Below are positions 1 through 64,000 of a stretch of DNA of 64,000 nt, one piece after another. Both the position numbers and the translations under genes were made by a program. The stretch is taken from NCBI GenBank assembly GCA_944391495.1, contig CALXTU010000006.1, positions 5,174-69,173 of the forward strand. The letters are read 5' to 3'. The notes under the pieces were generated by a model, which was not told where the DNA came from, did no database searches, and saw only the letters and a program-made list of their open reading frames with translations. This DNA comes from an uncultured Alphaproteobacteria bacterium (GTDB lineage Bacteria > Pseudomonadota > Alphaproteobacteria > RF32 > CAG-239). How positions within the stretch are numbered: the first letter of the stretch is position 1; every line of letters starts with the position of its first letter.

Positions 1-92
1 ATAATGTCGTGACACCCGATGACGCCGCCGAAATGATTGAACTTGTCAATAAAAAGGTCAAAATCAAACGCCTGCCGGAGACTAAAAAATAA
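1..92 (+). CDS. 3' end of an unidentified CDS entering from the left edge (...VVTPDDAAEMIELVNKKVKIKRLPETKK*)
   Basis: Open frame 3 from the window edge to TAA at 90-92, followed by a strong terminator. Too short to assign a product. Confidence 0.3.
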   Translation, partial: NVVTPDDAAEMIELVNKKVKIKRLPETKK

Positions 93-114
93 TACTTTCC
101 TGCAAACCGTAAAA

Positions 115-148
115 GAAAAAACACCGATGATATCATCGGTGTTTTTTC
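115..148. terminator. bidirectional rho-independent terminator
   Basis: Perfect 22-nt palindrome 'acaccgatgatatcatcggtgt' (121-142), with an A-run on the left and a T-run on the right. It sits between convergent CDS ends (92 and 149). Confidence 0.7.
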
Positions 149-682
149 TTAGTCTATCTCATCCAAGACACATTTGGTCTTATCTGGGTTGTTCCGGTAA
201 AGGAACTTTGCCAGGGAAATCATGTCCTCTGCCCGGCCGTCAAACCGGTAATCGAACCCGTCCAAGGCTTTGTCTCTTGTTGCGGCTTCTTCCCGGACGG
301 CCTCAATAAAGAGCGCCAGCTCCATTTTATTGGAGCATACCGGGGCAAACCCCCAGAGGGACTCTCCTGATGTGATTATCACGACAGGGAAATCCTTAAA
401 GAGTGGGAGTTCCGCCAGAACAAGCTGCTCAACCGTCCCGGTTTCGCTGTCCCTCAGCTGAACCGTTAAATGGTTGCCGCGGCGGTGAGAGCAATACTGC
501 GCTCCCCAGACCTCCCCTGTCTTGTCCGCCCTGATGGCATTCCCCTCCATCGACGGAACGTAGGTAAACCCAGGAACATTTATCGCATCTGTCCGCCAGC
601 CTTCAAAGTCGTTTACGAAAACGAACTTTCCGGCTAATCCCATGTAGTCAAGAAGCCTTGTTGGCATGTCAATTTTTTTCAT
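149..682 (-). CDS. hypothetical protein, no domain recognised
   Basis: 177-aa ORF ending at the bidirectional terminator. The antisense ORFs are short and low-complexity. I can place no motif. Confidence 0.45.
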   Translation of the reverse strand: MKKIDMPTRLLDYMGLAGKFVFVNDFEGWRTDAINVPGFTYVPSMEGNAIRADKTGEVWGAQYCSHRRGNHLTVQLRDSETGTVEQLVLAELPLFKDFPVVIITSGESLWGFAPVCSNKMELALFIEAVREEAATRDKALDGFDYRFDGRAEDMISLAKFLYRNNPDKTKCVLDEID

Positions 683-763
683 AATCTAATAATTTAAAAT
701 TAAACATATGTGATTATGGACAAATTTATAGCATATTTTTGTCCAGCTTGCAAGAGGTATTTT

Positions 764-1813
764 TTATAAATTGGTGTTAAAAAACTCTTCCAGCTTGTTA
801 AACGGAATTTTTTCCGGGTTGTCATACAAATCAACATGACTGGCTCCCGGAATAATCATCAGTTCCTTATTATCGCCTTTGAGCTTTTTAAAAGCATCTT
901 CGCCAAAATAGCGGCTGTGGGCTTTCTCGCCGTGAATAATCAGCACGGCGTTTTTAATCTCGCCGGCGTAAGACAAAATCGGCATATTCAGCAACGATAA
1001 AGCCGAGGTAACCGTCCAGTTGCCGTTGGAGTTGATGGAACGTTCGTGAAAACCGCGCGGGGTTTTGTAATAATCCCAATAGTCTTTGACAAACTGCGGC
1101 TCATCTCCGGTCAGTTTTTCCGGCAGGCCCGGCGCCTTGGCATAAGTGCCGTTTTTAAAATCTTCGGTACGCTGGGCATTGAGTTGTCTGCGCAGTTCAT
1201 CGCGCTCTTTTTCGCCCATCGAATCAAAATAGCCGTTGGCGGTTACCCGTGTCATATCATACATGGTTGAGGCAACGGCGGCTTTGATACGTGGATCGTT
1301 GGCGGCGGCATTCAGCGCAAAACCGCCGAAACCGCAAATACCGATGATGCCTATTTTTTCCGGATCAACATCTGGCCGGTTGCTCAAAAAATCAACCGCG
1401 GCGCTGAAATCTTCGGTATTGATGTCCGGCGAGGCAACATGACGCGGTTCGCCGCCGCTTTCGCCGGTATAAGACGGATCAAAGGCCAGCGTGATAAAAC
1501 CGCGTTCGGCCATGGTCTGGGCATAGAAGCCGGAGGCCTGTTCTTTGACGGCGCCAAACGGTCCGGCAACGGCAATCGCCGGAAGTTTACCTCTCTCTTT
1601 GCCGGCAGGAATATATAAATCCCCGGCCAGTGTGATGCCGTAACGGTTTTTAAAAGTTACTTTTTTGACGTCTACTTTATCGCTTTTGGCGAAAATCTTG
1701 TCCCAATTATCTGTTGTCATTTCTGCTCCCGATGTGTTTGAGGTTAACATAAATATACCGAACATAGCCGGCAAGGCCAGTTTAAAAAATTTCATCAAAT
1801 CTGATTTAATCAT
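764..1813 (-). CDS. secreted alpha/beta hydrolase (dienelactone hydrolase / YcjY-like)
   Basis: Signal-like N-terminus 'MKFFKLALPAMFGIFMLTSNTSGA'. Nucleophile-elbow-like 'IGICGFGG'. C-terminal 'LIIHGEKAH' and 'GASHVDLY' are typical of this fold. Confidence 0.7.
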   Translation of the reverse strand: MIKSDLMKFFKLALPAMFGIFMLTSNTSGAEMTTDNWDKIFAKSDKVDVKKVTFKNRYGITLAGDLYIPAGKERGKLPAIAVAGPFGAVKEQASGFYAQTMAERGFITLAFDPSYTGESGGEPRHVASPDINTEDFSAAVDFLSNRPDVDPEKIGIIGICGFGGFALNAAANDPRIKAAVASTMYDMTRVTANGYFDSMGEKERDELRRQLNAQRTEDFKNGTYAKAPGLPEKLTGDEPQFVKDYWDYYKTPRGFHERSINSNGNWTVTSALSLLNMPILSYAGEIKNAVLIIHGEKAHSRYFGEDAFKKLKGDNKELMIIPGASHVDLYDNPEKIPFNKLEEFFNTNL

Positions 1814-1932
1814 TACCGCTCCTTGTTTTGAGGTTTTACCGCTCCGGAAACGGCCGAGGCCGGCCGGATAAATTCTCTTTTAATTTAAGAATATAATCCT
1901 CTTTACAAAACTGCAAATACTTATATCTTATA

Positions 1933-1956
1933 TTATGCTATGCTTTTAAGGCATAA
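1933..1956. promoter_or_regulatory. candidate LysR-type dyad operator TTATGC-N12-GCATAA
   Basis: Perfect 6-bp inverted half-sites in the divergent hydrolase/LysR intergenic region, about 30 bp upstream of the LysR ATG. LTTRs usually bind such dyads in divergent promoters. Confidence 0.3.
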
Positions 1957-1986
1957 CTTTAACGCCCGCAAACAACGGAGGCTTTG

Positions 1987-2889
1987 ATGGAACTGAGGGT
2001 TTTACGCTATTTTTTGGCGGTTGCGCGCGAGGGCAGCATTACGGCGGCAGCCAATTCGCTCAATGTTACCCAGCCGACATTGTCGCGCCAGATAAAAGAG
2101 CTGGAAGACGAACTCGGACACCGGCTTTTTACCCGCGGCAGCCATAGCGTTACGCTGACGACCGCGGGCTTAAGGCTGAGAAAGCGCGCTGAAGAAATGA
2201 TTGAGCTTGCTGCCAAAACCAAAGCCGAATTTGCCGTTCCGGCCGAGACGATTGCCGGCGATGTTTATATCGGCGGCGGCGAAACACGCGGAATGCGCCT
2301 GATTGCCGAAATAATTGACGACCTGCGGCAAGATTATCCGGATATCCGCTATCATCTTTACAGCGGCAATGCCGAAAACGTTACCGAACGCCTGGACAGA
2401 GGGTTGTTGGACTTCGGTATTTTAATTCAGCCGTCCGATTTGTCAAAATATGATTCCGTCCGGCTGCCGGCCAAAGATGTCTGGGGCGTGGTAATGCCCA
2501 AAGAATGTTCTCTGGCACAAAAACAGCGTATCAACCGGCAGGATCTGCTCGGACTGCCGCTGGTCTGCTCACAGCAAGCGCTTGATGAAACCGCGGCCTA
2601 TAATGCGTTTCGCAACTGGTTCGGCAAAGATTTTGCACACCTGAACATCGTCGCGACTTATAATTTGGTGTTTAATGCGGCATTGCTGGCCGAACTGGGA
2701 ACCGGCTACGTCCTGACACTTGACGGTCTGATTGATGCCATGGACAGCAGGGTTTGCTTCCGGCCGCTTGATCCGGCGCTGGAATCTGGGCTTGATATTG
2801 TCTGGAAGAAATATCAGGTCTTTTCGCCGGCAGCCAAAGTCTTTCTGGACGCCCTGCAACGGCGGTTTGAACGGGCTTTGTTTTTATAA
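1987..2889 (+). CDS. LysR-family transcriptional regulator
   Basis: N-terminal wHTH 'LRVLRYFLAVAREGSITAAANSLNVTQPTLSRQIKELEDELGHRLF' and a C-terminal substrate-binding fold. ATG at 1987 lies 6 nt after GGAGG; the track start at 1984 is TTG. Confidence 0.9.
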   Translation: MELRVLRYFLAVAREGSITAAANSLNVTQPTLSRQIKELEDELGHRLFTRGSHSVTLTTAGLRLRKRAEEMIELAAKTKAEFAVPAETIAGDVYIGGGETRGMRLIAEIIDDLRQDYPDIRYHLYSGNAENVTERLDRGLLDFGILIQPSDLSKYDSVRLPAKDVWGVVMPKECSLAQKQRINRQDLLGLPLVCSQQALDETAAYNAFRNWFGKDFAHLNIVATYNLVFNAALLAELGTGYVLTLDGLIDAMDSRVCFRPLDPALESGLDIVWKKYQVFSPAAKVFLDALQRRFERALFL

Positions 2890-2914
2890 TTTATTCTGAC
2901 GGTGTAAAAAACTA

Positions 2915-2945
2915 TTGACTTAGAGTAAACTCTAGAAATTATACT
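2915..2945 (+). promoter_or_regulatory. sigma-70-like promoter with embedded palindromic operator
   Basis: TTGACT (2915-2920), perfect palindrome 'tagagtaaactcta' (2921-2934), and TATACT (2940-2945). The spacer is 18-19 nt, slightly long. It lies about 30 nt upstream of the 2978 CDS. Confidence 0.4.
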
Positions 2946-2977
2946 GTCACACAGAATCGAAAAGGAGAAACCGATTT

Positions 2978-4111
2978 ATGTTATCTTGGAGTGTTATGGC
3001 CTCAATGGTCGGCTGCACCATCACAATGTATTTGTTTGTGCGTTATGCGGTGATGCTCGGCTTAAGCTGGTGGATATCCGTGCCGCTGTTTATTTTTCTG
3101 ATTTTAATCGGCTGCACCCAGCCGCTGACGACCTATGCTTTTGAAGAGCCGCTCGGCAAATTTTATCCTTTTTACCGCTATACCATTTATTTTTTGTTCA
3201 TCGGCTGCGTTATTTTGATGTGTTTGACGCTGGCGGCCGATGCGCTGTGGTTTGTCGCCTATAAGCTCAAATGGCTGAGCATGATGCCGGTTGAAAAAGG
3301 TGTCTGCGCCAAATTTCACATCGGTCTGCTGTTGACGGCGCTGGTGTTGACGGTTTATGCGCTGTATGCCGGTATCAAAGTGCCAGATATTCGCGAGACG
3401 ACCATTGTTTCGGACAAAATCAAACGCGACCGAAAAGTTGTCGTTTTGAGCGATATTCATATTCACCGCGTGGTTAATCCCGATAAGGTGCGCCGGATTG
3501 TTGAACGCGTCAACGCACTTGAGCCCGATGTCATACTTCTGGTCGGCGATATTGTCGACGACGATATGCCGCGGATTGCCGAAACAGTAGGCCTGCTTAA
3601 AGACCTTAAGGCAAAAGAAGGCGTTTATTTTGTCAGCGGCAATCATGAATTTTATGCCGGCTACCGCGACAGTCTGGTAACAATGCAAAAATTCGGTTTC
3701 AAAACGTTGGAGAATGACGGCGAAAATCTGGGTGATCTGTTTGTTGCCGGAATCCCCGATCCGCGGACGGCACGGCGGGTGGGGTTGCTGCTGCGGCCAG
3801 ATGTTGCCCTGCGCGAGGCAACTGACAAACAATTCAGAATCCTGATGTCGCACACGCCGGTCAACTTCGGCAAGGATAATAATTTTGACCTGGCGGTTTC
3901 CGGTCATACGCACGGCGGGCAGATTTTTCCGTTTCACCTGCTGGTTTCCTGGGTTAACAAATATTTGTCCGGGCTTTACGACATCGGCAACAACGCCCAA
4001 ATCTACGTTTCAAACGGCGCCGGCCAGTGGGGACCGCAGATGCGGCTGCTGGCACCGTCGGAAATCAGTTTGATTCATTTAACTTCACAACCAACTAAAG
4101 GAGAAAAATAA
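2978..4111 (+). CDS. membrane-anchored metallophosphoesterase (YaeI-like)
   Basis: Several N-terminal TM segments, then calcineurin-like motifs 'VVLSDIHIH', 'LVGDIVDD', 'GNHE' and 'GHTHGGQ'. Confidence 0.85.
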   Translation: MLSWSVMASMVGCTITMYLFVRYAVMLGLSWWISVPLFIFLILIGCTQPLTTYAFEEPLGKFYPFYRYTIYFLFIGCVILMCLTLAADALWFVAYKLKWLSMMPVEKGVCAKFHIGLLLTALVLTVYALYAGIKVPDIRETTIVSDKIKRDRKVVVLSDIHIHRVVNPDKVRRIVERVNALEPDVILLVGDIVDDDMPRIAETVGLLKDLKAKEGVYFVSGNHEFYAGYRDSLVTMQKFGFKTLENDGENLGDLFVAGIPDPRTARRVGLLLRPDVALREATDKQFRILMSHTPVNFGKDNNFDLAVSGHTHGGQIFPFHLLVSWVNKYLSGLYDIGNNAQIYVSNGAGQWGPQMRLLAPSEISLIHLTSQPTKGEK

Positions 4112-5274
4112 TGAATTTTAATTTCCATGTTCCGGTTAATTTGTTTTTCGGCCGCGGAGAGCTCAACAATCTGCACAAACGTCCGCTTCCGGGAAAAAAA
4201 GCGCTGGTGGTTATTTCCAACGGTAAATCGGCGCGCGCCAACGGTTATCTTGACCGGCTTTATGAGCAGTTGGACAAGGCCGGCGTGGCATATGCCCTGT
4301 TTGACAAAGTAGAGCCCAACCCGCTCAAATCAACCATTATGGCCGGCGCGCAGGCTGCCCGGGAAAACGGCTGCGATTTTGTTGTTGCGCTCGGCGGCGG
4401 CAGCGTGATGGACGCCGGCAAGGCCATCGCCGGGATGGCGGTTAACGACGGCGACCTGTGGGATTATATGCCCTGGGGTACCGGCAAGGCCAAAGAAAAA
4501 CAGCACAAAGACCTGCCGCTGGTCTGTATTTCGACAACCGCCGGCACCGGCTCGGAAATTGACACCGGCGCGGTCATCACCAATCCCGAGACCAACGAAA
4601 AGACCGCTTATTTCGGCGAATTTCCCGCTTTGTCCATTGTTGATCCGGAGCTGATGGCCAGTGTTCCGCCCCGGCAGACGGCGTATCAGGGTTTTGACGC
4701 CCTCTTCCACTCAACCGAGGCCTATATTGCCTCCAGCGCCAATCTGATGAGCGATATGTTTGCCCGTGCGGCAATCGGAAATGTCGGCAAATATCTGGCA
4801 CGCGCGGTTAAAGACGGCAATGACGAAGAAGCCCGCGAGGGTATGGCTTTTGCCAACTCAATGTCCGGTTTTGTTATGTGTGTCGGCACCTGCACCAGCG
4901 AACATTCGCTGGAACACGCCCTGTCGGCCTATCATCAGGAACTGCCGCACGGCGCCGGACTGATTATGATATCCAAGGCCTATTACAACCATATGATTAA
5001 AGCCGGCGTTCGCGGTGAAAAATTTGTCGATATGGCGCGTTTTCTGGGTATGAAAGACGCCAAAGAGCCGGCCGATTTTCTCAAGGCACTGGACAAACTG
5101 CAGCGCGACTGCGGTGTTGACGAGCTGAAAATGTCAGACTACGGCATCAAGCCGGAAGAATTTGCCGGCATGGCCGCCAATGCCAAAGACTGCATGGCGC
5201 TTTTGTTTGAGTTTGATCCGGCGCCGCTCGGTAATGAAGACTGCGTCGCCATTTATCAGGCATCTTACAAATAA
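4111..5274 (+). CDS. iron-containing (group III) alcohol dehydrogenase
   Basis: 'ALGGGSVMDAGKAIA' glycine motif and His-rich metal site 'HSLEHALSAYH..PHG'. The ATG overlaps the upstream stop (TAATG). Confidence 0.85.
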   Translation: MNFNFHVPVNLFFGRGELNNLHKRPLPGKKALVVISNGKSARANGYLDRLYEQLDKAGVAYALFDKVEPNPLKSTIMAGAQAARENGCDFVVALGGGSVMDAGKAIAGMAVNDGDLWDYMPWGTGKAKEKQHKDLPLVCISTTAGTGSEIDTGAVITNPETNEKTAYFGEFPALSIVDPELMASVPPRQTAYQGFDALFHSTEAYIASSANLMSDMFARAAIGNVGKYLARAVKDGNDEEAREGMAFANSMSGFVMCVGTCTSEHSLEHALSAYHQELPHGAGLIMISKAYYNHMIKAGVRGEKFVDMARFLGMKDAKEPADFLKALDKLQRDCGVDELKMSDYGIKPEEFAGMAANAKDCMALLFEFDPAPLGNEDCVAIYQASYK

Positions 5275-5286
5275 GGGGGAAACAAA

Positions 5287-5757
5287 ATGAAAAAATTACT
5301 GACAACGGCTGCTGCCGCTTTGGTTTTAATCTCTTTTAACACAGGAGCTCAGGAAATGAAAAAAGCAGAAATCGACACGATATTCGGACAAGGCGAACCC
5401 AATCCCTACGGCGAGTTTTTTACCGGCCAGACCTATTTGACGCGCTTGAGCGCCAACGACGAAGTTTGGAATTCATCTATTGCCAACGTTACCTTTGAAC
5501 CGGGCGCCCGCACCAACTGGCACAAACATTCCGGCGGGCAAATCCTGCTGGTTTTGGGCGGCGAAGGACGTTATCAGGAACGCGGCAAAGAAATCCGGAT
5601 TTTGCATAAGGGTGATGTGGTTCGTATTCCGCTTGATATTGAACATTGGCACGGCGCGGCTCCGGATTCATGGTTTACGCATATCTCTATTGAAACCAAC
5701 CTGCCCGGTAATCAGACAACCTGGCTGGAGCCGGTAAATGATGCCGAATATAAATAA
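5287..5757 (+). CDS. secreted cupin-domain protein
   Basis: Signal peptide 'MKKLLTTAAAALVLISFNTGAQE'. Cupin motifs 'TNWHKHSGGQILLVLGGEG' and 'IEHWHGA'. Confidence 0.75.
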   Translation: MKKLLTTAAAALVLISFNTGAQEMKKAEIDTIFGQGEPNPYGEFFTGQTYLTRLSANDEVWNSSIANVTFEPGARTNWHKHSGGQILLVLGGEGRYQERGKEIRILHKGDVVRIPLDIEHWHGAAPDSWFTHISIETNLPGNQTTWLEPVNDAEYK

Positions 5758-6532
5758 AATCATAGCGACGGCGGTTGTTGTTTTACTGGCGGCCGCCGCC
5801 GGTTTTTACATCGGAAAAACAGAGGAAAACAAAATGGATAACTGGCAAAAAAATGATCCGGAAATGGCGGCGTTGTGGGATAATTTCATCACCAACGACG
5901 TTTTGCCGCACGGCAGTCTGGATTCCAGGACGCGTCATCTGGCACAACTGGCGGCGGCCGTTGCCGCACAGGGACACGGCGAGTACAAACGTCTGCTGAA
6001 CGAGGCTTTGGACGACGGCATTACCCCGGTTGAAGCCAAAGAGGTTGTTTATCAGACCGTGCCTTATGCCGGCATAGCCAAGGCCTATGACTTTATTGCC
6101 GCCACCAACGAGGTTTTGCAACAACGCGGCATCAGTCTGCCGCTTGACGGCCAGGCAACCGTTACACCGGCTGACCGTCTTGAAAAAGGCATTGCCGCTC
6201 AAAGCGCCATTTTCGGCACCGAGGCCATTGCCGCCATGCGCGCCAATGCCCCGCAGGAGCTGAAACATATTCAGGATTATTTGTCGGCCAACTGCTTCGG
6301 CGACTATTACACCCGCGGCGGTCTGGATATTAAAACCCGCGAGCTGCTGACGTTTGTCATTCTGGTATCCATGGGCGGTGCCGAACCGCAGGCCAAAGCA
6401 CATGCCGCCGCCAATATCGCCTTCGGCAACGGCCGGGAAAAACTCTTGGATACGGTTACGCAGATTCTGCCGCTTATCGGGTATCCGCGCAGCCTGAACG
6501 CCATTGCGGTGATTAACGAAGTGAGCAAATAA
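5738..6532 (+). CDS. carboxymuconolactone decarboxylase (CMD/AhpD-like) family protein
   Basis: Two CMD-like repeats ('TRHLAQLAAAVAAQG', 'KTRELLTFVILVSMGG'). N-terminal TM/signal-anchor segment. The start is uncertain (5738 or the internal ATG of 'MDNWQ'). Confidence 0.7.
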   Translation: MMPNINKIIATAVVVLLAAAAGFYIGKTEENKMDNWQKNDPEMAALWDNFITNDVLPHGSLDSRTRHLAQLAAAVAAQGHGEYKRLLNEALDDGITPVEAKEVVYQTVPYAGIAKAYDFIAATNEVLQQRGISLPLDGQATVTPADRLEKGIAAQSAIFGTEAIAAMRANAPQELKHIQDYLSANCFGDYYTRGGLDIKTRELLTFVILVSMGGAEPQAKAHAAANIAFGNGREKLLDTVTQILPLIGYPRSLNAIAVINEVSK

Positions 6533-6543
6533 AGGAGAAAATC

Positions 6544-7083
6544 ATGAGCAAAAAAATTCTGGTTTTGGCGGCAAGTTTCCGCAAACACGGCAACTCCGAC
6601 ACTTTGTGCGACGAGTTTATCCGCGGCGCCGTTGAGGCCGGTCATGATGTTGAAAAAATTTATATCAATGACAAAAAAATAAACTACTGCCGCGGCTGCG
6701 GCGTATGCAACCGGACACATCAGTGCGTGCAAAAAGACGATATGGCCGAGATTCTGGACAAGATGATTAAGGCCGACGTGATTGTCATGGCAACGCCGGT
6801 TTATTTCTATACCATGAACGGCCAGATGAAGACGTTAATCGACCGCACCGTGCCGCGGTATACCGAAATCAGCAACAAAGATTTCTACTTTATTGTCGCG
6901 GCGGCCGATGACAACCACGCCAATATGGAAAAAACGCTGGAGGGCTTCCGCGGCTTTACCGAGGATTGTCTGGACGGCGCCAAAGAAAAAGGCATTGTTT
7001 ACGGAACCGGCGCCTGGAATATCGGTGACATTAAAGGAAGCCCGGCCATGAACGAGGCTTATCTGATGGGCAAAAACGCCTGA
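6544..7083 (+). CDS. flavodoxin-like NAD(P)H-dependent FMN reductase / iron-sulfur flavoprotein
   Basis: 'KILVLAASFRKHGNSDTL' FMN-binding N-terminus and a 'CRGCGVC' cysteine cluster. Confidence 0.75.
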   Translation: MSKKILVLAASFRKHGNSDTLCDEFIRGAVEAGHDVEKIYINDKKINYCRGCGVCNRTHQCVQKDDMAEILDKMIKADVIVMATPVYFYTMNGQMKTLIDRTVPRYTEISNKDFYFIVAAADDNHANMEKTLEGFRGFTEDCLDGAKEKGIVYGTGAWNIGDIKGSPAMNEAYLMGKNA

Positions 7084-7105
7084 TGGATTTTTAAAGTTAT
7101 TGATT

Positions 7106-7136
7106 AAGTCCTTCCTCTATCGGGAAGGACTTTTTG
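7106..7136 (+). terminator. rho-independent terminator of the 2978-7083 gene string
   Basis: Stem 'gtccttcc'/'ggaaggac' with a 7-nt loop, followed by TTTTT. Confidence 0.75.
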
Positions 7137-7157
7137 TATATTTCAGAACCGTCCGTC

Positions 7158-7685
7158 GTCACGCTGCCGCATGAAATGAGAATCAGGTATCTTTCCACCC
7201 GTGCCTTGTCATGTTGAGGAGCAAGGCGAAGAAGAATCTATCTTGTCATATTGAGCAAAAGCGAAACATCTCAATTTAACGTTACTTTTGTGCGGACAAA
7301 AGTAACCAAAAACCGCCGGGATAAGCGCTCCTCTTAACGCCCCGGCTGCGCCGGCATATCAGGCGCCGTAACTTGGCATCTTTGGCAAGATGCCGCAAAC
7401 AAAACGGCGATAAGGCTGACAGACCTGATTCCGGCTTGCCGGGGCTGATACGCGCAAAATCCCGGACCCGGTATTTGTTCTTTTCCCCCAAGAGGCAATG
7501 TGCTTAAAGGGAGATTCTTCGGGACTATCGTCCCTCAGAATGACCGTACTTTTACGGTCATGTTGAGCAGAGCGAAACATCTGAGAGATTCTTCGGGACT
7601 ATCGTCCCTCAGAATGACAAAAAAGAAAAGTTCTGAATGACAAACAATGTCATGCCTCCGAACAGCGTGAGGATCAGGTATCTTC
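7158..7685. repeat. cluster A of short dispersed repeat units (about 30-37 nt, 'gtcat[gt]ttgag...gcgaa[ag]catct' or 'gtcattctgag...gaagaatct', in both orientations)
   Basis: Forward units begin at 7158, 7208, 7245, 7557 and 7649. Inverted units lie at 7511-7544 and 7585-7618; these two are an exact 34-nt duplicate, 'gagattcttcgggactatcgtccctcagaatgac'. The same unit family recurs at 49396-49912. Confidence 0.8.
7208..7544 (+). mobile_element. MITE-like composite element, copy A (structured ~235-bp core between imperfect terminal inverted repeats)
   Basis: The ends 'gtcatgttgag' and 'ctcagaatgac' are imperfect inverted repeats. The core from about 7267 to 7500 is near-identical to 49595-49830 in the same orientation. 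No transposase is present in the window. Confidence 0.45.
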
Positions 7686-7735
7686 TTTAGCCTTAATAAG
7701 GCCGGATACAAATTGGCAGCCGGCTTTATGATATT

Positions 7736-8392
7736 CTATTTGCGGCTGATGAGGCGGTAAATGCAGGCGGCAACCATGCTGCGCGGTTTGAGCACGTTCA
7801 ATATCTCGGCACCGCAGCCTTTCTGCCTGGCGACACGATAAGCATCGGGGCAGTCAATTTCCAGATGACGCGGGCTTAAGCCCATGATACTGTCTGATTT
7901 CGGCAGCCGCGACAAGGCAATGCGTTTGCCGTAAAAAAGCGTCAGTTTGGCTCTGACGCTTGAGAAATCGAGATGGGACGCCTGTTCCGGTATCCGTAAG
8001 ATATCAGCCGCATAACCGCCGCCCGGACAGGCGGTGTCAAAATTATTGTGCAGCATATAGAGCTCAAGGCTCGGAATGCCCAGACAGGTTTTGACGCCTT
8101 TCATTGTTTTGGGCAGATATTGATAGCGGTTGATCATTCCCGGTTCGACAATCGCCGAAGTGGCAACGACATCGTTCCAGTTGAGCCCTTTCCTGACCCG
8201 CTGGTCAATCTTGAGCACACCGCGCAGATGAATCATTCCGTCATTATAACGACGGGGATCTTTTTCTATTTCTTTGGTTCTGATGAGGTGGGTGATGTAT
8301 TCTTCTTTTGTGTCAAAAACACAAGAGATTGAAAAAGCCTGACTGTTGTCCTCAACTCCGTGGCAAACCGGAGTTTTTATTGTTCCCGGCAT
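7736..8392 (-). CDS. hypothetical protein (218 aa), no domain recognised
   Basis: Long clean ORF between the repeat cluster and a very AT/T-rich upstream region (8393-8588). No signal peptide and no motif I can place. Confidence 0.5.
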   Translation of the reverse strand: MPGTIKTPVCHGVEDNSQAFSISCVFDTKEEYITHLIRTKEIEKDPRRYNDGMIHLRGVLKIDQRVRKGLNWNDVVATSAIVEPGMINRYQYLPKTMKGVKTCLGIPSLELYMLHNNFDTACPGGGYAADILRIPEQASHLDFSSVRAKLTLFYGKRIALSRLPKSDSIMGLSPRHLEIDCPDAYRVARQKGCGAEILNVLKPRSMVAACIYRLISRK

Positions 8393-8588
8393 TCAGATAC
8401 ACCACATTAAATTATTAAAATCAAGTTAATATTATCACGTTTTTTGTCTAAATCAAGTGTTTTTTTATTTTTTTGACTAAACTGCCGCAAAATATACAGC
8501 CAGTCTAAATATTTCTTTATTTTTTTGCCGAATATGCTAAATTTAATTTGTTTGTTTTTTTGTTCTACACTCTACGGAAGGAAAATAA

Positions 8589-9371
8589 ATGTCTGCTCAA
8601 CCAAAAGTCATTACCATGATTCCGGTCAGAATGGCCTCCAGCCGCCTGCCCAACAAACCTCTGCTTGATATCAACGGCAAAACACTGATTCAACATGTTT
8701 ACGAACATGTTAAAATGTATGTTCCGGGCGATATCGTTATTGCCGCCGGCGACCAGGTTATTATTGACGAGGCCGAAAAATTCGGGGCTAAAGCTGTTTT
8801 AACCGATCCGAAACTTCCCAGCGGAACCGACCGTATTGCCGCAGCTTTGGCGGAAATTGACCCGGACGGAACCAAATATGACGTTGTGGTTAATTTTCAG
8901 GGTGACGGCATAAATGTTGACCCCAGAGTCAATCTGGACTTGATCGAGATGATTCAAAAAACCGACTGTGATATCGCCACCTGCGGTATGATATTTAAAA
9001 ACCAGAAAGACGTTGATGATCCGAACATGGTGAAAATCTGTATGGGGTTGCGCGAAGGTGAAAGAGAAGGACGCTGCCTTTACTTTACACGGGCGGCGGC
9101 ACCGTATATCCGTAATCCGGAAAAATGCCAAAATAAAGATTTTTATCATCATATCGGCATTTATGTCTTTAAGGCTTCATCTTTGAAAAAAATGGTATCC
9201 CTGCCGGTTGGAGTTCTGGAAGCAAGAGAATCGCTGGAGCAGCTCAGAGCTTTGGAAAACGGTATGACCATCCGCGCCAAGATTATCGACAAGATGACGC
9301 TTATTGACGGAGCTCCGGCAGATATCAATACCCCGGAGGAATATACAGAAGCGCTCAAATGGATTAAATAA
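8589..9371 (+). CDS. kdsB: 3-deoxy-manno-octulosonate cytidylyltransferase (CMP-KDO synthetase)
   Basis: 'MIPVRMASSRLPNKPLLDINGKTLIQHV' N-terminal nucleotidyltransferase motif. 'HHIGIYVF' and 'LEQLRALENG' are characteristic of KdsB. Confidence 0.9.
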   Translation: MSAQPKVITMIPVRMASSRLPNKPLLDINGKTLIQHVYEHVKMYVPGDIVIAAGDQVIIDEAEKFGAKAVLTDPKLPSGTDRIAAALAEIDPDGTKYDVVVNFQGDGINVDPRVNLDLIEMIQKTDCDIATCGMIFKNQKDVDDPNMVKICMGLREGEREGRCLYFTRAAAPYIRNPEKCQNKDFYHHIGIYVFKASSLKKMVSLPVGVLEARESLEQLRALENGMTIRAKIIDKMTLIDGAPADINTPEEYTEALKWIK

Positions 9372-9381
9372 ATTGCTTAAA

Positions 9382-9405
9382 AATCCCCCGCCGATGCGGG
9401 GGATT
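9382..9405. terminator. bidirectional terminator hairpin between kdsB and the convergent HAD gene
   Basis: Stem 'aatcccccgc'/'gcgggggatt' with a 4-nt loop, an A-run on the left and a T-rich right flank. Confidence 0.7.
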
Positions 9406-9408
9406 CCT

Positions 9409-10074
9409 TTATGCCATTGCGGTGTTGGCATACAGCCAATTTTTGAAGTCTTCGATGTCTTTAACCTCCGGTATCCAACGCAGATCTTCCGGCAAGTCGG
9501 TGGTAAATTCGCAGCGCATCCGCACCGGATGGGCGCCGCTGTTGATTGCCGCCTGCTGGTTATAGATACGGTCATCGACCAAAACCGTTTCTTCGGCCTT
9601 TAAGCCGTATTTTTCATAACAGGCACGCAGCATATCTTCTTTGGCGGTATCGTGCATAAACTTGCCGTGCTGCACACATTCAATGGTCAGGAAGTCTGAC
9701 ACCTCGGCTAAAAGTTTGTTCAAAAACTTCTTTTTGGTTTCGACATCAAAGGTTGCCGACAACGTAAACTGGCGATAGCCTTTTTGATTTAATTCCTTCA
9801 ACACCTCAATAACGTGCGGATACAGCGGCCGGTTGCAGAAAAACTCCGGCGAATGGCAGAAGTCATAATCAAGCTCCTCGCCCCGCTCGGGGTGCGTTTT
9901 GAGCTCCAGCGCACCGTATTTCGGGTTGACAGGCAAAACTTTCGGCAGATCTGCCCATTTGATGTTGCCGTAGACGGGCGCATATTTCGGATGTTTGGTC
10001 AAAAAGTTAAAATAAGCATAGTTCAGATTGGCCAAAACACCGTCAACGTCCCAAAATATATTTTTAATGATCAT
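9409..10074 (-). CDS. HAD-superfamily hydrolase (nucleotidase-like)
   Basis: 'IFWDVDGVLANL' DxDxV motif I. Start moved to the ATG at 10074, preceded by AAGGAG. The track start at 10197 would overlap rnhA by about 120 nt. Confidence 0.6.
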   Translation of the reverse strand: MIIKNIFWDVDGVLANLNYAYFNFLTKHPKYAPVYGNIKWADLPKVLPVNPKYGALELKTHPERGEELDYDFCHSPEFFCNRPLYPHVIEVLKELNQKGYRQFTLSATFDVETKKKFLNKLLAEVSDFLTIECVQHGKFMHDTAKEDMLRACYEKYGLKAEETVLVDDRIYNQQAAINSGAHPVRMRCEFTTDLPEDLRWIPEVKDIEDFKNWLYANTAMA

Positions 10075-10075
10075 T

Positions 10076-10528
10076 TTATTCTCCTTTGCAGCCGGTGAAT
10101 GATTTTGCCTGATCCCGCGCCAGTTTGTCAACCCGTTCGTTTTCCGGGTGACCGTTGTGCCCTTTAACCCATACCCATTTAATCGTATGTTTTTCAAGCT
10201 CCGAATCGAGAGCCTGCCATAAATCGATATTCTTGACCGGTGATTTTTTGTTGGCGGTGCGCCAGCCGTTGTTTTTCCAGTTCGGAAGCCAGGACTGCAC
10301 GCCGTCCATCACATAGCGGCTGTCGGTATGCAACGTCACCCGGCAGGGCTTTTTTAGGGCGCGCAGAGCCTCTATGGCCGCGGTCAGCTCCATGCGGTTG
10401 TTGGTGGTTTCCGCCGCACCGCCCGAGAGTTCTTTTTCAACCCCGGCGCAACGCAGAATCACGCCCCATCCCCCTGCTCCGGGATTGCCGGAACAGGCGC
10501 CGTCGGTAAATATCTCAACTTCTGGCAT
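10076..10528 (-). CDS. rnhA: ribonuclease HI
   Basis: '[22 protein letters not shown]', '[15 protein letters not shown]', 'LHTDSRYV' and '[15 protein letters not shown]' are the canonical DEDD-H RNase H motifs. Confidence 0.95.
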
Positions 10529-11595
10529 TAAAACTCTCCGCGGAAATAGTCGTTGAAAAATTCGTTCATAATCATATTGTAGTCCTCATCACCGCGAATA
10601 ACTTTGGCCACAAAAGACCGCAGCTTGTTTTTGGGAATATAGATGCGAAAATCTTTCGGCATGGCCATATTGGCGCCGATAACGCCCTCAAGCTGAAAAT
10701 CATCTTCAATAAACGGCGACAAAACAATCTCCACATTGCAAAACTTGATAGCGCCGCGCGGCGGCAGGCGGAGTTCCGGACGGGTAATGATGTTCAGCTG
10801 CCCTTCAATACCGGCGATAACTTCCATCTGATTGTAGTTTGAAAAACGAACTTTGTTGTATTCGCCGCCGTCGCTGACGACCTCGGCCGACAAAAACATC
10901 TCACGGGCAATCACATTGGAAATATTGGCGCCCTGCAGTTCAAACGAAACTTTGACATACTGTTCCGGCGGGTTGTCGATACTGTTGGGATAAAGCATAT
11001 CTTCGTCCTGATTTTCCAAAGCCTCGATTTTTTTGCCGGCCACCTTAAGCTCAATATTGGGCTGCGGGTAACGGCCGAACATACCGGCAATCACGGCATA
11101 AGGCGCCGGAACGTTGTTGGAACCTGAACGGATGTAAATGGCCGAATTTCCGGTAGTCATCAGAGGAGAAACATCGCTTTTCGGAATATATGTTGCCACA
11201 AAACCGTCGCCGTTTTCGTCAACGCTGATTATATGATTGCGCACTTTGTTGTGGCTGGGAATGGTGCAGCCGGAGATGGCGTTTTCCAGCCAGCTTAAAA
11301 AGCGATAGACGTTTTTGACTTTTACTTTGGCCTTGGCGACATCGCCGATTTCGCCGTCGCGGGAACACTCAACGCCCCAGATGACAACTCCTCCTTCGGA
11401 ATTGCCGAAACCGGATATCGCTTTGGACAGGTTTTTACGGTCATCGCGGTGCAGCGTGTTAAAATTTTTGCCGTCGGAAGCGGCCTGCTTAAAATCAATG
11501 AACAATTCTTCACTCTGGCGGTTGACGATAAAGTCATCTATGGCTTCTTCGCCAAAATAAACCAATTTTTGAAAAATATCTTCGGCACGCGACAT
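10528..11595 (-). CDS. AlbA_2 / Schlafen-like putative nucleic-acid-binding domain protein with an uncharacterised C-terminal half
   Basis: N-terminus '[10 protein letters not shown]...[31 protein letters not shown]' matches the AlbA_2 signature (E..lEfK ... AfaNt.GG.l.iGv.d.g.i.G). The stop overlaps the rnhA start (TAATG at 10526-10530). Confidence 0.6.
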
Positions 11596-11608
11596 TATCT
11601 GCTCTCCT

Positions 11609-11645
11609 GCAAAAAAAATAACGGCCCGTAAACTGCCGTTATTTT
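11609..11645 (-). terminator. rho-independent terminator after the M16 peptidase gene
   Basis: 10-bp stem 'aaataacggc'/'gccgttattt' with a 9-nt loop, followed on the minus strand by an 8-nt T-run. It lies only about 15 nt upstream of the RBS of the AlbA_2 gene. Confidence 0.7.
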
Positions 11646-11669
11646 AGCCGATAATCTTTAAGATTTTAT

Positions 11670-12950
11670 TTATGCCAAAAGCTTTTGCAGCTCGTCATAT
11701 TCCGTATATTTATCCACCGCCCCGAGAAGCGCGTATGTCGGCCGCGAAGAGAATATCTCGCCGGCCACGGCGCGGATATCTTCCTTGGTTACGGCATCAA
11801 TTTTGGCAATAACCTCTTCAACCGTCAGACTGCGGTTGTAAATCAGATTCTGCCGTGCCAGCAATTCAGCCGTTGACGATGAACTTTCGAGCCCCATCTT
11901 AATACTGGCCTTAAGCTGCATTTTGGCACGGGAAAACTCTTTGTCGCTGACCTGATCGTTGCAAATCTTTTTTATTTCGTCGGCAACAACCGGAAGCAAA
12001 ACCGGTATATCCTTTGCCCCGGTACCGGCATAAATGCCGAACAGCCCCTCTTGGGTATGCGCGGCGGTAAAACTGTAAACCGAATAAACAAGCCCGCGCT
12101 TTTCCCTGATTTCCTGAAACAGGCGCGAGGACATTCCGCCGCCCAAAATGGTCGACAAAATGGCCATATCATAATAGCGGCGGCTTTTATACGGATAAGC
12201 TTTAAAGCCCAACACCAGATGACTTTGCTCTATCGGCCGGCGCTCCAGAAAAAAGCCGCCGACGTAATGCTGATCTTCGGCCGCAAAATTGGTCTTAGCA
12301 CGGAAATTTTCCATCCGCGTTTTGACCATGTCCACAAATTCCTGATGACGGATATTGCCGACAGCGCAAACGACCATATTTTCCGCCGCATAATTGCTGT
12401 TGATATAGTCAAGAAGCGTCTGCCGCTCAAAAGAACGTACGGTTTCTTCCGGCCCCAGAATTGAACGCCCGAGAGCCTGATCCGGAAACGCCGCCTCCTG
12501 AAAATAATCAAAAACTATGTCGTCTGGCGTATCTATCGTCTGTTTGATTTCCTGAATGACAACGTCGCGTTCCTTAACCAGTTCATCTTCCGGAAAAGTC
12601 GAATTCAAAATCGAATCCGTCAGCACATCAACCGCCAGCTCGGCGTTTTCTTTCATCATCTTGGCATAATAAGCGGTAAACTCCCGCGACGTATAAGCAT
12701 TTGACTGACCGCCGACGTCTTCGATTTCTTCGGAAATCTGCAGCGCCGTCCGGGTGTTGGTTCCCTTAAACGACATATGCTCCAGAAAATGCGATATACC
12801 GTTATTCTGCTTTGTTTCATAAGCCGAGCCGGTTCTGACCCAGATTCCCAGCGATACCGTTTCAAGCTGAGGGCGTTCCGAGGTTATGATTCTCAAACCG
12901 TTTGACAAAGTTGTTATTTGCGAGTTCATTTTTCCAGTTCCATCAACCAA
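11670..12950 (-). CDS. M16-family zinc peptidase (pitrilysin/processing-peptidase-like)
   Basis: Inverted zinc motif 'HFLEHMSFKGT' and the two-domain M16 layout. The true start may be the ATG of 'MNSQITT' at 12929. Confidence 0.85.
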   Translation of the reverse strand: MVDGTGKMNSQITTLSNGLRIITSERPQLETVSLGIWVRTGSAYETKQNNGISHFLEHMSFKGTNTRTALQISEEIEDVGGQSNAYTSREFTAYYAKMMKENAELAVDVLTDSILNSTFPEDELVKERDVVIQEIKQTIDTPDDIVFDYFQEAAFPDQALGRSILGPEETVRSFERQTLLDYINSNYAAENMVVCAVGNIRHQEFVDMVKTRMENFRAKTNFAAEDQHYVGGFFLERRPIEQSHLVLGFKAYPYKSRRYYDMAILSTILGGGMSSRLFQEIREKRGLVYSVYSFTAAHTQEGLFGIYAGTGAKDIPVLLPVVADEIKKICNDQVSDKEFSRAKMQLKASIKMGLESSSSTAELLARQNLIYNRSLTVEEVIAKIDAVTKEDIRAVAGEIFSSRPTYALLGAVDKYTEYDELQKLLA

Positions 12951-12953
12951 ATA

Positions 12954-14033
12954 TTAAACCGATTTGACAGCCGTTTTGACCGCCCTTATTGCCGATCTGA
13001 CAGCCGTTTCCATGCAGCAGGGATAATTTTGCATCGTCCAGTCGCCGGCTATAAACACGTTCGGATAAGACGTCAGGGCATTGCGCGGCCGGCGGAGATT
13101 GTTGCCTTCATCCTGGCGGATAGTAGCGTTTTTACAGCAAAAGGCCTTATACGGCGGCATAAACGCGGAGTTGACGCCCCGGATTTTATCAATTTCCTGC
13201 CAGACCTTCATTGCCAGACCGGACAAATTATTTTCCTGGGCATGATAATCCGAAATTACCGCTGATAACAAACCGTTTCCGGCAAAAAGCCAGTCGACCG
13301 TGCCGCCGGTAACACCGAGAAGCGATGCGCCGCCGGGCAGATATATCCGCTGCGAAGTCTGATATATTATATTGACGATTTGATTATGTTCAAGAGGAAT
13401 AATATCCAATACTTTGCGGCAGCTCAGATTATCAAGCGCCACAATAACCTTATCACGAGAACCGACCTCCGCCTGCCCTGTTGAAAATTCAAGCTGCGCC
13501 GCCATTCCGAACTGGGCGGCGATTTTATTCAGGCGGCAGTTTAAATGCACTTCGTCGGCATAGCCGGCAAGCATATTGATGATTCTCTGGCTTAAATCCT
13601 GCCCGGAAAACCAAACCTTGCGGACGGAAGGCGTCCAGGGAAAAGTCTGCCTCAAGATGTTCCGTTTTATGGGCGAGGCTATTTCTTCCGGTGCCGTGTT
13701 GCAAAAACTTTTTAAAATATGTCCCCGGTTTGCAAAAGCCGAAGTGCTTAGACCGCCGCCGGACATATCCAAAAACGGCACCTTGGCAATCCATTCGTTT
13801 TTTTTGACAAAAGCCGCCATGAACCGATTGGCACTAATAATGGCATGAACGGCATTATCCAGCCGAATACCCAGCCCGGCATCATCATAAGAATAGGCCC
13901 GGCCGCCGAGGCGCTCGCCGGCCTCGTAAATAACCGAACGAATTCCGGGGTATCGGCGTTTGAGATACCAGGCAGCGGCCAGACCGGCAATACCGCCGCC
14001 GACGATATGATATGTTTCCGGAAGCGATGTCAA
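12954..14033 (-). CDS. hpnE: FAD-dependent amine-oxidase-family protein, HpnE-like hydroxysqualene dehydroxylase
   Basis: Dinucleotide fold 'HIVGGGIAGLAAAWYL' and C-terminal 'FIAGDW...METAVRSA'. It sits directly downstream of hpnC and hpnD. It seems short for the family (my recollection of typical HpnE length, unchecked). Confidence 0.6.
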   Translation of the reverse strand: MTSLPETYHIVGGGIAGLAAAWYLKRRYPGIRSVIYEAGERLGGRAYSYDDAGLGIRLDNAVHAIISANRFMAAFVKKNEWIAKVPFLDMSGGGLSTSAFANRGHILKSFCNTAPEEIASPIKRNILRQTFPWTPSVRKVWFSGQDLSQRIINMLAGYADEVHLNCRLNKIAAQFGMAAQLEFSTGQAEVGSRDKVIVALDNLSCRKVLDIIPLEHNQIVNIIYQTSQRIYLPGGASLLGVTGGTVDWLFAGNGLLSAVISDYHAQENNLSGLAMKVWQEIDKIRGVNSAFMPPYKAFCCKNATIRQDEGNNLRRPRNALTSYPNVFIAGDWTMQNYPCCMETAVRSAIRAVKTAVKSV

Positions 14034-14038
14034 AAGGA

Positions 14039-14875
14039 TTATCTCCCGCTGAAAGCTTTTAAAATCAAAAATATTTTTGACAACCGGCCGATTTGCGGTT
14101 TGGGGGAAATAACCTCCCAGCCGCGGTTTTGCATGATGTCAAAATATCTTTTATAGATATAAGCTATCGCCCTGATATTGCGAGCAATCTTTTTATCAAG
14201 TTTTTTTATGGCCGCAAAGGCATCTGCATAATTCTTTTCCGCCATCTTGGCAAGTTCTTCCCGGGCAACGGCCAGATTTTTATCAACGATTACCGTCATC
14301 GGATCCGTCGCAACGATGTCGGCTTTCTGCAAAAATTCCCGCGGAATGTACAGGCGTCCGGCAACCGCATCTTCGCGAACATCTCGCAATATATTGGTAA
14401 TCTGCATGGCCATGCCGAGAGAATTTGACAATTCTTTTATTAACGTTTCATTCCTGCAGCCCAAAATACGCAACGACAAACTGCCCGGCGCACAGGCAAC
14501 GCCCCGGCAATAACGCTCAAATTCCGGCAGCGACGGCGCTCGAAGCGGATTGGGCAAATCCATGGATATACTGTCCAACAGGCTGACGATTTCCTGTTTG
14601 GGCAGATTAAACCGCATACAGTTTTTGTAAATATTACGACCGACGTCCGACGCCGGAACTTTTTTGTCATAGATATTGTCGATTTCCCGCCGCCAGGCGT
14701 CTAAAAGCTCCATTTTGTGCGACAGCGGTTCCGGACCGTCCACGATATCGTCAATATGGCGGCAGAAAGCATACAGGGTATAGATGGCGCGGCGCTCTTT
14801 GGTCGGCAGGATATGCATTCCCCAAAAGAACGACGAACCGGATTTTTTGACTATTTTTTTAATTTGTTTGTTCAT
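14039..14875 (-). CDS. hpnD: presqualene diphosphate synthase (squalene/phytoene synthase family)
   Basis: 'SSFFWGMHILPTKERRAIYTLYAFCRHIDDIVD' and the second Asp-rich region 'NILRDVREDA..GRLYIP'. Confidence 0.7.
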   Translation of the reverse strand: MNKQIKKIVKKSGSSFFWGMHILPTKERRAIYTLYAFCRHIDDIVDGPEPLSHKMELLDAWRREIDNIYDKKVPASDVGRNIYKNCMRFNLPKQEIVSLLDSISMDLPNPLRAPSLPEFERYCRGVACAPGSLSLRILGCRNETLIKELSNSLGMAMQITNILRDVREDAVAGRLYIPREFLQKADIVATDPMTVIVDKNLAVAREELAKMAEKNYADAFAAIKKLDKKIARNIRAIAYIYKRYFDIMQNRGWEVISPKPQIGRLSKIFLILKAFSGR

Positions 14876-15714
14876 AAGACACGTCCTTGTCCCTCAGGCC
14901 TGTTTCTAAGGGCTTGAATCATTCCCCGGCAAAATGCCTTGAGCCTGTCCGTCATATTCGGCCGCGGCGGATTCTGCAAAAAGTCAGTTCTTTTGTATTT
15001 TTGTAACACGGAATTGGTTAAGGAAAGAATAACGCAGATATTAAAACGCAGACGGAAATTGCGAATCAGTGCCGGCAGCAGCGCCGCTTCTTTAAGCATG
15101 GCTCCAGTTCTCGACAGTATTTCGTTCAGCAGTTCACGGACGGCAGACGACGTATAATTCAGCCCGAAATCAGACTGGCGGACGCCGTATTTTTGCATCA
15201 TATCCTGCGGAATATAGCAACGGCCGAGCCGGCTCAAATCCTGTTTGATATCCCCCAAATGATTAACCAGCTGCAAAACAACGCACAACTGCTCGGCCGG
15301 TAAAATCGCCGACGGAGCTTCATCGTGCACGGCCAGTATAAAACGCCCGACCGGCGCCGCCGAATAACGGCAATAATCCATAAGCTCTTCCCAGATGCGA
15401 ACCGGACGACCGGCGGCATCGCGCTCAAAAGCGGTCAACAGGTCCAAAAACAGCGAAGCATCAAGATTTTCGGCAACAAAAAGCTTTTCGAGACGGCGGA
15501 TTCCGGGCAGGTCATCAGCGGCAGACGGCTGCAAAAAAGCCTCCCGGACGGCCGCAAGGCGCCGGAGTTTTTCATCTTGCTGCAAACAGGGATCATCGGC
15601 AATATCGTCAGCCTGCCGCGCCGCTTGATAATATGCGTCCACCAGCGGTCGTAAAGATGCCGGCACCAGTTGTTTGACGGGAAATTGTTCGTCTTTGGCG
15701 GTTTTATGCTTCAT
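14872..15714 (-). CDS. hpnC: hydroxysqualene synthase (squalene synthase HpnC)
   Basis: 'EQFPVKQLVPASLRPLVDAYYQAARQADDIADD' and 'LGDIKQDLSRLGRCYIP'. It overlaps hpnD by 4 nt. Confidence 0.7.
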   Translation of the reverse strand: MKHKTAKDEQFPVKQLVPASLRPLVDAYYQAARQADDIADDPCLQQDEKLRRLAAVREAFLQPSAADDLPGIRRLEKLFVAENLDASLFLDLLTAFERDAAGRPVRIWEELMDYCRYSAAPVGRFILAVHDEAPSAILPAEQLCVVLQLVNHLGDIKQDLSRLGRCYIPQDMMQKYGVRQSDFGLNYTSSAVRELLNEILSRTGAMLKEAALLPALIRNFRLRFNICVILSLTNSVLQKYKRTDFLQNPPRPNMTDRLKAFCRGMIQALRNRPEGQGRVL

Positions 15715-15720
15715 CGGCGC

Positions 15721-17067
15721 TTATGCCTTTATCCGTTCAAGCCAGGGAACAATGTCGGCCAAAGCCCGGCAGCAGTATGCTTCTTTGCGTTCCGAGCCTT
15801 TAATCTTGCGAAATTTGCCGTTGGCGGTTTTCTCGCCGGAGATAACAGGAAACAGGCCGAAATTAATATTCATCGGCTGATAATTGCCGGTGGTGTCCCG
15901 CAAATGCGACCAGAGCGCGCCGAATGCCGTGGTCGGCGGCGGCAGCACGATATCTTTTCCCAAAACCTCGCAGGTTTTAAAATAACCGGCCAAAAAGCCG
16001 ACGGCGGCGCTTTCGACATATCCCTCGCAGCCGGTTATCTGGCCGGCAAAGGATATGTGCGGCAAAGTACGCAGGCGTAAAAAATCATCAAGCACGACCG
16101 GACTGTTGATGAAGGTATTTTTATGAATACCGCCCAGTCTGGCAAAACGGGCGTTCTCAAGCCCCGGTATCATGCGGAAAACGCGCTGCTGTTCGCCGTA
16201 TTTCATTTTGGTCTGAAACCCGACCATGTTGCGCAAAGTGTCTTCTTTGTTATCCTGCCGCAGTTGCACGACGGCATAGGGTTTTTGCCCGGGGGTGTGC
16301 GGATTGGTCAGGCCCACGGGTTTCATCGGGCCGAAAAGCAACGTATCGCGGCCGCGTTCGGCCATCACCTCAACCGGCAGGCAACCATCAAAATAAGCGC
16401 CTTTTTCAAAATCGTGAAATTCCGTTTTTTCGGCAGACAGCAGCACATCGACAAAAGCATAATACTCCGCCTCGGTCAGCGGACAGTTGATGTAGTCAAA
16501 CTTATCGCCCTTGTCATAACGCGACTGATACCAGGCTTTGGTAAAATCAATACTATCCTTATAGACAACCGGCGCAATTGCATCAAAAAAATTCAAACTC
16601 TGATTACCGACGGCTTCCCTAACGGCGGCGGTAAGACTGTCGGAGGCCAGCGGCCCGGCCGCAATGATGACCGGCAGGCCGGTCGGCGGCAGTGCGGTTA
16701 CCTCTTCGGCAACAAACTCAATCAGCGGGTGAGCATGCAGTTTTCGGTCGATAAATTCCGAAAACCCTTCCCTGTCAACGGCCAGAGCCCCGCCGGCCGG
16801 AACTTTGCAGGCATCGGCCGCCTCAAGCACCAGCGAACCGGCCAGGCGCATTTCCTGATGCAGCAGTCCGACGGCACTGTTGGTATGATCATCGGAACGC
16901 AGCGAATTTGAACAAACAAGCTCGGCGGCTTTGGCGGTTTTATGCGCCGGCGGCATTTTCAGCGGCCGCATTTCATGAAGCACCACCTTCACCCCGCGGG
17001 CGGCAATCTGCCAGGCGGCCTCGGACCCCGCAAGCCCGGCGCCGACAACGTGTATTTCCTGAACCAT
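15721..17067 (-). CDS. trmFO: methylenetetrahydrofolate--tRNA-(uracil54-C5)-methyltransferase
   Basis: '[18 protein letters not shown]', '[10 protein letters not shown]' and '[16 protein letters not shown]' are typical TrmFO/Gid motifs. Confidence 0.9.
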
Positions 17068-17224
17068 CGGTTTAAAATCTTAATCCAAACATCAATATTG
17101 CCGCCTTTATAGTCGTTTTTGTCCGAAAAGTAAACAAAAACTTCGTTTATAAGTCTCGCATAGTATTTGCCATCCGAAATAAAAAACAATATACTTGAGG
17201 CCAAAATACGGGAGACGCTGACTG

Positions 17225-18361
17225 ATGAAATTTCGACTGGGGGCAATTATTTTTGCGGCAGGGTGTATTTTCGCCCTGTCTGCCTATGCCAGCGAAGATC
17301 CCGAAACATACCCTTTTCCCGATGATTTCAGTTTTGACGACCTGCCGGAAATAGAGCCGCTGCCGCCGCTTGACGGAGAAACACCGCCGCTGCTTGCGGA
17401 TACTGCCGCCGCGGAAGCCCCGACCGAAGCGACTCCGGAAGATGCGGAAACACCCCTTCTGAGGCCGGTAACTGAGACATCTTCGGGCCAGAGTACGGCT
17501 CAAACAGGCGAGCAGGATATTTTTCTTCCCGGAACAGACGGAACGGCCAATGAAGATGCTTTTGCAACCGATAAAAGCCTTACCGAAACCCTGAAGGAAG
17601 CTGACGCACAACCGGAATCAGGTCCGCTGGGCGGGACCTGGGTTGAAAAACTGACGACCAGCAATCCCTTGTCGCTGTTGACCGGCAACGAACCTCAAAA
17701 AGCTGACGCAAAACTTGAAGAAATGGTGCAAAAAGCCCGCGGTAATGAAGAAACCGGCCGTTCAAACGCCTCGGTGTTTGATATTGCCGGGGTGATGCTG
17801 CGCATGAGTCTCGACCAAACGGAGCGCACTTTGCAAAACCGCGGTTTTCGCAAGGTTAATGCCCGGTTTCAAATTCCGAACTTTATCAAATGGCGCAATG
17901 AAGAAAGTTGCCGCAACGAAGGCGTTGTCGGTTATGAACGCCTTGAAGCCTGCGTTATTGACAAGGCCAAAAAAGACGGACACCAGTATCTGCAGTACCT
18001 GAAATATGTCAAATACGACACCAAAGAGGAAATGGAAGTTTATTTTACCAGCAACTTTACCGAAAACAAGGTTTATAAAATCGTTTACCGCTCCCGAATC
18101 GCCTCAATTACGGGTAATTCGCCCAAGGCCGTTTACATCCGCAACATTAAAATTTATGACTTCTGGAAACGAATCAACCAAAAATACGGTCAGCCGGACA
18201 ACAAAACGAACGTCACCTGGGGAATGGGCGGCGACAAGCCCTATCTTAAGGCCGACAGCGGTTATCTGCTGCTGGAAGACCCGATGTTCCGGGAGCTTGA
18301 TTATACCCGGATGTCGCGTGAAGACCAGCGGTTTATCAACAGTGATTTTTATACTTTTTAA
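17225..18361 (+). CDS. secreted hypothetical protein with an acidic Pro/Glu/Thr-rich N-terminal region
   Basis: Signal peptide 'MKFRLGAIIFAAGCIFALSAYA'. About 150 aa of low-complexity acidic sequence, then a globular Lys/Tyr-rich C-terminal half. No family recognised. Confidence 0.55.
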   Translation: MKFRLGAIIFAAGCIFALSAYASEDPETYPFPDDFSFDDLPEIEPLPPLDGETPPLLADTAAAEAPTEATPEDAETPLLRPVTETSSGQSTAQTGEQDIFLPGTDGTANEDAFATDKSLTETLKEADAQPESGPLGGTWVEKLTTSNPLSLLTGNEPQKADAKLEEMVQKARGNEETGRSNASVFDIAGVMLRMSLDQTERTLQNRGFRKVNARFQIPNFIKWRNEESCRNEGVVGYERLEACVIDKAKKDGHQYLQYLKYVKYDTKEEMEVYFTSNFTENKVYKIVYRSRIASITGNSPKAVYIRNIKIYDFWKRINQKYGQPDNKTNVTWGMGGDKPYLKADSGYLLLEDPMFRELDYTRMSREDQRFINSDFYTF

Positions 18362-18415
18362 ACATTGTTGCGGTAGAATGGAATTTGATTGTATAAAACA
18401 ACCGGGAAGAATCCA

Positions 18416-19012
18416 ATGACAAAAAACATTATTTCGGAACTGGTCTGCACCCGCCTCAGCCACGATATTGCCGGCAGCATAGGCGCTGTTGCCAACGCGG
18501 TTGAGCTGCTGGAGGAAGGCGATCTTGACTTTTTGGACGATATTAAATCCGTCTTGAAAACCAGTTCGCAGAATCTGGCCGCCCGGATGAAATTTTTTCG
18601 CATGGCGTTCGGACTGGACAACGCCTTGCTTGATGATGCCGCATTGGTGACGCAGACGGCGCAAAATTATCTGGCAACTCTGGGCAACAAGGACTATCCG
18701 ATATCTTTGTCGCTGCAGGTTTCTGCCGCAAGCGGGCGCAAAACGGCGCTTCTGATGATTATGGCGGCGGCCGATCTGCTTATCCGCGGGGGACGAATTA
18801 ACGTTTTTGAAAACGGCGGGCAGCTGGTGGCCGAGATTGCCGCCGACGGTAAAATTCCCGAAGAAAAATATGCCAAAATGCAGCATGCCGTAACCGGAGC
18901 GACTCCGGAAGATGCCGACGCCGCGTTTGTGCCGCTGTATGCTCTGGCTGAAAGCGGACACAAGCCTTGTTTTTACAGGTCTGAAAATATTATTCAACTG
19001 GTGACGGAGTAA
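18416..19012 (+). CDS. chpT: histidine phosphotransferase ChpT
   Basis: 'ELVCTRLSHDIAGSIGAVANAVELLEEG' matches the ChpT phospho-His helix (RLCHDL.sP.gAi.NglELL). ATG at 18416 follows GGGAAG; the track start at 18389 is TTG. Confidence 0.7.
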   Translation: MTKNIISELVCTRLSHDIAGSIGAVANAVELLEEGDLDFLDDIKSVLKTSSQNLAARMKFFRMAFGLDNALLDDAALVTQTAQNYLATLGNKDYPISLSLQVSAASGRKTALLMIMAAADLLIRGGRINVFENGGQLVAEIAADGKIPEEKYAKMQHAVTGATPEDADAAFVPLYALAESGHKPCFYRSENIIQLVTE

Positions 19013-19015
19013 CCA

Positions 19016-19396
19016 ATGCCCAACTGTCTTATTGCCGACGATTCAAAAATCATGCGGATGCTGCTGACCAAGATTATGGAAAATTTCGGTTATACGGTCA
19101 GCGAAGCCGAAGACGGTGAAGATGTTCTGGAACAATGCGGCCGGAATATGCCGGATCTTATCATCAGCGACTGGAATCTGCCGCTGATTGACGGTATTGA
19201 CGTTTTATACAAAATCCGTTCCGATAAAAAAGCGGTGCAGCCTGTATTTATGTTTTGCTCTTATATCAAAGACGCCGACATCATCCGCCAGGCGCTGGCC
19301 GGCGGTGCCGATGATTTCATCATGCGCCCTTTTGACGAGGATATTATTGCCTCGAAACTCAAAATCATAAAAGTTTTGCGGGGAGTACAACAATAA
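19016..19396 (+). CDS. single-domain response regulator (CheY-like receiver)
   Basis: 'LIADDSKIMRMLL', 'DLIISDWNLPLIDG' (phospho-acceptor Asp) and a conserved Lys in 'DFIMRPF'. Confidence 0.85.
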   Translation: MPNCLIADDSKIMRMLLTKIMENFGYTVSEAEDGEDVLEQCGRNMPDLIISDWNLPLIDGIDVLYKIRSDKKAVQPVFMFCSYIKDADIIRQALAGGADDFIMRPFDEDIIASKLKIIKVLRGVQQ

Positions 19397-20304
19397 TGCG
19401 GCGGCTTGATTTTGAATTTTTGTTGGATCTGCTCAAAGAAAATGCCGGCTGGGAATTTGACGAATCGCAGTACTTTATTATTGATAAAAAAATATCAAAC
19501 TTCATCCGCGAAAAAGGCTATGATTCGGTTGACGACCTGATTTTGGAGCTGAAAACCGGACGGCGGCCGCTTATTGCCCAGGTTGTTGAAGCCATGGCTT
19601 TTTCGGACACGGCTTTTTTCAGAGATTTTGACATTTTCTACCGGTTTCAGCATCTGCTGCTGCCGCTGTTGAAAGAAAAATGCCGAGCGGCCAAAAAACT
19701 CAATATCTGGAGTCTGGGCTGCTCGACCGGACAAGAGGCTTATTCCATTGCCATTGCCGTAAAGCGGGCCAACAAGATGTTTGCCGACTGGGAAATCAAC
19801 ATTCTGGGATCTGACTTATCATCACTGGCTATCAGTAAGGCTCAACACGGCAGCTATAATAATTTTGAAATCCAGATGGGGCTTAACGCCGCCACGATTT
19901 TGGAATTTTTTACCTACGACAACGAACAATGGACCATTCGCGAAGATATCCGGAAGATGATTGAATTCAGACGGTATAATATGCTGGAAGAAGCAATCGT
20001 CAAATCGAAATTTGAAGTCGTTTTTTGCCGCAACGTGCTGCGTTATTTTTCTGCCGAGCATCAAGACGCCATCTTGCGACGCATCAGCGAAAAACAGCCT
20101 CAGGGCGGTTATCTTTACCTCGGCAAAAACGAACATATTCCGGCGGTTGAAAAATATTACTATCGCCTTGATCAAAGCAGCGGCGCCTATATTGCCAAAG
20201 GAATCGGCAGCGCGCTTAACATTAACAGCGGCCGTCTGACCGATGAAATTCCCGAAGAGCCGGCAATGCCGAGTTTTGTACGGCCGAGCAGCCTGATCAG
20301 ATAA
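19396..20304 (+). CDS. cheR: chemotaxis protein methyltransferase
   Basis: 'TAFFRDFDIFYRFQHLLLP' and the SAM motif 'LNIWSLGCSTGQEAYSIAI'. The ATG overlaps the upstream stop. Confidence 0.85.
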   Translation: MRRLDFEFLLDLLKENAGWEFDESQYFIIDKKISNFIREKGYDSVDDLILELKTGRRPLIAQVVEAMAFSDTAFFRDFDIFYRFQHLLLPLLKEKCRAAKKLNIWSLGCSTGQEAYSIAIAVKRANKMFADWEINILGSDLSSLAISKAQHGSYNNFEIQMGLNAATILEFFTYDNEQWTIREDIRKMIEFRRYNMLEEAIVKSKFEVVFCRNVLRYFSAEHQDAILRRISEKQPQGGYLYLGKNEHIPAVEKYYYRLDQSSGAYIAKGIGSALNINSGRLTDEIPEEPAMPSFVRPSSLIR

Positions 20305-20323
20305 CGAAACAGCTTTTAAACCA

Positions 20324-20357
20324 CAGACGGCAGATAATTTTCATTATCTGCCGTCTG
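20324..20357. terminator. strong hairpin between convergent cheR and Cys-rich gene A
   Basis: Perfect 15-bp stem 'cagacggcagataat'/'attatctgccgtctg' with a 4-nt loop. The flanking T-runs are weak. Confidence 0.6.
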
Positions 20358-20386
20358 AAGCTTTCGGTTAATAAGCCATATGCTAA

Positions 20387-21532
20387 CTACTTAGCCCATA
20401 ATGACAGCCAACCGTCCCAGCAACCGCCCTCGCAGGCAAAGTTATAATACTTTTTGTCGGTGCGGCAGCCGGAAGGCATACGGCAGACTATTTGTTGCGA
20501 ATTGTCTTCATGCTTCTGCACGGTATAGGTGTAATTAGTGCTATCGTCGGTTTTATATGTCGTCGAATTACTTGCACCCATATTCGCCAGTTTATATCCG
20601 TTTGAGGTATTACAACCGGTAACCTGGTAACAGGTATGTGTTCCGGCTGAAACACCGGTTGATACAAAATATGTGCTATCCGGCTCTGAAGATGAGCAGA
20701 AATAGCTATTGTTGCTCTGCGCACCGCTGAGACACCCGTTAACCTTACGACACGTATAACCGGAAGCTGAGTGCCGCTGGGTGCTGACATCAGCACAGAC
20801 AGGAATATCATTGCCGATGCAGTCACCCTCACCGCTGCAATCTCCGGTAAAACAATAGACCGTACTCTTACCTTCACCGATAAGAGATAACGTCGGCGTC
20901 GCTCTTGTTAAACATGAGAGATCTTCACCCGGTGCGGAAGTTTGGCACTCGGACGGCAGATCATATGAAACGACACAAGCCAAAGAACTTTCGGTAAACG
21001 GCGATTCGGTCTTATAGGTAATTCCATAAGTCGTCTCCTCGGTTGTACTTTTATAAACATGATAACCGTCGGCGCAAGTAAAGGAATCTTTCTTATAGCA
21101 TTTTACCTTGCTGTCCTCATCCTCATAGACCTCCGGGGTATTAAAATATGTACCGACATTCTTAACACTTGCCGTGCTGATATAGTCTTTGGCACAGGTG
21201 CAGGCCGTATATTTTGGGGTGCCGCCGATAGAACAGGCCTCGCCGCTGCCGGTGATTCCTTCACTGGCACAGGTATATTCATATTTGCTGTCGCAGTGAC
21301 AAGCGTAACATTGGGTACCGTCCATCAGGGTTTGTTGTTTGGTACAGATGGCATTAGCCTGGATACTGTCAAACCAACCGTAAGCTTTGCAAGTCTGATT
21401 AAATGCCTGTTTGCCGTCATCGGTTATTGTCATATTATATTCGTTAATAGGTGTTACTTTTGCCTGAGCCGAAGATATCGTCAAAATGCCCAGCAGCAAA
21501 AACATTCCCGTTTTTATTGATATTGCCGCCAT
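20387..21532 (-). CDS. cysteine-rich secreted protein, paralog A (no known family)
   Basis: Likely ATG at 21532 (RBS AAAGGA). Signal peptide 'MAAISIKTGMFLLLGILTISSAQA'. About 27 Cys and a repeated C-x-K-V-x-G-C-x-x-G motif. The N- and C-termini are shared with the 21741-22871 protein. Confidence 0.75.
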   Translation of the reverse strand: MAAISIKTGMFLLLGILTISSAQAKVTPINEYNMTITDDGKQAFNQTCKAYGWFDSIQANAICTKQQTLMDGTQCYACHCDSKYEYTCASEGITGSGEACSIGGTPKYTACTCAKDYISTASVKNVGTYFNTPEVYEDEDSKVKCYKKDSFTCADGYHVYKSTTEETTYGITYKTESPFTESSLACVVSYDLPSECQTSAPGEDLSCLTRATPTLSLIGEGKSTVYCFTGDCSGEGDCIGNDIPVCADVSTQRHSASGYTCRKVNGCLSGAQSNNSYFCSSSEPDSTYFVSTGVSAGTHTCYQVTGCNTSNGYKLANMGASNSTTYKTDDSTNYTYTVQKHEDNSQQIVCRMPSGCRTDKKYYNFACEGGCWDGWLSLWAK

Positions 21533-21564
21533 TGTCGTAATCCTTTCGTTTGTTACCCCGGAGT

Positions 21565-21589
21565 GTTGCAAAAAAGGTTCGTTTTTTTG
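21565..21589 (-). promoter_or_regulatory. conserved 5' leader hairpin element of paralog A
   Basis: The minus strand reads 'caaaaaaacgaaccttttttgcaac'. The same element lies upstream of paralog B. Its internal stem is caaaaaa/ttttttg. Confidence 0.4.
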
Positions 21590-21698
21590 TTACCATTAAT
21601 TTAATTATATCATCAAAATATTAAAAAAACAATAACTTTAGATATACCGCAATGTTCAAAGGATTTTTTCGACCGGTGTTGTGCTGTGTTTATCGCGG

Positions 21699-21724
21699 CA
21701 AAAAAACGAACCTTTTTTTGCAAC
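21699..21724 (+). promoter_or_regulatory. conserved 5' leader hairpin element of paralog B
   Basis: The plus strand reads 'caaaaaaacgaacctttttttgcaac', the mirror image of 21565-21589, about 17 nt upstream of the ATG at 21741. Confidence 0.4.
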
Positions 21725-21740
21725 GGCGGGAGAATTAAAG

Positions 21741-22871
21741 ATGCTGAAAACACGATATATTTTTGGAGCGGTTATGTTGTCATGCCTGATGACAATATCG
21801 GCTCAGGCAAAAGTAACACCTATTAACGAATATAATATGACAATAACCGATGATAAGCAACAGGCATTCAATCAGAGTTGTTCTGCTTACGGTTGGTTTG
21901 ACAGTATCCAGGCTAATGCTATCTGTACCCAGCAAACCCTGATGAACGGTGCCAAATGTTATGATTGTCATTGTGACAGCAAATATAAATATGCCTGTGC
22001 CAGTGAAGGAATCATCGGCAGCGGCGAGGCCTGTTCTATCGGCGGCACCAAAAAATATACTGCCTGCACCTGTGCCGAAGGCTATATCAAAGAGGCTGAG
22101 GTTACTAAAAATCTGACCTCCATCAGCTATCCGCAACCCTCGACAGGTGATGATAAAACCACGTGTTATAAAAAATCCGCCTTTGCTTGCAATGCGGGCT
22201 ATAACAAATTTACATCACATCCGGCCTCTCCTTATGTCACATACACCACGGAGTCGCCGTTCAGCGACAAATCATTGCAATGTGTCACCGATTATTCCAA
22301 TACCGGCGGCCGATACTTTAAAGCTGAAAACCGCCCGGCGAATACAGACTGTTTGGAAACGAGCAGTATCAGTCTGGACCTGTTGCCGTCTTCGATAGAT
22401 CTGTATTATTTCAATGGTAATTGTTCAAGCTCAACGGGATGCACCACCACCAAGAAAGATTGTGTATTGTATAATGATCAGACGGGAACAACCAATAAGG
22501 GCGGCAGTGTTACCTGCAATAAAATAAGCGGCTGCCAGTCGGGTCTTGTCGGCAGCTATATCTGCGGGATGACGGAGGCAGACAGCAATTATTTCACTTC
22601 CGAAAAGGTTACGGACGGAGATGCCATTTGTTATAAAGTCAGCGGCTGCAAGACCGGCAGCGGTTATGAACAGGCGTATATCGGAACATCGCCGGCCTCC
22701 GATTATACCACCAAATCGGGGAGCAATTATACCTACACCGTTAAAACACACACTTCCGGAAGCGCCAGTTTGGTTTGTCGTACACCTTCCGGCTGCAGCA
22801 CCGGTTATTACAACTTTGCCTGCGAGGGCGGTTGCTGGAACGGCTTGTTGTCTTTATGGATGCCGAGATAA
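21741..22871 (+). CDS. cysteine-rich secreted protein, paralog B (no known family)
   Basis: ATG at 21741 follows GGGAGA. Signal peptide 'MLKTRYIFGAVMLSCLMTISAQA'. The Cys scaffold and termini ('KVTPINEYNMTITDD...', '...YYNFACEGGCWNGLLSLW') match paralog A. Confidence 0.75.
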   Translation: MLKTRYIFGAVMLSCLMTISAQAKVTPINEYNMTITDDKQQAFNQSCSAYGWFDSIQANAICTQQTLMNGAKCYDCHCDSKYKYACASEGIIGSGEACSIGGTKKYTACTCAEGYIKEAEVTKNLTSISYPQPSTGDDKTTCYKKSAFACNAGYNKFTSHPASPYVTYTTESPFSDKSLQCVTDYSNTGGRYFKAENRPANTDCLETSSISLDLLPSSIDLYYFNGNCSSSTGCTTTKKDCVLYNDQTGTTNKGGSVTCNKISGCQSGLVGSYICGMTEADSNYFTSEKVTDGDAICYKVSGCKTGSGYEQAYIGTSPASDYTTKSGSNYTYTVKTHTSGSASLVCRTPSGCSTGYYNFACEGGCWNGLLSLWMPR

Positions 22872-22888
22872 GGAGCTCCTTATTTTAG

Positions 22889-22917
22889 AAAACCACGCAC
22901 CAAGTGCGTGGTTTTTT
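22889..22917. terminator. bidirectional rho-independent terminator
   Basis: 'aaaaccacgcac caag tgcgtggtttttt': a GC-containing stem with an A-run and a T-run, between convergent genes ending at 22871 and 22919. Confidence 0.8.
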
Positions 22918-22918
22918 G

Positions 22919-23416
22919 TTAAACAAAACAGGTCAGCCCCGCAGTGATCCGTTCAATATCATCTAAAGTTTCTGCCGGCGGCTTTGTAAAGTCCAAACAA
23001 AGCCCAGGCGAAATGTATCCGGCCGCGGTACGGCGGTCATACAGACAAAACGGCGTTGAAAACCAGTGCAGATATTCTATGCTGTCGTCAATATGCAAAT
23101 TGACGCGGCAGCGGCGGCAAAATTCGGCTTTGGCCATATTCCACAAATACTCGGCGACCTCAAAACCGCCGTCCGGTCGCTGTTCTACCTGCCCCAAGGC
23201 CTGATAATAATCGGCAACGGCAAACAGAAAATCATAGCTGATGTCAGCCGCCGCCAAATATTGTTTCACTTTTACCGCCGGACCACCGGTGATGATATAA
23301 ATCCGATGACCACACTCCGTTGCCAGCCGACAAAAAGCTGCAAAATATTCCGGTCTTTGATCGACAACGCCGTGATAGTCCAAACCGAGTTTCAGTTTTT
23401 GACTATTCATCGGCAC
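22919..23416 (-). CDS. small HAD-like hypothetical protein
   Basis: 'LGLDYHGVVD' degenerate HAD motif I and 'IYIITGG'. It overlaps the upstream AsmA-like gene by 14 nt. Confidence 0.45.
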   Translation of the reverse strand: MPMNSQKLKLGLDYHGVVDQRPEYFAAFCRLATECGHRIYIITGGPAVKVKQYLAAADISYDFLFAVADYYQALGQVEQRPDGGFEVAEYLWNMAKAEFCRRCRVNLHIDDSIEYLHWFSTPFCLYDRRTAAGYISPGLCLDFTKPPAETLDDIERITAGLTCFV

Positions 23417-26400
23417 CCCCGAAATTATCCCGCCATAAATCTTTGATCGAATTCGGACTCAGTGCCGACAGCGGATTAATACTGATTTCCGGATTTTCCG
23501 CCGTGCCGCCGATTTGATAGTTCACGGCAAAAATTGTGCCGTCGCGGCCGCTTAAAAGTGTGCCGACCAGAGGTATTTTGCCCAAAAAGCTGTTCAGCCC
23601 GTAGGCCGGCGCAATCATACCGCGAAAATTGATGTTGCCGCTGTCGCTGTTGTAGCGTCCGCTGCCCGAAATACCGATGACACTGCCAAAGGCTTTGGCG
23701 TTTTGCAAATTGAGCTCCGAATTTTTATAGGTAAACGGTGCGTCAAAATGCGTAAACACAATGCCGTCACCCGACAACATATCGACAATGCCGGTGAAGG
23801 ACGCCAAGGTCAGCAGTTTGGCAAAAATATTGGTCTTAACCAGGTTGAAATCCCGCGCCTTGATATGGCCGACAAAGCTTTTGTCCGCATTGCGCCGGGC
23901 GCTGATGTTTAGCTGCCCGCCACGGACATAATCGTAAAGATGTAGAAATTTCAGTGCTGAACCGGCATCGTTACTGTCGATATTCAGCAAATATTCCTGA
24001 TTGGGGCGTTGGTTGTAGTCAAGCTTGATGTAAGGTTTGGTCTTTGACTTGCGCTGGTTGGATTTGAAGTTGCCGACAATGTGCATATCCTTAATTCCGA
24101 TCTTGTTCTCAATCCTGGCGGTGCCGGCAAAATTGCTGACCGCAACCTCGGCATTGGTCCACAACTGATCAACGGCAATGTTGATGTCGGTATCCGGGGT
24201 TGAATCCCACATATTGTCGTCGCTGCCGGAAGAAGCCGGTTTGGTTTGGGCTGACGAAGACTGCGGTGCCGTGTCTTTGGCCGCAAAAAAGTCTGACAAA
24301 TCATAAGACGAGCCGGAAACAATCACTTTGACATTTTCGCGGGGCGTATAGCCGATGTTTATCTTGGCGCGAGCATGCGTTTTCGGTCCTTTGATGTTGG
24401 TTATGTCTACTTCGGACACCCTTCCCTGATTATCAAGGCTGATTTTGCCGTTGACTTTGAAACCGGGCTTAGACAAGCTGAAAGACGGAACGGCTTTGAT
24501 TTTGTCGCCGATGATATCAAGCTGGGCAGTGATTTCACCATTGATTCCGGCCTCCTTGGTCAGCCCCAGAAAAGCGTAGTCGATGACCGTATCGCGCAAG
24601 TTGCCGTGGGCGTCGACAACCGTTTTGTCATCGGGGTAAACCGTGATAATCGCCCGAGCCGGAATCGAGCCCTTAATATACGGGGCAGACAACGCGGCAA
24701 ACTGCAGTCCGAGTTTTTCTTTGAAAGTTTCATCAAAATTAAAACTAATCTGGTAACGACGCTGATACTCGGGCGAATCAAACTTCTCGTCCCAGACCAA
24801 AGACAACGGCAAACCGTCTATGCCGGCGACACCGGATATGTTCATTTGTTCATTATCTAAAACCAGATTGAGCGTTTTGGCCTCTATTTTTTTGTCTTTG
24901 ATGACATCGCTGATAACGACATCCCGCAAAACCGCATCAACATTTACCGCCACGTCTTCCGGTTCAAGATCGTTCCGCAGCTCAAAGGCCAGTTTCAGGT
25001 CGGCGACGGCGCTGCCTTTTATCGAATCGGGGTTAAGCCCCATCTGGCTCGGATATTCCAGCGGTTTATGGTCAATCAGCTTTAAAATATCGCTAATGGA
25101 GCCGACGGCATTCAATTCAAGCTTGAGAAAATTGTCATATTTATTCAGATCATACAAATCAACATAGCCGCGGTTGAGCACAACGTCATCTGATTTACCT
25201 TTGGTAAAGTCGATACGGATATTCTGCTCGCTGAAAACCGCCCGGCCGTTAATTCCCGTTACTTTGGGCATATCGTTTAAGTACCAAAGCGTTGCGCCCT
25301 CAATATCGGCCGTACCGGAAAGCTTTTTGAACACGATGCCCTTTGTCTTTGTGTCATAGCCGAAGTCAAAAGCAAAATCACCGTTTTTAATCTCGCCATC
25401 GAACAGGCTTTCCCGACACCACTCCCAGGCATCGGTGCCAAAATATCGCGGCCAGTAGCGTGTCAGATCATTGGTCGGCAGGCGGCCTATTTTGGCCGAC
25501 AGTCTGATTTGCAAATCCTTCAACGATGCCTGACGCAAATATTCCTTAAGCCCTTTAACCTCAAGCCCCAGCGAGGCCTGCTGGCCGCCGAGGTTGAGTT
25601 TGGCATCGGTTATTTTGATTTGTTCAAGATTGCCGCTGATTTCACCGTTTAAGATCAGACCGCTGATGTCATAGTCCTCAGCCTCGGAATCCGAAAACCT
25701 GATTTTGCCCTTTTCGCCATTGAGCTCAAAGGCAATCTTATCAATAATCTTTTCGCTGTTTTGCAGAATATCGTCTTTATAGGCGGCAAAATTGCCGACA
25801 TTGAGAACCGTGTTGACATTGCCATGCAGCGGAACACGGACATTGTAAAAGCTTTCCGAGGCGCCGGCGGGTGTTATCAGTTGCAGTAAATCGGCCGGTA
25901 TCAAATCAGAGAAGTAAAATTCAAGCTCCGCCGCGGCGTCAGAATAATCATAGGTAACGGCCATGCCCAAAGACGACGTATTGTCCGCAAAGGGCATTAG
26001 AGCGTTTATTTCCGTCCGCAGACTGCCGAAACCGCGGTCAAAAGAATAGTTCACATCACTGAAACGCCACTTTTTGCCGAAATCAACCTCCAGAACCTCA
26101 ACGTCCGCACGGGTTATTTCTATCGTATTGATATAGCTCTCGGGATAAGTGTTGTCCTCGGAATTGAAATGCTCCCAGAAATCTTCGGCCTGATCAATAT
26201 AATATTCCAGCTTTTTGCGGCTGATTTCTTCGGAATCTTTCTCGTCGGCCAGTCCGTAACGCCGGAAAATAAATATCTGCGGGCGGTCAACTTCTATAAC
26301 ACTGGGCGCAATGATGCCCCGCAACAGCGCCCGGAGGCTGAAAGACAAAGCTACCCGCGGTGCGGTAATGGTGATTTCACCCTCTTTTTTATAAACAACG

Positions 26401-26645
26401 TTGCCGGCAATAATCCGCAACGGCTGAACCGAACGCACCAACTCCAGATTAACGCCGTCAAGCGTTACCTGATAATCGGTATCTTCATGATTGAGTGCCC
26501 TGATGATATACGGTTTCAGAAACGGCAGCGCAATCGACCCGCGGTACAACTGCCAGATAAACAACAACAGCCCCACCAGCAGCACAACGCCGGTAAAGTC
26601 TGCTATTTTGCGCAGGGTATAATTGCGATTACTCAGTTTCTTCAT
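23403..26645 (-). CDS. large AsmA/YhdP-like (DUF3971-type) membrane-anchored envelope protein
   Basis: 1080 aa with a single N-terminal TM ('FTGVVLLVGLLLFIWQLY'), a long beta-rich body, and a C-terminal 'GTLLSGRDGTIFAVNYQIGGTAENPEISINPLSAL' typical of AsmA-like C-terminal regions. Confidence 0.55.
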   Translation of the reverse strand: MKKLSNRNYTLRKIADFTGVVLLVGLLLFIWQLYRGSIALPFLKPYIIRALNHEDTDYQVTLDGVNLELVRSVQPLRIIAGNVVYKKEGEITITAPRVALSFSLRALLRGIIAPSVIEVDRPQIFIFRRYGLADEKDSEEISRKKLEYYIDQAEDFWEHFNSEDNTYPESYINTIEITRADVEVLEVDFGKKWRFSDVNYSFDRGFGSLRTEINALMPFADNTSSLGMAVTYDYSDAAAELEFYFSDLIPADLLQLITPAGASESFYNVRVPLHGNVNTVLNVGNFAAYKDDILQNSEKIIDKIAFELNGEKGKIRFSDSEAEDYDISGLILNGEISGNLEQIKITDAKLNLGGQQASLGLEVKGLKEYLRQASLKDLQIRLSAKIGRLPTNDLTRYWPRYFGTDAWEWCRESLFDGEIKNGDFAFDFGYDTKTKGIVFKKLSGTADIEGATLWYLNDMPKVTGINGRAVFSEQNIRIDFTKGKSDDVVLNRGYVDLYDLNKYDNFLKLELNAVGSISDILKLIDHKPLEYPSQMGLNPDSIKGSAVADLKLAFELRNDLEPEDVAVNVDAVLRDVVISDVIKDKKIEAKTLNLVLDNEQMNISGVAGIDGLPLSLVWDEKFDSPEYQRRYQISFNFDETFKEKLGLQFAALSAPYIKGSIPARAIITVYPDDKTVVDAHGNLRDTVIDYAFLGLTKEAGINGEITAQLDIIGDKIKAVPSFSLSKPGFKVNGKISLDNQGRVSEVDITNIKGPKTHARAKINIGYTPRENVKVIVSGSSYDLSDFFAAKDTAPQSSSAQTKPASSGSDDNMWDSTPDTDINIAVDQLWTNAEVAVSNFAGTARIENKIGIKDMHIVGNFKSNQRKSKTKPYIKLDYNQRPNQEYLLNIDSNDAGSALKFLHLYDYVRGGQLNISARRNADKSFVGHIKARDFNLVKTNIFAKLLTLASFTGIVDMLSGDGIVFTHFDAPFTYKNSELNLQNAKAFGSVIGISGSGRYNSDSGNINFRGMIAPAYGLNSFLGKIPLVGTLLSGRDGTIFAVNYQIGGTAENPEISINPLSALSPNSIKDLWRDNFGGADE

Positions 26646-27468
26646 TGTTTTGCAGCCATTGTAAAATATCGCGGTAATTCTGATGCTTATAGAGGTCGGA
26701 ATGACCGGCGCCGGGGTAAATAATCATATTCTTCGGTCCGTTGGCCGCACTGAACAGAGCCTCGGCACGCGCCGGCGGAACAACTTTATCCTCCGCCGCG
26801 GCCATAACCAGCACCGGAATTTTTATCCGTGCCAGCCAGGAGGCATTTTCGTATTTGTCCTTGACCAGAAGATCAAACGGAAATACCGGCCAAAAGCGTT
26901 GTTTGACGACATTGAAAACACTGTCAAACGGGACTTCCAAAATCAACGCGGCAAAAGCATCGTCCTGCCCGCGGCGAAAGACCGTGTCAACCGCCATATG
27001 GCTGCCGAGCGACATACCGTAAATAATCATATCCGAATTCCGGTATCCTTGCGTATGCAGATAATCAACCGCCGCTAAGGCATCAGCCTCCAGGTTGCTC
27101 TGCCGCAGCTCGCCCGGTATACCGCCAAACCCGCGGTATTCGCCGATAAAGGCACCGTATCCGGCTTTGACCAACGGTATCAATTTATGATAAAAGGCCT
27201 CAATATTGTAGGCATTGCCGTGGAAATAAACCACAATTTTCCGCTCTGCCGACGGTTTAACAAACCAGCCGTATAATTCGGTGCCGTCGGCCGAACGATA
27301 GTGTACCTCCTCCGCCGGAAAACCGGCCGCAACCGCCGCCGCAATATCCGAACGCTCGGCCGACGGATGATAAAAGAACCGCTGCGGGCAAACATACACC
27401 GCCGTACAGAATGCCAGATAACCGACGACGGCTAAAGCCGCCGCTATTTGCAATATTTTCTTAAACAC
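26629..27468 (-). CDS. membrane-anchored alpha/beta hydrolase
   Basis: N-terminal TM, 'HGNAYN' oxyanion region, 'GMSLGSHMA' GxSxG nucleophile elbow, and C-terminal 'GAGHSDL'. Confidence 0.75.
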
Positions 27469-28571
27469 GCGCTTCTCCCAGTTTGTCTGCCAGCGCCGCG
27501 GACAAAAATAAATCTATGTCGCCGTCAAGCACCGCTTTGGTGTCGGAAGTTTCAACCTCCGTCCGCAGATCTTTAACCATTTTATACGGCTGTAAAACAT
27601 AAGAACGTATCTGATAGCCCCAGCCGTTGTCGCCCTGATTGTCGCGCTGTTCCATCGCTTTGGCTTCCCGTTTTTTGATCTCCATTTCATATAACCGCGC
27701 TTTGAGCATTTTCCAAGCTGTTTCGCGGTTTTGAAACTGGGAACGCTGATTTTGACACTGGACGACAATGCCGGTCGGAATATGGGTGATACGGACGGCG
27801 GAATCGGTTTTGTTAATATGCTGGCCGCCGGCGCCGGACGCCCGATAAGTGTCTACCCGGCAATCAGCCTCATTGATATTGATCTCAATATTGTCATCAA
27901 TAACCGGATAAACACCGACGGAAGCAAAGCTGGTGTGCCGGCGGGCGTTGCTGTCAAACGGCGAAATGCGTACCAGCCGGTGCACCCCGGTCTCGGACTT
28001 TAACCAGCCGTAAGCATTATGGCCGGAAATCTTTAACGTGGCCGATTTGATGCCGGCAACCTCACCTTCGGTTTCTTCTACATACTCAACTTTATAATTA
28101 TGCGCCTCAGCCCAGCGCGAATACATCCGCAAAAGCATTTCCGCCCAGTCCTGCGCCTCGGTGCCACCGGAACCGGAATGAACCTCCAAAAACGCATCAT
28201 TGGCATCGGCCTCCCCGGAGAGCAGCGCTTCCAGTTCGGCGTGTTTGACTTTGTTTTGCAAATCCGTCAGCTGCGCGGCTATTTCATCAAGACCGGCCTG
28301 ATCATCTTCGGCTTCCGTCAGCTCCGCCAATTCTTTGAGATCCGAACAGCTTTGGCTCATCTGACGAAAATTGTTGAGATTGAAGTCAAGCGTATTCCGC
28401 TCGCTCATCAGTTTTTGGGCTTTTTGCGGGTTATCCCAAAGCGCGGCGTCGGCCGTCAGACTCTCAAGCTCCGACAAACGCAAAACGGCGTTGTCGTAGT
28501 CAAAGAGACCTCCTCAGCAATTCCATTGATTGCTCTATTGACTGAAGCAGTTCATAAACATCGGCTCGCAT
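27461..28571 (-). CDS. prfB: peptide chain release factor 2, requires programmed +1 frameshift
   Basis: 'SPF' tripeptide ('RISPFDS') and GGQ motif ('[23 protein letters not shown]'). The first 23 codons ([23 protein letters not shown]) end at an in-frame TGA in 'CTT TGA C'. Reading +1 from 28501 joins the long ORF exactly in frame. Confidence 0.9.
28499..28514 (-). promoter_or_regulatory. RF2 autoregulatory +1 frameshift site
   Basis: The minus strand reads 'AGGAGG TCT CTT TGA C': an internal Shine-Dalgarno 3 nt upstream of the slippery CTT followed by TGA-C. This is the classical prfB recoding cassette. Confidence 0.85.
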
Positions 28572-28586
28572 TATATCTTTAATCTC

Positions 28587-31061
28587 CTAATATTCGGTTC
28601 CAAACTGTATTTCATCGTCCCCGGTATTCTCATACACAACTACCGGCGCAGCTTCCGTCTCCCCGTCTTCCGGCGTTTCTCCGGCCTCATCGCCGATAAT
28701 TTTCTGTTCAACGGGGCGTTTGGCCGCTTCGGGTTTCAGAGCCTCCCAGATAACGCTGTTGTCGGTCGGGGTGGCCGGTTTGCCCGTATCATGGTTGATG
28801 CGGACCAGTTTGATGCCGCTCGGAATACGGAACGGAACATCGGGCTGTCCTTCAAGCGCCTCTTTCATAAAATCATGGAAAATCGGCAATGCCGCCGCCG
28901 CACCGGTTTCATAGCGTCCGAGCGTCCGGGGTTCGTCAAAACCGACATAAACCGCGACGACAAGATCCGGTGAAAAACCGACAAACCATGCGTCTTTGGT
29001 GTTGTTGCTGGTACCGGTTTTGCCGGCCAGATGTTTGCCGATGGAACGCAGACGTCCGCCGGTGCCGTGCTGAACGACGCCCTCCAGAATACTGACCATT
29101 TGATAGGCACTCAACGGATCAACGATTTGTTCACGATTGTCCTGCAGCTGCGGAACTTCCTGATTTTCCCATTTTTCTACCGAACAATCGGTACAATCAC
29201 GGGTATCATGACGATAAATCGTCCGCCCCTGCCGGTCCTGGATACGCTCAATCAGATAAGGCGAAACTTTTTTGCCGCCGTTGACCATAATGCCATAAGC
29301 CGATGCCATATTGATAAGCTTGGTTTCTCCGGCACCGAGCGACATTGACAACAACTGCGGCAGATTATCGTTAACCCCCATTTTTTTGGCATATTCGGCA
29401 ACCTTGTCCATGCCGACGTCCTGCGCCAGACGAACAGTCATCAGGTTGCGGGATTTTTCAATTCCCTGACGCAGCGTCAACAGCCCGTAGAATTTTTTGG
29501 AATAGTTGGCAGGTTTCCAAACCGGCTGCCCGGCGCCCTGATCCAGCACAAACGGCGCATCAAGAATCAAATCCGTCGGTTCATAGCCGTTTTCGAGAGC
29601 CGCCAGATAAACAATCGGCTTAAAGGCCGAACCGGTCTGGCGTTTTGCCTGAGTGGCGCGGTTGTATTGGGATTTTTGGAAAGAGTAACCGCCGACCATT
29701 GCCAGAATTTTGCCGGTGTGCGGATCCATGGCCACCATTGCGCCCTCAACATTGGGAAGCTGCCGCAAATAATAACTCTCCGATGCCATTTTGCGTTTTT
29801 TGATATCCTCGGCCGCAATTTTCTCGACCAGAATAACATCGCCCGCCTTTAAGACTTCGGACACTTTTTGCGGCTGCCCGCCGACCGACTGATTGCGCAG
29901 GTTCTTTCTTGCCCAAGCCAAAACCATTAACGGAATCTCGCCGGCCGTACCGTCCTGCAATTCAATCTCGGCTTTGTCTTTTGTTGCTTCTTTGACAAAT
30001 GCCAGCTGCCAGGCATCTTTGGAGCCGCCCGGCTTTTTAATGGCCTTGAATGCATCCTGCCAGCCGTCTTCAAGCGGAATATTCTGCAATGCCCCGCGCC
30101 AGCCGTGGCGACGGTCGTAATCATCAAGCCCTTTGGCAAAGGCTCTGGTCGCAATTTCCTGCAGCCGGGGGTTGAGCGTGGTACGAATCAAAAGACCGCC
30201 CTCGTAAAGCGCATCTTCACCGAATTCTTTTCTGACCAGACGGCGGACATCTTCGCTGAAATACTGAGCGTCTTTAACCAGCTCGCCGCGACCGGAAACG
30301 GTTTCCAGCGGTTTGAGTTTGGCTGCCGCAGCCTCGTCTTCGGAAACATAACCGTCTTCAGCCATGCGGTCGATAACCCAGTTGCGACGGCCGACCGCCG
30401 CAGCATATTTGGTTTTGGGATTATAATTGTTGGGGCCTTTGGGCAGCGCTGCCAGATAAGCCGCCTCTTCAAGCGTCAGTTCATCAAGCGCTTTGCCGAA
30501 ATAGTTCATGGCCGCGGCGGCAACACCGTAAGAACGATTGCCCAGATAAATCTCGTTCAAATAAAGTTCAAGAATGTGTTCTTTGCTGAAAGCCTGCTCT
30601 ATTCTGATGGCCAGCAGCGCCTCTTTAATCTTGCGCTTATACGATAGCTCCGATGACAGCAGAAAATTTTTGGCAACCTGCTGCGTGATGGTGGAAGCCC
30701 CGGTCGGACGGCGGCCGGCACCGATATTTTTGATATTAGTGATAACGGCGCGGATAATACCAACCGGATCAATACCGAAATGGTGATAAAAAGTTTTGTC
30801 CTCGGCCGAAATAAAAGCCTGTTTGACCAGTTCCGGAATTTTGTCTTCGGGGACGAACAGCCTTTTTTCAAAAGCATATTCCATCATCACCTGCCCGTCG
30901 CCGGCATAAAGACGCGTGGTAACGGCCGGCTCATATTTGGCCAACTGCCGGTATTCCGGAAGCTCCTGAGATATCTGCCAAACCGACGTTATAACCAGAA
31001 CAAAGGCTATGACGGCAAAAAAGAAACAGGTGCTGATAAATGATGAAAGTGTTTTTAGCAT
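28587..31061 (-). CDS. mrcA: penicillin-binding protein 1A (bifunctional transglycosylase/transpeptidase)
   Basis: GT51 motifs 'ISAEDKTFYHHFGID' and 'GASTITQQVAKN'. Transpeptidase motifs 'SAFKP', 'SRN' and 'KTGTS'. Start placed at the ATG of 'MLKTLSS' (31061, GGAG RBS); the track start at 31124 is possible. Confidence 0.9.
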   Translation of the reverse strand: MLKTLSSFISTCFFFAVIAFVLVITSVWQISQELPEYRQLAKYEPAVTTRLYAGDGQVMMEYAFEKRLFVPEDKIPELVKQAFISAEDKTFYHHFGIDPVGIIRAVITNIKNIGAGRRPTGASTITQQVAKNFLLSSELSYKRKIKEALLAIRIEQAFSKEHILELYLNEIYLGNRSYGVAAAAMNYFGKALDELTLEEAAYLAALPKGPNNYNPKTKYAAAVGRRNWVIDRMAEDGYVSEDEAAAAKLKPLETVSGRGELVKDAQYFSEDVRRLVRKEFGEDALYEGGLLIRTTLNPRLQEIATRAFAKGLDDYDRRHGWRGALQNIPLEDGWQDAFKAIKKPGGSKDAWQLAFVKEATKDKAEIELQDGTAGEIPLMVLAWARKNLRNQSVGGQPQKVSEVLKAGDVILVEKIAAEDIKKRKMASESYYLRQLPNVEGAMVAMDPHTGKILAMVGGYSFQKSQYNRATQAKRQTGSAFKPIVYLAALENGYEPTDLILDAPFVLDQGAGQPVWKPANYSKKFYGLLTLRQGIEKSRNLMTVRLAQDVGMDKVAEYAKKMGVNDNLPQLLSMSLGAGETKLINMASAYGIMVNGGKKVSPYLIERIQDRQGRTIYRHDTRDCTDCSVEKWENQEVPQLQDNREQIVDPLSAYQMVSILEGVVQHGTGGRLRSIGKHLAGKTGTSNNTKDAWFVGFSPDLVVAVYVGFDEPRTLGRYETGAAAALPIFHDFMKEALEGQPDVPFRIPSGIKLVRINHDTGKPATPTDNSVIWEALKPEAAKRPVEQKIIGDEAGETPEDGETEAAPVVVYENTGDDEIQFGTEY

Positions 31062-31127
31062 TCTGACTCCGGCGGCATTGGTATATTTGACTATTCTTTT
31101 AGTCAAAAAATATTGTGCTGTCAAATA

Positions 31128-32357
31128 CTAATGCTTGGGATTCTGAAAATATTGATCAATTGCTTTAACCGCAGCCTCACCGAGTTTACGCCGATACGAC
31201 TTCTGGCGCAGCTGACGTTCTTCGGTCGGGTTGGAAAGATAGCCGAGTTCCAGCAAAACCGACGGAACATCAGGCGCTTTTAAGACGGCAAAGCCGGCAA
31301 AACGATGGGTGTTGCTGACGGTCTTTGCCACTTTTGACATCTGGCGGCTCAGCAGCGTGGCAAATTCGGCCGACGAATTGTTGGTCTCCCGCTGTGCCAG
31401 ATTTAACAGAATATCACTGACTTCTTTGGAATGTTCGGCAAAATTCAGGCCGGCGACGATATCCGCCTTGTTTTCTTTTTCAGCCAAAGCAGCAGCTTCT
31501 TTATCGGAAGCCGTTTCCGACAAGGTATAAACCGAGAGCCCGACGGCTTTGCGGTTGCGGGCGCTGTCGGCATGAACCGATATAAAGAGGTCGGCATCAT
31601 GACTGCGCGAAATTTTTACCCGCTCCCGCAACGGAATAAAGACATCGCGGCTACGTGTCAGATAAACAGTGTATTTACCTTTTTTATCCAGCATTTCTTT
31701 GAGTTCTTTAGCCATGGACAAAGTAATGTTTTTTTCGTAGGTACCGCTGTAACCGATGGCGCCGGGATCTACTCCGCCGTGTCCGGCGTCAATAACGATA
31801 ATTTTGCGTTTACCGCTTCGGGCGGCCGGTTTGGAGGCAACAACCGGATCATCGTTGCGGCTGACGTCGGCCGAATTATAATCATTGCTGGTTACGGCGT
31901 GAGAATTACCGATTTTGGCCATAAAATCACGCTCCGAAGCAGCCTCCAGATCAATGGCAAAGCGCCAGTTGAAATTGCTCTGCGGCGCCAGCATAAAAGC
32001 TTTTTTAATCAAAACCGGCTTTTGTAAATCAAACACTATGCGGACGCCGTTGACACCGGCAGAACCGACCCTGACGTTTTTGACAAAGATATTATCATCG
32101 CGATTGCTGCTGACACTCGGCGCAACATCGACGCCCTGGGTATCAATAACCAGCCGGTTGGGCGAACTTAAAGTAAACACTTTATAGTCAAATTTGGAAT
32201 CGGCATCAAAAACTATTCGGACACTGCCGATACCCTGGCCGATGCGCAGCCCGGTTATCCGACCGGCAAATGCATTGTCGCTCCAGACCATGCACAACGC
32301 CGTTATAACCGTTGCAGCGCAAAATTTATGTAAAACACGCCAAAATCCAGACATCAC
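31128..32357 (-). CDS. amiC: N-acetylmuramoyl-L-alanine amidase with N-terminal AMIN domain
   Basis: Signal peptide. AMIN-like 'VRIVFDADSKFDYKVFTLSSPNRLVIDT' appears twice. Amidase_3 motifs 'IIVIDAGHGGVDPGA' and 'SVHADS'. Confidence 0.85.
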   Translation of the reverse strand: MMSGFWRVLHKFCAATVITALCMVWSDNAFAGRITGLRIGQGIGSVRIVFDADSKFDYKVFTLSSPNRLVIDTQGVDVAPSVSSNRDDNIFVKNVRVGSAGVNGVRIVFDLQKPVLIKKAFMLAPQSNFNWRFAIDLEAASERDFMAKIGNSHAVTSNDYNSADVSRNDDPVVASKPAARSGKRKIIVIDAGHGGVDPGAIGYSGTYEKNITLSMAKELKEMLDKKGKYTVYLTRSRDVFIPLRERVKISRSHDADLFISVHADSARNRKAVGLSVYTLSETASDKEAAALAEKENKADIVAGLNFAEHSKEVSDILLNLAQRETNNSSAEFATLLSRQMSKVAKTVSNTHRFAGFAVLKAPDVPSVLLELGYLSNPTEERQLRQKSYRRKLGEAAVKAIDQYFQNPKH

Positions 32358-32857
32358 GTCCCTTTCTTCCTATCTTATTTTTCAGTATACGGCACACTTA
32401 TTTACAATCTCTTAAAAAATTTATCGGCAGGCCGGAAAAAAATCTTGTTGTGTTTTTAAATAAAGGTGTATATGCTGTTTTTGTCTTCCGGAGGTTTTTG
32501 TACCGGGACGGATTTCGCTGACAAACGAAACCTTTCATGAAATTGAAATCCGTTTTGGTACCGCTGCCTTTTCAAAATGATCTGGCGCCGCCGCGGAAGC
32601 AGACAAAAGAAATTTTGCCGAAGAATTGAAGAGATTTTTTGCGGGACCGTCTTTCAGCAATAATAAAAATTCAAACGGTTCTGCCACTGAAACCAAAACA
32701 AAGCGCGCACCGATCAGGGATAAGCCGCGTTTGTTGCAGATACAGCGGACAACCAGACGGCCGCAGTTTTGTTTTATATTTCTTTATATTCTCCGGCGCT
32801 GCGTAATATTTTAATCCGGCCGATAAAAAACGGCCGTGAAAGCGGAGATTTTTATTT
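32358..32857 (+). promoter_or_regulatory. long rne upstream/leader region (candidate autoregulatory 5' UTR)
   Basis: A 500-bp non-coding gap before rne, holding only short junk ORFs. RNase E genes are known to carry long structured leaders. No specific structure was verified here. Confidence 0.35.
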
Positions 32858-35308
32858 ATGACCAAGAGAATGCTTATTGATGCGACACAGCCCGAAGAAA
32901 CCCGGGTGGTGGTCGTTAACGGAAACAAACTGGAAGACGTTGAGTTTGAAAGCGCCAACCGCAAACAGATTAAGGGAAATATTTATCTCGGAAAAATCAT
33001 GCGGGTGGAACCGTCTTTGCAGGCCTGTTTTGTTGATTACGGCGGCAACCGCCACGGATTTATGGCTTTTGGCGAAATTCATACGGATTACTACAATATT
33101 TCGCCGGAAGAAATTGCCGAAGTCGAAAAAGAAGTTGATGAAATCATCGAGAACAAAAAACGCATCATTAAAGAGCGCGAAGCCGAACGGGAACGCCGGG
33201 CTTTGGAAAAAGCACGAGCCAGAGAAGAAGCCTTAAAAGCCCAGGCAGCCAAAGCCGCAGAGGAAGCGGCAGCTCAGGAAGCGGCAACCGTTGCCGAAGA
33301 AAAACAAGCGGCTGAAAAACCTGCGGAAAATGATGTTGTCGCCGAATCAACTGCCGTTGAAATTACCCAGGTCAGTGAGGAAGAATTTATTGCCGAAGAA
33401 GAAGCCAAGGCTGAAGAAGAAGGCGGCAAAAAAAGAACCAAACGCCGGGTATTAAAAAAGAAATACCGCAAACAGATTGCCGCTCAGGAAGCCAAAGAAG
33501 AAATCAAAGAGAAAGAAGCGGAAGTTAAAGTCTTAGCTGAAGATACCGGCCTGGAAGACGATGTCGTCCGTCAGGAAGCGGCAGAAGATGACGAAGCAGA
33601 AGAAATCGACGAGGCCGATGCGGCAGCCGAAAAGTTTGACGATACCGATGACGTTGACGATGATGATGCCGACGATGATGAAGGAAACCTTGATTTTGAG
33701 CTGCAAAGGAAACTGATTAAGGCGCGCAAATTATACCATCGGCATAAGATCCAGGATGTTATTCAGGAAGGACAAAGCGTTTTGGTTCAGGTGGTAAAGG
33801 AAGAACGCGGTAATAAAGGCGCAGCTCTGACAACTTATTTGTCGCTGGCCGGCAGATACTGCGTTTTGATGCCAAACCGCATTAAGAGCGGCGGTGTATC
33901 GCGTAAAATAACCAATGCCGCCGACCGCAACAGATTAAAAGGAATCGTCCGCGAACTGCCGCTTAACTCCGATATGTCGATTATTGTCCGGACAGCGGGT
34001 GAAGAAAAGACCAAAGCCGATATCGTCCGCGATTACAATTACCTGATCAGGGCTTGGAATCAAATCAGAATCGATGCTCTGAAAAACAAAGCCCCGAAAT
34101 TGATTCATGAAGAAGGAAATTTAATCAAACGCGCTTTGCGGGACATTTATACCAAAGATATCTCGGAAATCCTGGTTGCCGGCGACGAAGCTTTTAAATC
34201 GGCCAAAGACTTTTTCCGCATTTTATCACCGCACAGCCTGAAAAAGATTAAGAGTTATCATAACAGTGATATCCCCATGTTTCAGCGTTTTCAGGTTGAA
34301 GGGCAGCTTGATAAACTGCACGATACCAATGCTCAGCTCGAATCCGGCGGCTATCTGGTTATCAACCCGACCGAAGCTCTGGTTTCCATTGATGTTAACT
34401 CCGGCCGTGCCACCAAAGAAAAAGACTTGGAAGAAACAGCCCTGAAGACCAATCTGGAAGCCTGCGACGAAATTGCCCGCCAGCTCAGGCTGCGTAACCT
34501 GGCCGGTCTGGTTGTCATTGATTTTATTGATATGGACGAACCGGCCAATAATCATGCGGTTGAAAAGCGAATGAAAGAGGCTTTGAAAAAAGATCGCTCG
34601 CGTATTCAAATCGGTAAAATGAGCATGTTCGGCCTGCTGGAATTGTCCCGGCAGCGGATGCATTCGGCTTTTTGGGAAAGCAATTACCAGACCTGCCCCT
34701 ATTGCCACGGCAAAGGAATTACACGGACGGTGGAATCCGCCGGCGCCTGCATTCTGCGTTCAATTGAGGAAGAAGGCATTAAAAACCGGTCGGCCAAAAT
34801 AAACGTCAGCGTGCCTGCCGATGTTGCTATTTATCTTCTGAACCATAAACGCAGGACCTTAACCGAACTGGAACAAAAATACCGGCTTGAGATTATCGTC
34901 AGTGCCGACAATACCATTAAATGCCCGTCTGACTTTAAGATTGAGCGCACCAAAGCGGTTATCAAAGAAGACAAAGCACCGGTAATTCCGGCCGCAACCG
35001 CGGAAACCGAAACCGACAACACGGAACAAGGCGAAGAGACTTCGGCGCAGACAACCGATACGGCTGTTCAGGATAATGCCGCCTCCTCCAGACAACGGCG
35101 GGGGCGCCGCGGTCGTTTTGACCGCCGCAGAGGCCGCGGAAATGCCGGACGTCCGACAGCGGAAAACACGGTGCCCAAAGAACATCAGGAAGCCGTTATC
35201 CTCTATAACAGCCATGAAGACATTACCCCGCCTCCGGCAACGGCAGCGGAAGCCGAACCGGAAAAGAAAGGAAAAGCAGCCTGGTGGAAAAAGCTTATCA
35301 AAGGTTAG
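32858..35308 (+). CDS. rne: ribonuclease E
   Basis: 'MLIDATQPEETRVVVVNGNKLEDVEFE...IKGNIYLGKIMRVEPSLQACFVDYG' S1 domain. The catalytic core runs through 'CPYCHGKG' (Zn-link). It has acidic and Arg-rich low-complexity segments. Confidence 0.95.
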   Translation: MTKRMLIDATQPEETRVVVVNGNKLEDVEFESANRKQIKGNIYLGKIMRVEPSLQACFVDYGGNRHGFMAFGEIHTDYYNISPEEIAEVEKEVDEIIENKKRIIKEREAERERRALEKARAREEALKAQAAKAAEEAAAQEAATVAEEKQAAEKPAENDVVAESTAVEITQVSEEEFIAEEEAKAEEEGGKKRTKRRVLKKKYRKQIAAQEAKEEIKEKEAEVKVLAEDTGLEDDVVRQEAAEDDEAEEIDEADAAAEKFDDTDDVDDDDADDDEGNLDFELQRKLIKARKLYHRHKIQDVIQEGQSVLVQVVKEERGNKGAALTTYLSLAGRYCVLMPNRIKSGGVSRKITNAADRNRLKGIVRELPLNSDMSIIVRTAGEEKTKADIVRDYNYLIRAWNQIRIDALKNKAPKLIHEEGNLIKRALRDIYTKDISEILVAGDEAFKSAKDFFRILSPHSLKKIKSYHNSDIPMFQRFQVEGQLDKLHDTNAQLESGGYLVINPTEALVSIDVNSGRATKEKDLEETALKTNLEACDEIARQLRLRNLAGLVVIDFIDMDEPANNHAVEKRMKEALKKDRSRIQIGKMSMFGLLELSRQRMHSAFWESNYQTCPYCHGKGITRTVESAGACILRSIEEEGIKNRSAKINVSVPADVAIYLLNHKRRTLTELEQKYRLEIIVSADNTIKCPSDFKIERTKAVIKEDKAPVIPAATAETETDNTEQGEETSAQTTDTAVQDNAASSRQRRGRRGRFDRRRGRGNAGRPTAENTVPKEHQEAVILYNSHEDITPPPATAAEAEPEKKGKAAWWKKLIKG

Positions 35309-36654
35309 TGTCTTTCGGCAAACGTTTACTGCGAACTTCGGCGGCAGCTTTTCTGCTGCTGCCGTTTTTTTGTGTTTGTGATGCCCGGTCGGAAAGCATA
35401 CGGCTGATATCCGACGAAGAAACCGAACAGTTTTTGAGCCGGATTATTGAGCCTTTGTTTAAGGCGGCCAACATCAAATTTAACCGCTATAATGTTTTTA
35501 TCGTTGAGGATAATTCACTTAACGCCTTTGTGGCCGACGGCAACCGGCTGTTTGTTCATACGGGCACCCTCATCCGTGCCGATAACGCCAACGAACTGGC
35601 CGGCGTTATTGCTCACGAAACCGGGCATATCATGGGCGGTCATATCCTCCGGCAAAAATTAAAATTACAAGATATGCGTCAGGTTTCTCTGGTTTCTGCC
35701 GTATTGGCCGGGGCTTCGGCGGCTTTGAGCGGCCGCGGCGACGTGGCCATGGCGGTTATGCTCGGCAGCCAAAGCTCGGCGCTCAATCACTATACCGGTT
35801 ACCGCACCAGCGAAGAGCGTTCGGCCGACGAGGCTGCCCTGACTTTGCTGTCGGCAACCCAGCAGTCACCGGCAGGAATACTTAATTTTATGAAGAAAAT
35901 TTCCCAAGACAATATGCTCAACGGCCGGGAAGAAACGCCTTATTTTCGCACCCATCCGGTAACAACGGAACGTATTGCTTTTTTTGAAAAAGCCGTTTCG
36001 CAGACATCTTATCCGGAAACGTCGCCTGACGACAAAGAATTTTTGCGCGTCAAGGCCAAACTGAAGGCTTATTTGCAACCGCCGGAACAAACCCTGCGGG
36101 AATACCCGACATCACGCAACGATACGCCGGCACGATATGCCCGTGTCATTGTCTTTTTGAAGCAATTAAAATTTGCCGCGGCATTGCAGATACTTGACAA
36201 ACTCAATCAAAAAGAACCCGCCAACCCATTCTTTTATGAACTTAAGGGGCAAGTTTTGCTGGAAACCGGAAAAATTAAAGCTGCCAAAGAAAGCTTTGCC
36301 GAAGCTTTGAGGCTTTTGCCCCACTCACGACTGATGCAAATCAATTATGCGCAGGCTGTTCTGGAGGATGAACCGACATCGGCGGAAGCCAAAGAAGCCG
36401 CGGCAATTTTGAATCGGGCCCTGCGACAGGCGCCCAGCGGTTTTGCCTGGATGCTTTTGTCTAAAGCTTATGGTATAACCGGCGAGATGGCGGCGGCCAA
36501 TTATGCCGCGGCAGAATATTCATTGAGCATAGGCGCTCTGCCAACGGCAAAAAAACAGCTTGAACAGGCGCTGAAATATCCGGCTTCGGCACAACTGAAA
36601 CTAAAAATCGACGACTTAAAACAACGCATTAAATTTTTGGAAAAAAAGGCATAA
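35284..36654 (+). CDS. M48-family metalloprotease with C-terminal TPR domain (BepA/YfgC-like)
   Basis: 'AHETGHIMGGH' HExxH motif and a TPR-like C-terminus. The start is uncertain: GTG at 35284, or GTG at 35308 overlapping the rne stop. The latter gives a cleaner signal peptide. Confidence 0.8.
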   Translation: MEKAYQRLVSFGKRLLRTSAAAFLLLPFFCVCDARSESIRLISDEETEQFLSRIIEPLFKAANIKFNRYNVFIVEDNSLNAFVADGNRLFVHTGTLIRADNANELAGVIAHETGHIMGGHILRQKLKLQDMRQVSLVSAVLAGASAALSGRGDVAMAVMLGSQSSALNHYTGYRTSEERSADEAALTLLSATQQSPAGILNFMKKISQDNMLNGREETPYFRTHPVTTERIAFFEKAVSQTSYPETSPDDKEFLRVKAKLKAYLQPPEQTLREYPTSRNDTPARYARVIVFLKQLKFAAALQILDKLNQKEPANPFFYELKGQVLLETGKIKAAKESFAEALRLLPHSRLMQINYAQAVLEDEPTSAEAKEAAAILNRALRQAPSGFAWMLLSKAYGITGEMAAANYAAAEYSLSIGALPTAKKQLEQALKYPASAQLKLKIDDLKQRIKFLEKKA

Positions 36655-36693
36655 CGCCACCGGCAACCACCAAACAAATTTATGTTAAGCCGA

Positions 36694-37146
36694 TCAGGCT
36701 TTTTGTTGCCAACGGCCGGTTTCATCCTGCTGCCAGTAAAAACATTCCTGACCGGAAGCTTTGATTTGCTTCCAAAATTCCCGCGTCTGCTGTAGGCTTT
36801 CATCGCTGCCGCCGTCAAACAAATTAAACACGCGGTCAAACCGCGACAGTTCATCAATATCCGCCCGGGCACCATCAACCAAAAAAAGCATTTGCGCGCC
36901 GTTGGGATTGTCATTACCGGAGGTCAGCCATATCGGCTGCAGCTCGGCATTGCCGTCTTTTTTGGAACCGTGCGGCAAAAAGGACTGATCATCATAGGTC
37001 CATAACGCTGTATTTAAAAACTCAACCCGCGCTTCGGTGCCTACCCTGACCAAAACGGGTTTACCGGAGGCATAAGCTTTTTCCAAAAGCTTGGGCAGGG
37101 CCTGCTCGACCGAACTCCTCTGCAAATGGTAAAAATCAATTCGCGC
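36694..37146 (-). CDS. holC: DNA polymerase III chi subunit
   Basis: 'ARIDFYHLQRSSVEQALPKLLEKAY' and 'LWTYDDQSFLPHG' are typical of HolC. Start placed at the ATG of 'MARIDF'. Confidence 0.75.
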   Translation of the reverse strand, partial: ARIDFYHLQRSSVEQALPKLLEKAYASGKPVLVRVGTEARVEFLNTALWTYDDQSFLPHGSKKDGNAELQPIWLTSGNDNPNGAQMLFLVDGARADIDELSRFDRVFNLFDGGSDESLQQTREFWKQIKASGQECFYWQQDETGRWQQKA

Positions 37147-38506
37147 CATGTTTTTCACCGTTCAGAATCAATGTCTGCGGCATACCGTCGCTGATAACGG
37201 TAAGCTCCAGCGGGCGGCCGGCTTTCCCGGCATAGGCCGCATAGGAGCTGAGGTCTTCAACCGAACTAACGGTCTTACCGTCGGCTTTGCTGATGATATC
37301 ACCGGCTTTGATGCCTTTGGCAGCCGCCTCAGAATCAGCCAAAACCTCCGAAGCAACAACTTCATGGTTTTCTGCTTCCGCCACCAGACCAAGACTGGCT
37401 ATATAACCGGCCGGCGCGGTATCTTCCTTTGCCGGTTTTTCCTGCGTAGCAGTGGGTTCCGGCATTGCGGCAATCGTCAGGGTAACGTCTTTAATCCGGC
37501 GCTCACGCCATATCCGCAAAATCACGCTTGTTCCGGTCGGCGTTTCGGCAATCCGGCGGGAAAAGTCTTTGGCATTTTTGATATCGGCGCCGTTTAAGGC
37601 CATAATGATGTCACCGGCTTCAATCCCGGCCAGCGCCGCCGGAGAATCTTCCGCCAGCGAACTGACGGTTACGCCGCCGTGAAACTCCGTTTCCGCGCTG
37701 ACCGTCAGCGGTTCGGTGTTGGAAATGACTTTAACGCCGATCCAGCCGCGTTCAACCCTGCCCTTTGACATCAATTGCTCAATAACGAATTTGCTCAGGT
37801 TGACCGGAGTGGCAAAACCGATGCCCATACTGGCGCCGTTTGAAGAAAACAACGCGGTATTAATGCCGACGACCTCTCCCTGCATATTAAACAGCGGTCC
37901 GCCGGAAGAGCCCTGATTTATCGCTGCATCGGTCTGGATAAAGCTGTCATAAGAACCGGCATCAATATCTCGCGATTTGGCACTGACAATGCCGGCGCTG
38001 ACACTGCCGCCGAGCCCGAACGGATTGCCGACGGCCAAAATCCAGTCTCCGGCCCGCAGTTTGTCGGAATCACCAAGCCTGACATAAGGAAGAGCCTCTG
38101 CGGCATCAATTTTCAGCAATGCCAGATCCGTCATCCGGTCGCGGCCGACGACAACCGCATTGTACTGCCGGTCATCGGCCAGCCGGACAATGATTTCATC
38201 GGCTTTGTCAATTACATGATTATTGGTTACGATATAGCCTTTGCTGTCAATCAAAAAACCGGAGCCGAGCGAGGTGCGACCGCCCTCGTCCCGCAAAAAA
38301 TAATCGCGCAGATATTCGTTGGCGCTCAAGACTTCGGGCATTGCCGAGCCGGCGGCTTCCTGCCTGACGGTGGATATATTAACCACACCGGGCAGCAATT
38401 CCTCGACCAAATCGGCAAACGACTGCCGGCATTCGGCCTTTTCCTGCGCCGCAACCGGCGAAGGAAACGCCAACAGCAAAAAAAGCAAAGTCACATATCT
38501 AAACAA
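37136..38506 (-). CDS. periplasmic serine endoprotease DegP/HtrA family (two PDZ domains)
   Basis: Signal peptide, catalytic 'TNNHVI', 'DLALLKI' and 'GSSGGPLFN', followed by two PDZ-like segments. Confidence 0.9.
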   Translation of the reverse strand: MFRYVTLLFLLLAFPSPVAAQEKAECRQSFADLVEELLPGVVNISTVRQEAAGSAMPEVLSANEYLRDYFLRDEGGRTSLGSGFLIDSKGYIVTNNHVIDKADEIIVRLADDRQYNAVVVGRDRMTDLALLKIDAAEALPYVRLGDSDKLRAGDWILAVGNPFGLGGSVSAGIVSAKSRDIDAGSYDSFIQTDAAINQGSSGGPLFNMQGEVVGINTALFSSNGASMGIGFATPVNLSKFVIEQLMSKGRVERGWIGVKVISNTEPLTVSAETEFHGGVTVSSLAEDSPAALAGIEAGDIIMALNGADIKNAKDFSRRIAETPTGTSVILRIWRERRIKDVTLTIAAMPEPTATQEKPAKEDTAPAGYIASLGLVAEAENHEVVASEVLADSEAAAKGIKAGDIISKADGKTVSSVEDLSSYAAYAGKAGRPLELTVISDGMPQTLILNGEKHGAN

Positions 38507-38518
38507 GCACTATCGTCC

Positions 38519-39385
38519 TTATCTGGTTTGTTTGAAATAGCGGAAGAATTCACTGTCCGGCGACAAGACAAGCGAAGTGCCGTCTTTGTCGGACAAAGAA
38601 TTTTTATAGGCCTCTAGCGAACGGTAAAAAGCAAAGAAACGGGGATCAATGCCAGCGGCTTTATTCCAGATTTCAATGGCCTGACGATCACCCTCGCCGC
38701 GGATAATCTGCGCCTGTTTTTCGGCCTCGGCAATAATCACGGCGCGCTCTTTTTCGGCCTCGGCGCGGATCTTCTGCGCTTCCTGCTGACCGGTGGCGCG
38801 GAACTCTTTGGCTTCGCGCTCGCGTTCGGTCTTCATCCGGGCATTAATCGCCTGCAAGACCTCTACCGGCAAATCGGCACGACGAATACGAACATCGGCG
38901 ACATTAACGCCGATCTGTTCGGCATCAAGTTTAACCGCGTTGGAAATATCGGCCATAATCTGAGTACGCTGACTTGACAACAGCTCCTGCAGTGTGCTGC
39001 GGCCCAAAACTTTGCGCACCGAGGAATTGACGATTTCTTCCAGTTTGGAGCGCGCCTGAACTTCCGTACGAACCGTCTGATAGAACTTGAGCGGATCAAC
39101 AATCCGGTAGCGGGTGAAGTTGTCAACATCCAAACGTTTTTTGTCATTCAGCACGACTTCCTGTGCCGGCGGTTCCAAATTCAGCAGACGATTGTCATAA
39201 AAGATAACTTTCTGAATGAACGGGGCTTTAACTTTTAGTCCGGGTTCTTTAATTTCGCGCATCGGTTCGCCGAACTGCAAAATTATCGCCTGTTCGGTCT
39301 GGGCGACGACGAACAGCGAATCCGCGGCAACAATCAAGACAGCTGCCAGAATTATGCCGAGCGTTATTTTTATTTTATCCTGCAT
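38519..39385 (-). CDS. hflC: protease modulator HflC
   Basis: N-terminal TM plus an SPFH/band-7 domain. It is immediately downstream of hflK with a 1-nt overlap. Confidence 0.85.
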   Translation of the reverse strand: MQDKIKITLGIILAAVLIVAADSLFVVAQTEQAIILQFGEPMREIKEPGLKVKAPFIQKVIFYDNRLLNLEPPAQEVVLNDKKRLDVDNFTRYRIVDPLKFYQTVRTEVQARSKLEEIVNSSVRKVLGRSTLQELLSSQRTQIMADISNAVKLDAEQIGVNVADVRIRRADLPVEVLQAINARMKTEREREAKEFRATGQQEAQKIRAEAEKERAVIIAEAEKQAQIIRGEGDRQAIEIWNKAAGIDPRFFAFYRSLEAYKNSLSDKDGTSLVLSPDSEFFRYFKQTR

Positions 39386-40410
39386 CAGTTGCCTCCTTTA
39401 TTCAGCTTATCCAGCGGCAGATACGGTACAACCCCGTTCTTAACCCCGGAATCGATAATCACTTTGTCCGCTCCGGACAAAACCTGCTCCATAGCCTCCA
39501 GATACAGGCGTTTGACGGTAACATCACGGCCGTTTTTATAAGCCTCGTAAACCGAGATAAAACGGTCGGCCTCACCTTGGGCTTTGTTTACGACAGTCTG
39601 CCGATAAGCTTCGGCGTTTTGCAGACGCTGCGCCGCCTCACCGCGGGATTTCGGAACAATTTCATTGCGATAGGCCTCGGCCTCGTTTTTAAAACGCTCC
39701 ATATCGGCTTTGGCGCGCTGAACTTCGTTAAACGCATCAACAACCTGTTTCGGCGGATCGGCCTTTTGCAGTTTGACACGAACAATCCGGATACCGGCAC
39801 CGTATTCGTCCAAAACCTTTTGCAACTCTTCTTTGGTATCATCTTCAACCTTGCCGCGATCGCCGGAAATAATCGGCATCATCTTAGACTGACCGACGAT
39901 TTCGCGCAAGACCGACTGTGCCGCCACCCGAACCGTCTGATCAGGGTTTTGCATATTAAAGACATAATCTTTGGCATTTTCAATCCGCCAGACAATCGTC
40001 AGATTGATATCAACAATGTTCTCATCGCCGGTCAGCATATGGCTTTCGGTAAAGGTGTTGGCCGAAACATTCTGCTCCTGTACACCGAGGTTGATACTGC
40101 GCTCCTGAGTGATGTTGACCTTGCGCACGTTTTCTATCGGATAGGGCAGATGATAATGAAGCCCCGGAGTTGTCGTGTCGGCATAGGCACCAAAACGCAA
40201 AACGACGCCCTCTTCGTTAGGCTGTACCTGATAAAAACCCGACGCCAGCCACAACAAAACAACGGCGGCGGCCGCCCACCACCATTTGAAAGTAATTTCA
40301 ACCGGCTTTTTCGGCTTGAAAGGTTTAATCTTTTGCGGAGGGATACCGGAATCCGACCACGGATTGTCAAAATTGTCGTTATCGTCCCACGGACTCGGAT
40401 TTTTAGCCAT
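39385..40410 (-). CDS. hflK: protease modulator HflK
   Basis: 'NPSPWDDNDNFDNPW' N-terminus, a TM, an SPFH domain and a coiled-coil 'AEAYRNEIVPKSRGEAAQ'. Start at the ATG of 'MAKNPSPW' (RBS AAAGGA). Confidence 0.85.
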   Translation of the reverse strand: MAKNPSPWDDNDNFDNPWSDSGIPPQKIKPFKPKKPVEITFKWWWAAAAVVLLWLASGFYQVQPNEEGVVLRFGAYADTTTPGLHYHLPYPIENVRKVNITQERSINLGVQEQNVSANTFTESHMLTGDENIVDINLTIVWRIENAKDYVFNMQNPDQTVRVAAQSVLREIVGQSKMMPIISGDRGKVEDDTKEELQKVLDEYGAGIRIVRVKLQKADPPKQVVDAFNEVQRAKADMERFKNEAEAYRNEIVPKSRGEAAQRLQNAEAYRQTVVNKAQGEADRFISVYEAYKNGRDVTVKRLYLEAMEQVLSGADKVIIDSGVKNGVVPYLPLDKLNKGGN

Positions 40411-40513
40411 TATTGTCCTTTCTGTCACTTTTTTAGTTGCATCATCCGGATTATATAATATAAATACCTCAAGAAAACAACAATCGCCAATCTATCAACA
40501 GGAGAAACCGGAT

Positions 40514-41497
40514 ATGGAAAACAGCGTACGGGATATCGTTTTGCAATATTTTGCTCCCGAAAACATAAACTCGGTCGTCGTGGCGGGAAATCGTGCTATC
40601 GTCACTTTGCAAAATGTTCCCGAAGATAAAGAAAAAGCCGCAAAATTGAGCGATGAGATTCTGAAACTTGACGGCATCGGTAAAGCCAATGTTATTTTTA
40701 CCGCAGCCAAAGACGCTCCGTCACTGCAACAGGAACCGAATATGTGGCAGGTTAACGGGGTTAAAAAAATTTATGCCGTGGCCTCGGGCAAAGGAGGCGT
40801 CGGCAAATCGACCACCGCGGTCAATCTGGCTCTGGCCTTGGCCTCCCTCGGTAAAAAAGTGGCGTTGTTTGATGCCGACATTTACGGCCCCTCCATTCCG
40901 ACAATGCTCGGTTATGAAAACGAACCGGCCGTTTCGCTCGACGGACAGACTTTTGAGCCTTTCAGGGCATCGGGTATTACCTCAATGTCTATCGGCTCAT
41001 TGATTGACCGTGATACGCCGGTTATCTGGCGCGGGCCCAAAGCCTGCGGCGCCATAGAGCAGCTTTTGACCGAGGTCAACTGGGGGGACACGGATATCAT
41101 GATCCTTGATATGCCTCCGGGAACCGGCGATATTCAGATCAGTATATCGCAGCGTTTGAAGCTTGACGGCGCCATTATTGTTTCCACACCTCAGGATATT
41201 GCCCTGATTGACGCCGTCAAGGGGGTTAACATGTTCCGCAAGGTTAATGTGCCGATTTTGGGAATTGTTGAAAATATGAGCTATTATATTTGTCCGAAAT
41301 GCGGCAATCGTGACGAAATTTTCGGCCACGCCGGCGCTGCCGAAACCGCTGATCGTCTCGGGGTCAGGTTCTTAGGAGAAATTCCTCTGCACTATTCCAT
41401 CCGCACCCATTCGGACGACGGCAGGCCTATCGTCGCCGCCGAACCCGAAAGCCCTTATGCCAAAGCTTATATCGAAATTGCCCGCAAACTGGTTTAA
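40514..41497 (+). CDS. Mrp/ApbC/NBP35-family Fe-S cluster carrier ATPase
   Basis: Deviant Walker A 'VASGKGGVGKSTTAVNLA' and 'CPKCG' cluster-ligand motif. Start moved to the ATG at 40514 after GGAGAA. The track's 40286 start runs antisense through the hflK start. Confidence 0.9.
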   Translation: MENSVRDIVLQYFAPENINSVVVAGNRAIVTLQNVPEDKEKAAKLSDEILKLDGIGKANVIFTAAKDAPSLQQEPNMWQVNGVKKIYAVASGKGGVGKSTTAVNLALALASLGKKVALFDADIYGPSIPTMLGYENEPAVSLDGQTFEPFRASGITSMSIGSLIDRDTPVIWRGPKACGAIEQLLTEVNWGDTDIMILDMPPGTGDIQISISQRLKLDGAIIVSTPQDIALIDAVKGVNMFRKVNVPILGIVENMSYYICPKCGNRDEIFGHAGAAETADRLGVRFLGEIPLHYSIRTHSDDGRPIVAAEPESPYAKAYIEIARKLV

Positions 41498-43131
41498 TTG
41501 TCGGCAAAAAGCTTGACATCGTTGGGGAAATTAACGTCCAAAAGTTTTTTCTTATCTTTAACCTCAACGCTTTTGGTATAGTCGGCATGCTCGGCAAAGA
41601 CAACTCTGGTCATGGCGTTTTCAGGCACGATATCCGCTTTGTCGTAAAGCGAACGACTCCATAAAACCGGATTGCTTTTAACCCCCTTGGCGGTAAACAG
41701 ACATAGCTGCTTGTCCGCCGTCCGGTCAAACCTGCTTATCAGTTTATTCAAATCCGCGGCGGTAATGTTCGGCATATCCGCCGGCAGCAGAATTGCGCCG
41801 TCACAGCTTGACGGTATTGATTTCAGCCCCATATTGATTGAGGTTTTGATACCGGAAGCAAACGCCGGATTATACAGCACATTGATATCCAGCCTATCAA
41901 GCCACTCTTCCATTTCGTCATGCCGGTAACCGGTAACCACAAATACCGGTTTGGCATCGGAGGCAATGGCCGCATTGACCGCCCGCATAAACATCGGTTC
42001 GCCTTTCTTATCCGCCGTCATCAGCTTGTTGGTTCCCGAACGCCGTCCCTGCCCGGCAGCCAAGACAACTATACCGATATCGGCCTTTTCACCTGCGGCA
42101 GACTTACCCTCCGGCATAATGAGCCGCCCCATATGCTCTTCCGGCAGCGGATCAATTTCCGTCAACGGCACCGAACGTTTGTGCGCAAAAGAAGCCTCGC
42201 TCAAATGGGGCGTAAAAACGGCATGTTTAATCAGGCCGTCGATAGCCGAGGTTTCCGCCATATCATAGGCGTGCGGCACCACGATTATTTTGCAGCCGGC
42301 TTTTTGTCCTACCTGCAGATCAGACGCCCCGATTTGCGGCAGGCTGTAATTAACGACCTCATCTGCCGCCATGGCCAGGCCGGAAGCAACGACATCCCGC
42401 CGTCCGGACGATCTTAAAGGGCTTAAAACAAAAACGACATCGGCTTTTGCGGCAAAAGCATCAAACAACGAATCGGCCAAAGTTTCCGTATCATAACGGC
42501 TGCTGATTTCCTGTTTAAAATCAAGTCCCAGTCCTTCAAGATTAGTCACCAGTTTCATCACCACCGCGGTAAAATGGCGGTTTTCGTCTTCATCGTTCAA
42601 TAAATGCGGATAAACCAACACCGCTTTTTTGTCATTGACCGGACTCAGGCTCAAAAGACTGTCGTTGCCGGAAAGCCGGAAAATTATGTCGTCAACCTCA
42701 TTTTCAGTGACCAGCGGCGGCGTAATTTCCAGCGAGGCGATAATATCGCCTTTTTTGATCACACTGTGCGGCGGAATGGTGTTTAAAATAAAATGTTCGT
42801 TAAAACCGTTAAACTTATCCAACCGGCTTTCATCAGCAACAAAAACGCCGTCCTGCGCCGCTACAATCCGGCAAACACCGTCGCTTTCCGTCAGATAGCC
42901 CAGCCCTTTGCCGCAAATATGCGCGGCCGTCTGATGCAGTGCTATTTTATAACTGACGTCGCCTTCTTCAAACTCGACACCAAATAACTGCCTGAGGCCA
43001 TAGGTTTTAAAGACGACAATATCCTCCTGCCGGACGACGTGCCCTTTGGCATAAAAATTTTCGCCCAGAACGATATCGCTGCACAGAATGATGCCTGCCG
43101 CCTGGTTAATGTTAAAGGTGCCGTAATGCAT
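41494..43131 (-). CDS. fusion of a molybdopterin-binding (MoeA/CinA-like) domain and a MobA/MocA-like nucleotidyltransferase domain
   Basis: The C-terminal 'GIVVLAAGQGRRSGTNKL...LLPADMPNI' is the MobA-like NTP-transferase signature. The N-terminal ~330 aa resemble MoCF-biosynthesis/molybdopterin-binding folds. Confidence 0.55.
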   Translation of the reverse strand: MHYGTFNINQAAGIILCSDIVLGENFYAKGHVVRQEDIVVFKTYGLRQLFGVEFEEGDVSYKIALHQTAAHICGKGLGYLTESDGVCRIVAAQDGVFVADESRLDKFNGFNEHFILNTIPPHSVIKKGDIIASLEITPPLVTENEVDDIIFRLSGNDSLLSLSPVNDKKAVLVYPHLLNDEDENRHFTAVVMKLVTNLEGLGLDFKQEISSRYDTETLADSLFDAFAAKADVVFVLSPLRSSGRRDVVASGLAMAADEVVNYSLPQIGASDLQVGQKAGCKIIVVPHAYDMAETSAIDGLIKHAVFTPHLSEASFAHKRSVPLTEIDPLPEEHMGRLIMPEGKSAAGEKADIGIVVLAAGQGRRSGTNKLMTADKKGEPMFMRAVNAAIASDAKPVFVVTGYRHDEMEEWLDRLDINVLYNPAFASGIKTSINMGLKSIPSSCDGAILLPADMPNITAADLNKLISRFDRTADKQLCLFTAKGVKSNPVLWSRSLYDKADIVPENAMTRVVFAEHADYTKSVEVKDKKKLLDVNFPNDVKLFADN

Positions 43132-43148
43132 GGTGTTTCAGACTTCCT

Positions 43149-44756
43149 TTACTGCAAATAATTCAGCAGCGACAGATTCATCACACTGCTCAAAACCTGA
43201 TATGAAGCTTCAAGCGATGTCTGTGCCTCCAGAAGCTTAACCGCTGCCTCCGTTTTATCAACGTTCTTTATGGAATAAACATTGTTTTCCAGCGTTGTAT
43301 TATTCAGCTCCAGAGTTTCCTGAACATTGTTCAGCGTTACATAATTGGCCGAAATTTTGGCAATCACCAAAGACAGCGTTTCATTTTTACCACTGGTCGC
43401 CTTGCCGTTGTTGTCAATGGCCGATTGCAACAAGTCCATCGCTTCGTTAACAAGCTGATTAACCTCTTCCGCATTGGTAACATTGCCGTCTGCATCGGTT
43501 TGAATCAGATTTCCCTGGGCTATTTGGCCGAAAGCCCGGAACAGTTTGTCAAACACGCTGTCGTTGGCGCTGATGTCCAGCGTGATACTCTGGTTGTCGG
43601 AAACACGGAACGTTTCGGTTGCCGAACCGCCGATATAATAACTGTCGGAAGTCAGGCTCCATTTGTCCGACGCCGGAACCGTAACCGGAAGATTGCCGAA
43701 ATAGCTTTCATCGGCACGAACAATCAAATCGCCGTTGTCTTTAATGCCGATGACCTGCATGGTCGGCGCAACGTCATCGCTGCCCGAAAAATTAACCACC
43801 GTGCCGACGGCAAAAGACGTGCTGATGGAAACGGCTTGTCCGTTGGCTCCGGCACCGTTGGTATACACAACGTCGGCGGCAACCGGCGTATCTTCGGAAA
43901 ATGTGATGGTTTTGCCGTCAGCCGAAACTGATTCAACGATATAAGCTTTGTTTTGACCGTTTTCGTCGGTGAAAATCATCGTGTCACCGGCGCCGATGGT
44001 ATTAAACGCGCCGCGAACCGTTGATTTCAGCGTATTATCCGTTGCCGAAAAAGTCAAATCGCCCGTTGTAGCCTCACCGCCGGTAACCGCAACGGTCGTA
44101 AAGCCGTTGGCCGCTGACAAAACAAATTCGTTGTCCGCCGCTCCGGCATCTTTACTGACGGTCAGGTCACCGCTATCTGCCGCACTTGCCGTCCGGCTGG
44201 AAAGGTTGGCATTGGAGGTGGACGGATATTTGATATTTATGCCGTCATAATAACTTTGAAATTCTTCCAGGGTGGTAAAGCCGAATTTGGTCGGTGCCGA
44301 AGAAGAACCCGCGCCGAAAATATATTTGCCAGCAACCGATGTATTTAAGGCATCTGACAATAAAGACATTCCCGCAAAGGCAACCGTTTGCAAATCGGAT
44401 AACGACGATGAAACATCGGAGGTAACCGGCTCGCCGTTTTTTAAATCACTCAGTGCCGACAAAAGGCTGTTCAACTGGCTTTTGAACGAGCTCACCGAAT
44501 CTTCGACACTTTCCATTACCGTACTCATTGCCTCTATTGTCGTATTGAGGACAACATTGTTGTCGGAAAAGGTCTGATTGACAGCAAGAGCAGCTTCCAT
44601 ATTGACAATATTTGATGCGTTCATGCCATAGCCGCCGTAGTTGGAATATTTGATACCGGTTGTCGCCTGATAGCTGTACATTTCCATCAGTGATTTGGTC
44701 TGCATGCTGGTGCTTAACAGACTCATATAACTTGCATGTGTCGGAACTCTAACCAT
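43149..44756 (-). CDS. flgL: flagellar hook-associated protein 3 (hook-filament junction)
   Basis: Flagellin-like N-terminal helix ('RVPTHASYMSLLSTSMQTKSL...') and C-terminal helix ('AVKLLEAQTSLEASYQVLSSVMNLSLLNYL'). It sits directly after flgK. Confidence 0.7.
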   Translation of the reverse strand: MVRVPTHASYMSLLSTSMQTKSLMEMYSYQATTGIKYSNYGGYGMNASNIVNMEAALAVNQTFSDNNVVLNTTIEAMSTVMESVEDSVSSFKSQLNSLLSALSDLKNGEPVTSDVSSSLSDLQTVAFAGMSLLSDALNTSVAGKYIFGAGSSSAPTKFGFTTLEEFQSYYDGINIKYPSTSNANLSSRTASAADSGDLTVSKDAGAADNEFVLSAANGFTTVAVTGGEATTGDLTFSATDNTLKSTVRGAFNTIGAGDTMIFTDENGQNKAYIVESVSADGKTITFSEDTPVAADVVYTNGAGANGQAVSISTSFAVGTVVNFSGSDDVAPTMQVIGIKDNGDLIVRADESYFGNLPVTVPASDKWSLTSDSYYIGGSATETFRVSDNQSITLDISANDSVFDKLFRAFGQIAQGNLIQTDADGNVTNAEEVNQLVNEAMDLLQSAIDNNGKATSGKNETLSLVIAKISANYVTLNNVQETLELNNTTLENNVYSIKNVDKTEAAVKLLEAQTSLEASYQVLSSVMNLSLLNYLQ

Positions 44757-44774
44757 TGTTTATCCCTCCCTGTC

Positions 44775-46961
44775 TTAATTGACCAAACCGAGCAGTACGT
44801 CCAAAATCTCACGGGACGCCGTAAAGACCTGCGCACAAGCCGCATACGACTGCTGGTAAATAATCAGCTGCGACAACTCTTCATCCAGATCAATACCGCT
44901 GACTTGAGCCTCTTTATATGAGATGGCTTCCGTTAAGGCCGTCTGATATTCATAAGACGACTGCGCCGTGTTGGTCAAACTGGCAACATTGCCGACAAAC
45001 GTTGACGTATAATTGGCAATCGTCGTTGATGTCTGGGCCATATCGCCGGATTGCTTGAAACTTTGCGTTGATGTGAAAACTTCTGCCAAAGCATTGGCAA
45101 TATTGTTTGATGCGCCGTTAATGACATAGGCACCTTTGGATGAGTCAAAATCAGGCGAACCGGCGGCAATCAAATTGGCATTTTCGGTAATATCCTCCCT
45201 GACGCCGATGACTGACGCATAGCCGCAGTTTGACGGAGCCATATCCAACTTATCCAGAACACCGCCGCCGGTTGTTTCGGCTATTTCAAGCTGCGCCCCC
45301 TCAAGGCTTTCTATCCGCAACATATAGCCGTCGCCGTTAGAAACAAGCGAAGCCTTAATATGCGTGTTTAAGTCCGGATTATTATTAATTTGATCGGCAA
45401 TATCTTGAATCGTCATGGTGCGGGTGATGGTAATCGAACCATAATCCAAACCATTGACGGAATCTGAAAAGCTCCATGTCGTGGCCGCATTGACACCGAC
45501 TGCCGACGTACTGCTGACAACTTTGGAATCATAGATATAATCGGGCTTTTCGGTTGTAAAAAAGTCATTCAACCCGAAAAAGTCCGAAAAACCTTTTTCG
45601 GTTGAATCGTAAATTCCGTCGCCGTTGGCGTCAAAGCTCAGTGTGGCGTCCTGCTGGTCAGATCCCGGTGTCGAACTTGCCTCGTCAATGATAGATATCG
45701 TATAATCGCTGTCGCCGGTGCTGATAACCAGATTGCCGGTACCATTCATATAAACCTCAGCTGATGACAAATTGCCGCCGTCGGCCGAACGCAGCCAGTC
45801 TTGCAGGCTTGTCATCATATCGCTCAGCGAACCTTCCGTAAAACCGATACCGCCGGCCAAAGTCGTCGTTGCGACCTGATTGCCGTCCGCATCAAAGATG
45901 ACAAACCGGACGTCCCCGTTATCAATGCGGATATTCTGGTTGTATTCGCCGGTTACATTGTTTCCGATAAAGGTTGCCGTTCCGGTCATTTCGGACGGCA
46001 TATTCGGATAGGCAGTTCCCTGATTGTGAACCGCATTAATCTGATTATATAAAACATAGGCCAGTTCGTCCAACTGACTTTGCAGTGACGGCAAGGTCTG
46101 GTCGCGGATTTCAATCAGGCCGCCGATTGAACCACCGGTTAACTTTGAGGTGACATCCACACCGTCAACATAAATTCCCTGAATATTACCGCTGTCATAA
46201 CTGTTGTCGGCGCCGACCTGGGCCAAAGCCGAATGAGAAAGCGTATGTACTTCGTTGTCCAGCAACATAACACCCGACGTTGTTTGAACAACAACCTCAC
46301 CGTTGTCCCGGGTATAATAGGTGATATCCAGATAAGAACTTAATTCCCGTAAAGCCGTGTCGCGCTGATCCTGCAGGTTGGCGACACCGTCGCGGTTTAA
46401 AACCGTGTATTTGACGATGTCGGTATTTAACGAATCAATCGTATTCAACAATGAGTTGATGCTGGATACGGCATCGTTGATTTCCATATCGGCATCGCCG
46501 CGCAGCGTTTGGATATTGGTGGACAGATAATTGAGCTTATTGGTCAGATTCTGGGCTTCGCTCAACAGATTATACCGCGATGCCGCCGAAGTTACGTTGG
46601 AGGCAAAAGTTTCAAAAGCACTCTGCAAATCACTGACGTTTGAGGCCACCGAATTGCCGGCTTCGGTTGTTCCCATAAGGTTGTCCAGCCGGCTCAGATA
46701 TTCGTACTGGCTTGACAAAGAAGACGTCTGCGCATTTGAGGACAAGAAACTTTTTAACAGCCCCTGATCAACCGTGCGCTGCGTATTACCCAACGTAACT
46801 CCCATTGTATTACCGGCCGCCACCAAAGCCGACTGGCTGGCGGTTTTGCGGGTGTAGCCCTCGGTATCAACGTTGGCAATATTGTTGCTGACAATTTCCA
46901 ACTGGGCCTGAGCCACTTTCATTCCCGATAAGGCGCTTGAAATACTGTTGAGTAGTGCCAT
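44775..46961 (-). CDS. flgK: flagellar hook-associated protein 1
   Basis: 'MALLNSISSALSGMKVAQAQLEIVSNNIANVDTEGYTRK' N-terminus and C-terminal 'DEELSQLIIYQQSYAACAQV'. Start at the ATG at 46961 (RBS GGAGAA). The track's 47087 start is an Arg-rich junk extension overlapping the upstream gene. Confidence 0.85.
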   Translation of the reverse strand: MALLNSISSALSGMKVAQAQLEIVSNNIANVDTEGYTRKTASQSALVAAGNTMGVTLGNTQRTVDQGLLKSFLSSNAQTSSLSSQYEYLSRLDNLMGTTEAGNSVASNVSDLQSAFETFASNVTSAASRYNLLSEAQNLTNKLNYLSTNIQTLRGDADMEINDAVSSINSLLNTIDSLNTDIVKYTVLNRDGVANLQDQRDTALRELSSYLDITYYTRDNGEVVVQTTSGVMLLDNEVHTLSHSALAQVGADNSYDSGNIQGIYVDGVDVTSKLTGGSIGGLIEIRDQTLPSLQSQLDELAYVLYNQINAVHNQGTAYPNMPSEMTGTATFIGNNVTGEYNQNIRIDNGDVRFVIFDADGNQVATTTLAGGIGFTEGSLSDMMTSLQDWLRSADGGNLSSAEVYMNGTGNLVISTGDSDYTISIIDEASSTPGSDQQDATLSFDANGDGIYDSTEKGFSDFFGLNDFFTTEKPDYIYDSKVVSSTSAVGVNAATTWSFSDSVNGLDYGSITITRTMTIQDIADQINNNPDLNTHIKASLVSNGDGYMLRIESLEGAQLEIAETTGGGVLDKLDMAPSNCGYASVIGVREDITENANLIAAGSPDFDSSKGAYVINGASNNIANALAEVFTSTQSFKQSGDMAQTSTTIANYTSTFVGNVASLTNTAQSSYEYQTALTEAISYKEAQVSGIDLDEELSQLIIYQQSYAACAQVFTASREILDVLLGLVN

Positions 46962-46980
46962 GGTCGTTCTCCTTCTGTGA

Positions 46981-47433
46981 TTATAACGTCCGGTTAAAGG
47001 CCAACGCGTTGTAATTGTTGTCAAGCGGCGTATAATTTCCCTGCGCGCCGTAAGACGTCGCATTGCTTTTGTTGGTCTTTTTGGCAATGTTAATGATGGT
47101 ATCCATTACCTTTTTCCCGGCTTCCATTCTGGTTTTCAAAAGCAGTTCATTCGTTTTCAAGGCCTTGTCCAAGACGACGGACAACTCTTTAAGCTCTTCC
47201 TTTTCTTTGCCCTCAAAGGCCGCCACGGCCGCACGGTTTTTGATAAAGAATGCACTTAGCGAACGATAGGCGGCAACCGTTTTGACCTTTTGTTCATACA
47301 AAACTTTGACTTCTTTGGCTTCGCCATTTTTCAGAGCTTCGTTTTCTTTGGATATTACCTCGGTAAAGCCGGAAACAATTTGTTTCATCAGCTCAATTTT
47401 TTCGGCAATTTCTTTTGCTTGCAATTCTACCAT
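46981..47433 (-). CDS. putative flagellar assembly/chaperone protein (FlgN/FlbY-like)
   Basis: 150-aa all-helical Lys/Glu-rich protein lying between the rod-binding gene and flgK. The position matches flbY/flgN in other flagellar operons. Sequence evidence is weak. Confidence 0.4.
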   Translation of the reverse strand: MVELQAKEIAEKIELMKQIVSGFTEVISKENEALKNGEAKEVKVLYEQKVKTVAAYRSLSAFFIKNRAAVAAFEGKEKEELKELSVVLDKALKTNELLLKTRMEAGKKVMDTIINIAKKTNKSNATSYGAQGNYTPLDNNYNALAFNRTL

Positions 47434-47448
47434 TTCTTTTCTCCCGTT

Positions 47449-47805
47449 TTATCCTTTAATCTCCTGATTATTCATATTTTCCTGCAGTTGTAACACCGCC
47501 TGCATAACGTAGTCCTTAACACCTATTGATCCGACCTTGGCCATTTCTTTGCCGTATTCGTCCAACAACAGCGAACGATAAATTTTTTCCGCCTGACCGC
47601 CGCCGAACATTCCCTCGGTTGAAACACCTTCAAACATACTTTCCATCATCCGCGTCAGGAAAAAGGCCTCAAAGCTTTCGGCCGCCGCTTCCGCCTCGGC
47701 CCGATTAACGGACTTTTGCCCCCTGCCTGCCGGATTTATCACGGTTAATGTCTTATCCAAAGCCGTTGCCGTCGTTTCCATTTCCGCCTCCCTAAATAAT
47801 CTCAA
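47449..47805 (-). CDS. rod-binding protein (FlgJ N-terminal domain / CheL-like)
   Basis: 'AAAESFEAFFLTRMMESMFEG...GGGQAEKIYRSLLLDEYGKEMAK' matches the Rod_binding domain. There is no muramidase domain. Confidence 0.7.
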   Translation of the reverse strand: MRLFREAEMETTATALDKTLTVINPAGRGQKSVNRAEAEAAAESFEAFFLTRMMESMFEGVSTEGMFGGGQAEKIYRSLLLDEYGKEMAKVGSIGVKDYVMQAVLQLQENMNNQEIKG

Positions 47806-48922
47806 TTTCCGCCTGGAGCGCGCCGCTGGCTTTAATGGCCTGCAGAATGCTGATTAAATCGCGCGGCGTCACGCCGAGGGCGTTTAACCCGTTGACAAGC
47901 TCCTGCAAATTAATACCCGTGTCCAGAACCCGCATTTTGGCCTCGGTATCCTCCTGAATATCCACCAACGAGGTATTAACGATAACCGGCTCGCCCATGG
48001 TAAAAGGCTCTGGCTGCGAGACATAAGGAACATCGGTGATTTTGATGGTCAAATTACCTTGGGCGATGGCCAGACGATTGATCTTGACATCTTTGCCGAT
48101 AACGACGATACCCGAACTTTCGTCAACAACGACTTTGGCCGTCTGGTCCGGCTGAACCTGAAGCTGTTCGACACGCGTCATCAAATCAACGATTTTATCC
48201 CGGTAGGCGGCAGGAATTGTCAGCTCAACCGTTCCCGGATCCAGCGATTTGGCCGCCGGCGTGCCAAGCATGGCATTGATGGCATCGGCAATCCGCCGCG
48301 ATGTGGTAAAGTCGGGATTACGCAGCGCAATGTTCATGGATTGAAGGCTGTCAAGCGCAAAGGGGATTTCTTTTTCAATAATAGCGCCGCTGGCAATGCG
48401 TCCGGCCGTGGGCACGCCGCGAACAACCGAAGTATTGTTATTTTGGCCGCCGGCCGCCACGGCACCGGTGGCAATCGTTCCCTGAGCAACGGCATAGACT
48501 TCGCCGTCGGCACCTTTTAACGGCGTGGCAATCAGGGTTCCGCCCTGCAGATTTTTGGCATCGCCCAAAGCCGAGACATTGACGTCAATTCTTGATCCCT
48601 GTCGTGCAAACGCCGGCAGATTGGCCGTTACCATCACCGCGGCAATATTTTTGGCCTTAATCTGGCCGTCACGGGCGTTAACACCGACCATATCCAGCAT
48701 TGAAATAAGACTTTCTTTGGCAAAATCAACCGATTTGATATTATCGCCGGTACCGTTCAAACCGACAACCAGACCGTATCCGACCAGTTGGTTGTCGCGG
48801 ACACCCTCAAAGTCGGCAATATCTTTAATCCGCGAGACCGCCGCGGCCGGATTCGCTTGTGTCCACAGACCGAGAATGACCGCCGCAAGCCCTATAATTT
48901 TCAATGATTTTACCCAATTCAT
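47792..48922 (-). CDS. flgI: flagellar P-ring protein
   Basis: 'SRIKDIADFEGVRDNQLVGYGLVVGLNGTGD' and C-terminal 'ISILQAIKASGALQAEIEII'. Start moved to the ATG at 48922 (signal peptide 'MNWVKSLKIIGLAAVILG') because the sigma-54 promoter lies inside the track's longer ORF. Confidence 0.9.
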   Translation of the reverse strand: MNWVKSLKIIGLAAVILGLWTQANPAAAVSRIKDIADFEGVRDNQLVGYGLVVGLNGTGDNIKSVDFAKESLISMLDMVGVNARDGQIKAKNIAAVMVTANLPAFARQGSRIDVNVSALGDAKNLQGGTLIATPLKGADGEVYAVAQGTIATGAVAAGGQNNNTSVVRGVPTAGRIASGAIIEKEIPFALDSLQSMNIALRNPDFTTSRRIADAINAMLGTPAAKSLDPGTVELTIPAAYRDKIVDLMTRVEQLQVQPDQTAKVVVDESSGIVVIGKDVKINRLAIAQGNLTIKITDVPYVSQPEPFTMGEPVIVNTSLVDIQEDTEAKMRVLDTGINLQELVNGLNALGVTPRDLISILQAIKASGALQAEIEII

Positions 48923-48965
48923 TTTTTTATTCCCCAAAATTGACGCTTTCGCTTGCAGATATATA

Positions 48966-48981
48966 TGCAAATTTCGTGCCA
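48966..48981 (-). promoter_or_regulatory. sigma-54 (-24/-12) promoter of the flgI operon
   Basis: The minus strand reads TGGCAC-GAAAT-TTGCA, a perfect match to the TGGCAC-N5-TTGCW consensus, about 45 nt upstream of the flgI ATG. Confidence 0.75.
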
Positions 48982-49000
48982 ATTTGGAAAAATGTATTTA

Positions 49001-49040
49001 AAAAGGCCAAAGCCTGATGATTTTCAGTCATCAGGCTTGG
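49001..49040 (-). terminator. terminator of the small lipoprotein gene (hairpin includes its stop codon)
   Basis: 10-bp perfect stem 'agcctgatga'/'tcatcaggct', extended by flanking pairs, followed on the minus strand by 'ccttttt'. Confidence 0.55.
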
Positions 49041-49245
49041 TGTTTTCATTAATTTCCCGGCAAGTGCCATCGATGGCTTTGACGGTTTCTTTAACCTCGC
49101 GGATATTGTTTCCGCTCTCTACAATGGTGCGTTCGGCTGTTTCCAGAAATTGAGCCGAGGCTCCGAGGAAACTTGCTACCGCACCGCAACCGCTCAGGGA
49201 TAATACGGATATTATCACGAGCAACAGTTTGGCTATCTTCTTCAT
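49024..49245 (-). CDS. small lipoprotein (73 aa)
   Basis: 'MKKIAKLLLVIISVLSLSGC' signal peptide with an L-S-G-C lipobox. The mature part is helical. Confidence 0.6.
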   Translation of the reverse strand: MKKIAKLLLVIISVLSLSGCGAVASFLGASAQFLETAERTIVESGNNIREVKETVKAIDGTCREINENTKPDD

Positions 49246-49395
49246 AATTTATAATTAATTGATTTCTGTAATTATAAATAACATTTTTTAAGACATAAAT
49301 CAACCAAATACTTATAAATAGGCGGACGTAAAAGCAATCCGGCATAACTGACCGGCGTTTTGCCCCTGTTGCCGACAAACGAAAAAAGGAAGAAG

Positions 49396-49912
49396 GTCAT
49401 CGCTTGAACGAGCGGTCAGCGAGTGAGATCAGCAATGACAGTTTTAAGACGTGTCATTCTGAGGCGTGAAACGACGAAGAATCTGTCCAGTTATGTTGAA
49501 CGGGAGCGAAACATCTCATAGAGAGGAGATTCTTCGCTAACGCTCAGAATGACGAACAGCCTCTACTTGTCATGTTGAGGAGCAAGGCGACGAAACATCT
49601 CAATTTAATGTTACTTTTGTGCGGACAAAAGTAACCAAAAGCCGCCGGGATAAGCGCTCCTCTTAACGCCCCGGCTGCGCCGGCATATCAGGCGCCGTAA
49701 CTTGGCATCTTTGACAAGATGCCGCAGACAAGACGGCGATAAGGCTGACAGACCTGATTCCGGCTTGCCGGGGCTGATACGCGCAAAATCCCGGACCCTT
49801 AAGTATTTGTTCTTTTCCCAAGCAGCAATGTGCTAAAAAAAGAGATTCTTCGGGACTTACGTCCCTCAGAATGACAGAAAAAAGAATGCTCAGAATGACC
49901 GTGCTTTTACGT
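49396..49912. repeat. cluster B of the same short dispersed repeat units
   Basis: Forward units lie at 49396, 49453-49485, 49490-49518 and 49569. Inverted units lie at 49526-49553 and 49842-49875, with a partial unit at 49885-49899. The segment 49453-49553 forms a ~100-bp imperfect palindrome ('gtcattctgag...ctcagaatgac'). Confidence 0.8.
49569..49875 (+). mobile_element. MITE-like composite element, copy B
   Basis: Same core and orientation as 7208-7544. The left end unit 'gtcatgttgaggagcaaggcga|cgaaacatctca' is a hybrid of the two tandem units of copy A. Confidence 0.45.
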
Positions 49913-49913
49913 T

Positions 49914-50045
49914 AAGTATTGGTCTTCCACCGAGGTCAGCGAGGACGATGCCTTACTTCTGATTCCAAATAATGGCAATGTGGACTACGACAGAAAGGTT
50001 AATTCCGGTAGTGACGGTTACGCCAGGTGTGCCGTGGCTTATTAA
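49914..50045 (+). pseudogene. C-terminal remnant of a DUF1566 / Lcl-C-terminal-like gene
   Basis: The frame reads 'KYWSSTEVSEDDALLLIPNNGNVDYDRKVNSGSDGYARCAVAY*'. The 'YWSST' and terminal 'Y.RC.' pattern are typical of the end of that domain. There is no start codon: a TGA lies at 49896-49898, and the repeat cluster abuts directly upstream. Confidence 0.5.
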
Positions 50046-50155
50046 AAGCGGGGTGTCTGCGAAAGTCTAGACGTTGGTTTTATATTGCATATCCTTAATC
50101 TGAGCTTATCTAAAGGTTTAATCCTTTATGATAATTGTTGCAAAGCAGGTTTGAT

Positions 50156-51295
50156 ATGCAATTTTCACCCAAAAGCCCCTATTCTTTACTGCTGTTTGCC
50201 GCTTTGATTCTGGCGGCGGTCGGCGGTTATTACAAATATGCCCGCTCAGCATTGCCGCCGGCCGGCAAAGAGCTCGTTATCAACGTGGTGCCGCTTGAGG
50301 CGCAGGACGTGCGACTGACAAGTCAGTATGTCGGTTATGTGACACCAATTAAATCGGTTGAAATCGTGCCGAATGTTTCCGGCTATGTTGACGAAGTATG
50401 GGCCGAGGGCGGACAAACGGTTGCCGAGGGCGACAATCTGGTGTTGATTGACCAGCGCGAATACAAAGCCCAGCTTGATGCGGCAGCTGCCTCAGCCGCC
50501 CAGGCCAAGGCTGATTTTGACAATGCCAAAACCTATTACAACCGGATGAAGAAAGCCGGCAAAAAAGCCGTTTCGGCTTCCGAGCTTGACCAGGCCAAAG
50601 CGCAGTTTCTGGCGGCCGATGCGGCATTGCAGCAGGCAGAGGCCGAACAGCAAAAAGCCGATGTTTTATATAATTATACCGTTCTGCAGGCGCCAATCAG
50701 CGGCATTGTCGGCGATGTAACCCTCACCAAGGGCGATTATGTGGCGCCCGGCGGAACATCTTTGTTCAGCATTATCCAATTTGACCCCATAAGGGTAAAA
50801 TTTGCCATCTCGGACAAAGAATATCTGAGCGCGGCCGCCCGCGCCGGCGGCAGCAAACTGTTTGCCGGCGAAGATATTCAAATCCGGCTGGCCGACGGAC
50901 GCATCTATCCCGCAGCCGGCGTTTTTCGCTATACCGATAACCAGGTTGACAAAAGCACCAACTCGGTTACGGTTTTTGCCGATTTTGCCAATACGGACAA
51001 ACAGCTTCTGGCCAATTCTTATGTCGACGTGCTGTTGTCCAAACAGATGAAAGATATTTTTCTGGTGCGGCAGAATTATGCCACCTTAAACGACAAAGGC
51101 GCTTTTGTTTACGTCATGCAAAAGGGAAATTTGAAACAGGTGCCACTCAAGATTGCCGGTTATCTTGATGATTATTACATTACGGAAAACAAATTTGCCC
51201 AAGATGAATATCTGGTGGTTGACAAAATCGGCCGGATTGCGCCGGGAACCAAACTTAAAATGCGCGTTGCCCCGGTCGAAACGGAGGGAAAATAA
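50156..51295 (+). CDS. RND efflux periplasmic adaptor (membrane fusion protein)
   Basis: N-terminal TM, a coiled-coil hairpin '[24 protein letters not shown]...[25 protein letters not shown]', and a beta-barrel C-terminus. ATG at 50156 (the track start at 50135 is TTG). Confidence 0.85.
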
Positions 51296-54200
51296 TGTTT
51301 TCGGAATATTTTATCGACCGACCGAGATTTGCCGGCGTGGTATCCATTATTCTGGTGTTGCTCGGCCTGCTGGCGATTGCCGTTTTGCCGATTTCGCAAT
51401 ACCCTAACATCACGCCGCCGCAAATCATCGTCAAGGCCACCTACCCCGGTGCCTCGGCCAAAGTTTTGGTCGATACGGTTGCCATTCCGATTGAAAACGC
51501 CGTCAACGGGGTTGAAGATATGCTGTATATGTCATCAACCTCCGACGACAACGGCAGCTACACCCTGACCATTACTTTCAACATCGGCACCGACCCGGAC
51601 ATCGCCAGGGTTAAAGTGCAAAACCGCCTGCAACAGGTTAACTCCCAGCTGCCGGAAATCGTGACCAAACAGGGAATAGACATCACCAGCCAACTGTCCA
51701 ATATGTTGGCGATGCTGGTTTTACGCTCGCCTGACAACAGTTATGACAGCCTCTATTTGTCAAACTTTGCCTACAATAATATTCAAAACCCGCTGCTGCG
51801 TATTGACGGTATGGGCAGTGTTGATATTTACGGGCCGCAGCACTCCATGCGTATTTGGCTCAATCCGGCAAAAATTGCCTCGCTTGGCCTAAGCAGTGCC
51901 GATATTGTCAGCGCCATATCCTCGCAAAACATTCAGGCGTCCATCGGCTCGGTCGGATCGGCGCCCAGTCCGGAAAGCAATCCGGTTGTGTTGTCGCTGA
52001 CGGCCAAAGGATTGCTCAGCACGGTTGATGATTTTGAAAATATTGTGGTGGCTACTTCAGACAACGGCGGCGTCATCAGACTTAAAGACGTGGCCAGGAT
52101 TGAAATCGGCGCCGACAGCTACAATATGAGCGCTCATTTTGACAATGCACCGGCAGTTATCATCGGACTGAGCCAGACGCCGAACTCTAATTCTCTCAAT
52201 ATTATGAAAGATGTACGCAAAGAAATTAAAGCTTTAAGCGAGACTTTTCCGGCAGATATGGAATTTCGCGTCGCTTATGATTCAACCGAATTTGTCCGTG
52301 CTTCAATCGCCAGTATTATCGAAACTCTGGTTATTACTTTTTCGCTGGTTGTTTTGGTCACCTATGTCTTTTTGCAGAAAATCCGCACGACCATCATTCC
52401 GCTGATTACCATTCCGGTGTCGCTGATTGCAACCTTCGCCGTCATTTATGTTTTGGGGTTTGACATCAACATCCTGACATTGTTTGCCATGATTCTGGCC
52501 ATCGGGCTGGTGGTGGACGACGCGATTATCGTGGTGGAGCGCGTTGAATACCTGATGGCGGAAGAAAAGCTTGATGCCAAGCAGGCCTCAATCAAAGCCA
52601 TGCAGCAGATCGGCAGTGCCATTATCGCCACCACGTTCGTTTTGTTGTCCATTTTTATTCCGGTCGGGCTGATGGCCGGTATTACCGGCAAAATTTATCA
52701 GCAGTTTGCCGTAACCATTGCCACATCCATCGTGTTTTCGGCAATCAATGCTCTGAGCCTCAGTCCGTCGTTGTGTTCCATCTTTTTAAAAGACAGCAAA
52801 CAGGAAGATGCCAAAGGATTTTTCCAAAAGTTTAACCGGACGGTTGAATACGGGCGGCAAAAATACCTGAAATCCGTCACTTTCTTTTCCGGCCACATCA
52901 AGACCACCGCCGCGGTTACCCTGATTGTCATTGCGCTTATCGGAATCGGTTTTAAGCTGACACCGACATCTTTTCTGCCGGAAGAAGACCAGGGAATTAT
53001 TTTTGCCAACATTCAACTGGCCAACACTGCCACCATCAACCAGACCAACCAGGTTTTGGCCGATTTGGCCGCCGAAGTGCTTAAGATGGACGGCGTCAGC
53101 TATTTTATCTCGGTGGCCGGCTATTCAATTCTCGGAGGCGGCGGCGAGAATGTCGCCCTCGGCGTGGTCGGGCTGGAAGACTGGAACAAGCGCAAAGCCA
53201 AAAGTTTGTCAATGGAGGCCATAACCGGCCGGCTGATGCGTGAATACGGCGCCAATACCCTGGCGCAGATTGATTTTTTTGCACCGCCGTCCATTCCGGG
53301 AATCGGCAGCGCCAACGGCCTGTCGTTTGAGCTTTTGGCTACCGACGGTAATACGACCGGGCTGCAGCTTTTTAACGAAATGGAGAAATTTCTGGCGGCT
53401 CTGAACGAAGCACCGCAGCTTTCGTATGCCTTCAGCACCTATACCGCCGACACGCCGCACATCTTTCTTGATATTGACCGCACCAAACTCGAAAGCCATG
53501 ATATTGCCGTATCCGGCCTGTTTACGGCGCTCAATAATAACCTTGGCTCAAGCTATGTCAACAACATCACGATGGACGGACAGGTAAACAAAGTTATTGT
53601 ACAGGCCGACTACCCTTACCGCAAAAATATCGACAATGTTCTTGACCTGTATGTCAAATCCGAAAGCGGCGATATGATCCGTATTCGCTCTTTTGCCGAG
53701 ACCAAAACCGAAATTTCGCCCAAAATTTTATATCGCTACAACCTGTACACGGCCGCGGCGGTCACCGCACAGTCGGCCGCCGGGGTGAGCAGCGGCACGG
53801 CGATTGCCGCGGTTATTAAAGCTGCCGCCGATATTTTGCCGAAGAGTTTTCAAATCGCCTGGACGGGGTTGAGCCTGCAGGAGGTTGAGGCTGCCGGACT
53901 GGCCGGTTTCTTAATTGCACTGGCGCTTATTTTCTGTTATTTGTTTCTGGTGGCGCTTTATGAAAGCTGGATGCTGGCGTTTTCGGTGATGTTTTCCACC
54001 GTATTTGCCATTCTCGGCGCATTAATCGGATTGCATTTCATGGGACAGGCTCTGAGTATTTATGCCCAGCTCGGATTGATTATGCTTATCGGGCTGGCTG
54101 CTAAAAACGCCATTTTAATCGTGGAGTTTACCAAAGACTACCGCGAAAAAGGATTTTCCATTCAGGAGGCGGCCGAAAAAGGCGCCGGCGAAAGATTCCG

Positions 54201-54429
54201 CGCCGTTTTGATGACGGCACTGACCTTTATTTTGGGCGTGTTTCCGATGATTATTGCCAGCGGTGCCGGTGCGGCAAGCCAGATTGCCATCGGATCATCG
54301 GTGTTCTTCGGCATGATTGCGGCAACGGCCGTCGGCATTATTTTTATTCCGGCTCTGTTTGCCTTGTTTGAACATTTGAAAGAATGGCGGCAAAAACCCG
54401 GCTCAACGGAGGGTAAAGCCCATGAATAA
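51295..54429 (+). CDS. RND multidrug efflux permease (AcrB/HAE1 family)
   Basis: 1044 aa with '[22 protein letters not shown]', 12-TM topology and '[12 protein letters not shown]'. The ATG overlaps the adaptor's stop. Confidence 0.95.
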
Positions 54430-55876
54430 ACTGCTTCTGCTTTGCGGCGTATCCATTCTCTGTACGGCCTGCAGCGTCGGCCCCGATTATAAAAGGCCGC
54501 CTGTCTACCGCGACGAACAAATTGCCGCCAATCTGAATCTTAAACCGGAATCGGCAAGACATATCAGCCCCGACTGGTACAAATCATTTAACGACCCGGA
54601 TCTGAACCGGCTGATTGCCGAGGGCCTCAAACACAGCCCGGATATTAAAACGGCTCTGGAAAAAATGCGACAGGCACGTTATCAGCTGTATGTCGACCGT
54701 GCCGGATTTCTGCCGACGTTTGATGCCAAAGGAACCTATGACAAAAGCAATCAGAATCTGGCTGGCAGTTTTCCGATTGACAGCGAATATTATCAAGTCG
54801 GCATTGACGCGGCGTGGGAGCTTGACATCTGGGGCGGACAAAGACGCCTGACCGAAAGCGCCGCTGCCATGCTGAAAGCCGCGGCCGCCGATTTTGACAA
54901 TGTCCGCTTAAGCCTGACGGCCGAAATCGCCTCACAATATATCAACTGGCGGCTGGCAGAAAAGCAGTTGATGATTACCGAACAAAACCTCAAATTGCAG
55001 CAGGAAATATTTGATACGGTCAAAGCCAAATACGATGCCGGTCTGGCCGATGACTTGGCCTACAAACAGGCACAATCTGTTTTGGATACAACCAAGATGC
55101 AACTGCCGGCGTTGCGGATTCAGGAAAAATCTTATCAAAATGCATTGTCTGTTTTAGTCGGAAAGCTGCCGTCGGATATCATTAAAAGGTCGTCGGAAAT
55201 TTTAAAAACATCGCTGCCGTTTGACAGCCGTAGCCTTTATGATCTGCCGGTTGACGTGGTGCGCAACCGTCCGGACGTTCAGGCCGCCGAACAGCAGCTG
55301 ATTGCCGAAAACGCTCTTATCGGCCACACCGTCGCCAACCTGCTGCCCTCCGTTTCGCTCAGCGGTTTTCTCGGCTATCAGAACCGGACGTTGTCACCGA
55401 TTTTCGGCCCCGATTACAATATGTACAGCTTAAGCGGCGCGGTCAATCTGCCGCTGCTGCACTGGGGCGAACTCGTTAATCAGGTTAAAATTCAGGAATC
55501 AGCAACAAGAGAAGCTTTTGCCCTGTATCAGGCCAGCCTGCTGACTGCTGTTGCCGATATCAGCAACGCCATGAAGGGGGGTTCCGAAGAGGAAATCCGC
55601 AACCGGTCAGCCCGAAGCAGTATGGAAGCCACGCAGGAAATCTTGGATTTAAGCCTGCAAAAATATCAAAACGGTCTGATTGAATTTTCCGACGTTTTGA
55701 CGGCCGAGCAAAACAAGCTGACGGCCGAACAAGACTATCTGCAAAGCAATGCTAACGTTTATCTGAACGTTATCAGCTTCTACAAAGCCGTCGGCGGTGG
55801 TCTGGGATTTAATCGTAATAATCCGGCTTGCCGAACGGACGGAACAAATTCGGCCGACGAGCCCTATAAAGGTTGA
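54422..55876 (+). CDS. outer-membrane efflux lipoprotein (NodT/OprM family)
   Basis: Lipobox 'LCTAC' followed by 'SVGPDYKRP'. Two OEP repeats. C-terminal 'YKAVGGG'. Confidence 0.9.
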
Positions 55877-56273
55877 TGTTGGTGATTTCCGGGATATCGT
55901 GCGTGCGGTACCAATATCCTTTTGTTTTCATACACGCCGTATACTTTTGCGGGCTGATGTCCTTATCGTCATACCGGGAATTGACAATCAGCGGTTGAGC
56001 ACCGGGATACGGCACATAAGTCGCCCAGATGCCGCGGTCGGAATTCCAGTCGGCCCGGGTGTTCAACTTGGTTTCTTCCGTATAAAACCAGGAACGAAAA
56101 TCCGGGAAAAACTGGATAGCCTTGGCCGCCAGCAGACATTCGCTGTGGTCTTTGGAAAATTTCTCAACACCGGTGCGGGTTCTTTCCCAATGATAAACAA
56201 CCTGCCCGCTGCCGCCGCTGATATAAGAACAGGAGCAAAGAAACAAACAGGCCAGTAAAAGAACTTTCTTCAT
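55809..56273 (-). CDS. hypothetical lipoprotein
   Basis: 'MKKVLLLACLFLCSCS' lipobox signal and a Trp/Tyr-rich mature part. No family recognised. Its 3' end overlaps the convergent OMF gene by 68 nt. Confidence 0.55.
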   Translation of the reverse strand: MKKVLLLACLFLCSCSYISGGSGQVVYHWERTRTGVEKFSKDHSECLLAAKAIQFFPDFRSWFYTEETKLNTRADWNSDRGIWATYVPYPGAQPLIVNSRYDDKDISPQKYTACMKTKGYWYRTHDIPEITNINLYRARRPNLFRPFGKPDYYD

Positions 56274-56274
56274 C

Positions 56275-56940
56275 TTAAAAATCCAAATTCGTATAGTTGC
56301 GTGCCGGCAAAATTCCGCGAATCGTGTCTTTCAGCAAGTCTTTGAACGCCGGACGCGATTTGATTTTGGAATACCACAGTTTTGAGGTGGCAAATTCGTC
56401 CCAGGGAACATCGCCCAGATAGTCAATCACCGAAAAATGAGCCGCCGCCGTCAGATCGGCCAATGAAAGTTCTTCACCGGCCAGATATTGATGCTTTTCC
56501 AACAGCCATTCAATATATTCAAGATGATAACCGAGATTATTCAAGCCCATCTTTAAAATTTTGGAATCCGGTGCCAAACCTTTGGCAAATCGTTTGTATA
56601 CTTTTTCGGCTACGATATTGCGGTAGACTTCGCGATAGAATTTGCCGTCAAACCAGTCTGTCATACGGCGGATTTCGGCCTTTTGTTTCGGGGTGCCGAA
56701 AATCAACGGTGCTTCCGATACCGTTTCTTCCAGATATTCGGATATCGCATAATGACCGACGATGACATTGCCGTCATTCAAAAATACGGGAAGTTCGCCG
56801 GCGGGATTTAATTTGTACAAGTCGGCCGACAAATTCCACGGCTCTTCTTCCCTGAGAATGAAAAGCATTTTCTTTTCGCTCATCTGCAAACGTATCTTGC
56901 GCGCAAACGGCGAAGTCGTATGATGTACCAGTAAAACCAT
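56275..56940 (-). CDS. glutathione S-transferase
   Basis: Thioredoxin-like N-terminus 'SPFARKIRLQMSEK', 'ELPVF...HYAISEYLEE' GSH site, and a helical C-domain. Confidence 0.8.
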   Translation of the reverse strand: MVLLVHHTTSPFARKIRLQMSEKKMLFILREEEPWNLSADLYKLNPAGELPVFLNDGNVIVGHYAISEYLEETVSEAPLIFGTPKQKAEIRRMTDWFDGKFYREVYRNIVAEKVYKRFAKGLAPDSKILKMGLNNLGYHLEYIEWLLEKHQYLAGEELSLADLTAAAHFSVIDYLGDVPWDEFATSKLWYSKIKSRPAFKDLLKDTIRGILPARNYTNLDF

Positions 56941-56965
56941 AGTGAGTTAAAATATATCCGCACTT

Positions 56966-57982
56966 TTAGCGGGCGTCAAGTTTGTTATCAAGATTTTCAA
57001 CGGTATTTGCCGTTTCGGCAGCGGCGGTAGTTTCGGCCGGATCGTCGGTCGGAGTTTCTGCCGCGGCAACCGCAGAATCGGCGGCATTTTCCGGCTGTAT
57101 TTCTCCGCCGGCGGCTTCTTTCTGATTTTCAAGGCCGAAAGTCGGCGGCACGGTTCCTTCATATTGTTTTTCAAAATCGCTGACGGTCTGCTGCAGTGAC
57201 TGCTGCAGAATTTCCAAATTCTTTTTGTCGTTCAGATAGCGTGTCAGCCATTTGGAAATCATCTCGCGATGACGCGACGTTTTGGAAACACCAACGAATA
57301 CGGGAATATTCCATAAAGTTTGTTTGGCCGGAGCCACCTGTTGGCGCAAACCGAGGCGGGCAGCCTCCAACATGCCGTTATAGTAACTGGTAATCATATA
57401 ATCCGCTTCTCGAGTGAATAATTTTTCAAACATCGCATAAGCAGAATCGACTTCCGCAGGCTGCAACTCGGCTACCTTTTTCTCAACAAAATCGGTAAAT
57501 ATCTCCTTGGTATTGCGTACGCCCTTAAGCTTTTTGAGGTCTTCGGTCGATTTGACCTCGTTAATGCGGTCGGGCAGCATAAAAACGGTTATCGGATTAT
57601 ACATAGCCGCGGGAAAAAGCAGATCAAGCCCCTTAAACATCTCGGTCTGGTAATAGGCGCCGACAAAGAAATCTATATCACCCTGCCGGACTTTTTGGGT
57701 TAAATCGTCCACGGTCTTTTGCTGCAGTTCGTAATGCATCTTCAAATTTGCTTCTTTGATAAAAGCATCAAGCATCGGCTGAAACACCGTATGGAAATTG
57801 CCGTAGACAATACTGTCCGGGTGGTCGACATACCCGAAAGGTGCATAGTCGATATACCCGGTCACCCGCAATTCGGTTACTTTTTTGGGATGTTTTTCTT
57901 CATAACGGACAAAAGCCGACGCCTGTCCGGCGACAACCGCCAGCAGACAAATGCCAAAAACTGTGAGCAGGATTTTTTTCAT
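56966..57982 (-). CDS. periplasmic solute-binding protein (SBP family 3-like) with an Ala/Glu/Thr-rich C-terminal tail
   Basis: Signal peptide 'MKKILLTVFGICLLAVVAGQASA'. 'YIDYAPFGY' and 'DFFVGAYY' are SBP_bac_3-like. There is no adjacent permease or ATPase. Confidence 0.6.
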   Translation of the reverse strand: MKKILLTVFGICLLAVVAGQASAFVRYEEKHPKKVTELRVTGYIDYAPFGYVDHPDSIVYGNFHTVFQPMLDAFIKEANLKMHYELQQKTVDDLTQKVRQGDIDFFVGAYYQTEMFKGLDLLFPAAMYNPITVFMLPDRINEVKSTEDLKKLKGVRNTKEIFTDFVEKKVAELQPAEVDSAYAMFEKLFTREADYMITSYYNGMLEAARLGLRQQVAPAKQTLWNIPVFVGVSKTSRHREMISKWLTRYLNDKKNLEILQQSLQQTVSDFEKQYEGTVPPTFGLENQKEAAGGEIQPENAADSAVAAAETPTDDPAETTAAAETANTVENLDNKLDAR

Positions 57983-58076
57983 GGTTGCTTTTATCTCCGC
58001 AATTAACTATATTTAAGATAATTTGATGTTATTATAAAGATTAATGGGTTAATTTTATTTTAAGGATAGTTGAAAA

Positions 58077-58442
58077 ATGGATAATCTCGGCAGTTATGCC
58101 CAAACCGAAGTCGCCGGCATGAGCGAAGCCGAGCTGGAGTCCCGTGCGCTTATAAAAACGGCTTCCGCATTGAACAAAGTTAAAGAAAACTGGCCGGAAG
58201 ACAAAGAGGAACTGCAGCAGGCTCTGGATAAAAACCGCCGGTTATGGAGTGTTTTGGCGGCTGCCATGCGTGAAGAAGACTGTCCGCAACCGGCTGAGGT
58301 GAAACAAAATATTTTGAATCTGGCCTCGTTTATTTTTCAACGCACTCTTGATGTTTCTGCCCATCCGGCGCCGGAAAAGCTGGATATTTTGATTAATATC
58401 AATATGAATATTGCCCGCGGTCTTTCTGGAAAGGCCGAATAG
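58077..58442 (+). CDS. flaF: flagellin synthesis regulator FlaF
   Basis: 'EAELESRALIKTASAL...QQALDKNRRLWSVLAAAM...PQPAEVKQNILNLASFIFQRTL' matches the FlaF pattern seen in alphaproteobacteria. Confidence 0.7.
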   Translation: MDNLGSYAQTEVAGMSEAELESRALIKTASALNKVKENWPEDKEELQQALDKNRRLWSVLAAAMREEDCPQPAEVKQNILNLASFIFQRTLDVSAHPAPEKLDILININMNIARGLSGKAE

Positions 58443-58446
58443 CCTC

Positions 58447-58704
58447 TTACAACCAAAGGCGGCTGCTGTCTTCGGTCTTAATTTTGGCTATTTCAAAGCG
58501 GTAAAGCGTCAGGTAATTTTCTTTATTCCACAAATGACGATGCCGCAGCAGAATTCCTTTGGGATAAGGTCCGTCGATTTTGTCTTTGCCTTGCATATCC
58601 GAAATATGCGGCCGGTTATTCTTTTTTATTCTGTCATACATTTCCGGCTTTCCTGTTTTTTTATTATATAAATACGAATGACGTTTTTCAAAGACAACAG
58701 TCAT
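58447..58704 (-). CDS. small basic hypothetical protein (85 aa)
   Basis: An ORF with no recognised motif. It is convergent with flaF and very Lys/Arg-rich. Its coding status is uncertain. Confidence 0.3.
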   Translation of the reverse strand: MTVVFEKRHSYLYNKKTGKPEMYDRIKKNNRPHISDMQGKDKIDGPYPKGILLRHRHLWNKENYLTLYRFEIAKIKTEDSSRLWL

Positions 58705-58771
58705 AAATTATTTTTTATGAAAAAAATGATTGACTAACGAAAATAAATATATTATCAATGCTTCATCTTAC

Positions 58772-58857
58772 GGGGGTATGGCGGAATTGGTAGACGCGCT
58801 AGACTCAAAATCTTGTGGCCTCTGGCCGTGTCAGTTCAAGTCTGACTACCCCTACCA
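58772..58857 (+). tRNA. tRNA-Leu (anticodon CAA), class II with long variable arm, CCA encoded
   Basis: Acceptor GGGGGTA/TACCCCT, D-arm 'GCGGAATTGGTAGACGC', anticodon loop 'CTCAAAA', variable arm 'GTGGCCTCTGGCCGTG' and T-arm 'GTCAG TTCAAGT CTGAC', ending in ACCA. Length 86 nt. There is one U-U mismatch in the anticodon stem. Confidence 0.9.
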
Positions 58858-58862
58858 GATTA

Positions 58863-58899
58863 AAAAGCCATGCAAATTATCAATTTGCATGGCTTTTTT
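58863..58899 (+). terminator. rho-independent terminator after tRNA-Leu
   Basis: 16-bp stem 'aaaagccatgcaaatt'/'aatttgcatggctttt' with a 4-nt loop, running into a T-run. Confidence 0.85.
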
Positions 58900-59092
58900 G
58901 TTTGATAACAGCAGACACCGTTCTTTTCCGCTAACTTCAAGCCGGCATATTACAAGCCAATCCCTTTATATTTTTATATTCAAAAACAATCCTCTATCCC
59001 TCATCTTTGGATAAGTTGTTAAAAATAGGTTTATTTTTATGAAAATTCTGCTATAACCTAAGGTAAATTTTAAATAACCGGGCTTTATCTTT

Positions 59093-60322
59093 ATGAAATA
59101 TAAAGGAAAATTAAAACTTAAAAAGGCATATTCCCCGCATTATGCCGAGAAAAAACCGTTCTTTTCCGAAAAAGAGATTATTTTTCGGAGTGCCGGCAAA
59201 GCGATGGTTTTTAAATTTTCATCACGGATGCAGGTTTTTATTTTGGCGGTATTTTTTCTGATTGCCGGCTGGAGCAGCTATTCTTATTATATGTATAACA
59301 AATCGGGCAGGATTATATCTAACAAAGATCAGGAGCTGGTTGAAACCCGCGATGCCTATGTCGACCTGATGAGCGATTTTGTGGCGATTCAGAAAAATAT
59401 TGACGAGGTTCTCACCTCAATGAATGACGATAAGAGCAAAGAAATCGACAAATACAAACGTCAGGCAATGGTGGTGGAAGATAAAATCAAACAAATTACA
59501 TCCGAAAAGTCATGGGCCGACGGCAAAACACTCAATGATAAAGTCAATATTAACGAAGTTATGCTGCAGCGGGATCTGGCTGCGGCCGAGCGTGATGCAC
59601 TGAAAGAACAGCTGAAAGAGCTTGAGATTGCCGTACAAAACATCAAAAAAGCCGAAATGGAGGTCTTTGACAAGGTTGAGGCCATTGCCTCCAAAGAAAT
59701 CGGCAAGATTAAAAGCGCTTTTGCCAAGGTAAACAGCTCACTCAGGCGTCAGGGATTGTATTTTAACCCGCTGGCCAACTCTAAAAAACGCGCCGCACAG
59801 GGTGGAACCTTCATACCTGATTCGGCGCTGGAATTGCAAGATGAAATGATTATCCAAAAAATCAGCAGTATCTATAAATCGGTTGATGATTTGGAATATT
59901 ACCGCGAAGTCAGCCAGTATGTTCCCATCGGTAAGCCGGTCTGGAGCTATTGGGTAAGCTCAAAATTCGGCACCAGAAGCGACCCGTTCAACAAACGTGC
60001 GGCTACTCACAAGGGTATTGATCTGGCCTCCAGACAAGGCAATAAAATTAAAGTAATGGCTAAAGGAAAAGTGGTAAAAACCCAACATTCCAACAAAGGA
60101 TACGGCAATCTGGTCGTGGTGGACCACGGCAACGGCTTCACGACCAAATATGCGCATATGCATAAAATTTATGTTAAAAACGGCGATTATCTGGAGATTA
60201 ATGATGCCGTCGGAGAGGTCGGAAACACCGGCCGTTCAACCGGACCGCATCTGCATTATGAAATTTTATACCAGGGGCGTCCGGTAGACCCGATGCCATT
60301 TATGCAGGCTAAAATTTCATAA
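59093..60322 (+). CDS. membrane-anchored coiled-coil M23 (LytM-type) peptidase
   Basis: N-terminal TM and a long coiled coil. M23 motifs 'HKGIDLAS', 'VVVDHGNGFTTKYAHM' and 'GNTGRSTGPHLHYEI' give an intact HxxxD/HxH metal site. Confidence 0.9.
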   Translation: MKYKGKLKLKKAYSPHYAEKKPFFSEKEIIFRSAGKAMVFKFSSRMQVFILAVFFLIAGWSSYSYYMYNKSGRIISNKDQELVETRDAYVDLMSDFVAIQKNIDEVLTSMNDDKSKEIDKYKRQAMVVEDKIKQITSEKSWADGKTLNDKVNINEVMLQRDLAAAERDALKEQLKELEIAVQNIKKAEMEVFDKVEAIASKEIGKIKSAFAKVNSSLRRQGLYFNPLANSKKRAAQGGTFIPDSALELQDEMIIQKISSIYKSVDDLEYYREVSQYVPIGKPVWSYWVSSKFGTRSDPFNKRAATHKGIDLASRQGNKIKVMAKGKVVKTQHSNKGYGNLVVVDHGNGFTTKYAHMHKIYVKNGDYLEINDAVGEVGNTGRSTGPHLHYEILYQGRPVDPMPFMQAKIS

Positions 60323-60343
60323 GTTTTTGAAAGGAAAAACAAA

Positions 60344-60793
60344 ATGAAACGACTGAAAAGACTGATTTATCTGAAATTAGCGCGGCGTTTGAGCAAAAGC
60401 ACGACCGGTGCGCCGGTGCCGAGTATTGTCAGCGAGAATACCCGTCTTAACGGTGATATTTTAAGCGACGGCATTATTCATATTGACGGTCAGGTCGAAG
60501 GCGATATTGCCTGTGACGAGCTGGTTATCGGCGTCAAAGGCAGTGTCAACGGATCAATCAAGGCCAATAATCTGCAGCTTTACGGCGTTTTGAAAGGCAA
60601 AGCACTGGTTGATAACCTGTTTGTGGCCAAATCGGCAAAGCTCATCGGCGATGCGGCGCACAACACCATTGCCATTGAGCCCGGTGCTTATATTGACGGA
60701 CACTGCATCAGGCAGGGCGGCCCTATTCCCGCCGAGGCCGGAAAACCGGATTTGATGTTGGTGGATAAGAGCAAAAAAGTTCGTCACGCTTAA
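60344..60793 (+). CDS. bactofilin (polymer-forming cytoskeletal protein)
   Basis: Repetitive beta-helix pattern 'RLNGDILSDGIIHIDGQVEGDIACDELVIGVKGSVNGSIKANNLQLYGVLKGKA' is typical of DUF583/bactofilin. Confidence 0.85.
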   Translation: MKRLKRLIYLKLARRLSKSTTGAPVPSIVSENTRLNGDILSDGIIHIDGQVEGDIACDELVIGVKGSVNGSIKANNLQLYGVLKGKALVDNLFVAKSAKLIGDAAHNTIAIEPGAYIDGHCIRQGGPIPAEAGKPDLMLVDKSKKVRHA

Positions 60794-60809
60794 GTCCAAA
60801 AAGATTTTT

Positions 60810-60835
60810 GCCCCGTTTTATACGGGGTTTTTTAT
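60810..60835 (+). terminator. rho-independent terminator after the bactofilin gene
   Basis: Stem 'ccccgt'/'acgggg' followed by TTTTTTAT. Confidence 0.75.
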
Positions 60836-60850
60836 TATCTCTTTATATTT

Positions 60851-60866
60851 CGGCACGATAATTGCA
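60851..60866 (+). promoter_or_regulatory. sigma-54 (-24/-12) promoter of flgE
   Basis: 'cGGCAC-GATAA-TTGCA' matches GG-N10-GC with the full TTGCA -12 element, about 40 nt upstream of the flgE ATG. Confidence 0.65.
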
Positions 60867-60906
60867 TCTGTTTTTGATGACGTAGTTTAAATAAAGAGGT
60901 TTTATC

Positions 60907-62112
60907 ATGACAATAGCCAGCTTTATTCCTTCGGTAACGGGTATGGAAGCCATGAGCCACGCACAGGAAACCGTGGCGAGTAATATTGCCAATATGAACA
61001 CGACCGGTTACAAACAAAATGAAACACTGTTTTACAGTCTTCTGGGGTCGGAAGGTGTCAACTCCGGTGCGCAAAGCGGTTTGAATTCGTCCCGGGTTGA
61101 TATTACCGGCGTCGGCTACTATGACCGAACCAATATCGGCATTGAGGGTGTCGTTTCGGCAACCGGCAATAATTTTGACGTGGCAATCAACGGCAACAGC
61201 AATGCCTTTTTTACCCTTGACGACGGTTTCGGCAATATTTACTACACCCGAGCCGGTGATTTTTTACGGCTGACACAAAACGGCGTCACCTATCTGGTAT
61301 CAAGCGGCGGGCTTTTTGTGCAGGGATTTGCCGCAACCGATGACGGATTCAGCAACACGTTGTCCGACGTTACCATTGATGCGCCGCAGACAATTCCGCA
61401 AAAGGAAACAACCGAAGCGTCAATCATTGCCAACGTGCCGGCCAATGATGTTGACCGCAGTGTTTACAGTATCCGCATCTATTCCGAAAATTATGACGGC
61501 GCTAATCTCAATATGGTTTTGGAAAAGGCCGAAGGCAAAGAAAACACCTGGAATTTGTCGTTTGAACTGGAGGACGGTACGGCGGTCGGCAATTCGACGG
61601 AGGTTATTTTTAATACCGACGGCACGATTAAAACGCCGCAAAACGTTACCGCGGCAATCACCTGGAACGACGGCTCAACCAGCAGCGTTGATATTGATAT
61701 TTCCGCCATGACGCAATACGGCGAAAGCTCACAGGTTACCAAAATCGACCAGAACGGATTTCCCTCAGGCAATCTGGAATCGCTTACGATTGATGAAGAC
61801 GGCGTTTTACGCGCTTATTACACCAACGGCAGCGACGTTAATATCGCCAAGCTGGCTTTAACCGGATTTACCGCGCCGGAGAATTTGACACCGTACAACA
61901 ATACTCTGTTTGAAGCCAACGGCGAAACCGGCAACAGTTACTATGTTGACCCGGACGGTATTTTGGTGCCGCAGTCTTTGGAAAGCTCAACGGTTAATCT
62001 GGAGGAAGAATTTTCCCAGATGATTGTTCTGCAGCGCGCATACAGCCTCAACGCACAGAGCTTTACCGTCAACAACGAGATGTTGTCGGTTTTGGTTGAT
62101 CTGGTCAGCTAG
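60907..62112 (+). CDS. flgE: flagellar hook protein
   Basis: N-terminal 'VTGMEAMSHAQETVASNIANMNTTGYK' and C-terminal 'EFSQMIVLQRAYSLNAQSFTVNNEMLSVLVDL' rod/hook domains. The length of 401 aa fits FlgE rather than FlgF or FlgG. Confidence 0.8.
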   Translation: MTIASFIPSVTGMEAMSHAQETVASNIANMNTTGYKQNETLFYSLLGSEGVNSGAQSGLNSSRVDITGVGYYDRTNIGIEGVVSATGNNFDVAINGNSNAFFTLDDGFGNIYYTRAGDFLRLTQNGVTYLVSSGGLFVQGFAATDDGFSNTLSDVTIDAPQTIPQKETTEASIIANVPANDVDRSVYSIRIYSENYDGANLNMVLEKAEGKENTWNLSFELEDGTAVGNSTEVIFNTDGTIKTPQNVTAAITWNDGSTSSVDIDISAMTQYGESSQVTKIDQNGFPSGNLESLTIDEDGVLRAYYTNGSDVNIAKLALTGFTAPENLTPYNNTLFEANGETGNSYYVDPDGILVPQSLESSTVNLEEEFSQMIVLQRAYSLNAQSFTVNNEMLSVLVDLVS

Positions 62113-62124
62113 GCAAAAGGCGCG

Positions 62125-62556
62125 ATGAGATTTGTGATGAAAATATTTTGGGCCGTCTGGAATTTTTGGTTCACCCTGCCCGACAAAATACGTTTTTTGC
62201 TGGTGGGCGGTTTTAACGCCGCGGTGTCATACCTGATGTATATCGGCTTTGTGCTGTGGCTGGGCGAAAACCGCTATTGGCTCTCAATGACTCTGGCTTG
62301 GATTTTTTCGTCTTTTATCTCTTTTACGACGCAAAAAGTTTTTGTTTTCTGCACCAGAGGCCGGTTCAAAGATTGGGTGAAAGAATACGTCAAGTGCGTC
62401 GGTGTCTGGGTGGTTGCCTACCTGATTAACACGGTCATGCTGGAAGTCTTTGTCCGCGCCGCCGGCTTAAATGTTTATCTGGCACAGTTTCTGGCCATTG
62501 TCTGCACAACGGTATCAAGCTATATCTTGTTTAAATATTTTGCATTTAAGCATTGA
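62125..62556 (+). CDS. GtrA-family membrane protein
   Basis: Four TM segments and 'FLLVGGFNAAVSYLMY', typical of GtrA-like proteins. Confidence 0.7.
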   Translation: MRFVMKIFWAVWNFWFTLPDKIRFLLVGGFNAAVSYLMYIGFVLWLGENRYWLSMTLAWIFSSFISFTTQKVFVFCTRGRFKDWVKEYVKCVGVWVVAYLINTVMLEVFVRAAGLNVYLAQFLAIVCTTVSSYILFKYFAFKH

Positions 62557-62591
62557 AAAAGAGCCTTCATTTTGCATGAAGGCTCTTTTTT
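62556..62591. terminator. bidirectional rho-independent terminator
   Basis: 'aaaaagagccttcat tttgc atgaaggctctttttt' between convergent genes ending at 62556 and 62602. Confidence 0.85.
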
Positions 62592-62601
62592 ATTGCAGAT
62601 C

Positions 62602-62922
62602 TTATTTGGATTTTTTAGTTGTTTTTTTGGCCGTGGTTTTGGTCGATTTTTTAGCCGCAGAAGCTTTCAGTGATGATGCGGGTTTCAGAATAATCGACTT
62701 AACACTACGCAAAGACGGTACCTTTACGGAAGCAGATTTTTTCGGCATCAGAACTTTAACCGAAGAAGCCTTTTTCGGGGCTTTAAGCTGGATTGATGCC
62801 TGTTTGGAAAGCTGGCTGATTGCCGCATCCCAGTCGTTCAGGCTTGAGTTGGCCGGGCAGCCGTTGTTTTTCCAGATATAATATGCCGCTTCACGAATAG
62901 CGTCTTCATTAAAATTGTACAT
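62602..62922 (-). CDS. DUF2934-domain protein with a Lys/Ala/Ser-rich (histone H1-like) C-terminal tail
   Basis: 'AIREAAYYIWKNNGCPANSSLNDWDAA' matches the DUF2934 pattern. The tail reads 'KKSTKTTAKKTTKKSK'. Confidence 0.6.
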   Translation of the reverse strand: MYNFNEDAIREAAYYIWKNNGCPANSSLNDWDAAISQLSKQASIQLKAPKKASSVKVLMPKKSASVKVPSLRSVKSIILKPASSLKASAAKKSTKTTAKKTTKKSK

Positions 62923-63082
62923 TTTCAGTCCTCCGAAAAATTAAATATCACATTCTGTGTTTTAGTTTATAGCGGCCATTGGTTAAAAAAAAGTTTAGAT
63001 ATTTTTATTTGTATATAATTTTTTTCTTAACCTGTAAGAGCTTAAAATCAATAAAATTTTGCAAAACGACAGAAGGATTTTA

Positions 63083-64000
63083 ATGATGGAACAAACAGAT
63101 TATGCCGACCTGACCGCTTTTGCCATGGGAACACCGGACAGAGGCTTTTTAAACCAGATTTTAGGGGCGCTCAGAGCCATATCCGAACTGACAGGGTTGC
63201 CGGAAGACGCCGGACATTGTTTTCTGCTTCCTGAGGGAGTTGAAGATGTTTCGCTGCTAAAGGAGAGTATTTTTTACAGCCAGTTTAAAAATTATCCCGA
63301 ATTCCGCAAACAGATATTCACCATGATGGACAGCTATATGTCCGAAGCCGGCGAACGGATACCGCGGATTTTTATTACCGCCTATAATCTGACCGAAAGC
63401 CTCAATGCCGGCAAAAATACCGACATGCTCTGCCGGGCGGTTAAAGAATATTATGCCGAGCATAATCTCGGCTTTGTTCTGACGACGGTTTTGACCAGCC
63501 GGCTGCACAAATACAAATATGTTGATTTGATTAACGTGCCGAAACATCTGCTGACGTTTACGTCGCGTATCAGGCTTTTGCAAAACAAAAAACTGCGCAA
63601 AAAAGTTTTGATTACCGTCGGCACAATCAACAACTTCAACCGCCGGACGGTTAAAGAAAAGCAGAAAGAACTGCTGACTCTTTTGAAAAAATTGAAGACC
63701 GACAAAGATTTGCAATCGGCCGTCAAAAAGCTTGAGACCTTTCAGAAAGCCGGCAAAAAAGTTGTTTTTTGTCTGGGCGGACGCGTCGAGGGACCGGAAA
63801 TCGGCTTTGACATTAATTATGCCAAAAAGCTTTATGCGGCGGCGGACAAGCTGGCGCGCGTCGGGTACGGCGTGGTGTTTGTCAACGGACCGCGGACACC
63901 CAATGACGTGACCGATTTCTTATATGAAAAATCTTTGTCCAACCCGCAGATTGTGTTCCAAAACTGTAAAAAAATCGCCGTTGACGACAGCGAACGAACG
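63083..64000 (+). CDS. partial CDS (5' part), ELM1/DUF1022-like (mitochondrial-fission-ELM1 family) protein
   Basis: Not in the ORF track because it has no stop. I translated 306 codons by eye from the ATG at 63083 with no stop before the window edge. 'VVFCLGGRVEG...VVFVNGPRTPNDV' resembles the LiGG...SRRTP pattern of the family. Confidence 0.45.
   Translation, partial: MMEQTDYADLTAFAMGTPDRGFLNQILGALRAISELTGLPEDAGHCFLLPEGVEDVSLLKESIFYSQFKNYPEFRKQIFTMMDSYMSEAGERIPRIFITAYNLTESLNAGKNTDMLCRAVKEYYAEHNLGFVLTTVLTSRLHKYKYVDLINVPKHLLTFTSRIRLLQNKKLRKKVLITVGTINNFNRRTVKEKQKELLTLLKKLKTDKDLQSAVKKLETFQKAGKKVVFCLGGRVEGPEIGFDINYAKKLYAAADKLARVGYGVVFVNGPRTPNDVTDFLYEKSLSNPQIVFQNCKKIAVDDSERT

Follow-up and report, generated by a model that had tools for sequence, protein, structure and literature searches.

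Two divergent genes, A and B, lie back to back in the window, which is the whole 64,000-nucleotide stretch of DNA that was analysed. Gene A (20387–21532, reverse strand, stop codon at 20387–20389) starts at the ATG at 21532 and encodes a precursor of 381 amino acid residues with a predicted mature form of 357 residues and 27 cysteines. Gene B (21741–22871, forward strand) starts at the ATG at 21741 and encodes a 376-residue precursor with a predicted mature form of 353 residues and 25 cysteines. Putative ribosome-binding sites, AAAGGA for A and GGGAG for B, precede both start codons. The locus is syntenic in related species, where it is found between CheR and YhdP. In the window a hairpin with a perfect 15-bp stem (20324–20357) lies between gene A and the convergent CheR gene and is likely to be a bidirectional terminator. 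A second hairpin (22889–22917; AAAA-CCACGCAC-caa-GTGCGTGG-TTTTTT), located 3′ of gene B, has a GC stem preceded by an A-run and followed by a T-run and is likely to be a bidirectional intrinsic terminator. No Rfam family was detected at the locus.

The two proteins are paralogs that share 51% identity over 375 residues (BLASTP, E 2e-115). The first 95 mature residues are 83% identical (79/95) and the core 36% identical, while 16 of 23 positions are identical at the C-terminus, which comprises the last ~22 residues. Twenty-four cysteines fall in shared alignment columns, and the motif C-x-x-[VIMPL]-[STN]-G-C is present in three copies in each protein, colinear in A and B. The signal peptides, MAAISIKTGMFLLLGILTISSAQA in A and MLKTRYIFGAVMLSCLMTISAQA in B, are of the Sec type, with an N-terminal basic residue, a hydrophobic core and an A-x-A motif, and without a lipobox cysteine. 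Cleavage is predicted after (S)AQA (...LTISSAQA before KVTP and ...LMTISAQA before KVTP), a position that is kept across the family and that gives KVTPINEYNMTITDD as the mature N-terminus of both proteins. From these sequence features A and B are predicted to be Sec-exported substrates of signal peptidase I. A first-pass annotation, made from the letters of the sequence, had described mirror-image divergent paralogs of these lengths with signal peptides, about five-sixths identity in the first ~95 mature residues, near-identical 5′ DNA on both arms, ~20 conserved C-terminal residues, a recurring cysteine motif and flanking terminators, and all of this agrees with the present analysis. Its colinear scaffold of about 27 cysteines is colinear as proposed; the number applies to A and not to B.

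The same annotation could name no family for the pair, and neither could the searches carried out here. Pfam gave no families for A or B even at E ≤ 10, including every cysteine-rich repeat model, NCBIfam gave noise only, PHROGs gave zero matches and sequence and profile searches of the PDB gave nothing. None of the known cysteine-rich extracellular families (EGF, furin-like, VSP and other Pfam cysteine repeats) gave a significant profile match. A role as cargo of a phage or mobile element is likewise unsupported: IMG/VR contained neither family members nor the inner site described below, a PHROG match was absent, and the position between CheR and YhdP is shared with related species. The AlphaFold model was poor with 13 sequences (pLDDT 60) and confident with 43 family members (pLDDT 84); in the model the repeated motif C-x-x-[VI]-x-G-C sits in β-hairpins. 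Foldseek searches of PDB and BFVD with the confident AlphaFold model returned noise only (best E 0.5–0.65, TM ≤ 0.15), and no similarity to S-layer proteins above noise was found with Pfam, PDB or Foldseek. A and B thus appear, as far as the model can indicate, to represent a previously undescribed family whose predicted fold lacks structural neighbours. Among 1.84 billion representatives, no more than 49 clusters belong to the family. Its longer members have no informative extra domains, with the exception of one protein that carries a thioredoxin and a rubredoxin-like domain C-terminal of the family domain. When family peptide patterns, the promoter or the site sequence were sought in GTDB genomes, JGI metagenomes and IMG/VR, no match was obtained.

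Three nested pairs of inverted repeats, inner, middle and outer, are present at the locus. The middle pair lies in the 5′ coding parts of A (21178–21483, mature residues ~1–100) and B (21787–22089) and consists of 160 nt at 90% and 149 nt at 87% identity. The outer pair is formed by the 3′ coding ends of A (20396–20488) and B (22773–22859), with 54 nt at 89% and 31 nt at 84%. Both the 87–90% identity over ~310 nt in the 5′ arms and the 89% over 54 nt at the 3′ ends are far above chance, and the arms have exact runs in common of up to 56 nt.

The A/B locus evolves much faster than its surroundings. Between strains, dN at the locus is 0.10–0.125 with a dN/dS of 0.3–0.65, compared with a dN of 0.006–0.027 and a dN/dS of 0.04–0.09 for the neighbouring genes (CheR, TrmFO and a gene for a 378-aa protein); the locus dN is thus 5–15 times that of its neighbours. 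The fast amino-acid change and the signal peptides are consistent with the first-pass reading of A and B as diversifying surface or secreted proteins, but positive selection is not demonstrable, as the overall dN/dS is below 1 and the windows above 1 rest on about one synonymous difference. The dS between A and B is 0.04–0.5 in the first ~120 codons and saturated in the core, and across strains the 5′ region is a mosaic in which tracts of the A type alternate with tracts of the B type. Because of this low 5′ dS next to a saturated core, together with the mosaic, the ends are considered to be homogenised through recombination or gene conversion, so the earlier interpretation of the conserved termini as protein architecture needs correcting. 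The conserved ends probably act as substrates for inversion and do not chiefly reflect constraint on the protein.

The inner repeat is 20 nt long where perfect and ~25 nt where near-perfect, and occupies positions 21565–21589 and 21699–21724. Here, site L (21568–21589; GCAAAAAA-GGTTCG-TTTTTTTG), which has A/T-run arms in a dyad around an asymmetric 6-nt core, is an inverted copy of site R (21698–21721; GCAAAAAAA-CGAACC-TTTTTTTGC), a 9-6-9 dyad. Only 0.01 chance occurrences of the 22-nt site are expected in the window, and in 1.45 Mb of related genomes this type of site is unique to the A/B locus. The 6-nt core varies by strain and matches between the two sites of any one strain: both cores are GGTTCG in the window, TGTTCG in contig L090 and GCTCG in contig L091. 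The 9-6-9 sites look like the core sites of a recombinase, and for GCAAAAAAA-GGTTCG-TTTTTTTGC no match to a known recombinase could be named.

Between the two sites lies an AT-rich centre of 108 bp (21590–21697). It appears to carry a single, one-directional promoter-like element, whose activity is inferred, facing gene A on the reverse strand (21604–21632). This was read by eye and consists of a −35 hexamer TTGTTT (21632–21627), a 17-nt spacer and an extended −10 element TGaTATAAT (21612–21604); the −35 hexamer has 3 of 6 consensus matches and a consensus scan reports nothing in the centre. The promoter-bearing half is conserved at 58 of 59 positions between two lineages, compared with 29 of 48 for the other half. 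In size, AT-richness and its terminal inverted repeats the 108-bp centre would also fit a MITE-like, non-autonomous mobile element with an outward promoter, the two orientations of the centre described below having arisen by independent insertion. Such an origin is very improbable: the boundaries and flanks are exactly equal in both orientations, the repeats run on into the duplicated 5′ leaders of A and B, and neither the site nor the promoter has a second copy in the 64-kb window, in related genomes totalling 1.45 Mb, or in the collections of viral and JGI metagenome sequences.

Comparison with related strains revealed at least five rearranged forms of the locus, which include inversions at all three levels. 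At the inner level, the flanks of L090 and L091 are colinear (97% over 481 nt on one side) and a 165-nt stretch that includes the centre aligns only when reversed, at 96%. The centre of L006 has the orientation of that in L091 and the window that of L090; relative to matching flanks, which are 96–97% identical in the comparison of L090 with L091 and L006, the centre of L091 and L006 is thus reversed. This flip has been recorded for the sister lineage alone (L090 compared with L091 and L006); in the window's own lineage the orientation of the element relative to the signal peptides is the same in every contig. At the middle level, L004, L007, L003, L092 and L093 carry, next to CheR, a B-type core joined to the promoter and signal-peptide module of the A type, and L088 has the A-type promoter/signal-peptide module on a B core on the opposite side. 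The call of a pseudogene in L007 depends on one 1-nt deletion. At the outer level, the whole 2.4-kb locus is reversed in L005, with flanks that keep their orientation and breakpoints in the outer repeats, and likewise in L089. The combinations of signal peptide, core and end seen are A/A/A, B/B/B, A/A/B, B/B/A, A/B/A, B/A/B and A/B/B. More distant syntenic homologues (L009, L011, L012, L013, L016 and L019) are single or tandem genes in which comparable repeats are absent, and the switch proposed here would therefore be specific to this lineage. Both the intergenic invertible element and the re-sorting of cores via the conserved ends had been overlooked in the first-pass annotation; it is these features that lend plausibility to its proposal of diversifying surface or secreted proteins.

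Could the variants be artefacts, created when multi-strain metagenomes were assembled across repeats? Many of the variant contigs are short (1.5–3.6 kb) with a coverage of 2–4x, the exact runs shared by the arms could mislead an assembler, and individual contigs of low coverage with a recombined middle repeat might be chimeric assemblies; the same arrangements, however, recur in independent cohorts (L004 and L007; L005 and L089; L003, L092 and L093; L091 and L006). L003 lies on a 42-kb contig and L006 on one of 24 kb. As the inner sites are, at 20–25 nt, below the typical k-mer length of assemblers, a mis-assembled inner flip is unlikely. The arrangement in the window is reproduced base for base, at 100% identity from end to end, in two independent contigs from other samples (L001 and L002), so an artefact, which the first-pass annotation had listed as a possible objection, can be dismissed for this arrangement; a protein identical to A (P0001) is likewise present on other contigs. 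As an explanation of the structural variants overall, mis-assembly is hardly credible.

A stronger alternative, although still an unlikely one, is that A and B are ordinary inverted paralogs in concerted evolution, that both are expressed, that rare, unprogrammed homologous recombination has been fixed strain by strain, and that a dimeric regulator uses the inner sites, present in both 5′ leaders, as operators. The sites are indeed palindromic and operator-like, the inner flip is seen in one lineage only, and the breakpoints within the 5′ and 3′ coding repeats vary among strains, as would fit RecA-type recombination. A Pfam scan of about 30 of the window's ORFs detected no recombinase domain, and the related 24-kb and 42-kb contigs show none. 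No sample contained both orientations, and all orientation comparisons are between samples, so the inversions could be rare, fixed events rather than programmed ones. Against this explanation, a clean 108-bp flip between repeats of 20–25 nt is atypical for RecA-dependent exchange, and B-type cores with 99.2–99.5% identity are found in more than one arrangement (L088 compared with L089 and L005), which argues that, measured against point mutation, rearrangement is fast. Conservation of the centre is also limited to one half, the half that bears the one-directional extended −10 element. Finally, in the variants with a truncated or deleted copy, the gene that survives is the one faced by the putative promoter: in L006 it faces an intact gene for a 581-aa protein and the opposite copy is truncated and frameshifted, while the deletion variant L003/L092/L093 retains exactly the promoter half of the centre and the gene faced by it.

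On balance, the locus is probably a DNA-inversion switch for the either/or expression of two variant, disulfide-rich secreted or surface proteins of an undescribed family. In the orientation found in the window, the single outward promoter on the 108-bp element between the two inverted 9-6-9 sites would transcribe A through one inner site and leave B without a recognisable promoter; a flip of the element would silence A and activate B. Through homologous recombination or gene conversion, the ~300-nt 5′ repeats would place the promoter and signal-peptide module on the other core, the ~54-nt 3′ repeats would allow inversion of the whole locus, and these middle and outer levels together would re-sort the pairings of cores and modules. 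The most specific form of this proposal, to which we give a little less than even weight, is a three-tier nested inversion system in RF32-like gut Alphaproteobacteria, in which a site-specific invertible promoter is combined with two levels of homologous recombination in the coding ends, the exported proteins of new fold are mutually exclusive and re-assortable, and a recombinase encoded elsewhere acts on a new 9-6-9 site. An invertase may lie away from its sites, as Mpi does in Bacteroides, and a location elsewhere in the genome is what we infer for the enzyme acting here. Switching within populations and its rate are likewise presumed. A and B may be exposed on the surface, with immune or phage pressure as a possible selective driver, and their putative function would be that of a surface antigen or phage receptor, for which they are candidates.

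The relatives of CAG:495 and of the 'uncultured Azospirillum' metagenome-assembled genomes among gut Alphaproteobacteria are frequent in gut metagenomes of humans and ruminants, those of non-industrialised cohorts such as the Hadza among them, and have no cultured model; their dealings with the host or with phages are almost unexplored. For this clade the A/B switch would provide a testable marker of phase variation, with an orientation that can be counted in existing reads. The inner site would be a new short recombination site that could lead to its recombinase, and the family is small with a confidently predicted fold that seems to stand alone. More generally, paralogs with conserved ends around a variable core can signal recombination handles rather than protein constraint.

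Cysteine-rich variable surface proteins of eukaryotic microbes (Giardia VSPs, ciliate surface antigens) and EGF/furin-like repeats resemble A and B and their family in a high content of Cys, Ser, Thr and Gly, short disulfide-framed modules, a repeat number that varies across the family and mutually exclusive expression, which for A and B is a proposal. The likeness is an analogy only; the motif of A and B is C-x-x-[VI]-x-G-C, and no Pfam cysteine-repeat model matches them. In the vpma, vsp and vsa loci of Mycoplasma, Xer-type site-specific inversions attach one promoter and leader to alternative surface genes, and recombinase-independent homologous rearrangements occur as well (PMC5634654, PMC11868660). 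The A/B promoter and leader would similarly join alternative variable genes, whereas the Mycoplasma loci encode lipoproteins, form larger arrays and include the recombinase, none of which is true of the A/B locus.

Invertons, such as E. coli fimS, Salmonella hin/H2, the Bacteroides polysaccharide promoters and C. difficile cwpV, regulate surface structures and abound in gut bacteria. The A/B element resembles them in its short segment, short inverted repeats, one-directional putative promoter and occurrence in both orientations. Classical invertons turn one operon ON or OFF, whereas the A/B element lies between divergent paralogs and would toggle A versus B; unlike them, it has no adjoining invertase, and both of its orientations are documented only between strains.

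In the sap system of Campylobacter fetus, opposed paralogs with conserved 5′ regions reportedly have one promoter on the segment between them, and inversion via the 5′ regions is said to put this promoter ahead of another variable cassette. The A/B locus likewise has opposed paralogs with 5′ arms of ~310 nt at 87–90% identity and low dS that flank a promoter segment, and relative to the window the promoter/5′ module is joined to the other cassette in L004, L007, L003 and L088, with variable breakpoints; its ~300-nt repeats would take the role of the sap 5′ regions. Unlike sap, it has only two cassettes, an invertible middle segment of ~600 bp rather than kilobases, proteins without sequence or fold relation to the Sap S-layer proteins, and an uncultured gut alphaproteobacterium as host, and it adds a 3′-end repeat pair and a small inner switch whose sites are short dyads. 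We read the A/B locus as a phase or antigenic-variation switch that resembles an inverton combined with the C. fetus sap system.

Gene A (20387–21532, minus strand) and gene B (21741–22871, plus strand) are divergent, are separated by an intergenic gap of 208 bp and encode precursors of 381 and 376 amino acid residues, respectively. The first-pass annotation had described a divergent pair of paralogs with signal peptides ending in ISAQA, and both genes proved to be real; each precursor has a Sec-type signal peptide, predicted from sequence, that ends in (S)AQA and is followed by KVTPINEYNMTITDD. The proteins share 51% identity (BLASTP, E 2e-115), distributed as that annotation had described, with conserved ends around a diverged core: 83% of the first 95 residues of the mature proteins are identical, compared with 36% of those in the core and about 70% of the final 22. 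The proposed scaffold of about 27 cysteines is indeed colinear, with 24 in aligned columns, while the counts are 27 in A and 25 in B. The recurring cysteine motif was recovered as C-x-x-[VIMPL]-[STN]-G-C, three copies per protein and colinear between A and B, and the flanking terminators as hairpins on either side of the locus (20324–20357 and 22889–22917). Two contigs from other samples (L001 and L002) are 100% identical to the window over the whole locus, showing that the inverted pair did not arise by mis-joining and that neither copy is an assembly artefact.

The A/B protein family is undescribed. No family could be named at first reading, and no match to a characterised one was found in Pfam (E ≤ 10), NCBIfam, PHROGs or PDB, the last by both sequence and profile searches. 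Among 5.8 billion proteins, a word-indexed search returned 14 relatives, every one a metagenome protein without a name. When 1.84 billion cluster representatives were searched exhaustively with an HMM, only 49 clusters scored at E ≤ 0.001, and these too are unnamed. In family members KVTP[IV]xEY comes immediately after the signal peptide, and 14 cysteines are invariant. Beta-hairpin modules (...YF.S....G...C[YR]KV.GC..GY) vary in number, with three in the window proteins and many more in the member P0026, and the motif GYY..C..GCW.G.LS.W is C-terminal in short members and followed by further Cys-rich sequence in long ones. AlphaFold, using 43 family sequences, gave a confident all-beta model (pLDDT 83.8, pTM 0.58); Foldseek searches of PDB and BFVD turned up no structural neighbour for it (best E 0.5–0.65, TM ≤ 0.15). 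Modelling is poor at the conserved KVTP peptide near the N-terminus and at the W-rich C-terminal motif, which would fit with these parts contacting a partner. In one member from the HMM search, P0024 (773 aa), the Cys-rich family domain is followed by a thioredoxin (E 3.5e-19) and a rubredoxin-like domain, either as a genuine fusion with a possible bearing on disulfide chemistry or because separate genes were merged in the gene call.

The locus lies among genes for TrmFO (with two SQS_PSY genes upstream), a 378-aa protein without family, a ChpT-like protein, a CheY-like receiver and CheR, and, further, a 165-aa protein without family, a 1080-aa YhdP/AsmA-like protein, RF-2, PBP1A, AmiC and flagellar proteins. 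Homologs occupy the same CheR-YhdP slot in six related species, singly, in tandem or reversed, which argues that the family is resident and not island- or phage-borne; the slot has long been a hot spot for the family. Examples from related GTDB species are two tandem genes (L019, 4178–6667) and one lone gene pointing the other way (L013, 5392–6669). The ChpT-like phosphotransferase, 126-aa CheY-like receiver and CheR methyltransferase form a conserved block (18389–20304) directly adjoining the locus in every related contig; the ChpT-like ORF has no Pfam match on the related contigs. On the opposite flank the 165-aa gene (22919–23416, minus) is conserved; it has no Pfam family, matches phrog_13623 of unknown function (E 1.5e-14) and has an N-terminus that is HAD-like by eye (LDYHGVV). 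The 378-aa protein (17225–18361, plus), conserved beside TrmFO in all related contigs, carries a signal peptide, and its N-terminal region is acidic and rich in Pro, Glu and Thr; it has no match in Pfam or PHROG.

A TrmFO search of 185,579 GTDB species genomes gave top matches of 66–80% identity, all from uncultured gut Alphaproteobacteria MAGs (human (Hadza, BRZ, Nepal), roe deer, yak, sheep and mouse) and including ‘Proteobacteria bacterium CAG:495’ and ‘uncultured Azospirillum sp.’; the window's own species was absent among the representatives. Elsewhere in the window, a row of three genes (12954–15714, minus), two of the squalene/phytoene synthase family and one of the flavin amine-oxidase type, has a layout resembling that of HpnC/HpnD/HpnE squalene synthesis, which would be notable in a gut anaerobe-associated lineage. 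A 355-aa ORF (10528–11595, minus) has a Schlafen AlbA_2 domain (E 4e-9), a domain that frequently occurs in ATPase-like proteins linked to defence or regulation. The stretch 58001–60000, of GC 0.40–0.41 versus about 0.49 window-wide, contains the only tRNA of the window (Leu-CAA, 58772–58857), lies before an M23 peptidase gene and flagellar hook genes, and is a possible island boundary.

Three nested inverted-repeat pairs were found at the A/B locus. The inner pair (21568–21589, site L, and 21698–21721, site R) is perfect over a 20-nt core and near-perfect over about 25 nt; the middle pair (21178–21483 and 21787–22089) comprises the 5′ coding ends, with 87–90% identity; and the outer pair (20396–20449 and 22806–22859, extending to 20488 and 22773) comprises the 3′ coding ends, with 89%. 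Each inner site is a dyad, GCAAAAAAA-GGTTCG-TTTTTTTGC, with inverted arms of 8–9 nt and an asymmetric 6-nt core, which is, as read from sequence, the layout of a recombinase core site. By chance 0.01 such sites are expected per window. The centre between them (21590–21697) is 108 bp and AT-rich, and its minus strand has TTGTTT (21632–21627), 17 nt and TGaTATAAT (21612–21604). These form a promoter-like element of the extended −10 type, from which transcription would run through site L into A. The consensus-scan tool does not list this element because its −35 matches only 3/6, so it remains a reading by eye. No B-facing counterpart was found in the centre, and only 19 nt separate site R from the B ATG. 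Between the window lineage and a sister lineage the half of the centre with the promoter-like element is identical at 58/59 positions and the other half at 29/48. A MITE-like element would also be an AT-rich segment between inverted repeats, and is a most improbable identity for the centre; the inner site type does not recur in the 1.45 Mb of sequence searched.

Related loci were obtained by exact protein look-up and compared by blastn, and their proteins are written signal peptide/core/C-terminal end. L001 and L002 have the window arrangement. In L005 and L089 the locus is inverted as a 2.4-kb unit by way of the outer repeats, and the flanks have not moved (A/A/B and B/B/A). In L004 and L007 the promoter/signal-peptide module keeps its orientation and the cores have changed sides (A/B/A and B/A/B), which equals a middle plus an outer inversion; a frameshift in L007 is a single base. 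L088, a fourth arrangement, has an A/B/B protein beside the 165-aa gene. L003, L092 and L093 resemble L004 but have one deletion in common. It takes away site R together with nearly all of the second gene and the half of the centre that lacks the putative promoter, while the other half and the gene that the putative promoter faces are retained exactly. The deletion junction is identical on all three although their cores represent two sub-lineages (97.3% vs 99.8% to L007), so the allele recombined between strains or arose more than once. In the sister lineage (L006, L090 and L091) the centre is reversed between colinear flanks (L090 vs L091, 97% over 481 nt), such that the putative promoter faces an A-type-leader gene in L090 and a B-type-leader gene in L091 and L006. 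The inner-site core is strain-specific and the same at both sites (GCTCG in L091, TGTTCG in L090, GGTTCG in the window), except in L006, where the sites differ at 2 positions and the presumably silent gene has a truncation and a frameshift. Orientations were compared in every case between metagenome samples, several contigs are short and of low coverage, and exact stretches of up to 56 nt are common to the repeat arms; with most arrangements recurring on separate contigs, we consider it very improbable that the variants are assembly artefacts.

The A-to-B switch points in the 5′ and 3′ coding repeats vary among strains and nucleotides about 117–345 are a patchwork of A-type and B-type tracts, a pattern that indicates homologous recombination or gene conversion and not a fixed site. 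The dS between A and B, 0.04–0.5 in the first ~120 codons and saturated in the core, accords with this. Rearrangement is fast relative to point substitution, since near-identical cores occur in different arrangements: B-type cores of L088 vs L089 and L005 are 99.2–99.5% identical, and the L093 deletion-variant core is 99.7–99.8% identical to those of the two-gene variants L004 and L007. For the inner flip at 20–25-nt dyad sites, site-specific recombination fits better. No recombinase gene was found among about 30 ORFs of the 64 kb scanned against Pfam, so a recombinase would act from elsewhere in the genome. Ordinary paralogs undergoing unprogrammed rearrangement would share the varying switch points; set beside the dyad sites and the reversed centre, this explanation appears rather unlikely.

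Between strains with the same core type, the A/B proteins have dN of 0.10–0.125 and dN/dS of 0.3–0.65, against 0.006–0.027 and 0.04–0.09 for CheR, TrmFO and the 378-aa neighbour. The proposal of diversifying proteins thus holds for rate, amino-acid evolution being 5–15 times faster than in the neighbours, but positive selection is only suggested because overall dN/dS is below 1 and the few windows above 1 each rest on about one synonymous change.

An inversion switch is the best-supported model for the locus and probably the correct one. A single promoter on a flippable cassette would serve two alternative genes, the coding ends would act as recombination handles that re-sort the cores, and the window would represent a putative ‘A on, B silent’ state. 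Taken together, the signal peptides, the repeat modules rich in disulfides, the fast divergence and control by the proposed switch suggest that the products are exported, probably surface-exposed, and under host-antibody or phage pressure.

In its mechanism the middle repeat pair would parallel the C. fetus sap system, and the inner element would behave as a classical inverton does; an identified recombinase, one of the defining features of invertons, is missing here. The mix recalls the Mycoplasma vpma loci, which combine site-specific and homologous events (PMC5634654; PMC11868660). The A/B proteins belong to none of the families of these three systems, and we rate the locus as a known kind of switch system, in a new form, controlling an undescribed protein family.
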